Part shown: piece by piece, positions 1 to 64,000 of the stretch | Numbering within the stretch: position 1 is the stretch's first letter | Layout: every line of letters starts with the position of its first letter | Source: Haliotis rufescens | Taxonomy: Eukaryota | Assembly (NCBI RefSeq): GCF_023055435.1 | Contig: NW_025964112.1 | Coordinates: 47,058,001 to 47,122,000 of the forward strand | Direction of reading: 5' to 3' | DNA length: 64,000 nt | Made by a program: the position numbers and the translations under genes | The notes under the pieces: model-generated | Database searches by the model: none | Seen by the model: only the letters and a program-made list of their open reading frames with translations | What the model was told of the DNA's origin: nothing

Positions 1-2620
1 TATTTCAATACAGCATACCTGACCTCGCCACCATGTACCACTACAGAAAGTGCTGACCTCGTCACCATATTCCGCTACAGAAAGTGCTGACCTCGTCACC
101 ATATTCCGCTACAGCAGTTTTGACATTCTCGTCATATTCCACTCCAGAAGATTCTGACCTCGTCACCATATTGCACTACAGCAGGTCTCATCTCGTCACA
201 ATATTCCACTACAAGAAGGTTTGACGTCGTTACCATATTTCACTACAGAGGCCCTGACCTCATCACATATTCTTCTACAGAAGTTCTTCGACACCATATT
301 CTACTACAGCAGGTTTGATCTCATCATACCTTACACTATATGAAGCCTGACCTCATCACATTTTGCACTACAGCAGTTCTGACCTCGTCATCATATTCCA
401 CTAAAGGGGTCCTGACGTCATCACGTATTCCACTATAACAGGTCTGACCTCGTCGCCATATTCCACTACAGGGGTCCTGACGTCATCACGTATTCCACTA
501 TAACAGGCCTGACCTCGCCACCATATTCCACTACTGGAAGCCTTGCCTCATCACCATGTTCTACTTAAGGGGGCCGAGCCCAGTAACCCTTTTCCACTTC
601 AACAGGTTTGTCCTCATCGCCATACAAAATGACTTCTACCTTCTCACAGCAATCCTGGAGCTCATCGCTATCTTCCACAACAGTGCATTTGACCTCATCA
701 ACATCGTTCCACAACAGTAAATCTGACCTCTTTACTATCTTACCACTACAGTAAATCTGACCTTATCACTATCTTACCACTACAGTAAATCTGACCTCAT
801 CACTATCTTACCACTACAGTAAATCTGACCTTATCACATCTTTCCACAACAGTACATCTGACCTTATCACCATCTTACCACTACAGTAAATCTGACCTCA
901 TCACAATCTTACCACTACAGTAAATCTGACCTCATCACTATCGTACCACTACAGTAAATCTGAACTTATCACATCTTTCCACAACAGTACATCTGACCTC
1001 ATCACCATCTTACCACGACAATAAATCTGACCTCATCACTATCTTACCACTACAGTAAATCTGACCTCATCACTATCTTACCACTACAGTAAATCTGACG
1101 TCATCACATCTTGCCCCAACAGTCCATCTGACCTCATCGCTATCTTACCACTACAGTAAATCTGACCTCATCACTATCGTCCCACTACAGTACATCTGAC
1201 CTCATCACATCATTCCACAACAGTAAATCTGACCTCATCACTATCTTCCCACTACAGTAAATCTGACATCACTATCTTACCACTACAGCAAATCTGACCT
1301 CATCACTATCTTTCCACTACAGTAAATCTGACCTCATCACATCTTTCCACAACAGTACATCTGACCTCATCACTATCTTACCACGACAGTAAATCTGACC
1401 TCATCACTATCGTACCACTACAGTAAATCTGACCTCATCACATCTTTCCACAACAATAAATCTGACTTCATCACTATCTTCCCACTACAGTAAATCTGAC
1501 ATCACTATCTTACCACTACAGTAAATTTGACATCACTATCTTCCCACTACAGTAAATCTGACATCCCTATCTTACCACTACAGTAAATCTTACCTTATCG
1601 CATCTTTCCACAACAGTAAATCTGAACTCATCACTATCTTACTACGACAGTACATCTGACCTCATCACTATCTGACCACTACAGTTAATCTGACTTCATA
1701 ACTATCTTACCACTACAGTAAATCTGACATTACACATCTTTCCACAACAGCAAATCTGACCTCATCACTATCTTCCCACTACAGTAAATCTGACATCACT
1801 ATCTTACCACTACAGTAAATCTGACATCACTATCTTCCCACTACAGTAAATCTGACATCCCTATCTTACCACTACAGTAAATCTTACCTTATCGCATCTT
1901 TCCACAACAGTAAATCTAACCTCATCACTATCTTACCACTACAGTACATCTGACCTCATCACTATCTGACCACTACAGTAAATCTGACATCATCACTATC
2001 TTACCACTACAGTAAATCTGACCTCATCACATATTTCCACAACAGCAAATCTGACCTCATCACTATCTTCCCACTTCAGTAAATCTGACATCACTATCTT
2101 CCCACTACAGTAAATCTGACATCCCTATCTTACCACTACAGTAAATCTTACCTTATCGCATCTTTCCACAACAGTAAATCTGACATCACTATCTTACCAC
2201 TACAATAAATCTGACATCACTATCTTCCCACTACAGTAAATCTGACATCCCTATCTTACCACTACAGTAAATCTTACCTTATCGCATCTTTCCACAACAG
2301 TAAATCTGAACTCATCACTATCTTACCACTACAGTACATCTGACCTCATCACTATCTGACCACTACAGTAAATCTGACTTCATCACTGTCTTACCACCAC
2401 AGTAAATCTGACCTTATCACATCTTTCCACAACAGTAAATCTGACCTCATCACTATCTTACCAATTCAGTACATCTGACCTCATCAACTTCTTGCCACAA
2501 CAGTAAATCTGGCCTTATCACCATCCTCAACTATGGTGAATCTGACCCTATCACCATCTTCCACCACAGTGAATCAAACCTCATCACATATTCCACTGAA
2601 TCTGACCATCACCATCTTCC
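1..2620. repeat. Tandem minisatellite, 31-34 bp units (acagtaaatctgacctcatcactatcttaccact)
   Basis: Units at e.g. 782, 816, 849. A diverged subfamily (ctgacctcgtcaccatattccactacag) occupies 1-660 and a homogeneous core about 715-2460. Confidence 0.97.
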
Positions 2621-2821
2621 TCGCATTACCTTCTACCTATTCTCCGAAACACCTCCCGGCTCCATGGACCTGACTGCCCCCAATACTGGGCGATGCCGAC
2701 TGTATCGACATTGAGAATTCGCTAATGCTGAGTACCTGTGCTGACCTAAACATAACCATGGTGCAAGGGGATGTATGTATGACTTTTATAGTTTTGTCAT
2801 GACGAGAGACAATCGTGAACT

Positions 2822-2878
2822 ATAATCGAACCCTGGTCTTCGGCGTGGCGAGTGAACACTGAAGCCACTGGGTAACCT
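2822..2878 (-). mobile_element. tRNA-head fragment of SINE family A
   Basis: atcgaaccctggtcttcggcgtggcgagtgaacact resembles the reverse complement of the head of the 31897 copy. Confidence 0.5.
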
Positions 2879-2974
2879 GTATCTTACTCATCATTTATTG
2901 TGTTCCTGTTATCAAGATATGACATAGCATTTCACACCTCATCTAGCTAGTACCAACTAGATGATATGTGCCGT

Positions 2975-3220
2975 GGGTGGCCAAGTCGTCTGTGCAGTGT
3001 TGCTTCCCTTAGGCGTGCCAGGATGCTATGGCCATGGGGTGGAATCCCCGATTCCTTCCTCGGCCAGCACAATAACTGTGCTCAAAGGTTTCACCCAAAG
3101 TAAACGTCCAAAACGCTTTCCTCCCACACCAGGCTAACACGCCGTGACATAACTGAAATACTGTTCAAAGTGGCTTTAAACCCTATCACTCACTCAATTA
3201 ATCACTCTCGCTCACTCACT
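2975..3220 (+). mobile_element. SINE family C (tRNA-like head, ACTC tail)
   Basis: Shares ggtttcacc..gtaaacgtc.aaaac..ctttcctcccaca..a.gctaacacgcc..ataactg.aata.tgtt.aa with the 31584 copy; ends in (actc)n. Confidence 0.7.
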
Positions 3221-6200
3221 CCCTGCTTAGCTATTAATTAAAACAACAAAGAATAACAAAAGGTAAACTTATAAAATCTTTTTAACTTTACTTGTTGAGA
3301 AACGTGTATCTAAAAATATTTAAGCACATTTGTATAAATCGGATTGTAGTGTGGCACGATCCGGATGCCTTGTACGATTTGAAATATTTCTGGAATTTCA
3401 ATCTGGGTTATCGATATTCATCTTTATGTCGCTTTATGTATATTTTAAATCCATTTCATATCTTTATTGATTCTAGCATATCTGTAAGCTAAAATCACAA
3501 AGTACCCATGTGATTTATAACCTAAAGCAAAATCGAAGGTTTCAGTCAATTCTGACACAAATAACCTAGTGTTGAGTAGCAATCAAGCTGACAATAATAC
3601 GCATGAGTTGGTATGGTATTTTCTGCAGATGTATGGAAAGGAATATTCTGAACGCGATGATTTACTCCCCTTTATGTTCTCCAACTATAAACATATGTTT
3701 ATTTAAAGGCTAACAATAAACGTAAGCCGAAGGCAAAAACATCTCTTGCAAAACGTATATCTCTCGTTGCCTTCATTCTGTATCACAGAACTTCGATCTT
3801 CTTTGACGGGTATCATATAGATATTTCACAGACATGTGCACATTAGACCGTTCTTTAAACAGTCTGCAACCCTTCATACAAGCAGTGATTCAGATACCTT
3901 GAAAATTGATTACTATCTATATATAGTAAAACCCATATACCGTAGTAAAGCCAATATGATATCCCATCGTCCAGCACATACCATATGTGTGACTTATTAA
4001 ACTTAGTATTCTACACAAAAACACATCCTGCTTTTACTGTAATGTAGATGCTGACTTGAAAACTTGATGTGAGTAATGCATATGCTCTATTTCTTTTAAT
4101 CATTGTCTGATTCTTTTTGAAATGGAAACCGAACCTCGCAAATGTTTTGGCTCAATATCATGCACCTTACAGACATATGCATCCATTAAAGTTTGAATTT
4201 CATACCGACCTACAACCATTTTATACTTCAAATCTCATTTAATACATGAAGCATTATTTTGCGATGTATTTTATTCTCGCTCCTTCGGGGACAAACAGGA
4301 TTGCATGTAATACGACGATGGTCATTAAGGTTCTTCCGTCTATTCCGTAATGCCCTGTGGAAGGAACGATGACACTTTCCATATGAAATTCGCAATGTTT
4401 CTAATTAGAATATGATCTATCGATAATAATTGGCAAACGTCTTTTTAAAACTTATAGTTTTTATTTATTAATTATTTGCTTAGGGCCGTTTCTTTTACGA
4501 AGCTTTTAAATTGGTCAAACATATTTATTGCTTGCACAAAACATTACACTATCAGGAGTAGTTTAAATGTCATTTCCAACACTGCCAAAGAGCATCACAA
4601 TCCATATGACCTTATAGTGAGGCTTATCTGTATCTTTCCATTTCACACTAAGCAAACACAGTGATATCCGTTTAAATAATTCACATAAAACGGCGATGCT
4701 TCCAAGGATATGTGTTTAATGTATAGAGTAACAACATGGATGTGCATGAAACCGAGACACGTTTGTTCAGTATTATTTGAAATCAGTATTGACACTATGA
4801 ACAAATTTTCGAAATGTTGATTATGAGCAATATAACGCAGAATGCCAATAGCAATTGATTGAAATGTTACCTGAAGGTGTTACTTATAGGAATAATATGG
4901 GCTGTAAAAGATGTATTTCATATAACGAGCTATTTTAGTGTGTTTACATGTGTTTATGATATCTAAGGACACTTATGCGAGCATTTCATCTTTATATACC
5001 ATAGACATGTAATGATATGTTGCTAACTATCGCTGTTATTTGTCCATCGTGCTGATGGCAAGTTCAAAAAGCCATGCATTGGTATAGAAACATGGCAGCC
5101 GTGGGAGGGAGCATGGGGATTTCACGGGTTGTTCTGCGTCGTTACCTGGAATCACTGTATATTATACATATATAGCTATGGTAAGAAGACATTTGATTCT
5201 AGGTTGATTCAACTGCAGTACAAGATAAATTACACAGTAACGATGAAGGTCTTTCGTCTATCAAACGATCGCGATGCCCATTTAAATAGAACACACACAC
5301 ACACACATTAATCCTGAACCAATGTCAGAAGTGCTGTATCATCATATTAGTATATCCTTAGTGGAATAACGAAGGTCACATGTCCAGCAACGTGCCATGC
5401 ACCTATCAGAGCTACATCATATCAATTCTAAATATTATTGTGACCTTAAATATGCATATCAGTTACATAATCAACGAACTATAACGATGATAACGTCTAA
5501 TATATGCAATGCATGATTCAGTTAAGATGATGAAAATCGGCTAAAGAAGATCTGTCTCATTTCATATGTGTCACCTATTTTGATAAAAAGCATTTCCTGA
5601 ATAAGAACTCGTTTATTAAGGGTATGCGATGCCTAGTGTCACCCCTGTGTTCGAGTGTGGTACTTTAAGATACACGTCGCCATTGACAGAAGCATTTCTC
5701 ACATAAATGACACTTAAACAGCACGAAAACACGATAACAGTATTGTTCCCAGGTTCTGCAGTTGGTAATGGTCCCCAGAAATATTAGTTTAAAATGCTTA
5801 TGGCCTTTTATTTTTTTTACTTTTTATGGATCCCTACACTATTACTTTTGCGCGTGTTTGAGCATTGGTCCATTCACAACGACCAATAAATATAATACCT
5901 TTGTCTATTGGTTCAAACGTTGTGTGTATATCTAATCTACCTTTGTTCAGGTAGGCACCTTTCGTGATGAGGTCTGTAAACAGAGGTAAAACCTTCTCGG
6001 CATACCTTTCTCCATTATCTCAAAGACGAATTTTTTTCAACATGATATTATGTTAGAAATGGCATTTTCTAAGCAGCTTTATCGCTCAATCTTTAAAACC
6101 CACGTTTGTTTCATCCTATGGTCGCAAAGAGCAGCGAAATACCTTCCGTTGATGTTAACCGAACATTTCACATAGTTGCGGTAAAATAAACAACTCCGTT

Positions 6201-9200
6201 TCGTCACTTCAAAAGAATTTCCATCCATATAGATGCATAATAATCCCTAATTGCCAAGATATAATCGTTCATTTTGTTATTTACCACATAGTAATTTTAA
6301 CGTCATTAGTAGCAGAAGGGGCCTTCTAATGATAGACGTCATTTGTTTAACATGTACCATAAACAATACTAGCTCTATCGTGTTCTTAGTTACTTAAGTA
6401 AGATGTAGATATGTATTTGTATATGTCATGTGACGATTTGCCTTCGCCAACTTGGGTTTGGTGCAAGTGTATATAAGATTGAATCATTTGAACTTTGGCC
6501 ATCGAGTTGCCGTAAACGTCTGTAGTTTTTCATCCTATGATTCAATATCAAGAACTCTCATGGGTTGATATTTGTGATTTTGATAAAAGATATAGCCCTG
6601 TCATAGTTGTTCAACCTTCCAGAATTACACATAAATGATAAAATCCACACCATGGTTATAGCGTTCATCGTTATTTCAACGGAATTCGTTCGAATCGGAA
6701 TTAAACCCCAGATATTTTCCATGTAAAATGTCTTTATATGAAAAAATACTAAGAAAAAGGCAATTGGTGTTTCAAAAACAAATGGACAGATTACATGGTT
6801 TTAAGTTACAATTAGTCGCAAAAGCAATTCCCGGTCGTCGAAACAACCCATAGGCCCACCTCAGACCCAGAACACAAGTGACCGCCCTTTCATTCATGAA
6901 ATATAAATGTTAATTATTCTCTTGAATATTGGGACTCCAAATTAGCAATAAACAACCATTGAATGCAGCAGGAACAAACACAATAATGTGTTGTTAAAGA
7001 ATATGTTATGATGTTTGGGAATATCTAATACTTGCAAACAATAATCCTTTCCTTTGCTGTGAAAGCTGAATGTCACTGTAACTTGTAATGTAGCCATATG
7101 ATTCAAACTTCTACAACTAATACATAATAGTGTAAATGCAATGTAACGCATTAGGAATGTAATCGCGATCTAGAAGTGCTAAATTGAACACATGATACTG
7201 GACTGGGATGATATATCAAAACATTGATCTTTCCACATTAATGTTTGATATGTGGAAGCATCGATTTAACGAAATAATTGTAGAAACTACATCAAATGCG
7301 AATCTTCTTTACATTTAAGAACACAATGGTGTACACGTCTTTCCAACAGCTATGAAATATGAAGCATTTCTGTGTGTAATTCTGATCTGATTTGATCGTT
7401 TTCATAATGACAATAGAAAGATGTTTCTAACAACGCCTATGATAATTTGCACAATTTCTTTACTCCCAGTGCAAATCTACACCGTTCTCATTTAAATGAT
7501 TACTTTGAGAAATCTGATGGACAAACTCGGGACTTCTTGTTGGAATATAATATACCATGGTCTCATTTCGCACACTGTTAACAAGCGTATTAAATTTCTT
7601 GTATATGGTGTTACTTTTCTAATTTACAATGTCCGTGGAAAATTGTAAATATAAACTGAAAATGAAAGTTTGTCAACTACTGTTTATTGTTTTGATTTTG
7701 TGGCATCCAATGAATGTATTTTAGAACATCGGAATCTTGGCATGTGCGAAGTATATCATTTCATCATACTCTCGGAATAGGTGTTGAATCTCTTCTAAAA
7801 CTGGCACTATACAATACAGAAACAACGTTGTAACTGCCTTCGAGCACGCTACCTAAATCGTAAAACTCGAAGTTAGAACAATAGCATGAACTACTTAAAC
7901 AGTGGGTACAACAATCCCAGCAACAAGAAATGAATCATCTCAGGAGTCATACTGACTATCAGATATGTTGCATAGGTAAGCGTTGGAGGAATTTGATTTT
8001 CTTCAGAGGAGAATAAAATGAATACTATGAAATTGGAACTTTTGGTATAAAATCAAATGAGGGTTTAGCTCCCATTTCTTGGATCAGATGCTTTAACGCC
8101 ATAAAAGTGTAATAAAATACTTAAGTCTTTTCTAAGCACTGCTTTATTGCTGATGCGTCGGTATGTGTATAGCAGTGATTGAATAGAAGGTCCTACAACA
8201 AACACAGTTATGGTGGGTTTAGCATATGTATGGCAAGTTTATGTGAGCTTATATTCGATATCAGTACCATTTTCTGATTACAGTGAGAAATATAGTTTAT
8301 TTCAAGTATTACGGTTATGAATATACACATTGTGTGTTCAAATTCATTTTATAAACTCAGATATCGCAGCTTGAGTCTATCATGTTATATTTTCTGGTAA
8401 ATTGGAAGATTTATTTTTGGGGGTGAAAGAGGTGGTATTCGAAATACTTTTGAATTGATGTCTTGATAATTTGGACATGTATTTTATGAGCTTGTTTGAT
8501 TTGTTGGTAAATGTATATATAATAGGAAATTAGGACCCTTGCACAAAAGCTTAAGAAATGATCCATCCCTATCGGTACAGTGCCAACACTAATTTATTCA
8601 TGAATCCCATACAATGAAACGTGCCCCATGAGAACCCACGTCTCTGGTCGAGGTCTCGGAATACTCGTTTGATTAAAGATTCGTCTACGGTAATAAAAGA
8701 CCCATTGCTAGTGTTTCTACATGGGCACTATACACAATTACCTTCATTTGCCCAATAATCGGAAATTGATAGGAATCCCCTATGGTACAAGAGCTTATAA
8801 ATATACAACCTCCCCCTCAAGCTCACGCTATTTAGTCAAGGCCACGCGTACAATGAATGACCACAAAGGCAAAGTGATAGCCAACAGATTATGACAAATT
8901 GTCCCCAGTAAATGCTAATCGCCATCCGTAAGCGATCCGTGGACACGCAGTGGACATTCAGTGGACGCATAGTGTCGTCTGCTACAAATGTCGTCTGCTC
9001 TGTCGTGTGTCGTCTGCTCCGTCATGTGACAAGCCTCGCGCGTGCGGTGTTCTTGATATGATATATATACTTCGTTTCCTCTTTGAAATAGGCACAAGTC
9101 TCTCGTGCAGGCGTGCATTTGTTACATTTGTCGAATTCCTGGGTAGAGAATCTACGGTATGCTTTGCAAAAGCCGATTACCGCTTTTCAAGGATACAGCC

Positions 9201-10321
9201 GTATTAGCAAGGACATTTTCAGTATCCGCTAAAACTCAGCTCAAATAAATAATTGCCCTCTTGACAATGTCTGAGAGTGTATCCTAATTCTCCATCCTAA
9301 TTCACAGTATATCACATGAACCGAAAGAAGATCTGACGTACCGAAAAGGTAACCAAGATATGAGTATACTGTACTTGACTCCCAACAACTGAGAACACAC
9401 AAATTAAAAAAAAATGATTGAAATAGCCACACATAGTTAGCCGAATAGAATGTTATTGCAAAATCGAATATCGTGGATTGAATCATTTCTCACGCTACTC
9501 TCTTGCAATGGACACTTAAAAGGAAATTTGAAAACAGTTACTACGATAAAATGAAAACTAAACGCTGTTATGCTCAAATAAACGACAGCAGTGTCCGATG
9601 GTTGTTGAGAGAATACAACAGAAATGGCACATTTCCTTCGAATATCGTTCACAACACACAAGCAACCTTTAGTAATAAAAGGGTGTTTAAAGGGCTTGCC
9701 TTCACAAGTGAGTGCATCTTAAGAAAAGTTAAACGAGTGAGGGTAAGAGATAAATTTCTACCCTAAAATAGCGGTTGTCGCTATTATATTGCCGTTTTAT
9801 GAAGGCGCGATCCTATAGCCGGGCGACGGTGAGAATACATGTAAATAATCGAAAATTAGCATGCAGATGTTTCGAATAAAATCTATAAGGCGCTGCTACA
9901 TAAAATGGCTGTTGATGATCTATAAAACAATGAAATGGCCGCATTTTTCTCCGATTGGACTGCGAGTGTTCGAGGGCTAGTTTGTACGCGACGATGAGAC
10001 GAATCTTTTACACACTGTCGAGAAGAATCGGTGAGCATAAACGGAGGTTATTGTCAGTGTTTATGCCGTAATGAATTTTTATGAAGTCTAGGCTGAAGTG
10101 AGGTGCGTCTCGCTTTGCAGAATTTGAACAGAGGTTACGGGAGAGGGGAGGGGCCCTTCTACTTAAGAAGGGTCCCCCTGACCCCCTCTAAGTGTAAAAG
10201 AACCCTAGGGTGGCAGTAAACTCACACCGGGTCAGCGGCAGGGACGTTAATTGGCTTGCTGTTATTTTATGTTCACACTTTACGACAGTATCTATCGCTT
10301 GGAGTAGTAAAATGTACTAAC

Positions 10322-10784
10322 CTACGATTGACATCCAGGGATAAAATGACGGCGTCTCTCCTTCGGTCGTTCCATTCCCGGACTTTGAGCAAGGACTCAA
10401 GCTGTCTGCCCTCGGAGCGGGATTACAATTTCCCTGGGTATCACACGGGTCTCCGAATCTCATCCCTGGAACGTTCATATTTGGGTAGAACGATGCTCGG
10501 TTTGTTTGTAGACCCATTCTCAGTTCGTGATTTCGCTGTTGAAGTGCTTCCATACGACATGCTTCGGACGCATAAGATCCCATATAATATCGTGGAGCCC
10601 TGTAGTTTCCAGTGGGACATATCTCCGGGATATTAAGAAAGTGGTCCATGTACCCAGTATTTTCGCCGGCGTGGATTTCATCCCCTCTCGGGGCGCACTG
10701 GCGAATAGGCAGGTAAGAACTCATCCCTGGTCGCTCGTAGCCGGATCGTGATGTGAGGCCACTATTAAAGCTCGCTGAAACCAT
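10322..10784 (-). CDS. Lox2: Exon 1 of a central-class Hox gene (Lox2/Lox4, Ubx/abd-A-related); homeobox exon lies outside the window
   Basis: ORF encodes MSSY (Hox SSYF-type N-terminal motif, ATG at 10724) and ends ...TPSFYPWMSIVG. The hexapeptide is followed by a consensus donor GTAG|GTTAGT (exon ends 10322, phase 1); the ORF stop at 10317 is intronic. Hox identity is strong. Lox2 over Lox4 rests on my recollection of the WMSIVG linker and needs the homeodomain to confirm. Confidence 0.88.
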
Positions 10785-10869
10785 GAAGCAGAGTAAAATT
10801 ATTTTAGTTCTAGAAAATCATTGAGATAGCTCACAGACCCGGCAACTCGTACAACAGATAAACCAGACA

Positions 10870-11002
10870 ATTTGCATACCATCCAATCAGCGGTCGTAAA
10901 TCTGACCTCCTGTGACCTTTGCACTGGTAGCTCCTTACAGCGACTCCTTCCGCTAAGAAAAAGCAGTTCGCGAGTTGCAAAGGGATTTGAGAGTGGGGCG
11001 GG
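10870..11002 (-). promoter_or_regulatory. Proximal promoter/5' leader motif cluster of the Hox gene
   Basis: Octamer ATTTGCAT 10870-10877; CCAATCAG 10883-10890; AGATTTACGAC (minus, 10903-10893); DR4 10903-10918; GC box GGGGCGGG 10995-11002. All lie within about 220 bp of the ATG. TSS unknown. Confidence 0.6.
10903..10918 (-). promoter_or_regulatory. Perfect DR4 nuclear-receptor response element
   Basis: Plus strand tgacct-cctg-tgacct = minus AGGTCA CAGG AGGTCA. Confidence 0.5.
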
Positions 11003-14000
11003 CTCACTGTATCGGTTTAATCAGATAATATAAACAAAACCGGCCCATCATAAGATTTTCTGTTAACGCGACTCGGGTGATAAATATTTAGGTAAGTAGA
11101 AATGAACTCTCTCGCTCAAAGACCAGGGCACATGTATGATAAATTTCAACATCAAAAGAAAAGCCCGATCTCTGGACAAATCGCTTTGCTATTTTTCAAA
11201 TTTTTACGTCGGTAACTAAAGACTGATAGCCTCCATGGCGATAGCAGGTTTTTATGTTGTGTTTGATCGCGCGTCGTCTGTAAGACTAAGCAGTGCTCCC
11301 AGCGTCATTGTGTAGTGTCGTCCTCTGCAACGTTCAGAGATTCGAGGTCCTCAGTAGTGAATTAAGGCAAGACTAATAAATCATTTCTCATTATTTTCCA
11401 CATAATAGAAGGAGTCGGGCCAATGTCCCTGCTTTGTTGATGTTACCAAATATGACGAAATGACACAAAAGAATATTCCAGTCGTCGTTACGTCATAAAC
11501 AAGCGGAACGTCAATTACCACGTTAATACACGAAAAATCAATAAACACAAGTTATCGACCAAAGCTTAGAAAAGGTAGAGAATATCATTAGAGTAGGGAT
11601 TGTAGTTAACAAAAAATGTGCGTTAAGTTCTGAAAATGAATACAAGGAGCTGACAAAATAGAACTAAAGAATGTTTGTAATCTGATTAATTCAACCTCGT
11701 CAGATTTTGGGCTATTATTAGGGGGCAGAGAAGAAATGTTTTACACAAATAATTAAACGGGTAACAAATAATGTAGCAACAAAATACATGTATTTCGACA
11801 CATGTATTCTACAAACCAACATGTCTAAAGCGAGGATGTGCCACATAAGTATGCCATTGCATACTGATACAAGATATATAAATATTCATGTCGTATCGTG
11901 GTCACACGTGCGTTTCATATGGTGTTCGGTTTGAAACAAATTCACAGTTTGTTTGGAAAATGTAAAATATAATTTATTTGACGAACAACACAAATGCCAT
12001 AGTCTAATCCGAGAACCGGCAATAGTATCTTGCACCCTCTCCCAAGAGATTTCCAGTAATGCCTCACAGCTGAAAGACTTTTCTCTTTCGGTTCCATATC
12101 AAATTGGGGATCTTGTCTTTATTGAAAGGATTGAGGCGATATTTGGGCAGTATTTCCCGAAACGACCTAGTACGGACTCCGAATTGACATTTCTTCTCTA
12201 AAGTGATGAATTCGCACCATAAATAATCAGAACGAATAAACATTAAATTTATATTCTTCCCGGGTGAAACATTAAATTGTCAATTGCTAAATCCAAGCCG
12301 AGAAAGGCTTTGAATCATCAGTTTACCAGAATAAAATATTATAAAATGTTATTTGGTATAGTGTGAAATACATTATCTGTTGAAATATAGAACAGGGACC
12401 GGTTTTATCAGTCCAACTTGAAATTACTACAAAACTGATATAACTGCATTAGTCACACTAAAATTCCGTGCATCCTCCAGTTGAGTATTTCTACAACAAA
12501 TAAATAACACATATAATTTGTTGATATTTACAGCTAGCATATATACACGAATAAAGATGATATAATACTTATAATACTACAGAGAGTACTTCAAGTTTTG
12601 TGAAAACTGTTCCATGTCATGAATAAGATCGCTGCATGGTTATATCAAGTGTCCAATTGTACTCCATTTGCACCATTCGTTGCAAAATTATGGGTCTACG
12701 TCTATATAAACAAACCAAATTCTACCAAATGAATTTTATCATCTACTCGCTGTCTGTTAAGACCATAAACATTTTTTTTATGCAACAGTACACTTTATAG
12801 ATTGTTTTACTGTAGACACACTGCTAAATCTCTCAGTAAAGCGAAGGTAAACACAAGGAAGACAATAAAACAATACGTAATTGATGATAAATAAAATCGT
12901 CTTTTCAGATTCAATATGGGAGATAGAGATGAAGCGGTGAGGGGTTAGACTCAATCTACAGTAAACAAACAAGCTACCGGTTCACGACTATTTACGCCGA
13001 GGAGTTCCATAAACTCTAATTTTATTACTTAAGCGGGTGCTAGAACTACCCTCAACATTACTTCTTCATTTCCCTGATGGTTACAAATATCACATACAAA
13101 ATGCATTTTACTACACTGCTGATTATCCGTGCTGTTTTGTGTAAATTCGACGAGGGTTGTTAAAGCCTCTTTCGCAGGCAATCGCGAAGAATATCACAAA
13201 TATAAAATAGAAGTAAAGATTTTACGGCCACAATAAAGCACAAGCTTCCTACCTTGATACATGTGCCCCGTTCTTCCTCAGTCTGTACAGCGTAATGGCC
13301 TATCTGTCGTTTAACGGCCAATTTTAGTAGCCTCTTGGAGTTTAAGATCGCCGGTGATAATCCGAATGAATTTGAATAAAAATAACGCTATTTGCATGCA
13401 TCTGTTTTAGGCTTCCAGTGACCGTTCTAATTTTATTTAGCACGGACAATGGACAATGCTAGACTAAAGAACGACGGATGGTGGTCACGTCTTTACGGAT
13501 CTTTTTGATCCTTACAAAATTCCTCCATTAACCACGTGACGTAGTTCCCATAGATTAAATTAATTCTTTCCCATAGAACATTTGGTTTTCGTAAATCTGT
13601 CGACGAGGTTCGGACACAATTCGGCCTAAGTCTTGAGGTGCTCGACGCGGACAATTTGTAATTGGTCAATGAGGTCCCTAGCTTCCCCCAGCTGGACCCA
13701 CCGGTCACTTAGTCGCTAAAGTAAACAGACAAATGCTGTCATTACTGTGAAATACACGCATATTATCGTTGTACCTTTCATTTTCTGCATAACGCCCCCT
13801 GACTTACGATAGGGGCCGGTGCGTATTTCGCTGTGTCAATTTCAACTCGGGTGATGGACTGTCATGTTAATATCAGCATGGTAGGGGTTGATTCGCTTTA
13901 ATTGCTTACAGAGCGGGAAATGGGATTTTCTCTCAAAAACGTCCCTCTGTCCGTCTGGGTTTAAAAATAAACAATGGCTACCCTTTGGTCTACATTTAGA

Positions 14001-17000
14001 CTTCAAAGGCATAAAATTGCAATATATAGGGGTTCGGGTGACGTGATGTCGTTATTGATAACAGATACTCACGAAACAGTTCACTAGAACACACACACAC
14101 ACCGGTTACTATATAACATTTATAACATGATCGCTCAAAATTGGATTTGTACTTTGCATTAAGGTAAGTGTTGATGCTGTCGATGTCCATCTGATGATAT
14201 ATCCGTTAAAGTAAATTGGTCTGAAATAAACACTTGAAATTAACATTGATCACAATTAGTATAAGTCTAAAACTTAATACATTCATATGTAGATCTACTT
14301 TACTGATGTGAAACCATTTCAAAGTTTTAAAGTATTTTAATATTTTCAATCATGATTAATCTTATTATTTGAATGGTTTATTGGTATATAAATTCGTTAA
14401 TATTTACAATTTAAAATCATTTGTTTTTGGTCAATTCTGAGTTTTGTCCAGTGAACATAAAGATCATATTAGCGTAACTGTATTCTGTATGTAGATAAAT
14501 CTTGTATGTTTACATGGTTTGTTTAACGAAAGGAATCTGGGTATCTGTAATGAAGTTTAACCAAAATTAAATAAATTAAACCTGTGTTTGTCGTGGTTGA
14601 CTTCCATAATCATAATCCCTGAAAAACCAAAATATAACGCTTACTTACAATTTATAATCAGTAGGTTTGAAAATTATTTGTACAATAATGGCATTTTAAG
14701 TTCATTTGAGATTTTCATCATAAAATATGCACACATTGTGTTTTCTATTTTTCTTTTTAATCTAATTTATTTGTGTTTTGAAATAATACTGATAAAGTCA
14801 GATTATGGTTAAGGTGTTATCGATTTCTTTTTAAATTTTTCAAGCCGGGATGGAGTTTAATGCGATTCAATGGCGATAATATTAACAATTTAAACACTCT
14901 GTAACAAAGGTTGAAGGTTAGTGTATTAAATTTTCGGGCGTGTCCGGATATTTTGGTGTGTCACAAGTAAATTGTATGTGATGTGACCCCCGTTTACGGA
15001 CCTATAGAGATGTTGAATTGATATGCGTCATATAATTCATTTGCCACGAGAATATCAATACCAAACAAACTAAAATTAATCGACGGGTGAACTCCTTAGA
15101 ATTAATTCACGATTAACAATTGAAATAATTAGCTTCGAATGTTATCCCGGGTGGACTACTTAGGCAGAATGAATATTTACTTCTTTTTTATTTCTATGGG
15201 CGACCGTGAAAACAGCTTTATTTATAACCATGTGCGTAATTTCGCCAACGGATGGATATAAACCTGTACAATTTCCAACAATCCCGTCGCGTCTCAAAGG
15301 GGAATTTTATTGTTTAAGGCGGGGAAGGGATGTATTTGTCGGGCCAACTTCTAAACCTATACTCTCCCCGTATTCTAGTCATACTAAAATTTGCATGCAA
15401 ATATGGTCGTTTTACGATTCTCCATGCCTGGGCCTTGGAGCGATCACCCTTCAATATCTTTTATAGACACTAAGCATGGGCATTCCCACTGTTGAGCTCA
15501 CGAGGGATAAATACGGCTGATCCTGTGGATTAAAGCATTTGGTAGATGGGCCACTAATCCACAGTTTGCAGTAAGTTATAATGCGCTAATCTCTCTCATC
15601 AACAGGGGAAATATTTGTTTACAAAACGTACGAAGCGATAGCCTTCGATCGAGGCGGGAGGAGCGGAGAGACGAGTTAGGCAGATAGCGAGGCTTGCCGG
15701 CGAAAATAGGTCGACAGTTCGGCATAATCTGTTAGGCTACCTCAGTCGACTTGTAACACTGCATTCTGGCGATCGCTGTCGCGATATGAAGGGAAATATT
15801 GATTTTTCGATGGATGTACAGCTTAAAGATGGTTACGTTTTATTAACAATCTATATTTATGATCTTAGAAGCCTCGCATGGGGCTCAGGCTTAAGGTAGG
15901 ATAGTATAGCGTTGTGAACTGCGCATAGATTGGTTCTTATCGGCCGTTATAACAAGATGCTGCAAATATTTCAATTACATTCTACAAAATGAGTGGTCCT
16001 GAATTGTGATTCGATAAATTTTGAGTAGATTTAATTTATGATATGAACTTTCACTTTTATAATTACAGTTTATGTTGATAGTTTGTCTCCAGTCACATGT
16101 TTAATAGACAATTAGTTTGTCTTATTTGATTTTGAAATGCGATTTAGGGCTTTACCGTATTATATTTAGATAATCTATTTTACATTAATGACCACCACGG
16201 ATCAACGGATTACCTATCCAGATTTAATATCTTTAAAATAATATGGTTTTGCTATGTTTTGCCAAACAAATACTTATTTATTTGTCAAAATCCTTTGGAT
16301 TGCTCAACCTTATCTACCTTAAAGTATTCAAATATTTATCTTGTTTTGTTGCAATTCAGATTTTGTTTTGCGTATTGTTAATCTGGATATTGCTGTATGA
16401 TTGAAATAATTCATATTTAGAATTATCTTACAGATACGATATCGTTTATGTGGATTTGGTGTGATTGTAGTTTGCTGAATTATCGAATGTTTTGATACCT
16501 TGCTTTTATGAATATCATTTTAAGTTTCTATTTGTCCATAAAATCGTTCTGAATTTCCTTGGAATTTGCGTTTGTTTAGATTTACTTTCGTAAGTCATAA
16601 TTAGATAATAATTCCACCGATTTTACAATAAAAGATATATAATTGATTTCTGCATTTTGATAGAGCATATTTTACTGCATATATTGATAATATATGGGTC
16701 ATATAACTTAGATAAGACACATATTTTATATAAGCCATGAAACGTGGGAAATACACGTTGCATTATCGTGATAATAAATATATTATAAATGAATCAAATC
16801 ACTGAACGGCCGAACGATGTGGTCACAGCAGAATCGTCGTCGAAATGGAGCGTGTATTAAAATTAAACAACTTACCCAAGCGTATTTTATTATTATAATT
16901 TTTACGCTTCATATAAATATATGAGTATGATAAATATAACCACCAATTTAATTTAATTTCAATTGTTGTAAATAAATCTGTTCACACTTGAGCGATGAAG

Positions 17001-18805
17001 CATTTTATAGTTCTTCGTTTATGTTTATGTGCGTTTTTTTGCGATTTATATATAGAGATATATATATATGAACTGATTTCACGTGAGCATCAAGAGGGAA
17101 GCGCCATGTATTTGATATTGACTGCTGCGTTTACAACCACTCAAATACAAGCATTAAAATATAATAATTTCAGGTCCCCCATTGTGATTCTATGGATCAA
17201 AATGTAATGGTATGTTTAAAAATTTTACTACTGCTTTATTAAAACTAGTTAGGAATTGTCGTTTCGTAAGCTCATATTGTTGACTTAAAACTTTAAAAAT
17301 ATCGTCTGTGTTTGTAAGCACGTGTGCATTTGTGTAGGTCGTTATTTGAATCTGACTAAAACTAAAGTAAAATATTTTAGTTACGCTACCACCGTACTGG
17401 AATGATATGAAATATAGTCGACATTTTCAAGGATCATTGTGAACAGGACCAGTTTGTGTATTTTCAAACGAAAGGAAACCCATTTTTTGCAGTTTTATAG
17501 CTGAGGCGTAATCTGTGTTCAGAATTTGTTAAGTTGTGTATGTCATTTTTCATTGATTAATAAATACCGAATTATTCGTACATACATTTTAAATATTTTA
17601 ATATTTTCAGCCTATTATAGTTATGTCCATGTACCGTACTTGTTATCTAAATGATATAATTATGACTATGTATGTTTCTGAAATAATTTAATTATTTGCC
17701 AAATTGGTCTTATAAACTTCTTGTAATAAGCAAACACATTCTCTTTTAACCACGTACTGAAAATCCTTCTATAATTCACTGCTGGGAAATCGGTACCATC
17801 TGAATAAAAAAACATGCATGAGAAAAAAGCTCCTAAAAACTGATGCAAAATATTTCTTTATTTTGTTACAACTTCAAAGGGATAGTTGCACAAAAACCCT
17901 TGTTGTTCCTCGCACTCAAGCGAGGAACTGAGAGCCCTCACTCTCTAAAGCCATAAACCTCATGCCCCACACGACGTAGAGGTTTTGAAGACGGGGGTAG
18001 CCGAGATCTTTCTCAGACCAGGAGGCTCTTCTACCGACTGACTGCTTTACATAATGCTCATTGGTGGAAAGAGTCGCATTCCCTTAAATAGGAGGCTTCA
18101 GAAACCTACACTGTCTTTTCGGCCCATTCGTTACCAAGGTAAACCATTACGGGAACTCGAAGAAAGTCAATCAGGCTTTAACGTGTCCTCTGTAATAGAC
18201 TTCGTAAATATGAACTTGGTAGGAGACTCGGGCAAGCATCTGTTTGATTGATGTGTTTTCCAGATATCAGGCTGTTAAAAGTATAAATACATATATGTAA
18301 ATGCGACCACGAGGTATGCTATAGCTGGCCTTATCGAGGGGCAGAATTCATTGATTTGAGGCAAAGCATTGCGATGATCTAACGGCGATTCTTTCACTTG
18401 ATGAGGCGTGCGTGGTTAAGAAGAACAAGATCATGTCTTTTTAACGCTAGGAATAAGGTGTAGAATATTTCTTCCCCTTGTCTGGTTTCCGATTCAGCGT
18501 ATGTCTCTAATGTGTGTACTAGCTGCTCAAGTGAGATAATAATTTAAACCTGATTTTTTCTACTTCGACAAACACGTGATTGTGTTTAAGAGAAACGCAC
18601 GCGATGTATATACATTGATCGAAAAATGAATAAAAATAGAAAATGTCATTACTATAGCAACGGTAAAAATAAGGCATGTAAATCCTCATCAGACTAAGTA
18701 CGAATAATGGTGTCTTGTGTCTTCTAATTAATAGACATATCATAAACATAATATGTTAGACTGAAGCGTAAACAAGAGGTTTCAAGTCCATATTTTACTT
18801 TAAAA

Positions 18806-18898
18806 TGAGCCTTTAAATAACATAAAAACAATACAGTGAGCCTTTAAATAACATAAAAACAATACAGTGAGCTTTTAAATAACATAAAAACAGTACAA
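18806..18898. repeat. Three copies of a 31-bp tandem repeat
   Basis: tgagcctttaaataacataaaaacaatacag at 18806, 18837, 18868. Confidence 0.95.
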
Positions 18899-19110
18899 CA
18901 GTTTGAACATCGAGTTTAGTAAATACTTAATTCTGTTTGAAAGTATGTTATTACAAATATGGCTGACCGCATTTCGTGGTCGATATTATGACGTCATTCA
19001 GAGCGTTTCCTGCATGGCGTCACCGGGTCTGAGAAGAAAACCGGCCGAAGTCTTCAGGAAAAGAAGTAAACTAATATGCGTGTTACAAATGGCAGACACA
19101 AAATATCATA

Positions 19111-19222
19111 CCCATAAATCAGGAGCACAACCAAAGGGAAAAATAAATAACTTTATAATATGCTTCAACACATCGAATCGACAGCCCTAATTTATTTCAT
19201 TTAATGTCAATCATTATGACAG
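19111..19222. promoter_or_regulatory. Candidate Hox/TALE enhancer core
   Basis: TGATTTATGG (minus, 19121-19112), TGATTGACA (minus, 19213-19205), TGACAG 19217-19222. Confidence 0.4.
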
Positions 19223-20936
19223 GTGACATGTAAAAAGTAATTAATTGTACTTCATATGAAATGTGTGTTAGAACCGGATTAATTAACATGTTTTAAGTAT
19301 TTTCCTTTCCAATTGGTATAATATGACATTGTTAAACAAACGTTGATTATTACAATCAGAAATATGTAATGTCACCTTCAGTAACTGCAATGACACTTTT
19401 AATACATCAGTGTACGTCTTTCAATAGTATTCCTACAAAACACAGCTACCTATGCACTTACAAGTATACAAAAAGCTTTAAACGACTATATATGTTAACC
19501 GACCGGAAAGTCGTCTCCAAACTGACCGACAATGGTCCAATGGCAACAATGTACGTCCTAACCTACTTTGGAACATCAGTATAAACTGGTAGCATAGATC
19601 TTCATGTATACAATCCTAACTTACTTAGGTTTGGATGTAGTAGTGATAAACAGTATCTGATTTCAATAGACTGTCCTATGATCTCAGGCTAATTCTAGGT
19701 TTTCACGGTCGTTTTCGAACCCCCTTCTTTAACCCTTGTCCTACATCCGTGGATAACGTCAGTAACGGAATCTGTATGCAACACATTCGCTTTACATATT
19801 ACCTGTATAAGAGATGCTGCCGATGTATATCCGAGTTTTCAGTCACATCGTTGATAGAAAAAAGTGGAATTATATTTAATAGATCATCAGAATGTTTTGG
19901 GTTTGTTTCTTCACAAGCCCGTTTGATAACGCAGACAAATGATTTGGATCACGAATATCTGTTTAAGATTTTATTGCATAAGATTTTGTTTCGTTCTGTT
20001 AACTGTCACAATAGTGTTGGTTGATGTTGAACATACGGAATTTTAACCGAGTTTAAATTAACACGGGGAATAACTAAGTTTTTAAGAACATGGTAAAGGT
20101 ACCTTCGTTCAGAGGTCTCAATATTAAGCATGCAGTTTATTGAACTGTTATGGAGAGTCCGCTTGATCTAACAGATGAGCGTTACGTTACCTGTGAAAGA
20201 CCATTGCATAGGAGCAAACCATTTTATATTCCCACAACGCATGCTAACAGCGCATACAAATTTTGCCATTCCACCAACATAAAATCGGCAAAAAACATTT
20301 CCGTATTCATAAACAAATGTCTGTACATTGAGTTGCATTCTGAGCTCCTTGAGGAGTACCCACCACGTATTTGTAACAGACAAATGTGCTGTAAGTATTA
20401 TGGTAAATATGATTACTGACATACGCAAGACCTAACGTTTGATGCACTACAATAAAATGAAGCAGTTGTCGGAAGCGAATCCACGTAACATTGCGTGCCA
20501 TGTAGTTTACTGTGGGTGAGAAATATGCACCACATATCTCATATGAATGGCCAATTTGATAAAATAATATATCGTTTTTATGACTGCCTGATAGCAGTAT
20601 ATCATAAATAGTTGCTAAAGCTGGGTTTACACGAGGCACGACAATGCATCGTGAGGAAAAAATTATATCAGTTAACACATTTGAAATATACATACGAAAT
20701 CAATACGATTTCCTTTCATTGCGTTGAGTATGTGATTGACAGGCGCTGACATTTACACAAAAACCGTCGCAGAATATTAATCACACCACCATCCCTGTAA
20801 TAAAATAGATATAAATAGAGTATAAATTCAATCTGTGCATCTTTGATATTGTGAGTACCACACGGTGGTGACTAAGAAGAGGAAACTGCTTATATTTGAG
20901 ACAAAATAAAAGTTTCAAGCGTATGTTATGAGGAAT

Positions 20937-21065
20937 NNNNNNNNNNNNNNNNNNNNNNNNNNNNNNNNNNNNNNNNNNNNNNNNNNNNNNNNNNNNNNNN
21001 NNNNNNNNNNNNNNNNNNNNNNNNNNNNNNNNNNNNNNNNNNNNNNNNNNNNNNNNNNNNNNNNN
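20937..21065. other. Assembly gap (N); further gaps at 32644-32797, 49560-49722, 50590-50722, 54653-54817
   Basis: Runs of n. Confidence 1.
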
Positions 21066-21791
21066 CATAAGTATGTAGAAACTATCACACGTGAGTGTGT
21101 GCTAATTAGTCAGTGCAAATGTGATGCTTAAGAGGTTTAGAGTGTTCATTAATTGTATCTATTGTGTAACATATAAAACATGTATTTTTTTATATCTTAG
21201 TAGAAATTACACATATCCTTGGACCAGGTAGGAATTGACGGTTGGATGTTTAATATGATATTATAGTGACCCTATACAATAATATACCACTCTTGTGATT
21301 TCTGCCTGGCTACAATACGAAGGACACGCTTATTCAGCAACCAAAATTGTACAATTCTTCCTGTTAATGCATAAATCTTTATGCCAATATAACGTTTCAT
21401 CTGATCAAGCATAAATTATATCTTGGAGGATAACAGGTTAAAATGTTTCGATTTCTATGCTTTCTTCCTCTGAAACAGTACAAATAGCAACATCGGGCAA
21501 CGTAAAGCTATCATCACAGAAGTGAGATCAACTAAAACGCAAAGGATAATATATCAAGTTCTCTTAAATTATATATAATTTATGAACAAATTCACCTTTG
21601 AGTTAGTTATTTCCACGTGGTTTAAGGATTAATGACTTTTTGTTACATCACAAAACCTTCAAGAATTGAACTTTTGTGAAAAGTAGAAAGAAAAAATGTT
21701 ATTTGATACGATAGGGTGATATTGAAGAGTAATATTCATTCACCATAGGTACATTCAAGTTTTATATTTGACGTGACAGGGGAGGAAGGTA

Positions 21792-21806
21792 GGGTCATCG
21801 TGACCC
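21792..21806. promoter_or_regulatory. Perfect ERE-type IR3 palindrome
   Basis: GGGTCA-TCG-TGACCC in non-repetitive sequence. Confidence 0.3.
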
Positions 21807-24800
21807 ATACAGAAGTGATCAATGTTTGTTTCTTGTTAGATGTTCGTTTCCATGGGAACCAAGAACTGAAGATGAACTATCTATGATAGAATATACGTTG
21901 ATGCCAAGCTGAGTATCTGCGTACGTTAAATGAATATCGTTTTTTGCTTTTGCAAAAAGAACTATTTTGGGTACAAAATAAATAATTATTGAAATGATAT
22001 CTGATTTATCTAGATTATGTTAAGCTCGGTCTTAACATCATGATTACGTAGAAGCACAAACACTGCTATAACGATGTTGATTTTGTTTTCATAATGTTTG
22101 TGATTATGAACGAGTGTGTTTTAATGATTCCATTTAATTCGTTAGATTTTAATTTTTGTAATGCATTAAAGCTGTAAAATAGGTTACAGAGATACAATTT
22201 GCAGCAGTAGAACGGATATGGAATTACATGAGCTATTTCGTTTGAAATTTAGACAATACGTGCGACTCACCCAGGCTTAAATCGTTAACAAAGAGGAGAC
22301 AATGTTATTTCGATATCTGGTAATTTTCTCATGAAATGTTATTCATAAAAGCAAGGTTGAAATAACGTGGACCAATACAATATCGTTATTACTTTTACGG
22401 AAGATGTCTTTTACAGAACTAGGTTCAGACAAAATGTTCGAGAGTTCACACCGAACTGTGAAACAGCAAGAATAACAGTTATTTCGAACGATGCATTGTA
22501 AACAAACGAGGGATTTAAGATTTTTATGCAAATAAGGAATAGGAAAATAAGATAGGATATTGGTGGTTCATGATCCGATTAACATAAAACATGAGCCTTC
22601 TATGAACTTAATATTCATGACGTTCTATACCATTCCTGCCATCGTCACGCACGATGAAAATTATTTTGATAATGTGAACTCTTTCCGGGTAGTTTACGAG
22701 TGTGAATTCAAGTTTAAGCATCGGAAATTACAAGCTGCATCGAAATGAGAATATGCAATAAAACATCTAATCCACATATTGTTTGAAATGAATCTGATGT
22801 AAAAGTAGCAATTGTTCGGCGTCAAGGAGTCGATCTATACCATATAATCATACAACGCTTATTGTGCAGTCATATTCATTAGAAACTGTTTATACGGTGA
22901 ATGAGAATATTCCTATTTAATAAAATTATATAGTAGCATTAATAACACATGGAATTTTTCATTTTATCACAGTGATATATCACTGAAAGTTGTGAAAAAG
23001 TTTGTCGGGACGCATTTGAGTGGGGCATGTTGTAATTGAATTTATCGTCAAAAAAAACATTCTTAAATCAAAGGAGCCACATTTAAACAAACAACGCCCC
23101 GGAAAACTCAACTTTCTCTTGGTTTCCCACAAACAGCAACAACGCAGATGGTACGGAAACCCTCCCAGAGAGCCTCTTTGGACAAATCAGTAGGCCAGTG
23201 TACACACCCTTCCATTTACGTTAATTTCTTTATTTCAAATGTGTGCGTTCGGCGGGTTAAATTACTTGTTTACAAACCTACACTAAACATTCACCTATCT
23301 GTAAAGAATGTTAGAGTCGGCAAAACACCTTGTTTATTATCATCGCACTATCAAGCAAACCGATGACCGGATTCGCATGGTGATAGCCTTGCTTTAGTTT
23401 CGAATTACTCGCTACATTTGACAGCGCGAACTGTAGCACAAAGGGCAACGGTTTGTTTTAAGTATCACTCAAAGTGGCTTTCTCGCCACGTAACGTGTAC
23501 GCTTTCGTAGTCTCCTGGGTATTTACACATCTCCTGTAAACTTATTTGAATATTAATTCCAGAAAGATAACAAATGTTATGCTATAACCGTTTCTTGAAT
23601 CACGTTTTTGAAATTTTGTTGCCACAACTGAGGTAATTTGGTGATGTCTTTGCCCAAATGCACAGCTTGAAAAATAGACACTGAATATATAGCCACTGGA
23701 AGCGTCTTTTTCTTGGTCACTAATTTGATATTTTAGCGGTATAGATTAATATGTACACATTCCACTGAATGTGAATACACAGATGATGCAGCGTGACGTT
23801 CATGTACTGAAATTCAACCAGAAACATATTTAGGCAACATTCTCTAAATCGAATGTAATTTGTCTACAAATATGACTTTACTGATGTTTTACAATGTTTA
23901 TTGATAGATTCGGAAAGCTTGTATGAACACAAATAATTTCCAAGGAAATATAAGTTAAGAATGATAATGCCTTACCAATAACCGTTCTCTACTGGCGTTG
24001 ACAATTTACGTCAAATGTGTGCCTAAAGTAAATTTCTATTTCTTCTACAGAAATGGGACGGGCGCAATTCAGGGAAAGCAGGGAAATTCTGGAAAGCATA
24101 GGGTTTTTCTTACACATGGGGGTAGAGCATTTCACGGCAAGCAAGTTTCGGGCTCATCGTAACGAGTGTGCATTACCATGTTCAAAGCAAGCTAGACGTT
24201 TTTATGTTCTCCTAGCTTTGCGTGTTCGACGAAGCATGGGAATGTTATATTCTGAACCTATATTATCACTTTATGACCGAAACAAAATAAAATGTTTTTT
24301 TCATTGACATCCTCAATGTTTGTTTCTACGATTTGAATATATTAAATTTGGTATCATTTTGCCGAAAACACGAAAATCATTTGATGAATAGAAATTGATT
24401 TATATAAATATAACATTTATTTTATGTTCGTCCTTTTCATTATTCGCATATCTTGAGAAGAGGAAACTATGCTTTTTGTCTTAAAATCATATTAACAGAT
24501 ATCGCGGTATATTTTTCATTTCTTGTTATATGTTTTGTAATGTATATTACTATCATATTATGTTATATTATACTTTCGAAACATATATTTTATTACCATG
24601 TTATTCAATACGTTAATGTTTGTGAATACATTGTGTTTTCTGTTGATCAATTTGTCACATAATGCTATATATTTGTTCACAACATATCTCCTATAGGAAA
24701 TGCAATAAGACAAACACGTTGATGCTTTTTAACTAATATTACTTTAAGATATTCGTAAAGCATATTTTCCAATACTTCTTATTTCAGTACCATGATGCCA

Positions 24801-27800
24801 GTCCGAGCTGTGGATAATGCTGTGAATGGCAGTACTTGGGAAGTATTAACACCAGTACTTGGTTATTTACGTTTGCCTACATAGATTACTTCTAGTCTCG
24901 CTATTAAGTTCTGATATACTGGGACCTATTTAACCTTGTTTTTATTTTACCTTTAATGCTCATGCAAAATCATGCATCTGGAAACAAAGCATTCTTGAGT
25001 ATGCTTGGCTCATTTCTGACCTATGTCAATCCGGTAGATTTAAGCGGAAGCTGGATGGTTCTGTTTAAAGGGGTTCATTGTAAAGCATTATTTTAACCCA
25101 TTGATCTTTTTATCACGAACCTGCTTAAAATATATTGTCATTTGGATATTGTGCTAATAATAATTATCTTTCCATAGCAAACCGTTTTATCGCCCATCTA
25201 TGAGATAAATGTACAAAATGAACCTTTGAAATTTTAAGAATTTTATCAATATTTCGTATCAATTCTTCGTAAACATTTCTTATGAAAACCGTAAGTGTGA
25301 AAACATATTATCTGAAGATTTTATCGTTTAATGACAGGGTTTAACGATCCAGTGTTTCTTCATTAGATTTCAAAGATGTTTTATCTACTTTGATTGGGCA
25401 AATATCTATAAACGTGGAAATATTATATGGAACAATGTCAACGAGGTATTGACAGAGCAATAAGACCTACTGAAAATACGTATGTATGCATGTAGATATT
25501 AAAATACTATTACATCATTCTCCATAGCATAAACTACTTTATTGTATGATCAATAACGGTAGATAACGCGGCTTGGTCCGTGTTTTATAAATTAAAACGA
25601 ATATAACAATTAGTTGATAATTGCAAGAATTTTTATTGTGATCCATTTATAAATGTCGCGGAAGACATAATATTTCACTTGAATTCTTGTTATAAAATAT
25701 GCACGTATAATGTTCCAAAACTCAGGAAATTTCATCCAGCTAACGGTTATGGCAAATAGCACCGAGAAAAATAACGGCAATTTTGAGAGGAAACTTCGTT
25801 TAGCGCGACCGATCCTGTTCTGTATAATGAAAATTCGGAGCAGTTGAGAGTTCATCAAAAATGTCTGATTTCCCCCACACGTAATTGTACTGTGCCAAAT
25901 GTTACGGCCCCTTTCACCGAGTTGATGTTTCTCGAGGGGGGTTAAATCAGAAAGGTGGGTCATGAATTCAACCTAAATGTCACGTGATGACAAGCGAGCT
26001 AAAGTTTGTTAGAAAAATCTTAAAGCATTAAACAAATCCCAATCGTTCGAGTTAAGATTAGGGTTAACAAATCTTGATGTGTTGACAGTATGCATCCGTC
26101 TTGATATGCTTAAAGTGCCTTGTACCGCCATGGGGATAAGAGCTAATATAGTAGACACGCGGCCACCTTAAATCTGAGGAATACCATTCCGATCTTCGAT
26201 ACGCCACTTAAATTTTCACGGTGTCTGTCAATTTGATCTTACAATGGATAAAGGGCGCGATAGAGCCAAATATTCAACGCAAAGCAATGAAATGTTTGTG
26301 TGAAATATTTCAATTTCCTATGAATTTGACCGAATCGGCAATTAGTCTCTTCTGACATACTTTTTAAATATGAAAGATTTCGTTCCATGTTTCATATTGT
26401 GCTGCAAACATGTGTTTGATATAAAGCAAGGTAGATTTGTTTATGTAATGAAAATGATATTCAAATATCCAAATATACCAGGAAGAAACATATGTTTGCT
26501 TGATTTGCTATTCGCCTCTAAAGTAAGCGTGCTCTAAATATTCGTAACAAAGGTTGTTAGATATCAACATTTAGCTTTCTAAAACGGGCAATCAGGGTCA
26601 ATATCGGAAAATAAATCTGCCCTTATTAGCCCTGTCTCTACTGAGATTTAATTTGTTTCCTGTGCTTTGGATGAGCCACTATGCAAGGAACAATTGTTGA
26701 AAGCGAACTCTTTTCAGCACAAACTTGTGCAAAGGCGCGTAAATTTCATTGCTAAATGTATCCCCGGACACCCATTGGCAGACAACATTAATCACATATT
26801 CAGAACCGATTGTGCTTTTAACAGTTCATTTCGATTTATTACAACATCAAATTCCAATAACAGCCATAAAAATAAGGCAAGTACAAACAAGTACTAATAA
26901 GGCCACTTTTCATCCCGACACGATTCCAAATGAACAAGCACGGTTTCTACCCTTCTTAAATAGCATTAGTATATTTTATTACCGGTACACAACTACAGAT
27001 ACAAAAATGTTAGAGAATAGGCTCTGTGAAGTTATGGCCAAAGAATGAATCTCATAATTAGTATCGACTGCCGCGTGATAAAATGACAGAGGAAACATAA
27101 AATATTAATGATTTATGAAAACCTCAGGGACAGGGACATTGAGGTTCTGATCAGCACAGGTTATACTTCATAGAAAATTAGAAATTCTATGTTTAGTCAT
27201 AACTTCAATGTCCATATTTCTCCACTTGATATTTTAAGTTTAAATTGAAAATGCCAATTTCTGAAGGTTATTCGTATTATTATCCTTATCACATGCAAAT
27301 GAGACCAAATTGAACTGAATGGAAAGACTGTAACAGAATTTACGTTTTTGAGTAAAATAAGTTTATAACATATCATTTGTTAACTTATTCATTAACGTAT
27401 TGCTTAAGTCAGTATACGTTGATTGCGGACTGTTTGGCATGAGTTAGATATAACATCGCAGGGGTCTTATTTGGCCCAAGAAGGACACATCCGTTACATG
27501 TATTTTGAAAGAAATTGTTTCGTTTAATGAACCAAGAATGGGATATGTAGTAGAATATATATGGTCATGTAAGAAGTGAAGTAATACAGTAACAATGTTC
27601 ATCGGAGATTACGATTTGGCACAAAGTACAAACCAGACTGCAATTGTTATCGAGCAACGTTCTTTCATTTCTTGCTCAATTATCATTATCTTTCAAATCC
27701 TGTTCGTTTATCAGTATCAGTTTCTAGGTCTGTTTAACGTGTGCAGCAATAAGCTGAAGGGGTGGTTTTAACGATATTCTCTTTGTTGTCAATACAAATG

Positions 27801-28015
27801 TATGCATGTATTTTCTCCTTATCCGGGATATTCAAATAAATGCGTAAACATTATAACTGACTCAGTGTTTTTATTCCTCTAATATCTAGTGTCGCAACGT
27901 TACGGGTATATAACTTATGTCTTTCACTTGACAAGGAATATGAGCATGGATTACAACTATACATACACACACTTAAACATCAATTGAAGAAGTAGATTTT
28001 CATTTGAAGCTTTAG

Positions 28016-28016
<1 letters not shown>

Positions 28017-28086
<70 letters not shown>
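28017..28086. repeat. Compound (CA)n(TA)n microsatellite
   Basis: Direct reading. Confidence 0.97.
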
Positions 28087-29470
28087 TATATGTATATTTC
28101 TCTGCGCGTTCGACAGAAGGGATATACGTTCAACATCCTTTTCAATAGAGGATCTTAAAATAGTCACTCTCTTTCAGGGAGAACATCTACTTCTTTCCCG
28201 GAAAGGTTTCCGATTGCTATGCGTTTTATAGGTGATTTGGGAGACCAGTGTGCCTACTACAACGAACAAAGGAAGTTGATTTGATAAAACAACATTGAAA
28301 ATAAATAAACTACTTGCTAATGCCAAATTCATAACTTGTCATATGCAGGGAACATTAGGAGTTATATAAATAAAACTGCAGTTGCAACAATGTACTGTTA
28401 TTCTTCATATAGTGTTTTGCTCTTAACGATCCAAGGGAGAACGATTAATGCAACAGAAAACAAACATAAATCACGTCCATGTTGAAAGAAACAATGCCCT
28501 ACAAACAAAAGGAAACAAACAAGACACATCAACGAGATAAATGTTTCTTCTTAATGAACATTAATTCGACAGTACTACGTTGGAAATGTCTTTTCTTTTG
28601 TTTCGTTTGACATCGGTATACTGGAATTCATATTTTAATGCATGTATAATTACCGTTACACATTGTCCTCTACCTTAAATCAATAGTATGTGGAAAATTT
28701 GTGCTGAAAATGTAATATCCTTTACCAGGAACTGAATTACTCTCATCGGTGCAATGAAAAAATGTTACAGCGGTGCTACAATTGTTTCCAGGCTCGTTTG
28801 CTCTTGATGCAATAATGTTGCTGCATTCAGTCTTTCATAAAGGGCAAGATTAAGATTTCCACATTCGCAAAGACCAAAACAGACCAAGGAAAATTAAAAG
28901 TTGGAATGTCTTCATCTTATATGATGACTCTGGAAGAATTATGTAGTGTTATCGAAGACATACAGGAATGACATAAGATTGTAAAATTAAACATACACAT
29001 AAAACAATCAGATCTGATTGTGGTCAATTTATGTTGTTGAATAATTTTCAAAAGCATCCTATGAAGCCCTTCCATATAGTAAAACCATATACTAGAAACA
29101 TTACGGGCCTGATATCCACGCACAGCCAATACCAGTCCGTTTCCTTCTATAATTTTGTGTGAAGTTCCTATCATTATTGTCTTAATAATGGCAACGTCAA
29201 TTCGTCATTTCTCAACACCATTCTATCGAAGTTTACATTCAGTATCAACATGCGCTAGTTTGTACTTCTTTTACAATGGGTGGAGCCTCTGGCTATTTTC
29301 AAATTATTACTTTTACATACGTGAGTTCTATGTGCTTTCTATAACCCACTGCCATTAGATTGATCTACCCGAATATTTTCTTCTAACTCTCGTAATGCAA
29401 ACCTCAACTTTTAGACGACACTCGAGTATATGCTCAAAATAGGTTCAGCAGTACTACTGACCATTTCTAT

Positions 29471-29473
<3 letters not shown>

Positions 29474-29523
<50 letters not shown>

Positions 29524-29549
29524 TCTCTCTCACTCTTTCTCTTTCTCTC
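29474..29549. repeat. (CT)n microsatellite with embedded (CG)8
   Basis: Direct reading. Confidence 0.95.
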
Positions 29550-29933
29550 CAAATCAATGCAATGACAACTGTTAACTTTGTTCACAACTGTATTCTTGAT
29601 GCTTTGTTCAAGTATTCTTGGCAATCGTTAGTTTCTACTTTTTTGTCTTCTATATGCATCTGCTTAATTTCCCTATCATATTACCTGTGTTCATCTTGTT
29701 TTAAACTAATCATGGCGATTTGTGTGCATCTTTGCTTAGAACAACATTCTTGCTGCCTTAGTCAACTATTTTTTATTGATACCTTCATCTATATGCTCAC
29801 TGATTTACTCCACCAATCATCGCAGATTCTCTGTTTTACTTTACTAATCATTACAATATGTAATCATCTTTCCATATATTTATATGCTTTACTTTACAAA
29901 TCATTGCAACGTGTTCATCTTTCCTTACACGAT

Positions 29934-30101
29934 GGCGGTGGGGAAGCCTAGTGGTTAAAGCGTTCTTTCGTCACCATGAAGAACCGGGTTCGATTCCCCA
30001 CATGGGTACATGTGTGGAGCCCATTTATGCTGTCTCCCGACGTGATATTGCTGCAATAGTGCAACATGCGTCGTGAAATCACACTCACTCACCCACTGAC
30101 T
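29934..30101 (+). mobile_element. tRNA-derived SINE family A
   Basis: A-box-like agcctagtggttaaagcg, B box ggttcgattccc, (actc)n tail; homologous to the 31897 copy. Confidence 0.88.
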
Positions 30102-31261
30102 CCAAACCCGTATATGCTTTCTGCTCTAAGTTACTAATCATTACAAAGTGGGTTCATCTTCCCATGCAATATATCTTTACATCATCACAATGTGTGCTCT
30201 TCCTTCCTTACATTGATACGCTCTCTGCGTTGATTTAGGAATCAATGCAATGTGGTTCATCTTTCCAAGCATTACGGAACATCGTCGTTCTGGCAATGCC
30301 ATTTCGGAGAGATTTGTTCCAATCGTTTATTGCCTGTATTTCTTCCATTGTTATATGATTATTTGCATCTGGCATGCTCACTCTACCTGATCACTCCATG
30401 CCCCATCCGTCTTTCACTAAACCCAATCGCCAGTCAGTTGTTACCTACTCAAACAAATCCATACGGTTTACTCTATTCATTATGTGCAACCCTTAATGTT
30501 CTATTCATCTGAAGCTATGTTTCGTACTATCATTCTCTGAATACTACGAAACCGGTTTCTCTTTGGACCCTCCACGTAATCAGCTGTTGCATCTACTCAA
30601 TTACTGTAGTCACCACATCTATTATTTATGGGAACCACGTACAATCAATGATCGGACCTATTCAAGTTTCTTTCCGTGTGTTTCACCCTGTCCAAACAAC
30701 GAATCTCCCTCAGTGAGAATCATTGTGTAGGCTACGAGACCCAAGTGTGCACTCCATTGGATCAATGGTTAACATAGTGCTGTTGTTTTCTCGTATGCTA
30801 TGCTTTACGATACTGCATAAAAGCAGCCTGTCTTACTCAAAACAAAACACCTTCGGCACGATTTGTACTTCCAATAGGTTCCTTTTTGTTCTTGAGCAAG
30901 TATTATAAACTTTTCAAATATTATATTTCCATACAATGGATATTTTTGTCACAATATTATGGCATCTCTTTGAAATTTGTTTCAATTGTTTCATTTCCTA
31001 CTGTTCTTCCCTCTTAGATAGCTATCTACATTTCGCATCTTTGGCAATCCATTATTCATGCTATTAGGATAGGCCTTATTATTGCACATGCATTGATAAA
31101 AACTGATTTTATCGGTTTCACGCCAATATGAAATAAACTATGAGTGACTGAATATTGTTTGGCGGGAATATTGCGGCAGTTTGCAAATGGAGTCTTGGCC
31201 TCACAGACCAATGGTTGAGAACATGAGCATATTAACACCCGATCTGCACTGGTTGGTTCTT

Positions 31262-31318
31262 AGCCGCCGTCATATAGCTGGAATATTGCGGAATGAGTCG
31301 TTTATCAACAAACAAACA
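31262..31318 (+). mobile_element. 3' fragment of SINE family B
   Basis: ccgccgtcatatagctggaatattgc ... (aaac)n tail. Confidence 0.7.
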
Positions 31319-31583
31319 CGTATTTGTTTCTCATCATCATCAGAGGCCTCCGAGGACCTTTTCGTGCCACAAATCATCACAGGAAAGAAAATGATAGACA
31401 TGAGCAGTTACAAATAAAGCACAAGGGGAATCGTATATACAATGTCAAGTATATGAATACCTGTTTCAGTTTTAATTATGCATATACACCTTGAAAAAGG
31501 ATGTACATAGCCATTTTGTAGTATTGTTACCAATGTTATACCAAAACAGTAACCGAAATTGCTCATCTAGTGACATGTTTTGA

Positions 31584-31797
31584 GGCCCTGTGTGGCTTAG
31601 TGGGTTCGAATCCCAGTTCGACCAGATTATGTTTTAGCTTTGTCAGCACCATACCCGTGCTCGTGGGTTTCACCGAAGTGGTAAACGTCTAAAACCCTAA
31701 ACCGCTTTGGGCTTTCCTCCCACATCAAGCTAACACGCCTGGTATAACTGGAATATTGTTAAAGGCAGCGTTAAACACAATTGACTCTTTCACTCAC
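31584..31797 (+). mobile_element. SINE family C
   Basis: tggcttagtgg / ggttcgaatccc Pol III boxes; body homologous to the 2975 copy. Confidence 0.75.
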
Positions 31798-31896
31798 TAG
31801 TTTTGCAACTTTACCTTGGCAATAGTTATTCGACTATCCTTATATTGCTTCAGTTGCCTCTTTGCATCATTTGATATGACTTAGTACTTGTGACCA

Positions 31897-32060
31897 GGGG
31901 TGGTGGGGTAGCCTTGTGGTTAAAGCGTTCGCTCGTCACGTTGAAGACCCGGGTTCCATTCCCCACATGGGCACAATGTGTGAAGCCCATTCCTGGTGTC
32001 CCCCGTCGCGATATTGCTGGAATATTGCTAAAAGCGACGTAAAACTATACTCACTCACTC
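31897..32060 (+). mobile_element. tRNA-derived SINE family A, full length (about 165 bp)
   Basis: tagccttgtggttaaagcg ... ccgggttccattccc ... gctggaatattgctaaaagcgacgtaaaac-(actc)n. Confidence 0.9.
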
Positions 32061-32797
32061 ACCATCTGGAGAAACATACCGTGTTACTGTACAAAACTTT
32101 CAGCCATTTAATGAGATCAATGTCATATATACATATCAGTAAAGACACATGTAAGTTCGGGTTATTATAAAAATAAAGAAGGGGGGATGCTTAACCTTTT
32201 CCAAGGTGTATAAAATGTGTATGAAACTAAAGTCTTGGTTCCAGTCTCATCAAATATATTTGATTTCGTTGTTCATTTTGCATTACATAGCGATAACTGG
32301 ATATTCGATTTCCACATTGTCAATCAATCATAACCAACGGGAAATGTGCTCGCAATGGATATTTACACACAGCTGTAACATATATTAGACTTAGAATAAT
32401 GTTTACACGTACATAAATATGCAAAATCAACACTCATAAACCACAGGTGAGCTTGTCATTCATGTTTGTCTTCCGACAAAGCGACAACCGATATATCGCT
32501 TAAAACATGTTGGTGATCAAGAAAGCCATATTTTCTCGTTCATGATACATGATGCTATCTGTCTGTCCACCTGGATCAGTAGTCAGAGCAATGTTCAGAC
32601 TCTCTCACTTGTTAATAATGCAGAATGTTGCAGAACAATACATNNNNNNNNNNNNNNNNNNNNNNNNNNNNNNNNNNNNNNNNNNNNNNNNNNNNNNNNN
32701 NNNNNNNNNNNNNNNNNNNNNNNNNNNNNNNNNNNNNNNNNNNNNNNNNNNNNNNNNNNNNNNNNNNNNNNNNNNNNNNNNNNNNNNNNNNNNNNNN

Positions 32798-33380
32798 GTT
32801 TAACAAACGAGTCATTATGTCACAGAACGATGCATAATTATGCTGATGATTCCCAGCTAAGACGACAGATTCATAATGTCGAAGAACGCTGCATCGTGTC
32901 GCAGTACGATTTATAATCTTGATGAACGATATATGACGCCACAGAAGAATGCATAATGTTACAGAATGATTCATTGTTACGAAGAGTGATGCATATTATC
33001 TTGGAAAATTATTCATAGCCTGGCAGGACGATGCATTATATTGTAAAACGATGGATAATGTGGACGTGCGATACAAAATGTCGCAGAATGATGCATCATG
33101 TTGATAAATGAAGCATAACGACACAGAACGATTCATAATTATTAAAAGATATCCATAAAATCGAATGACGATTTATGATTATGACGAACGATGTGCAATG
33201 TTAAAGAAACTATACACAATGTTGAAGAAACAATGCTTTATGTTGAAATAGCTGTGCGTAATGTTGAAGACATTATGCATAATGTTTAAAGAGGGATGCA
33301 TAATGTTGAATAAAAACTCCATAGCTATAAAGAGTCTTGCATTATGTTGTAGAACGATGCATACTGTTGCAAGAAGTTGA
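32798..33380. repeat. Degenerate ~20-21 bp minisatellite (gaacgatgcataatgttg..)
   Basis: Recurrent gatgcataatgtt / gattcat..tgtt with about 20 bp spacing. Confidence 0.7.
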
Positions 33381-34869
33381 AGCACTGGATAGTTCGAACT
33401 CATTTTTAAAAAGTCATTGCTACGTCTCATAGGCTTAGAGGGAACGTGTTAATGCTTTACAACGATGCAGTTACGTACAGGGGATACATTCATTGAATAC
33501 ATTCATAAACTACAGCAATTCTTCCAGTATGCACTGACAACTTAATCTGCTTTAACAACGCAAAGCAAGACATGCTATAAAATTTGTCATAAGGACTGAC
33601 AATTATGTGTTTTATGTTTATATAACATTGACAACAAAGGGACACAGATTTTAACCTTCACATCAACAAGTTTCTCTTAGACACCTATTATGATTGTTAT
33701 TGAAGTATGCACAGCCGCAGTAATTATGCATCAATTGTCTGCGGTATTTGAAGTTTTTCCACAGGTTTTGATATGTGTTTTATTGGTGGCAAGCAAGCCA
33801 CAAGTCTCCTCGGACATTTGGCAAAGGTATGTAATGGCGTGGGTATTACAGGAATAATAGGCTCATTCTCAGCTCTGCACACCTGCCTATGATTAGTCCA
33901 TAAATCAATAGCAGATATATTTCTTTTAAATTCACATACCCCTAAATACAAAAGTCGACCATCCCAAATCCAAGTGTGATATCTTTGCCAACTCACCCGT
34001 AAAGGGGTGATAGGTGTCGGTGTTTGATATAGATTTCTATTGATGTGCACCTGCATGTGAAAAGTTCTGAGGGAAAGTTTATAAATTTTTTTCATTTTAT
34101 CTTAATGGAAATTCTTGAGATTAGAAAGCAAAATACCTAGGTGATTTATGGATAGCATTTAGATTGAAAGATATCTTGTATAAAAGCACCCGGCTTTAAC
34201 CAGCATTTGTTGCAGTAATGGTACGATAATCGGATGTTAAGGAGGATTGGACAGGACACCTGAGAAGGTGATTTATGAATATGATTTTGGCAGATTCGCT
34301 ATACATGTTAGTTATACTGTGTCGTTTGCCGAAACAGTTAGATTGACCGACGATAGCATGTCCCTATATCTACAGCCTTTTGATGTTGGGTAAATGTGTA
34401 GAGTCGGTGTTAACTCAGTTTAACATCGGTTTAACATCAGTGATTATTATGTGTACAGTGAACCGTCATAGTTACCGGGAGCTAACAGCGTCAGCGGACT
34501 GTGAAGGAACAGAAAATAGTTTAATCCAAACCGGAGGTTTTAGACGAAGTGGCTGAAGCACCAATGTGACAAATCAGACAACGAACGATTCTTCATGTCA
34601 AGAATATACTTGGATTATAGGGGTCTGAAGTTTCATGTTTTATGTGTGTGCAGAATTCGTCTCTGCACATTAAAGCGACAGACCCCTTTCCATAGTCATA
34701 AGAATACTCTGCTAAAAGTAGACTCCATTGTACGATCACGACTATATCGTGGGCATATGTTTATTAGTCACTATCAAATAGTAAAAAGATGAGAATTGTA
34801 TGCTAAACTGGTGGCAGCCGTTACAAACACATGCAAAGGCAAGTCAATTGTATACTTGGAAATTCACAG

Positions 34870-35365
34870 GAAAACTGATGCGTCAAATTTTTAACTTTCC
34901 AAATGTCCAACACATAAATCCTTTTGAAAGTTTTAACATGGCCCTGGATGTTGTATCCCTGATGAAACAACTCTTAATAGCATGAGTCGTAAACGCTGTG
35001 TTTATTTTGATTTGGTCACTGAATCTTTATGCATAGATCCATAAATGAAACAGATGGTTTCTCTTTTCTCTTTTATTTCTAGCTTCGGTGGGTAAATGTG
35101 ACAATATTGAACGATGTCGGATTATTGATATACAAGAAGCTTAAGTTAAATAACTTGGCCAAATTCCCTTGTTTTGATTTGACCAATCACAGCAGTTCTG
35201 ACTGCTTGATTATCGGGAAGATGGGAATCACGGAATGCATACGTCTTGGCTAAATGACCTATCCCCAAATCTCAGATGGATGTTATCTATGAAAAAATCC
35301 ACAATTTCATATATCGTTTTCTCAGTAAACTTCACATGACATTTGCTTTCATTTTTGACAGCTTG
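34870..35365 (-). pseudogene. Decayed reverse transcriptase, Penelope-like retroelement type
   Basis: Minus-strand pieces in colinear order: IVDFFIDNIHLRFGDRSFSQDVCIP (cf. IDNIFVxFGxxxFQQxxGIPMG), AKLFNLSF.YINNP with the YIDD segment lost, IYPPKLEIKE, LFHQGY...KTFKRIY. Frameshifted. Confidence 0.7.
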
Positions 35366-36259
35366 TTCTAAACCTTCGAAAAATGATTGAGTGGCTGAGT
35401 GAGTTGGGGCTAAGGAAGCTTTGACAATGTTCAAGTCATCTCACGGCGTGTCAACTGCGGGTAACGCAGGCCTCAGACGTTTACCTCTTTGGTGAAACCC
35501 TCGAGAACGTGTATGGTGCTGACAAACCTGGAAACATATTGTATGCAAGAAACGCAACTCTGACCAGCAAATGGCATCGCCCTAGACCACTAGGTCACCC
35601 GTAACCAAGACCTTTGAAGATACAGACATCACTGCAACTTTGGTCACCACATGTAATCGCAAATGCCCTATGGATCAGGGAACGATTTTTTCCCTACCTT
35701 TTGTCGCGGGCCCGTGGGATACAAAGCTGCAAAAAATTACGTTTTGAAAAAATTAAACTTTCTTCTTTTATGAGATTTAAAGAATTTAAGCAAATCCTTT
35801 GAGTTTTTGAGAGACCATATGGTATTAATTACACTTATCCTAAATACTAAGGATTATGGTTATCTTTGCGACATATATTTGGCAGTACATTTGTTGAAGC
35901 CAACAAGATCTGTCTGTTTGTAAGAATTCTTATGGAGCTTGGAATCCAGTACCAAAGAGGAATGGACAATGGTCTCCAGAGTCAAGCAAAATGTCAAAAT
36001 AATCATAATGCGTGATTTGTGTCGACTTTTAACATAGAGGCCTGACATGTGTCACCATTTAATATGTCACCTGTACAAATTCTGTGATCAAACAATTAAT
36101 GAAGCGATGCTTACATATAATGGTTATGCTATTTGAGGCCTTGTCAGCGGAAACAACTATTCTTTTCATGAAGAGCAAGCAAGGCTTTGATCAACAGCTG
36201 TATGGAACAGAAAGCCTTTAGTGCACTTCCTCGTTTTCAGTTTGTGCGTTCTACCAATG

Positions 36260-36502
36260 GTTGGTTGGTTTGTTGTTTAACGCCGCACTCAGCAATATTC
36301 CAGCTATATGACGGCGGTCTGTAAATAATCGAGTCCTGACCAGACAAAGCAGGAGTTGACATCATGAGCATCGATCTACGCAATTGGGAAACGATGACAT
36401 GCATCAACCAAGTCAGCGAGCCTGACCACCCGATCCCGTTAGTCGCCTTTTACGGCAAGCATGGGTTGCTGGAGACCTATTCTGACCGGGTCTTCACGGG
36501 TC
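36260..36502 (-). mobile_element. SINE family B, full length with TSD
   Basis: Flanked by gcgttctaccaatg / gcattctaccaatg; (aacc)n tail; homologous to the 57000 copy. Confidence 0.9.
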
Positions 36503-37103
36503 GCATTCTACCAATGACAAGATCACAAACTGACATCACCTTGTCTGAACAACATGCAACAGGTTTACCTCATTTCTCGCCATACGCTTCGCCAGCAAAC
36601 ATGATTCTGATCCCACTCAGAAGCAGTCTGTTCAAGATAATTTGTTCAATATTTGAACAACTGACGTAGGTTGTTATTGTCAACATTATCGAAGTCATCT
36701 GTAAGTATATGATCAACAGGTTGGTAACAGCATCATTAATCTTTGTTACATTTCATGATCTGCGTCGTAAAATTTCCAAGGGTTTTGAACATTTGAAAAA
36801 TTGTGATTAGTTTTTAAAGTAGTGTTAGTATTTTTAGAATTTCTACCTTGAACGCACGTCGTTCTGTTGCTTGCATTTAGACTGACACTTATAATGTAGA
36901 CAATCGGAATAATGGTGGTTCATTTAAAGTTGGAACCATGAAACTGCAATTCTTTAAAATCCGGTTTCAGAGAAGTCTAATTGGCATGTAAAGAACTGTC
37001 ACGGAGACGTATACTCATCAGAACTCATAAACATGTCATACCTCTCAACATTCCTAACTGGTTGGAATTAAAAAAGCATATGCAGGAAATCAAAATAGGT
37101 ATC

Positions 37104-37207
37104 GGGGATCGTTCCACAAAGCGATCTTAAGCCAAGGACGATCGTAACTTTCATACTGTATCATTGTCATGAGACATTCGTAACGCTAAGATCGCTTTGA
37201 GGAATTG
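37104..37207. mobile_element. MITE (~105 bp, palindromic), diverged copy
   Basis: gttccacaaagcgatctta ... taagatcgctttgaggaa; same family as the 44487 and 44709 copies. Confidence 0.8.
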
Positions 37208-37236
37208 TATGCGTACAGAGTATATATATCGACTTC

Positions 37237-37422
37237 AGAGGCGACTAACAGTATCGGGCACACTGACTGGGTTGATGCATGTCATCGTATCCCAATTGCG
37301 TAGATCGATGCTCATGATGTCAATCACTTGACTGTGTTGTTCACACTCGATTATTAAAGACCGCCGTCATATAGCGGGAATATTGCTGTGTGGGGCGATA
37401 AAAAACAAACAAACAAACAAAC
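37237..37422 (+). mobile_element. SINE family B, 5'-truncated
   Basis: agaggcgactaac ... tgtcatcgtatcccaattgcgtagatcgatgctcatg ... (aaac)n. Confidence 0.88.
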
Positions 37423-37692
37423 ACATATGCTTGTATATTTCTATTCGAAAACCATTGTTGCGAATTGACACGTTTTCACAGTAGCAATGATTTTCAATTC
37501 TTCCCTCATTGCAAAATGTTATATTTTCTTATACATATATTTGTGTTCAAATTTAAAATAACGTTTCCGAATCTACCTGAATTGTGTTTGCAATGAACAG
37601 AAAAAAAGTTCTGATTGAATAGAAAGTAATCTATATTTGCGATCTATTTTAACAAGACGCTCTGATACCAGGACATTCGATTGTTTCTAAGT

Positions 37693-37948
37693 TTGTTGTT
37701 TAAAGTCGTACTCAGCAATATTCAAGCTATATGACGGCGGTCTGTACGTAATCGAGTCTGGACCAGACAATCCAGTGATTGACATCATGAGCATCGATCT
37801 ACGCAATTGGGATACGATGACATGCATCAACCAAGTCAGCGAGCCTGACCACCCGATCCCGTTATTCGCCTTTTACGACAAACATAGCCCCCTTTTACGG
37901 CAAGCATTGGTTGCTGAAGACCTATTCTACCCCGGATCTTCACGGGTC
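37693..37948 (-). mobile_element. SINE family B, full length with TSD
   Basis: Flanked by ttgtttctaagt / ttctttctaagt. Confidence 0.9.
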
Positions 37949-38282
37949 TTCTTTCTAAGTAGTATATGACACCCCTGAGAGAATGCACCTTAAATGTTTT
38001 GTTGACGTTGATCCGCTTTTGCATATGTTTATGTACTTTAAGGACCTGTGTAATTGTGCAAGATTTCTATCGATGGCTTCATCGATAAACTGCCAAACCA
38101 TAAGTGTCAGTGGCGACGATTGCAAAAATTCCCCTTACTACTTGAATATTAATATTGCCATAATAATATCGTTTTCAGTAACAAGTGGAAACATGGCTAT
38201 AGGTCACAATCATGTCACGTCCCGAAGATAGGCATTCAAAACGTCAACGGTAGAGAAACTAACAATCACGAATATCTACCGA

Positions 38283-38360
38283 AACAGCGATGAAAATTCT
38301 AAGAATTGGACAATGAAAATCAGCGATGACACCAGGTGTTCGCGAAAAGTGTAAAGATAT
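38283..38360. mobile_element. Dispersed repeat (gatgacaccaggtgttcgcgaa), probable 3' flank remnant of the Penelope-like family; other copies about 41031-41100, 42121-42290, 42790-42840 (reversed), 44230-44402 (reversed)
   Basis: Shared gatgacRccRggYgttcgcga core. The 44230 copy continues into actgatgcgtcaaatt, also present at about 34874 next to the RT C-terminus. Confidence 0.55.
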
Positions 38361-40354
38361 CGTAAAGCATCGCGTGTCATGTTGATGTTTCATATTGCAG
38401 AACCTGGTCTTTCATAGTGAAAATCTTATTGAGGGCTTGGAACCAAAATATATATTTCCGTTAAATGTCAATAAAACGTTCCTGCTCTATCCACCAATAC
38501 TCTTTTGAATTCAGAAACGTAGTCGCCACACAGTGTCGCAGGACAGGAAAGGGAAATTCATCGATGACCATGCAAACCAGTCCTTGGGCAACGACCACAG
38601 GTTCGATTGAACACTTCCAGCAAATACACATTGCACTTATTCGATCTCCATTTCAGTATCATCGTCCGTTAATCATAGGTTAATTTGGACCTATTTTTCT
38701 CGCGATTTTACAACAGCACATACATGTACTTTCATAAAGACGTTCACCTTCGAGACGTTCACGGGTTCGTTTATGACATGCACAAATTCATGTCTTCATT
38801 AGAAGCGTCTCCATTAGGGTTGAGGTGAACTCAAGAATCACTCAGCTACCTTATTTGCTTCATGTCTATCTTGTTACTTTGAAGGTAATGTGTTATTTAA
38901 CTGCATATCTCTTCAACTATCCCTGAAGGGCAGTACGCAAAGATTTTTCATCACATACAACATTTGCTCATTTCTGTCTTGGTACAGCAGACTGTTTGAA
39001 TAGAACTTGGTTTTAAAAACATACATGGCTTAGTTTACTTGAACTTAAAACAAAAAATCCATTAATTCATTTTCACATCAAAGTAGGCGTTTCTTTTCAC
39101 ATTGGCGTTTACTCATCTCATAACACTTCAAAGAAGATGTACATTTCTAAACTTTCATTTTAAAGCAGGCACCACGACGATAAGTATCCCCATGTCGCCA
39201 TCATGCCTACATAGACCAAACAAGATTCCTGGAAAGTTCAAAAACTGCAAAAGTTTCAGCGTAAAGAGTAAATATTTAAGAAAACTTTTCCTCTGTGGGA
39301 AGTAGAAGCAACTTTTTGACCATTTCAATTTAATTAAAAATTAGCCTTTTTACTTGTATATTGCCCAGGTTATGACACTATATGGTTGTCATCGAAAATG
39401 AGACACGTGCACGCTAACTGGAAGATTAATTATTTTAAGCCTTTGCTTCTTAAGGAATCTGTTTCGATACAGAAACTAGTAGAGGGAAATGTGTACAAAA
39501 CAAAGACAATGCATCTCATTTTCTTGATTAATAGTTTCGTAAATAATCCGTCATCGTCTGAGAATGTTTATTTGACCGTTGTGTTTTCTTTCAAATTTGT
39601 TATTTGAGTGAAAAAGCCCGTGTTTGCAGCTAATAACATAACCCTTCTGTACTAATTAGAATATTCAATGTTCTTTTTAAGATATCTTTAATGACTGAAT
39701 GCTTTCTAGTTGGTTTTTATTATCTTGACGTTACAGGCTTCTGTTTTGTGCAAGAAAAGGGAAAATATGCAGTTAGTCTCAAAGGTCTCTTCCATGAAAT
39801 GAACAGAAATTTATTAGGCTTAAAAGGCATAAGGCCATTGGTCACGTGAATGTGTACATTGAGCTACTGGCAAGCTTTCTCAGATAAAGCATTGGAGATG
39901 AAATGTGCCACACTAATTAAATATGTCGCATGATTTACACAAACATTTTTCACATAAAGATAATTATTTCGCTGTGTCGTCTTTCCTACCTGTGGGATAA
40001 TTAACCCGAAATTTAACTTTGAACTAATTTAATTTTTGAAAGTTTGCTTTAAGCAAACCTTTGTTTAATAGTTTAATAAAGGTATATTAATGTGTTTTTC
40101 TTATGTCTGTTTTCATTTAAAGTGAATTTAAAAGTCAGGGGATAATATAAATGAATTCGAAATATGAATGCTTGCTATTGAATTACCTTGAAGACGACAG
40201 CATTTAGAAATGGCATTACGCACAGTGCGACATTTATGTACACAACGAAATTACGTAAACAAAATAACGTATATCTAACTACAAAACTCAATTTCTGAGA
40301 ATACACGATTTAGGGTACCCTAATGACAACTGTGTGGTGAATTCGAGAGTCAAT

Positions 40355-40548
40355 TTTGTTTTAAACCGCAGTCAATAATATTCCAGCTACACAGAATTTG
40401 GTCAGGTTATCGTGTGGCTGATAGCACGATCAACGACACACTCTGTTGGGAAAGTTGACACATAATCGGAAATGTCACCACCATTCTCAATTTACTCTTC
40501 TGTCTCTGTAGACGACGAGGGATATATTCTGCTCCGGAATCACCGTGT
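40355..40548 (-). mobile_element. Highly decayed SINE family B
   Basis: aatattccagcta tail and attctgctccggaatcaccgtg head resemble family B. Confidence 0.45.
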
Positions 40549-40549
40549 T

Positions 40550-40713
40550 AGTGAGTAAGGGTGTACACCGCTATCAGCAATATTCCAGCCATATCATGCC
40601 GGGGAACACAGGAAATGTACTTTCGACATTAATTATATACCATGTGGGAATCGAACCCGGGATTTCGTCTTGATGAGCGAACGCTTTTACCACGAGGCTA
40701 CCCCACCGCCCCC
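40550..40713 (-). mobile_element. tRNA-derived SINE family A
   Basis: gcaatattccagc ... gggaatcgaacccggg ... gagcgaacgcttt.accac.aggctaccccaccgcccc. Confidence 0.88.
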
Positions 40714-42442
40714 TAAATCAAGAAATAGATATGGAATAAGTACATCTGAGTGACGCTGGCCGAAACTTATGCCAGACCAATTAAGGTAAGCATTGGATTG
40801 CGTGACTTGTCTTGGCAATGCTACCTAAGTTCTATATATATATTGTCAATGACTGTTTGCCTTTGCGCCCTATGGAATCTGTTTCTGAATATATTCGAGC
40901 TTGTGTAAAGGCAGTACACCTTATAAAGGAAGGTTTGTAGATATCTGGATATAAATATATATGTTTACGTCCACGCCAGAGATTAATCAGTTTCGTTTAT
41001 TTGCCGAAACCGATTCGAATGGGAAAAGTCAAAATGGTGGTGAAAATTGTATAAATGGATCACTGAAAATCAGTGATGACTCCGGGCGTTCGCGAACCCA
41101 CGTGATCAAATGACGGTATTTCATTGGACAAGCGCCTAATCATCATGCAGAGGAGTCAGAGGCAATACATCTTGACATACTCTCTCTATAAACCTACTTT
41201 TATATAGGAGGGTGACTTGGGTGTTACACAGTTATGCTGAATGAACCACTCGGCTAATCTATAGCCACTAAAAGAAACACAGGATATTAACTGAGGGACA
41301 AAAGAAAGTATACCAAGTTTGTTATTCATGTTATTGAAAATTGAATGAACTGTTGTTAAATTTCATCATGTCTATTTAACCATTCCTCATTCCTGCAACA
41401 GTTTGTAAACAGTAATCAGTGGCTGAGTAATTTTGTGTAATAATCAATTCTTTAATGTAGACTGGGGTAAGAAATGAATTTGCAGGACCCATGAATTTCA
41501 ATGATATGACTAAGATAGCCAATATGTGTATTATGTGAAAGAACGTTTCCAATGTTTTAAAGTTTTAATAAATTATTTTTTTGGAAAATATGCGATGTAT
41601 AAGTTTTTTATGAGTGCTGACTAAGCGCCAGTACAATTCATTTTTAAAAAAAAATTCAATTAAAATCAAACGAAAGGTTTAGTTTCATTTGCTTCTCAGT
41701 TTATATGTTTGTATAAATATTATATTTTTGTGGAAATGATACAAATTGCATAAAAATGTTCTTAAAAATTAGCAAAAACGACTGGGCAACTTCAATGCCA
41801 TTGAAATAGATCAATGTGTTATGACGTTTCTTATACTCAAACTGACATCGTTGACCTTTAACGCCGCGCGTTGTTAATTTGATATTAAATATCATATATA
41901 AAAAGATATATTCATTCTATTTATGTTCTTAATGAAGAATCTTTCCATTGTGCTGGCTGAGAACTACACGTAAATTCGGTTGTACCACGAACCCTGGCAA
42001 CACTGATGAATACGACATACACAATAATATTGCAAAACAGTAATATCCTAAAGTCCATAAGAGTCCATTGTATGGTTCCGGCTATATAATAAACATGCTT
42101 TTTATGAATCACGATCAAATTAATAATGATGATGCCAGGTGTTCGCGATAGGGTGAGAGTATCCTGTCCAACCAGTGGGCCCTATCATGCGTGAAGGCAA
42201 GTTGATTCTTTAACTGAACAAACGCGGGTAAAATCAAAATAGGGAATTGCATCGGACATCATTTTGGCCACTGATGCTTCACACGGTCGTTTCTGAAGAG
42301 CGCTACACAAACAGAAGGTGAACGACCCATTTTGTTGTTATAACATGATGTAAAACAATAACATCAAACAGAAAGAGAAATGATCATAACTCCCGAAAGC
42401 ATTTATGAACTAGTGTAGAAGATTATACATATTGTATTAATC

Positions 42443-42521
42443 TCTGGTCCAGATTTGATTATTTACAGACCGCCGTCATATAGCAAAACTATTGCTGAAT
42501 GCGGCGTTAAACAACAAACAA
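42443..42521 (+). mobile_element. 3' fragment of SINE family B
   Basis: tctggtccaga..tgattatttacagaccgccgtcatatagc ... gcggcgttaaacaacaaac. Confidence 0.85.
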
Positions 42522-44486
42522 TTACTCTGATTCAGCTTTGAGATAATCTTCACCCAAACTAAACAATTGATTTTTTTTCTTTCAGTTAGAGTACTCGTTA
42601 GAGTAATCTTTCGGAGCCGATCATTCATTTTACTAATTGGCCAGAAAAAAAAGAACTAAAAGGACCAAAATACAATAGCTTGGCGCCATCTTTAATTTTT
42701 TTTGGAATGTTCTGAAGCAGGGCAGGAAAATATATTCAATCACGAAAAAATCATGATTAAATTTTGCTTCTTCAAATTATTTTCAGTTTTATTATTTCTT
42801 ATTACAAATTTTCGCGAACACCTGATGTCATCATTGATAGTAATTCATTAACACGGAGATTTCTTATGATTATAGAAAGGGTTCCGTCGCTTTTAACTAA
42901 TGTCAAGGTAGAAAATGAGACCTATTCGCATGTCGTGGCTACATTAATATATGTAACTGTAAATATTCTTCACATTACCAATTGATTCACACAAAATCCG
43001 CTTCCGAACAATTTAACAGTATGTATTATAATTTATGGAGTCAGGCGAAGTAGATAAGAGGTAATACACTGACTTTATGATAATTAATTACGAAAATCTT
43101 TAAACAACATGTTTGGTGGTGTATTTGAAACAGGTATTGCCTTTGTTAATTGTTGTTTTAATGAGAATTGCTCGAATTAGAATATAATTATATGGCATTT
43201 ATGTAACTTTTGTATCTCAATAGAATATCGTTAAGTTTGAAATGTGTTTATCTTGGCGATTTAACTAGAAACGTGAACGAATGGGTTCATTAATCCCATC
43301 ACTTCAGTCATATTATGACTGTCACCACGAACACTACCGTCAGGATTGTCCGACTTCTACTGTTTTGATCATATAAACAAAAGCGAAAAAACACTTTGCA
43401 TAACACATGAGAAATCTTTGCTGAAAGTAGAGTCACAATCATTTTGTCAAAACTGCATTCAAAAGCAAAGAAATTATTTTGAAGCTGAGATATGCTTGCT
43501 ATTATGAACTTCCGTTGGTAAGAAGAGAAACGTCTTGTCAAGAAAGCTACAATAGAGTCATTTATCACAATTATCGAACCATAATTAGCTTTCCAAGAAC
43601 GCTCGGCATTTGTGGGTGGCGCGTAGCGCACGGTCACCCCCCATGTCCCCTTCGCCTTTTTCTTATCTCCCCTTCCGCCCTCTCAGCTGTCTTGTATTTT
43701 GTGCCGAGGCCTAAAACCTGTTTGTGCGCAAATCCCAAAACCTAATTAACACCAATTTCCTCATTGTGAGGGTATGATACCGTGTATATCGTATAGGGTC
43801 TGTCAGGCCATACATCACCCAGGCGATTTGATATATCACGCCGCTGTGGGAGAGGGGGAGGGGAGGGGGGATGGGGGGGACTTGAGCAGAGAAGGGTGTG
43901 GGTGACGGGACGGTTATTTCCATATGTTTAATGTCTTTTGTACTGACCTTTTTAATCCGAAATCTAGCTTTGGATGTATTTTTTGTCCCCCTTTTATTCA
44001 TTATATTCATAATTATTGCGCGGTTTTTGAGTTGGAATTCCTACTGCATCTTCACAAGATGTTTGTGGTCATGTGTTTGGTTTGTGAGTGAGGGGATATT
44101 GTCAGATTGTTATCACGGATTCAGTATCAACTCCACGGTTACTGATGCAGATACTGAGTCGATGGTCCAGATACGTTGATGGTGCTAGCTGCTGAAATGG
44201 TGTAGGTGATGTTAGACACGTGGAGGACATTTCCAATTTGACGCATCAGTGACCAAAGTTGTGTCTGTTGCAATCCACTATTTTGACTTGTACCATATGT
44301 TCCCGTGTTTGCTACAAGAACAACTGACTTGCTTTTGAATGTGTTTGTAACGGGTGCCACCGGTAAGACGGGATTCGCTCACCTTTTCGCGAACATCCGG
44401 GGTTAGAGTGGATCATGAACTGTGGAAACAGTCAGATCATGAACTGGATGAATTGGAGCAGGTGATGAGCTTCAGTAAAACGGTCA

Positions 44487-44584
44487 GGGTCCACTTGCAC
44501 AAAGCGATCTTAGCACTAGGACTATCTTACGTCTTGGGCACAACGATTACGTAGCGCTAAAGATCGCTTTGTGCAAGTGGGCCT
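44487..44584. mobile_element. MITE with long TIRs
   Basis: ggtccacttgcacaaagcgatctt / aagatcgctttgtgcaagtgggcc. Confidence 0.88.
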
Positions 44585-44708
44585 TGGTCATTGACGTTAG
44601 GAATTTGAAGGGAATACATCATGAAATGTGGGGTAAGGTCAGATCATGAACTGGAGGCACAGGAGAATATCATAACTTTGGGGAAACAGGGATGGAGAAA
44701 AAAGGTCA

Positions 44709-44817
44709 GGGCCCCGTTCCACAAAGCGATCGTAGCACTAAGACAATCGTAACTCACATACTTTAACATAGACTTACGACTATCGTAGCGCAACGATCGC
44801 TTTGTGAAACGGGACCC
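44709..44817. mobile_element. MITE with long TIRs
   Basis: gggccccgttccacaaagcgatcgt / acgatcgctttgtgaaacgggaccc. Confidence 0.88.
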
Positions 44818-45574
44818 ATGTCATGAACGTGAATCAGTGTTGGTCACGAATTGGAGTAGTGATAGGCCATGACATGGAGAGGAGAATAGATGATGAGCCC
44901 GAGGCAGATGCTAGATCATGAGCTGAAGGATCAGGAGTAGAGTTGTGGAAATAGGGAGCCCATGAGCTGTTGGTCATGAGCTGTTCCACTCCCACGACTC
45001 GTTCGGTATACACCAGGTTTATGGTTTGGGGAAAAAATGTAACCTCTGAATGGCAATAGAATGGAGTTGAGGAAGCCATACTGCTGTGTTCAAAAGAGAT
45101 ATACAACTCAACGTATACGTATTTCCAGGGGGATAGCCATAAACATAACGTTTGGGCAGCATATATCCAGATGTGGTAGGTTTGGTTTCAGCTCTGGAAT
45201 AGATGAGGTAACAACAACCCATGGGGGCCAGGTGATGCGGCCTAATCATGGGGTAGGTCAGTTTGAAGTGAAAGGCACAGTGAAGCTATAACCATACGGG
45301 TAGGATGTTTCAACCCTAAAATACGTAATTGTGGGTTTAAGACAATAGATGGTTACACGAGTACACTGATGGTCGAAGCATTGCAGAAAATCATGTATTT
45401 TTTTGGAGATTTAGTTTGGGATGAGGGTATTTATATGGCCTGGTCGACAGCGAGGAACAAAGGGTCGAGCTTGTCAACCTAACCAGTGACTGTACATGAA
45501 TGGCTCAGATATGATGGGTAGACTAAATGTGCTCCAGCAGCCCTTTGCTAGTCGTCACAGGCGATTCAGCTGGG

Positions 45575-45756
45575 ACGCCGTGGAGATTCGGGAATAGACT
45601 TGGTCCCTTGCAAGGTATGCTGGTTGTAAGACGGGATTTAATGGATCGGTTGCTCAGAGTCGGTGACCTGTTTGATAATATAATATCAATCAATGGATTC
45701 TGTGGTCCATACTCAATTATTTATTGGCTGGAATATTGCTGAGTGCGGCGTTAAAC
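45575..45756 (+). mobile_element. Decayed SINE family B followed by (CA)n-type repeats
   Basis: ccgtggagattcgggaatag head; gctggaatattgctgagtgcggcgttaaac tail. Confidence 0.7.
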
Positions 45757-45931
45757 ACGCACACGCGCACGCACACACACACACACACATACACACGTGT
45801 GTCGTCAAATACACGTGTTTTATATGACGATAATGTGATTGTTGTGACGTATACCGACCTAGGAATATCCTAACATCTGTTGTGGGGTTTATACGAATGG
45901 AGAAAGGTTTCACCCTGGGAATGCATTCTGC

Positions 45932-45935
<4 letters not shown>

Positions 45936-45998
<63 letters not shown>
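45936..45998. repeat. (CA)n microsatellite
   Basis: Direct reading. Confidence 0.97.
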
Positions 45999-46000
<2 letters not shown>

Positions 46001-46364
46001 GCGAGGTATATGCTACATTGGTTTGAATGTTGGCGATTGTTGGCACTGTGTTAAATCCTCAAGAGCACTTACATTGATTTGTAGGGTGAATTATTTGTAA
46101 GTTCAACAAGTTTTATATATAACGTTAACGCCGAAAAAGATTCCATTGAGCGTAAAAGGTAAAATATAGGTGAAAATAACACAAACAGATCACTTAAGAT
46201 AACTAAACATTTGCTGAACCGTATATGATACGGTATGGGGTCGTTTTGTGAACAACTATTCTTTTCATGAAGAGCAAGCAGGACTTTGGACAACAGCTGT
46301 ATGAAACAGAAAGCCTTTAGTGCACTTCTGTTTCCTCGTTTCCAGTTTGTGCATTCTACCAATG

Positions 46365-46625
46365 GTTGGTTGGTTTCTTGTTTTATGCCGCACTCAGTAA
46401 TTTCCCAGCTATATGACGGTGGTCTGTAAATAATCGAGTCTGGACCAGACAATCCAGTGATTGACATCATGAGCATCTATCTACGTAATTGGAATTCGAT
46501 GATATGCATCAACCAAGTCAGCGAGCTGACCACCCGTTCCCTTTAGTGCCTCTTCGACAAGCATAGTCGCCTCTAACACGCATGGGTTGCTGAAGATGAA
46601 TTCTCTACCCGGGTCGTGTGGGGTC
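46365..46625 (-). mobile_element. SINE family B carrying about 110 bp of the flank of the 36260 copy
   Basis: Body homologous to family B; 46251-46364 matches 36152-36259. Confidence 0.88.
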
Positions 46626-46862
46626 ATTGTGATGGATCTTAGCAGGAGATCATGGGAATAAATTGTGGAAAACACATATAACATTAATACGCCGATAACA
46701 AGCGTTATCGCCAAACAAATGGACAGTCTATGGTACGTGGCTCATGTACTCGCGCATGGTTTACCTGAACTGAATTAATCTGCAACTAATATAGGCAGCT
46801 AAGCCTTGGGGATTTCGGATAACAATAGGTCACAAGCAGCATATGTTTTTCGTACTGAACGA

Positions 46863-47010
46863 ACAGGGTGGTCAGGCTCGGCGACTTGTTGATCGCTTGT
46901 CATCGTACCCCAACGGCGTGGACGGTTGGTCATAATATCCAACACTTGATCGTTTGGTCCAGACTCTATCGTTTACTCTTAGCTGGAATATAGCTGACTG
47001 CGGCTAAAAT
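46863..47010 (+). mobile_element. Decayed SINE family B
   Basis: gggtggtcaggctcg.cgactt.ttga ... tgtcatcgta ... tggtccagact ... agctggaata. Confidence 0.75.
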
Positions 47011-47174
47011 ATATTAACTCGCTCCAGACAAGGTTTTGATGTTGAAACGTTATCGTTGGTGTCTGGTGTTTTGTAAGGGGACTAATTATCAAACTTATTG
47101 TCCACAGGAATACAGTGACTAAAGACGTGAAACTACACTCACTCAATGACTCACTCACTCCTATTATTATTATC

Positions 47175-47694
47175 AGATTAAAATAACAAAAGAGGGTTTT
47201 GGTGATCCAGGCACAGTCAGGCTGGTTAGGCTCATCATCAGCTCAGGGCCCTTGCCCCGTCCACACGCAGCCCAGACAGCGAATGGGAGTTCTCCCAGGA
47301 AGCGCTGCCTAGTCAAACACACCCAGAACTTTTCGGAGAATGTGGAGACTCCCCAAGACTGCCTTCTGCATTACCCAGTTTGTCAGAAGGGCTGTATTCC
47401 TGGTAGCAAACCCGGGTACTCTAATGTAAGTCGACAGATTGGGATGTACCGAACCTAAGGCACCGAGGACAGTGGGGAGTCGGACAACTTGGTACTTGGG
47501 ATGCAAGCGTGACATTTCGAAAGCGGGGTCCGCATATTTGCCATGTATTTTCCTCAATCTTGTCAATCACATTAGTGTCAAAGGGGACAGAAAATTCAAT
47601 GTTATAAAGTATAACATTGGATTTATCATAAAGGACAAGATCAGGTTTGTGTGCCTGGATACGTCTGAGGCTGTTAATGAGCCTATTCCAAAGA

Positions 47695-47695
<1 letters not shown>
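47175..47695 (-). mobile_element. 5'-truncated RLE-type non-LTR retrotransposon (R4/Dong-like): endonuclease C-terminus plus 3' UTR
   Basis: Frameshifted KPDLVLYDK..IEFSVPFDTNV / KYADPAFEMSRLHPKYQVVRLPTVLGALGSV..MQKAVLGSLHILRKVLG (PD..(D/E)xK-type RLE); flanked by (tat)4 at 47162-47173 and (att)14 at 47695-47736. Confidence 0.85.
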
Positions 47696-47736
<41 letters not shown>

Positions 47737-48589
47737 GTAAAGCTCTTGTCGGATAAGAGACGAGCCAGATAAGTAGACACTTTTTTCTCCTCATTTGCAG
47801 GTTTAGAGCATCGCTGATAATCGCAAAACAGTCTTTACTGTCGTGACGTTCCTCGCAAATAGAAAATATCGGGGAAAGGGCACTTCATTTATTGGTACCG
47901 TCAACATATACGGAGTTGTCTGTCCCTCGGTAGTGAATATCTTCATGAAGCACACATGTGTCATGTATTCTACGATGGTGGCATGTGGTTCGAGACAGGT
48001 GTATGATTTCTCCCAGTGATATCACCACCCCGGAGGTGTGAAGTGTCATCAATCATAATCAGTGTATTGTTGATTTCACGTCCACGCGTTTGGACACATA
48101 CTGTTGTGGGGGAAATCAAACGTATACATTTCAGTGTGTAATTTCTTCATTTCCCACGCTTCAACGTGGGATAGGGAGCCAGAACGACTGGGGAGTGGAA
48201 GTGTGGGGTAGATGGTTAGAGTGGGTTTGGGGTGTGATATAAATTCAGAAGTCCATCTAGATCACCCATAATCTTCACCGATAGTGCACCGTTGTATGAA
48301 AATATAATATATTTTAGAAGGGTGAAAAACGCACTGCATGTTATATCGTTAATTGTGTACTCCCCGGGGAGCTGAGAATGAAATATGAATCCGCCTTGAT
48401 CCGGTGACTTGGGCAACAATTGTGTAGCGCCATGGTCGTTCCGTAAGGCGTGGTCACAGTGCATTATGGGAATGCATAATTATTATCATGGTTACTGGTT
48501 ACCCCCCCCCCCCCCCCCCCAGCTAAATAGTGAAATTTGTGTTCACCCACTCAGTATATGGACAATACATACACCACATGTATGGTGAT

Positions 48590-48928
48590 TTGCTTAACAA
48601 CGCTCTCAGCAACATTTCAATCTACATGACGACGAACTGTAAATATTCGAGTCGAGCAAGGACAACCCAGTGATTGATATAATGTAGTGTAAACACAGCT
48701 TTAATAGTTTGTATGTTGTGTGGCGCGTTATTCAAGCCGTATGACAGCGACCTACAAGCAGATTTGGGACGAGACAAACCAGTGATTGATATAATGAGCA
48801 ACATCCACGCCGTCGGGGTAGACGCTGTCAATCAAGTCACCGAGTCTGCCCATCCGATTCATTTAGTCTCTTCATGCGAAAAACATAAGCTGTTGGGGAA
48901 TTATTCTACCCCGGAATATCATCGGGGT
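48590..48928 (-). mobile_element. Two decayed SINE family B pieces
   Basis: ccagtgattgatat twice; attctaccccggaatatcatcgggg head. Confidence 0.6.
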
Positions 48929-49052
48929 ATGTTGATGAATTGAAACCAGCGCCACGATAAGGAAATATGCTAACTTCTGATGTTCTCTACAGACGGGACA
49001 TCTGAGTAGGACATTCAGAACGTGACAAAAAGACCAATCCCGGGTGGCTGTA

Positions 49053-49257
49053 GGGATACGGCTTGATATGGGGATACGGGTAGATGTGGGGATACGGGTG
49101 GATGTAGGGATAGGGGTGGATATGGGGATAGGGGTGGATATAGGGATAGGGGTGGATGTGGGGATACGGGTGGATGTAGGGATAGGGGTGGATATAGGGA
49201 TAGGGGTGGATATAGGGAATGGGGTGGATGTAGGGATACGGGTTGATGTGGGGATAA
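49053..49257. repeat. G-rich 18-bp minisatellite (gggatagggGtggatRtR), about 11 units
   Basis: 6-aa periodic shadow ORF (GIRVDV/GIGVDI). Confidence 0.93.
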
Positions 49258-49296
49258 TGGTAATAAAGTGTTTTTCAGAAGTTCAATCGGATCCAA

Positions 49297-49425
49297 GCCG
49301 CTTTTAGCAAAAATCGAGGAATATCAGCGGGTGACACACCAGAAATGGGATATCTTCATGGGGAATCGAACCCGCGCCTTCGGGATGACGAGCGGACGCT
49401 TTAACCACTAGGCTGGCCACCGACC
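49297..49425 (-). mobile_element. SINE family A, diverged
   Basis: gccgcttttagcaa ... ggggaatcgaacccg ... gacgctttaaccactaggct. Confidence 0.82.
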
Positions 49426-49739
49426 AGACACTGCATATTGTATAGTATTGTTAAATTGGAATTAGTGTAACATAACTCATACTACAATTATAATATGAAT
49501 TATTCTATTGTATATATTGTAACTGGAATTTATAAATAACAGGACGGCAAGGCCAAGGCNNNNNNNNNNNNNNNNNNNNNNNNNNNNNNNNNNNNNNNNN
49601 NNNNNNNNNNNNNNNNNNNNNNNNNNNNNNNNNNNNNNNNNNNNNNNNNNNNNNNNNNNNNNNNNNNNNNNNNNNNNNNNNNNNNNNNNNNNNNNNNNNN
49701 NNNNNNNNNNNNNNNNNNNNNNTAAAATTTAAAAAATGA

Positions 49740-50589
49740 AGCAAAGAGGGTTTGGGTGATCCTGGCACAGTCAGGCTGGTTAGGCTCATCATCAGCTCAG
49801 GGCCCTTGCCCCCTCTACACGCAGGCCAGACAGCGAATGGACCTTCTCCCAGGAAGCGCTGCTTTAGTCAAACCCACAAGAACGTTTCGGAGAATGTGAA
49901 GACTCCTCAACACTGTGGCTTTCTGCATTATCCAGATTGTCAGAAGGGTTGTATTCCTGGTAGCAAACCCGGGTACTCTCCCAATGTCAGTCAACAGATT
50001 GGTAGGTACCAAACCCAAGGCAACGAGAACAATGGGGAGTCGGACAACTTGGTACTTGGGATGCAAGCGTGACATTTCGAAAGCGAGGTCTGCATAAAAT
50101 TCAATGTTATAAATGATTTCACTGGATTTATAAAAAAGGACAAGATCCAATTAGTTGGCCTGGGTAGGTTTGAGGATGTATACGGGCCTATTCCGAAGAA
50201 TTTTGTATTTAACATTTTCCATGGCGCCCTCTACATATTCTGGGTCATACCATGGGTGGACATCTGTGTCAAAACCACAGGCATGGCGAAGACGGTAATA
50301 AAATGATCGAGCTACTCCATCATGTCGCTTAAGATACTGAGTTTGTGCCAAAGCTGGGCATCAACTGACAATATGTTGTACATTCTCATTAAATTCATTG
50401 CTTAATCTACATTTCATATTTTAATTTTGATGCAGAATCACACATTGACAGAAAATTCAATGATATAAATGATTTCATTGGATTTATCAAAATGGACAAG
50501 ATCAGGTTTGTTGGCCTGAGTAGATCTGAGGTTGTATACGGGCCTGTTCGAAAGAATGTTGTATTTATCATTTCCCATGACGCCCTGCA
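49740..50589 (-). mobile_element. Second R4/Dong-like RLE retrotransposon remnant (zinc knuckle plus RLE), with an additional duplicated piece at 50447-50589
   Basis: KCRLSNEFNENVQHIVS*CPALAQTQYLKRHDGVAR (decayed CCHC knuckle + RHD) then DLV..IEF..YADLAFEMSRL; about 55-nt deletion relative to the 47175 copy; bounded by gaps. Confidence 0.85.
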
Positions 50590-53429
50590 NNNNNNNNNNN
50601 NNNNNNNNNNNNNNNNNNNNNNNNNNNNNNNNNNNNNNNNNNNNNNNNNNNNNNNNNNNNNNNNNNNNNNNNNNNNNNNNNNNNNNNNNNNNNNNNNNNN
50701 NNNNNNNNNNNNNNNNNNNNNNTCATATTACATAATATTTTCACCCAGTAGTATTTCTCTTCACATACCAATCTAGTTGCCACTAAACGTCCAAATATGT
50801 TTGAGTTTTCTTAACTTTTCAGTTCATGAAATTGCTGGAAACAACGCCAGGATGCGTAGAGAAATGCCCCAGTATTACGAAATAGAAAAACTGAAACGAT
50901 AGGAGTGTGCGAATGCCTCAAAACAGAAACTCCCCCTTTAAACAGGATAGACTATCCAGATATATCAAGTCTTATCGATGTAAAAATGTAATACCATTCT
51001 CAAGCGTTTTGTCCTAGAATTTAAAACATGTAAGAACACCCATATACCAAGTTCATTAATCACAGGTGATAGATGATGCTGTTTGTTGCATCGTCATCAC
51101 AATAAAAACGCCAGCTTCTACGAAGGGTGGTCTGTGGAGCATGCCGATCGGCAGATGGGTAGCCATCTAAGCTTTGTTCGTGCGAAATGCTAATATCTTA
51201 TCGAAAGCCATTCGTGCTGTCTACTGTTTCTTGAAGTCCGAGATAGTCGAACAAGTGGACATAAGACACCCACTTACGTTTGACATTAATAACAGGCGAG
51301 GGGCAATATACAATCTCCACAGAGTGAGGTTGTGTACAGATAAGCTGGCCGTGGAGATATTTACTTGCTATACATGATAGTCCATTTCGTAATGTACACC
51401 GCTTATGAAGTGGTGGGTCTGACCTCCGCCGTTTTACACGAATAATACATTTGTCAATTTCGTTAATTATATCGGTTGAGAATGCGGGCCTCAAGAGTGT
51501 TTTTTGTAACGTCATGTAAACCCAAGTGTTCGTCGGTAATACGAGACATTTATTTGTGTTTTATTGAAAGTGAATCTGGTTCTGGAATATATTTGAAGAT
51601 ACTGATTTGTAACATTTTCTGTGTGAAATATCATATCTGAGAGACTAAGAGGTTTATATTTCATCTGATGTGTTTATGTCTAGTGTTATGTACGTCTAAA
51701 TTCACGGGGCTGGTTGAGTACAAATTTAATTATACACACACAGCTGCATGCGAAAATATGTTTTTTATGTAATGATAAGTACTTTTTAAATGTCTATTTT
51801 GTATGTAATAAGAAACAATATAGAACCTTATTCTGTATTCTGTATTCACATGACGCTGTCGCACTTCAACGTTTTATATAAATATATTTAAAGTGAAGTA
51901 CTTGTCCTGTGTTTTCCGACTATTAACGTTTAACGTTCCTTTCGTACATAATTGAAATCGTTGTCTGGAAAGCTAACAGACGCGATCCCCATTTAACTGT
52001 TGTATTTTACCGGATCAGCGGTTTATGATGATTAAGAAACATCATTCATGAAAGGAACCAGATTAAAGGTCATCACAGTACAAAGTACGAATTATATAGA
52101 GAGCGAGGTACATTTTATGTCTCAATTCCCGAATAGACGCATTATGTCAAAACACTCAATAAAGTCTGTGTGCTATAAAATGTAAGGTGGGTGAACAAAC
52201 CCAAACTATTTTATATTTAGTTCATATTTAAAAGTTTTCGGTTCAGTGAAATCCCATAACACAACACGTCCGACCACGACACCCTGTCTGAGACCTTGTT
52301 CGTTATATATTAAGAATATCTACAGTGAACAACCCATATTGTTAGATTGAATTTAATATTCAAGGATCGGTGCACCCTGCGGAGGTAAATTTATGGGATG
52401 CGGCAGGGGTTTCAATAAAATGTCGAATAAACTTAACGGCATTACAAATATGCAAATATTAGCAGTATCTTTAATAGACTGCATCGTAAAATTGTATGTA
52501 ATTGTATGATGCTGGTGTAAGCGTCTTATGACTCCACAATAGAGAGGATATTGCTTTGCCAAACGGGGCAATAATTTCTTTAGATGAGGGATATATGTAT
52601 GTTAAAAAAACATTCTTTATGTCTCTTAACACTCATAGCATCCGCTTAGATGCTCTGTTACAAAATGTTTAATCTTCGACAAAATGCAATTGCATATTTT
52701 CAATGAGAATCTCTCGTATCACTGGAAATATTCTCATAATCGGGAAATTGTCATTGCTCAAGTTTTTAGTGATTTGCAAATTTTATGACACGGGAATTCG
52801 ATGAAGCAAAAACTGACAAACAGACAAGTCAGACGAGAAGACAGTTAACACAAGGGACATTGTCAGCCGAGGTCTAACTTGCAAATTTGACTTCCATGCG
52901 TTTAATGGAAATGGAGCTACTGAGGATTACATCCATTCTGAAGATTATTGAATAGACATCTTACAACGGTTTGAACAATGACGGACAAAAAAAATAGGCT
53001 ATTCCAGAAATGTGTGTAACCACAGTCAAAATTCCCAAACGAATATTAATGAACGACCGGTGTAACGTTTATGTAAATCTTTAAATAGCATGGATGTAAA
53101 CACATTCATCTTTTTTTACTGTATAAAAGCACTTGGATGAGTTATTCAGATGATGTTATATCCCATCCATCCTAGCTCCGACATCCAGGTATTTCATTGA
53201 TGCGGTGTTGTTGATGATCCCACGGTTAACACATGGCGTCACCCAAGGAGTCTTTGGGATAAACGATGTGAACCTGGTATGCATTGTGGACATTGATCCT
53301 GTGTCGTTTGTGTTAATGGAAGCTTTTTCTACATTGACTCAATTGTCGTTGTTTGTTTTGGGTAATATTTTAATATGTATTCTGTAGTGCACGTGTTGTA
53401 ATGACATTCTGTTTACAACTGGCAAATCG

Positions 53430-55000
53430 AATCCCACCAACTCCATTCATTTCATACCTCCCATCCCATACCATCGCATCCTATACCATTTCGTGTCATC
53501 CTTTCCAATCCCATACCATTGCATCCTTCTTTTACTTCTTTCTCCCATCCATCCCATCCAATAGAACCCAATCCCTTAAAATCCGTAGCCTTCCCTGACC
53601 TTCCCTTCCCTCAATATGTCAGTCTGCGTTCAAAACTGACAAATCGAACCCCAGCAAATCACTTCATAACTCCAATCCCATTTCACCCAATAACATCCCA
53701 TTTCATCCATCTCTTCAATCTGCTCCTTCTCATCTCAACTCATCCAATGAAATTGTTTCTTCTCCTTTCCTTTCCTCTGCCACCCAACCCATCCCTTCCC
53801 TTATTATCCCTTCTCATCCCTTCCCTTCTCATTCTGTCTAACCCCTTCACTTCTCATCCCAACTCATCTCTTCCCTCCTCACCCCTTCTCATCCCTTCCC
53901 ATCCCTTCCCTTCCCTTCTCACCCCTTTTCATCCCCTCCCTTCTCATCTCTTCCCTTCACATCCCTTCCCTTCTCATCCCGTCTCACCCCTTCACTTCTC
54001 ATCCCTTCCCTTCTCACCCCTTTTCATCCCCTCCCTTCTCATCTCTTCCCTTCTCACCCCTTTTCATCCCCTCCCTTCTCATCTCTTTCCTTCCCTTCCC
54101 TTCTTTTCTTATTCCTTCTCATCCCTTCCCTTCTCACCCCTTTAATGCCTTCCCATCCCTTCCCTTCCCTACGCATCCCTTCCCTTCTCATCCTTTCCCT
54201 TCTCATTCCTTCACATCTCTTCCCTTCGCAACCCTTCTCATCCCTTCACATCCCTTCCCTTCTCACTCCTTCACACCCCTTCTCTTCACATCACTTCCCT
54301 TCTCATCCCTTCCCTTCCAATCCCTTCTCTTGCCATCACTTACTTCCCCTTCTCTTCGAATACCTTAGCTTCCCATACGATCCCTTCTTATCCTTCGCTT
54401 CTCGATCTATTCGATCCCTTGCCTTCCGATTCCTTCCCATCCGATCATTCCCTTCCTTTCCCATCCGATCCGATCCGATCATTTCCTTTCCCTACATTTC
54501 CTTTCCCTTCCCTTCCTTTCCCTACATTTCCTTTCCCTTTCGCTTTCCGTACTTTCCCTACATTTCCTTTCCCTTTCCGTCCTTTCCCTACATTTCCTTC
54601 CCCTTTCCCTTCCCTTCCCTACATTCCCTTTCCCTTTCCTTCCCGACATTCCNNNNNNNNNNNNNNNNNNNNNNNNNNNNNNNNNNNNNNNNNNNNNNNN
54701 NNNNNNNNNNNNNNNNNNNNNNNNNNNNNNNNNNNNNNNNNNNNNNNNNNNNNNNNNNNNNNNNNNNNNNNNNNNNNNNNNNNNNNNNNNNNNNNNNNNN
54801 NNNNNNNNNNNNNNNNNTCCTTCCGATCCCTTCCTTTCCTGTCCTTCCCATCCCTTCCTTCCCTTTCCTTTCCTTCCCACCCTTTCCTTCCCATCCGATC
54901 CCTTCCTTTCCCTTACCACCCCATCCGATACCTTCCCCTTCCTTCCCATTTGATCCCTTCCCTTTACGTTTTGTCTATTCCCATCGCTCCCTTCACCTCC
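53430..55000. repeat. Long polypyrimidine/low-complexity tract built from 5-mers (ccctt, ctcat, ttccc, atccg)
   Basis: Direct reading; contains a gap; the P/S/F-rich ORFs are artefacts. Confidence 0.95.
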
Positions 55001-56238
55001 CAAACACATAACACCACAGCACATGGATATATCGTTGTTTAATGTATGTCTCCTGCCACTCGTATCGGCACTCGACATAATCAATGATTCAATGACTTCA
55101 AGTTAACCAAACTTCACTGTAAATACGCCTAACTTGTAAATAGGGCACTATAAAATTTAAACAGTATTAACAATCATACACATATTCATATCATGCATAA
55201 TCAGTGTGCTGCGAAACAATATAGGTATGCCCATCAACGTCTATCATATATCACTCAACATGCATCTGCAACGAATGAAAGGAAACGTGTGCAGTTACAC
55301 TGACTCCGGTTACCATGGTTACAGACACAGACCAGATATCAAAACCCGGGTCGTGTAAATTTCTTATCACTGTCACATATGTATGTCACGAGTACTGACA
55401 GAAAATATGTGACAGAGGTGCAAAGTGGGTAAGATAGATCACTGTCGGTTCACAACCTCCAGTGTCAGTAGCGTTAATCAAAATAACATCTGATGATACT
55501 TGAAGAGTATGTGTATAAAACCCATTTTTGTTTTTAAAATGTCTAAAATGATATATTCGAAGCTCGGTCCATGTTCCTAGACGGCGTAAAGTAATCACTT
55601 TTTGTGAATACGTATTTGGACGTGGACGTTTTCGTGAACTGTCACAGATGACACGTACGTATATCGTATATGTGTTGTAGCTGGCCACATACATTCCTTA
55701 AAATTAAAACTCTGTCCATGTTTGAACCTAACTGGTGTGTCTTACAGTGCAGTTATAACCTGCTACATAACCCAGTAAAAGTGGATGTAAAAAAATAGAT
55801 TGGAACGGTAAACATTATCTTATGCCAAATGAAAGTAAAGAGGAGCAATTATATCATGCAAGGTCATTCCGTCAATAGTCAAACAGATTTATACAGTCAA
55901 ACATCAAACAGTCATGACATTGATTATTGTAAACGGTTATATCACTGTTCATGAAAGTGATCGTATGTTTGACCGTGATAATAAATCATTCCTTGCCAAA
56001 GAAGATGTGTTTGTTTTTTGACACGAGATGTAACTCTGGGTTATATCAGCTGTCAAAAGCGATTACATCCGTGGTCGTCAAACCAAATCAAACTGTCTGA
56101 TAATGGACCATACACCCATTTACCCTGTCCTGAAGTATAACGCCATTTGTGTATGATTGTTCAGCTTCGGTAGCTGTGGTCGTGGGCGTTGTGTGGCTGT
56201 TGTTGTCGTTGTATGTATGATGGTGATGATGTTATAAT

Positions 56239-56317
56239 GAGTGAGTGAGTGAGTTTGGTTTTACGCCGCTTTTAGCAATATTCCAGCAATATCACGGGGG
56301 GGACACTAGAAATGGGC
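56239..56317 (-). mobile_element. 5'-truncated SINE family A with 15-bp TSD
   Basis: tgatgatgttataat at 56224-56238 and 56318-56332. Confidence 0.92.
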
Positions 56318-56324
56318 TGATGAT

Positions 56325-56485
56325 GTTATAATTGAAATAGTGGGTGAAAGGGAGAGAGAGACAGAGAGACAGAGAGACAGAGAGACAGAGAGGGAGAGAG
56401 TTGCCGAATTTGTATTTATGGTTGTAGTGACGTTATAAGTGAAATAGTGGAAGGAAAGAGAGAGAGAGGGAGAGAGAGAGAGAGA

Positions 56486-56530
<45 letters not shown>

Positions 56531-56628
56531 GCCGAAGTTGTATTTATGGTTGTAGTGACGTTATAAGTGAAATAGTGGAACGAAAAAGAGAGAGAGAGCT
56601 TGAGAGCGTGAGAGAGTCGCCGAAGTTA
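56325..56628. repeat. Three tandem units, each containing a variable (GA)n tract
   Basis: gttataa(g/t)tgaaatagtgg-(ga)n-g(t)ygccgaa repeated three times. Confidence 0.9.
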
Positions 56629-56687
56629 AACAGAAAAAAAGAAATGCAACAAAGTTATACCTGGTTACCTGGAAAAGCAAAACCTGT

Positions 56688-56783
56688 TGCATGATGTTAA
56701 TCACTGGATTGTCTGGTCCAGACTCGATTATGTAGCTGGAATATTGCTGAGCGCGGCGTTAAACAACAAACAAACAAACAAAC
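56688..56783 (+). mobile_element. 3' fragment of SINE family B
   Basis: atcactggattgtctggtccagactcgatta ... gcggcgttaaac-(aaac)n. Confidence 0.88.
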
Positions 56784-56844
56784 TTTATTTGCAAATGTTC
56801 TGCAAACGGGATACAAGTGTCAGACCCAACATCTTGGCGCAGAT

Positions 56845-56990
56845 GGGGTATTCTAGTGGTGAAAGGGGTCGAATGATCCGGGTTCGATACCTTTACAGAT
56901 ATGAAGTACGAAGCCGATTACTGGTATCCGACTAAGAAGCCGTATCCGACTATTTGTAAAGGCGTAGTTTAAACCACACTAACTCACTCA
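56845..56990 (+). mobile_element. Decayed SINE family A
   Basis: ctagtggt..aa, ccgggttcgat B box, actcactc tail. Confidence 0.6.
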
Positions 56991-56997
56991 TTCCATG

Positions 56998-57267
56998 CAA
57001 CCCGTGAAGATCCGGGGTAGAATAGGTCTTCGGCAACCAATGAGGGCCGTAAAAGGCGACTATGCTTGTCGTAAGAGGCGACTAATGGGATCGGGTGGTC
57101 AGGCTCGCTGACTTGGTTGAAACATGTCATCGTATCCCAATTGCGTGGATCGATGCTCATGATGTCAATCACTGGATTGTCTGGTCCAGATTCGGTTATT
57201 TACAGACCGCCGTCATATAGCTGGAATGTAGCTGAGTGCGGCGTTAAACAACAAATAAACAAACAAA
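56998..57267 (+). mobile_element. SINE family B, full length (about 270 bp) with 13-bp TSD
   Basis: cactcattccatg at 56985-56997 and 57268-57280; (aaac)n tail. Confidence 0.93.
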
Positions 57268-57996
57268 CACTCATTCCATGTGACAGGTGCACATAAACAA
57301 GAATATTCGGCCCACATATGATGCCATACTTATTGACCCCGCAATTTGCCAGCCTTGCATTCGTCAAGTTGAAACGAGAGTTATACAAGGGCATCTTACA
57401 AAGGCCTTGTGTGGCGCGAGCTTCGGTTCTAGGGGGTATGTCAGTTTTATTTAGACTGACAGAACATGTCATATCAATAAATGTCACTGTACTTATTATC
57501 ATCATAATTGAGCATGTTGCACCAGAAAACAACGATTGTGAGGTATTTTATGACAAAATGCAATAATATCTCATATCCGCTGTGGGTAGAAATATTATGT
57601 AAGCGTCTAGATGAAAGGTTGCCCATGAAATTAATCGGAAATACTTCATGGTTGCGTGTGCAGATTATAATTTCAGGTCACGTGTTGCAGGGAAATATTG
57701 ACATGGACATAAAAGGTTAAAGACAATCGCAGTTTCATCACGGATGAGGATGCAAAAACAGGCATGTGCGCACGCGAGATTATTCATTCTAAGCGTTATC
57801 GATTGTAGATGAAACGAAAACTATGTCAAATTGCACAGTTATGTAACATTAAACAAAATTTGGGAATATTTATGAGACGTTAGCAGACCATCGCGCAGTC
57901 TCTGGTTATCACCTCCGTCAGAGGTAAGCACAGAGCACGGGAGTGGTAAAGGGAAGTAACTTTGCACGGATTGCGGAACAGTGTGATCATCGTGTT

Positions 57997-58105
57997 GGGT
58001 AGTCAAAATATCAAAGCGATCCCTCTTCACGCAGACGTTTTGAGCTCGATTCCCACATGGGAAACATGTGTAGCCCATTCTTGGGGTCCCAATAACGATA
58101 TTGCC
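57997..58105 (+). mobile_element. Decayed SINE family A
   Basis: ctcgattcccacatggg.aacatgtgt.agcccattc.tgg.gtccc..cgatattgc. Confidence 0.6.
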
Positions 58106-58539
58106 TTTTTTTAGCTGCAGTTCTCCTTAGATAAGAAATTGGCCTGTGTTCATACAGGAGTGAATGTGTTTTCCTTGATAGGATCACAAAGAAAAGTAAT
58201 TGCTGATTCTTCAAGCGCAGATTTGGTTGTATACTCCCAAGGGAGTTGGGAATGCCACATGAATGTACACTGATCTGTGTAGACTTAGTTCTATATAATT
58301 TCATGTATATGACATTGCTATTTAAAACTCGTCCAATCTCCTTGCTTCATTGGGTGAGCGCACTGTATAGTCCCTATACACGGGGCTGCCGAAAACAAAC
58401 TGAAACAAATGTCAACATTTAGAAGATATCTGCGCACGCGTGACCCGAGGGCAAGACAGAGGTTGTCCCAGCTGTCAGGATCCGCAAAAACTTCGTTCGA
58501 ATCAGAATTTCGCTCTAACATCTTGCCTTGGTATTTCAG

Positions 58540-58787
58540 AACCATGGCCGCCTCCGTGGATACGTGAATAGCCTGAAGAGTGGAAAGTCGGTGTTCGATC
58601 CTTTGGCCCGGTCCTGCCAACTTTACCGACCTTAAGGCCGATATATGTTGTTACGCTGCGTGGCGCTCCGCATCAAGAGCTAGAACAAGTGGGCTCAGAG
58701 TGTCTTTGTGGAGTATCCATGTTAAACTGCGGCATCATTAGACTAGCACTATAAAACTGACATTAGTTTAGACTAGTATAAGCAGTG

Positions 58788-58832
<45 letters not shown>

Positions 58833-58888
58833 GTTATGTAAGTGCAATAATCTCGAACGCAACGTTAAATCTCATTTCACCTCACCTG
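58540..58888 (+). mobile_element. Probable SINE of another family with internal (CA)n
   Basis: gttcgatcc B-box-like; tggcgctc.gcat and ctagcactataaaa segments; cgttaaa..(tcacc) tail. Confidence 0.45.
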
Positions 58889-58960
58889 AGCTCCATGCTG
58901 GGCTTATGGATATTACCAAAGTGTTTAACGTCTATATTCCGAGTCACTGTGGGTTGGGGG

Positions 58961-59135
58961 CAAGGGAGTCCCAGTCGCCTAAGGCGCCTCAATTGGTCCT
59001 AATAAACCTATGGTTGTAGGTTTGAATCCCAGATTCGCACTGATTCTGTTTCTAGATCTAGCAGCCATCCTTCCACATCAAACTGACATGCCGTCACACA
59101 ACCGAAATACTGTTCAAAGCGGCATTCAGTCACTC
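58961..59135 (+). mobile_element. Decayed SINE family C
   Basis: ggtttgaatccc B box; cacatcaa.ctgaca.gccgt..ca.aac.gaaatactgttcaaagcggc tail shared with the 2975 copy. Confidence 0.6.
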
Positions 59136-62100
59136 TGAGTAGATACCCAACATATCGGGTATGTCAAATATACGGGGACAACCCCACTTTCTCAATTCAC
59201 CGAAAATGACATTTCACTTTTTCAATGATGGGTAAATCAAAGCGTCCCTTTAAATGTTTAGAAACTTGCAAGGATACGAAAAGCCAAGTCCTTCGGTTCC
59301 GCGTGGTATTTCCGGATATCAAAAACTGAATATCACCCGCACATCTGAAAACAGAAAATTTCTAAATTCATTCCAGGTACACGTATCCTCTTCGTACAAT
59401 GTCTTAGTGGATATTAATATTTTGGAATTTATGTTTCAATATACTTTATCAAGGATAAAACAGAAATTTAATAAGTTATCAGAAAAAAGTTGTTCTGAGA
59501 AAACAAAATCGATTTTCATTAAAACCTTTATCTCCATCGGCATGCTAGTTCAGCTGTCAAATGTTTTTATCAGGTTCCATTCTCTCTTTGAAGTCGACAA
59601 TTTTTAGCAATAAATTCTTTTAAAAATGGATACATTGCATAAGGAAACAATTAAGGTAATTAAGTTTTCAATACTTTCCAGAATTTCAAACGCTCTCGGA
59701 GTGTCTCCACCTTATGTGACTGACACTAACACCTGTGAATCGGGTTCCCTTCAAACAAAACCAACCTATGCGAAACATTAGCGGACGTCAATACAGATGG
59801 CAACCAGCGAGGCGGCATATCTAACACAAATCAATCGATAATTGACCATTAAACCTGTGATTAACCCATGTTTATGACCCCTGAAATTAACACTGTTACG
59901 GCTAAGTAACCCTGGTGTTATATTCGGCACCTATGTAGAACCGGGATCTAAGCCAGCGCTGATAACTAATCTAAAGAAATAAGCTGCAATTAAGGTAAAG
60001 TAACTTCAGCCAATATACAATAAACTGGACAGTCGGAGGGGTCAGTGGCACGGATGGCCGGTCTCACAAGAGGAGGAGCTGTGGACAGTATCGATAATGT
60101 CCTATTACGGCTTGATGGGTATTAGGAGATGATGGGACTTTTACGGTCTCTGCTCTAATGGGTTCATCTCTTTGTGCAGTGTGCTTTTTAAGTTTCGGCT
60201 CCTCTTAGGCGTCACAATTTGACTCGAGAACAATGGATGCCTGCCACCCAAAGAGATGACCCACGTGGACGAAGACTAATGTCTCACATGAAGGCCACGA
60301 TGTCATCTTATGTAAGCAGCATCGAATTCTGTTTTTGTCCTGCATATACAAACATATTTCTACATAACTGTTTTGGATTTTTTAAGAACGAAATGTCACG
60401 TTGAGTTATTTGCGATCCAGTATATTCGTGGCATACTTAAATATGTCATCCAAGGATGATTATATTGTGAATTTGTACAGAAAAGGTTCCAGTTTACAAC
60501 TCAAAGGCGCTTGGACCATGATAGATATAGCGAAAGGTTTCATTAGAGACAAGTATGTAGTGCCATTTTAAAGATTATAAATTTTCTTATTATTCATTTC
60601 TGGCGGCAAATTGGTCCATAAGTGGTCCTGCTTGTTGTAATGACCTATCATCTTATGTTTTGGTACGTGACTTTGGTAACGTCAGTACGTGATGAACTTT
60701 TGATCTCACTGTGCATGTGGGCATGTAGGGTACTGTCAGTTCCTGTTGGTATGCACGTTAAAGAAAATGCTTTCGTCAGCTTTAGCATTCTTCTGACCAT
60801 GACTCCATCACTGCAAGACAACACCTTCCTGACAAAGAACTTGAAACCGTTTTAGTCATCATCACCAAATATTTTTGCCATTCTCAAATTCGCATCAAAA
60901 ACTATTTGTAAAATATGAAAGTGCAATTATACCATTTGGCTTACCTTAAAGATGCATGTTTTATAGCCTTGACAGAAGCATTCATTTAATAACGACACTG
61001 AACCATTGACAGGACACATTGCATTAAAAAAAGGATACATGTTCAGTGCAGAATAATGAACCTTTACAGCGAAAGTTAACTGGTTGAAACATATTCGAAA
61101 ATCCAGTCTTAAAACTTCCTCGACAACCTTGGGGGATGAGGAAAATAAACACCTGGTCAAATTGTCCATATTTCCTGGCATGTGAAATCGAACGATTGCT
61201 AAACTGGGGTTTTATTGTTGGGAACTATATTTTTGCGCGTCAGGTTCAAAGAAAGATAATTTACGTGGTGGAACGAAAGAGGCATGTTGTATGTTTCATT
61301 AAACGTGCAATTGACATGGGTCACATCCCGTTGGTCAGGCAGCATAAAACGTTAAAAAGTGGGAGCCTAACGTGAAAGGCTCTCGTGCATTGTCTATCAC
61401 AAACCCCGATGGTCGTGTTAAAAATGCAGATTTCGACTATAAAACAGGGGGAGTTTCGCTATATGTTTTCTCGCTTGCTGATCATCGGCTAGGATTTCCT
61501 GTCGAAACTACAGACGGGCTGCGGATGACTGCCAAAAAGAAGAAATAGCCTATTAACACATAATAATAAACCGGCCGTACACGCTGCTCTCAAAGACGAT
61601 AGAGCATTATCAATCTTCACAGGGTTACAATAATTAGGCATAAACAATAGAAATCGATCTTTAGATTTAAAACCCAGTAAGCATGAATTCCTTTCGTGAG
61701 GTTTTTCACTGAAATTGCTCGAGAGATTTTTAATGATTATCCTGAACGTGTTTTTCCCCAGTATTCTGTAGTTTTGTTGGCTTTAAGGTTATTGAAGAAT
61801 TTCGTATTTTTTCGAACAAATGTTTAAAAAAACTCAAAAAGTTTCTTTTATTGCTGTTTTATTTTCTTAATTTGCATTTCATTATCAGCAAGGAATTCCT
61901 TTATTGGTATTCATATCACTTACGTCTTACCATTATAACTTTATACCCTTCATAAAAGTAACAGGATATCGAAGAAAAACTGAAACAAACTCACTCAGCT
62001 AAAACACAAAAAAGAACATTTCACTTATGTGCAAGTAAACATTATCAAGTTATATTGAATTTGTTTCTAATTAATCGGTTTAGTACATAACTAATGCCCA

Positions 62101-62719
62101 AACCGTTAAAATGCACTTAATCAATTACGATCTTGTGCTATACTGACGATTAAAACCTAAAAATCTACTTTGAATCAATGTAACGAGGATAGACATATTG
62201 GCGCTGCCGTGGGTTTCTTCTTTATGACAGAATGACGGGACGGTGTGTGAGATTCCCAGCATTAAGTTAATCCGTTGTGGAAAACAGCAATTGGAAAGTC
62301 CATGATTCGATGATAATACCTACCCTTAAGAGTCGTTTACAATTATTTTACAATCCAGCGTAAATAAACCGCTTCAATAAAACTATCGTTAACACAGTAC
62401 TAAACATTGTGGTGGCTATTGCAGGGATCGCTGCCTGGTCGATCATGCTGACCTGCCGTTGAGCGTGTACCGAATAAAGAAGAGAATGTATATCGTGGGT
62501 TTAAAAGTGTGAATACAAGATTACACCTTGGTGGCGTTTGAACAGATTTATGATATACTTGACGAAAATTATATCGGAAACGTATGGTCATAATGAGGTT
62601 CTCCAATAACCTGGATCCGAAAATGATAAAGTGTGTATAGTGTTAAGTGTGTTAAGGAAATCGTAAATATGTACGGTCAAACAAGGAAATGGTCAGTATT
62701 ATTGACAACACCATTGTAT

Positions 62720-63670
62720 CGTTATGTTTTCTATACAAAGGTTTCTTTTATTCTTTACAACGTGTTATCTTTATTGTTTACAACGATTCTTTTTTTATAC
62801 AAATATTCTTGATTATATATCAACGATTCATCTCCATTCTGAACGATTCTTGATTCCATACAGCGTTTCTTCTTTCTGTCTTTACAATGATTCATCTTTA
62901 TCCTATAACACGAGTCATTAGTCAACACCACGAGTTTAGTCTGTACATAGGTGCATCTGTAGTCCATACATTGACTCGTGTTTATTCGATACAAAGATTC
63001 AGTTTATTCTATACAAATATTCATGTTTATTCGATACAAAGATTCATGTTTATTCTATAAAAAAGATTCGTGTTTATTCAACACAAAGATTCGTGTTTAA
63101 TCAATACACAGATTCATGTTTATTCTATGCAAAGATTTATGTTAAAACTATGCAGAGAATCATGTGTATTCTATACAAGTGAGTGAGTGAGTATGGTTTT
63201 ACGCCGCTTTTAGCAATATTCCAGCAATATCACGGCGGGGGACACCAGAAATGGGCTTCACACATTGTACCCACGTCGAACCCGGGTCTTCAGCTTGACG
63301 AGCGAACGCTTTCACCCCCAAGGCAACCCGACAGCCCGTATTCCATACAAAGATTCATGTTTATACTCTGTAAAGATTCGTGTTTATGCCATGCAAGGAT
63401 TCCTGTTCATACTGTACTGTAATCATGTTTATTCTATGCATTGAATCCTCTTAATTCTGTATAACGGTTAATCTTCATTCAATACACCGTTACGTGTTCA
63501 TTTCGTATACAATTATTTATTTTAATATAATGTACATAGATTTATATTATTCCGTATAGATATTCAATGTTACTCTTAACAATGAGTTTTTAAGGCAAAT
63601 ATTCATCATCATTCTATCGAATGATTTATCCCAATTCCGTACAACAATTCATTATTTTCTTGGACAAAGG
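62720..63670. repeat. Degenerate 23-bp minisatellite (tttattctatacaaagattcatg)
   Basis: Units at 63003, 63026, 63049 etc.; edges decayed. Confidence 0.85.
63179..63337 (-). mobile_element. SINE family A inserted in the 23-bp minisatellite
   Basis: (gagt)n-atggttttacgccgcttttagcaatattccagc...; flanked by gtattctatacaa / gtattccatacaa. Confidence 0.9.
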
Positions 63671-63735
63671 TTCCTAAGTTTCTGGCGAATCGTGTTTAAG
63701 GTTGTTGGTGTATGGTGATAACAGGTTGAGTCGGC

Positions 63736-64000
63736 GTCTATAATACACCAATGTTTAATAGCACTTTAGAAATAGGCTAAGCTCATGAAATATAATCTGC
63801 AGATGTATTCTGATTCATATTGAACTCGCATCAGATCACGCATGTATATGGCAAGGATTCCTGAACGTGTCTATAATACACCGATGTTTAAAAGCATTTT
63901 AGAAATAGGTTAAGCTCATAAGATATAATCTGCAGATGTATTCTGATTCATATTGAACTCGCATCAGATCACGCATGTGTATGGCAAGGATTCCTGAACG
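63736..64000. repeat. 133-bp tandem repeat (2 copies visible, may continue beyond the window)
   Basis: gtctataatacacc at 63736 and 63869, near-identical units. Confidence 0.95.

Follow-up and report, generated by a model that had tools for sequence, protein, structure and literature searches.

A candidate nuclear-receptor element of the DR4 type in the abalone Lox2 promoter, conserved in bivalves

Introduction

A perfect direct repeat of AGGTCA with a four-base spacer (DR4) lies just upstream of a Hox start codon in the abalone Haliotis rufescens, in a 64,000-nucleotide stretch of genomic DNA (the window; coordinates given as bare numbers are window positions). The repeat raises the question of whether a nuclear receptor acts directly on this Hox gene and, if so, which one, or whether the match is fortuitous. 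In the cited part of a study on annelids, direct receptor control of Hox genes is described as shown for retinoic acid only in chordates (PMC5821490). The initial annotation of the abalone repeat had proposed input from the thyroid hormone receptor (TR) with RXR, or from another NR1-class receptor, integrated with Hox cross-regulation and possibly tied to metamorphosis.

The gene and the repeat

Eleven homeoboxes were found in order on this contig, forming an intact cluster. From their order and signatures we take them to be Hox1, 2, 3, 4, 5, Lox5, Antp, Lox4, Lox2, Post2 and Post1. The gene next to the repeat had been called a lophotrochozoan Lox gene, and it can now be specified as Lox2: RNA contigs join position 10320 by splicing to the ninth of the eleven homeobox exons, about 39 kb downstream, whose homeodomain is the same as that of a chiton protein named Lox2. 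The open reading frame 10784-10320 ends in FYPWMSIV, is 99% identical to a named Haliotis protein, and has a second, conserved Met at 10724.

10320..10784, minus strand: first coding exon of Lox2 (MVSASF...FYPWMSIV), whose splice site at 10320 leads to the homeobox exon at G000:C334:47028860
10903..10918, minus strand: DR4, two AGGTCA half-sites with a 4-bp spacer (from the window sequence and the bivalve alignment)

Letter by letter, the minus strand from 10918 to 10893 reads AGGTCA (10918-10913), CAGG, AGGTCA (10908-10903) and GATTTACGAC (10902-10893), followed by the CCAAT and octamer boxes, as originally described. The original distance of "about 120 bp" to the ATG (10784) is also fair, the first half-site lying 134 bp and the end of GATTTACGAC 109 bp away. 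Within the window, the DR4 is the sole RGKTCA direct repeat with a spacer of 0-8. The window is identical to its genome assembly across 10 kb around the DR4, and contigs from two DNA runs, which are too close to the window for a conservation test, carry the same letters throughout the element. DNA runs from a sister organism differ by just 17 letters in 4.4 kb and are likewise too close to test constraint.

The abalone 16-mer at 10903-10918, spacer included, is the core of the standard laboratory DR4 probe. It matches letter for letter the probe core printed in PMC4692385 and PMC2045677, a spacer coincidence of 1 in 256. Since the 16-mer is present in the DNA runs, this identity appears to be a coincidence.

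Conservation in bivalve Lox2 loci

Orthologous loci were sought with an exon-1 protein alignment of 40 sequences (39 of 49 matches plus the window). A scan of metagenome contigs yielded two confirmed Lox2 loci (L013 and L014) among 235 pattern matches, while searches of genome contigs (110 pattern matches) and viral contigs (13) confirmed no further Lox2 locus. Both loci are assigned by their sequences to bivalves of one clade, and in the tree they group with Mercenaria, Mya and Dreissena (97/97 support). The 450 bp upstream of the ATG are collinear between abalone and bivalves at 51-52% identity. L013 and L014 are 82% identical to each other and belong to one clade, and therefore count as one comparison. 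No collinear abalone-bivalve match was found in intron 1 or in DNA farther upstream, which indicates that neutral sequence has lost its likeness.

In this alignment the DR4 of the window, at -134, corresponds to GGGTCA-TGGG-AGGTCA at -135 in L014 and to GGGTCG-TGGA-GGGTCA at -134 in L013. The CTGATTGG CCAAT box stands at -106 in the window, -105 in L014 and -104 in L013. As both are kept in position, the register is fixed by two independent anchors. Columns invariant in all three sequences number 9/12 in the half-sites, 1/4 in the spacer and 3/16 in the 8-bp flanks; the contrast between half-sites and spacer plus flanks (9/12 vs 4/20) gives a post hoc Fisher p=0.0035. Two of the three variable half-site columns are A/G changes at position 1, which the half-site consensus (A/G)G(G/T)TCA allows (PMC9656583). 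Two direct repeats of this consensus 4 bp apart are perfect in the window and in L014, with one departure (GGGTCG) in L013. The initial annotation had proposed aligning orthologues for conservation of both half-sites and the 4-bp spacer, and in both bivalve orthologues, which represent one clade, the half-sites and their spacing are kept while the neighbouring bases drift.

Resampling of the bivalve promoters produced a loose DR4 anywhere in 450 bp in 152 and 160 cases per 100,000 (~0.15%), and any loose DR0-5 in ~1.1%. Over the 16-mer, L014 shares 13/16 bases with the window, above all 435 intron control windows, and L013 shares 10/16, a value reached by 30 of the 435. Under a rough model, the probability of the pattern surviving at the promoter-wide identity of 0.52 is ~0.001. 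The DR4 is one of several kept promoter blocks and not the strongest.

Two further matches were seen in these loci. One is a 32-bp stretch of L013 that matches window 11170-11201 in inverted orientation (E 0.01); L014 lacks it, and it was discarded as a chance match. The bivalves also share a second strongly conserved block about 1.7 kb upstream of the ATG (L013:2160-2330, L014:2270-2450), for which no match was found in the abalone window and which is possibly their distal promoter.

Neighbouring motifs and other Hox promoters

Besides the DR4, the promoter contains the following blocks.

10893..10902, minus strand: GATTTACGAC 10-mer, not kept in bivalves
10880..10890, minus strand: reverse CCAAT box CTGATTGGATG, 11/11 bases invariant in the three sequences
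10870..10877, minus strand: octamer ATGCAAAT, not kept in bivalves, also at -106 of abalone Lox4
10856..10861, minus strand: invariant TTATCT block, 6/6 bases in the promoter alignment
10941..10963, minus strand: partly conserved block TTTTCT..GCGGAAG in the promoter alignment, just upstream of the DR4
11024..11038, minus strand: TTTGTTTATATTATC, 15/15 bases invariant
11191..11200, minus strand: TTTGAAAAAT, nine invariant columns where the alignable part of the promoter ends and the alignment is less sure

CTGATTGGATG is likely an NF-Y site. We take the TTATCT block to be GATA-like on the other strand, the TTTTCT..GCGGAAG block to have an ETS-like core and TTTGTTTATATTATC to be Fox-like. A TALE site (TGACAG) was considered and dismissed, since TGACC is retained on the other strand in each of the three sequences.

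The 10-mer GATTTACGAC is presumably Hox/TALE-like. Compared with the TGATTTA(T/C)GAC-type consensus used in the initial annotation, its region agrees at 10/11 bases, the Pbx-side T being an A that belongs to the half-site. GATTTACGAC is absent from both bivalve promoters, where the slot between DR4 and CCAAT box (12 bp in abalone, 14 bp in bivalves) holds the reversed TTACGA core only. In both bivalves this 6-bp core is on the opposite strand (TCGTAA), which may reflect site turnover or chance. The proposed unit of DR4 fused to a Pbx/Hox site, and the octamer with it, thus occur in neither of the two bivalve loci. Because the 10-mer is not kept, the fused element is not ancient, and the fusion is seen here only in abalone.

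A survey of the abalone Hox cluster, with the start codons of the paralogues inferred from ORFs, found exact GATTTACGAC within 1 kb upstream of 4/11 Hox ATGs (Hox1 -280, Lox5 -465, Antp -670, Lox2 -118). Genome-wide there are 2409 copies, or 1.8 per Mb. Its presence near three of the other ten Hox genes compares with 0.018 expected (P ~1e-6, or 9e-4 with a tenfold promoter background; Hox1 joined this count after the pattern was noticed). This recurrence makes GATTTACGAC probably a real Hox-cluster motif. Next to the DR4 it is likely a separate Hox cross-regulatory site, found here only in abalone.

Reverse CCAAT boxes lie within 250 bp of 9/11 Hox ATGs. At 6/11 abalone Hox promoters, those of Hox1-5 and Lox5, the CCAAT box is accompanied by a TCACGTG E-box (G000:C334; L015-L054, L107), at a CCAAT-to-E-box distance of 14-15 bp in Hox1-5, an arrangement that may represent an ancestral core promoter of Hox genes. 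A perfect octamer downstream of the CCAAT box is present in both Lox2 and its paralogue Lox4, and no octamer was found within 250 bp in the other Hox promoters. Two perfect AGGTCA DR5 repeats lie near Hox1, at G000:C334:45958264 (Hox1 intron) and 45986584 (upstream of Hox1). In chordates, Hox1 is a gene with classical retinoic acid response elements (RAREs).

These promoters bear on who reads the kept bases. If not a receptor dimer, the reader would be a single receptor molecule on one of the half-sites, a protein with zinc fingers, or a factor of a decayed GTCACGTG E-box like the CCAAT partners at other Hox promoters. The E-boxes of Hox1-5 and Lox5 are consistent with such a reader, as the Lox5 E-box begins AGGTCACGTG upstream of its CCAAT box. 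So is the better conservation of the 3' half-site (5/6 columns invariant vs 4/6 for the 5' half-site), and abalone also carries AAAGGTCA, presumably an NR4A-type monomer site. However, the two half-sites stand 10 bp apart in all three sequences, CACGTG is found in none of them, and the A-rich 5' extension is missing from both bivalves. A non-dimer reader is considered unlikely.

Candidate receptors

Exons encoding DNA-binding domains were found in the abalone genome whose best matches, by structures, are TR, RXR, an NR1H-type receptor (the FXR/EcR/LXR group) and COUP-TF. Receptor identity was checked for 4 of 30 loci fetched from 68 matches, and the best matches of L069 (TR, E 1e-21) and L064 (RXR, E 9e-31) concern single exons only. 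To this extent the expectation of TR and RXR orthologues in the host is borne out.

Binding data from lophotrochozoans do not single out DR4. Oyster TR prefers spacings in the order DR3>DR2>DR5>DR0>DR4>DR1, which places DR4 fifth of six. Tested alone, it was activated by neither T4, T3 nor TRIAC in the cited results, and the unliganded receptor represses (PMC4692385). Schistosome TR bound DR0-DR5 without spacing preference and produced no shift together with RXR (PMC2045677). Oyster RAR and RXR bind DR0-5 in yeast (PMC9656583). Annelid RAR/RXR prefers DR1, 2 and 5, with DR4 competing marginally, and annelid RAR is reported in the same source not to regulate hox expression (PMC5821490). In oyster larvae a RAR antagonist lowered hox1, lox5, lox4 and post2, lox2 not being among the genes named in the cited text (10.1101/2025.03.09.642214).

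If these data are set against the original reading, DR4 does not serve as a pointer to TR in lophotrochozoans. A classical thyroid hormone response element, with TR/RXR on the DR4 and T3/T4 switching Lox2 at metamorphosis, would agree with the conserved repeat and with the TR- and RXR-like exons. It would also agree with the binding of DR4 by amphioxus TR/RXR stated in a review, and with reviews reporting that Haliotis species metamorphose in response to T4 and that molluscs do so less after knockdown or knockout of TR (PMC10083991, PMC8222990). The same reviews conclude that mollusc TR acts unliganded. The low rank of DR4 and the missing hormone response of oyster TR, together with the absence of a spacing rule in schistosome TR, argue against hormonal switching. 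Moreover, limpet lox2 is on from gastrulation, in gastrulae and trochophores, and later at the shell-field edge (10.1101/603092). The hormone-switched reading is considered improbable. As for the wider endocrine or metamorphic link proposed for Lox2, no result of this analysis ties the site to hormone or metamorphosis.

Which receptors would bind if receptors bind the DR4 can be graded. An NR1H (EcR/LXR-like) or other NR1 receptor is tentatively put first, a COUP-TF or TR2/4-type NR2 dimer is possible though doubtful, TR is somewhat unlikely, and any other receptor is improbable. The retained 4-bp spacing gives a slight edge to an RXR/NR1 heterodimer, as a spacing-selective pair, over an NR2 dimer.

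Occurrence of DR4 by chance

The genome contains 1272 perfect DR4 repeats in 1.334 Gb, along with 1435 perfect DR3 and 1298 perfect DR5, each about one per Mb. Reversed-pattern controls gave 395 (DR4), 627 (DR3) and 722 (DR5), all below the true counts. At about one perfect copy per Mb, the DR4 motif alone is weak, suggestive evidence. The initial annotation had stressed its rarity, an estimate that needs tempering. At the genome-wide density, 0.061 perfect DR4 are expected in 64 kb, and 0.0026 in the 250-bp stretches upstream of the 11 Hox ATGs taken together. When one mismatch is allowed, 28 of 100 shuffles of the window contain a match, and AGGTCA itself is present there in 62 copies.

Over 663 kb of the Hox cluster, four perfect DR0-5 repeats were found, which is no excess and close to the genome rate if equal frequencies are assumed for DR0-2 and DR3-5. 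The Lox2 DR4 is the only loose DR0-5 in the 1-kb regions preceding the 11 Hox ATGs. Only Lox2 among the 11 Hox promoters has a direct repeat, and no paralogous DR4 was found at Lox4 or the other Hox promoters (0/10, 1 kb upstream of ATGs).

The combination of DR4 and CCAAT box occurs four times genome-wide, two of them inside copies of one high-copy repeat family, and was rejected as a recurring promoter module on these grounds. A transposon origin of the Lox2 element is not supported, as the four other repeat copies examined lack the first half-site. In the interspersed repeat (934 candidates; L056, L057, L089-L094), 13 bp separate a CCAAT box from a GGGTCA half-site, and a DR4 is formed in two of the copies. 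Such a family could spread receptor/NF-Y cassettes across the genome.

The frequencies allow for a lucky perfect DR4 in abalone inside a promoter conserved for other reasons. Perfect DR4 repeats are no more frequent than DR3 or DR5, the few composites with a CCAAT box include repeat copies, and the identity of L013 alone is unremarkable. Yet the register is the same within 1 bp, the changes in both bivalves respect the half-sites, and retention of the pattern at the promoter-wide identity has a low probability in the rough model. Chance likeness is regarded as quite improbable.

Lox2 transcripts and the site of the DR4

Spliced Lox2 contigs were obtained from five runs guessed to be RNA, belonging to four studies. 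These are five of six such runs containing the sequence, none of which is recorded as RNA.

10814..10873, minus strand: zone in which 4/5 spliced Lox2 RNA contigs stop, a weak hint of a start zone from contig ends
10775..10780, minus strand: splice acceptor TTTCAG, lying within the first codons, to which the distal exon is joined (RNA contig)
13253..13346, minus strand: distal first exon with the in-frame ATG of MYQ-ASF; the 3' end is sure, the 5' extent is estimated from a 92-letter loose end

The contigs end at 10814, 10843, 10846, 10873 and 10944. Four of the five stop 20-79 bp downstream of the 3' end of the 10918-10893 element, and one passes through it to 10944. Such contigs cannot map a transcription start, and the four ends give a weak hint of a broad start zone of a proximal promoter just downstream of the CCAAT box. 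In one RNA run, a distal exon ending at 13253 is spliced into 10774. The annotated 268-aa protein begins MYQASF, matching this distal exon, and a 248-aa form begins at the conserved Met21. With two first exons, the DR4 would lie in the proximal promoter for one transcript class and in intron 1 for another. Both this intronic position in some transcripts and the single spliced contig that crosses the element count against the promoter reading.

An element acting at the RNA level, kept for splicing because transcripts of the distal promoter have it in their first intron at 128-143 nt from the acceptor, would draw on the join at 10774 and on the MYQ start of the annotated protein, but it is scarcely credible given that the DR4 stands beside an invariant CCAAT box at a promoter-typical distance and that the main spliced contigs run unspliced through the proximal ATG.

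The two alternative first exons give in-frame proteins differing in two residues (MYQ-ASF vs MVS-ASF), and the proximal Lox2 ATG and the splice acceptor overlap within 10775-10784. Farther upstream than the proximal promoter, the putative RNA runs gave scattered contigs of low depth (10953-12320 and 13076-14095); they could be unspliced distal transcript, divergent transcription or DNA. A small-RNA run gave no reads over 9800-14200, which is uninformative. Lox2 intron 1 (9860-10090) holds a cluster of CCATTT and CATAAA/TTACGG words, for which no match was found in the bivalve introns. We take its CCATTT words to be YY1-like.

Proposed role of the DR4

Taken together, the DR4 is probably a selectively kept motif of the Lox2 proximal promoter, one that likely binds a nuclear-receptor dimer tuning transcription without thyroid hormone. 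As a candidate, it is most likely bound by such a dimer independently of ligand, within a Hox promoter of long standing. NF-Y at the CCAAT box would drive a promoter starting about 30-90 bp upstream of the ATG. With 12-14 bp between CCAAT box and DR4, the dimer on the upstream side would set the level of this promoter, most likely as an unliganded repressor or permissive factor. The stronger proposal, that an RXR heterodimer with TR or an EcR/LXR-like NR1H receptor has directly gated Lox2 since before the gastropod-bivalve split, is rather unlikely. If it were true, chordates would not have invented the direct control of Hox genes by nuclear receptors. In molluscs such control would pass through a DR4 and another receptor, and it might link life-cycle transitions with the patterning of trunk and shell field.

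A cross-class DR4 at one Hox promoter offers a single 16-bp target for asking whether another nuclear receptor controls Hox genes directly in protostomes, and the TR and NR1H receptors of molluscs, which are poorly understood, would have in it a candidate natural target. A search of the open full-text literature, judged by titles and starts of abstracts, returned no description of a receptor element at Lox2. The terms 'retinoic', 'nuclear receptor' and 'RXR' are absent from the main text of a 2026 preprint on lophotrochozoan Hox regulation (10.64898/2026.05.18.725834). The Lox2 DR4 is a real conserved element, apparently undescribed, with one independent comparison behind it.

Comparison with known systems

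The nearest parallel is found in the chordate Hox RAREs, which are DR2/DR5 sites of RAR/RXR. As in those elements, an AGGTCA direct repeat beside a Hox gene was kept in evolution and would place that gene under direct nuclear-receptor control. In contrast to them, the Lox2 spacer is 4 in all three sequences, not 1, 2 or 5, and the gene with this site in its proximal promoter is a protostome Hox gene of the late central group. In geometry, the repeat is like the DR4 thyroid hormone response element bound by TR/RXR in vertebrates and amphioxus. The LXR element shares this DR4 geometry. Unlike in vertebrates and amphioxus, the lophotrochozoan TRs tested have, in the results cited above, no DR4 preference and, in oyster, no hormone activation.

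A DR4 in a molluscan promoter has a precedent in oyster Tyr-2, where it is bound by CgRAR in yeast one-hybrid. The Tyr-2 repeat differs from that of Lox2 in being imperfect and belonging to a pigment gene, and the cited section mentions no cross-class conservation (PMC9656583). Frith and Ni (2023) described developmental promoters with near-invariant CCAAT boxes kept since the Cambrian or earlier, in which abalone is rich (PMC10735318). The Lox2 promoter resembles them in its deeply conserved DNA and invariant CCAAT box. It differs in that the abstract of that study mentions no Hox gene and its cited text no receptor element, and in that its own conservation is between a gastropod and bivalves only. 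Finally, the human HOXB4 promoter, which uses NF-Y with USF1/2 (cited in PMC3454409), also has a CCAAT box near a Hox start, as do abalone Hox1-5 and Lox5 with their CCAAT and E-box pairs. Unlike HOXB4, Lox2 is without an E-box and carries the DR4 beside its CCAAT box instead.
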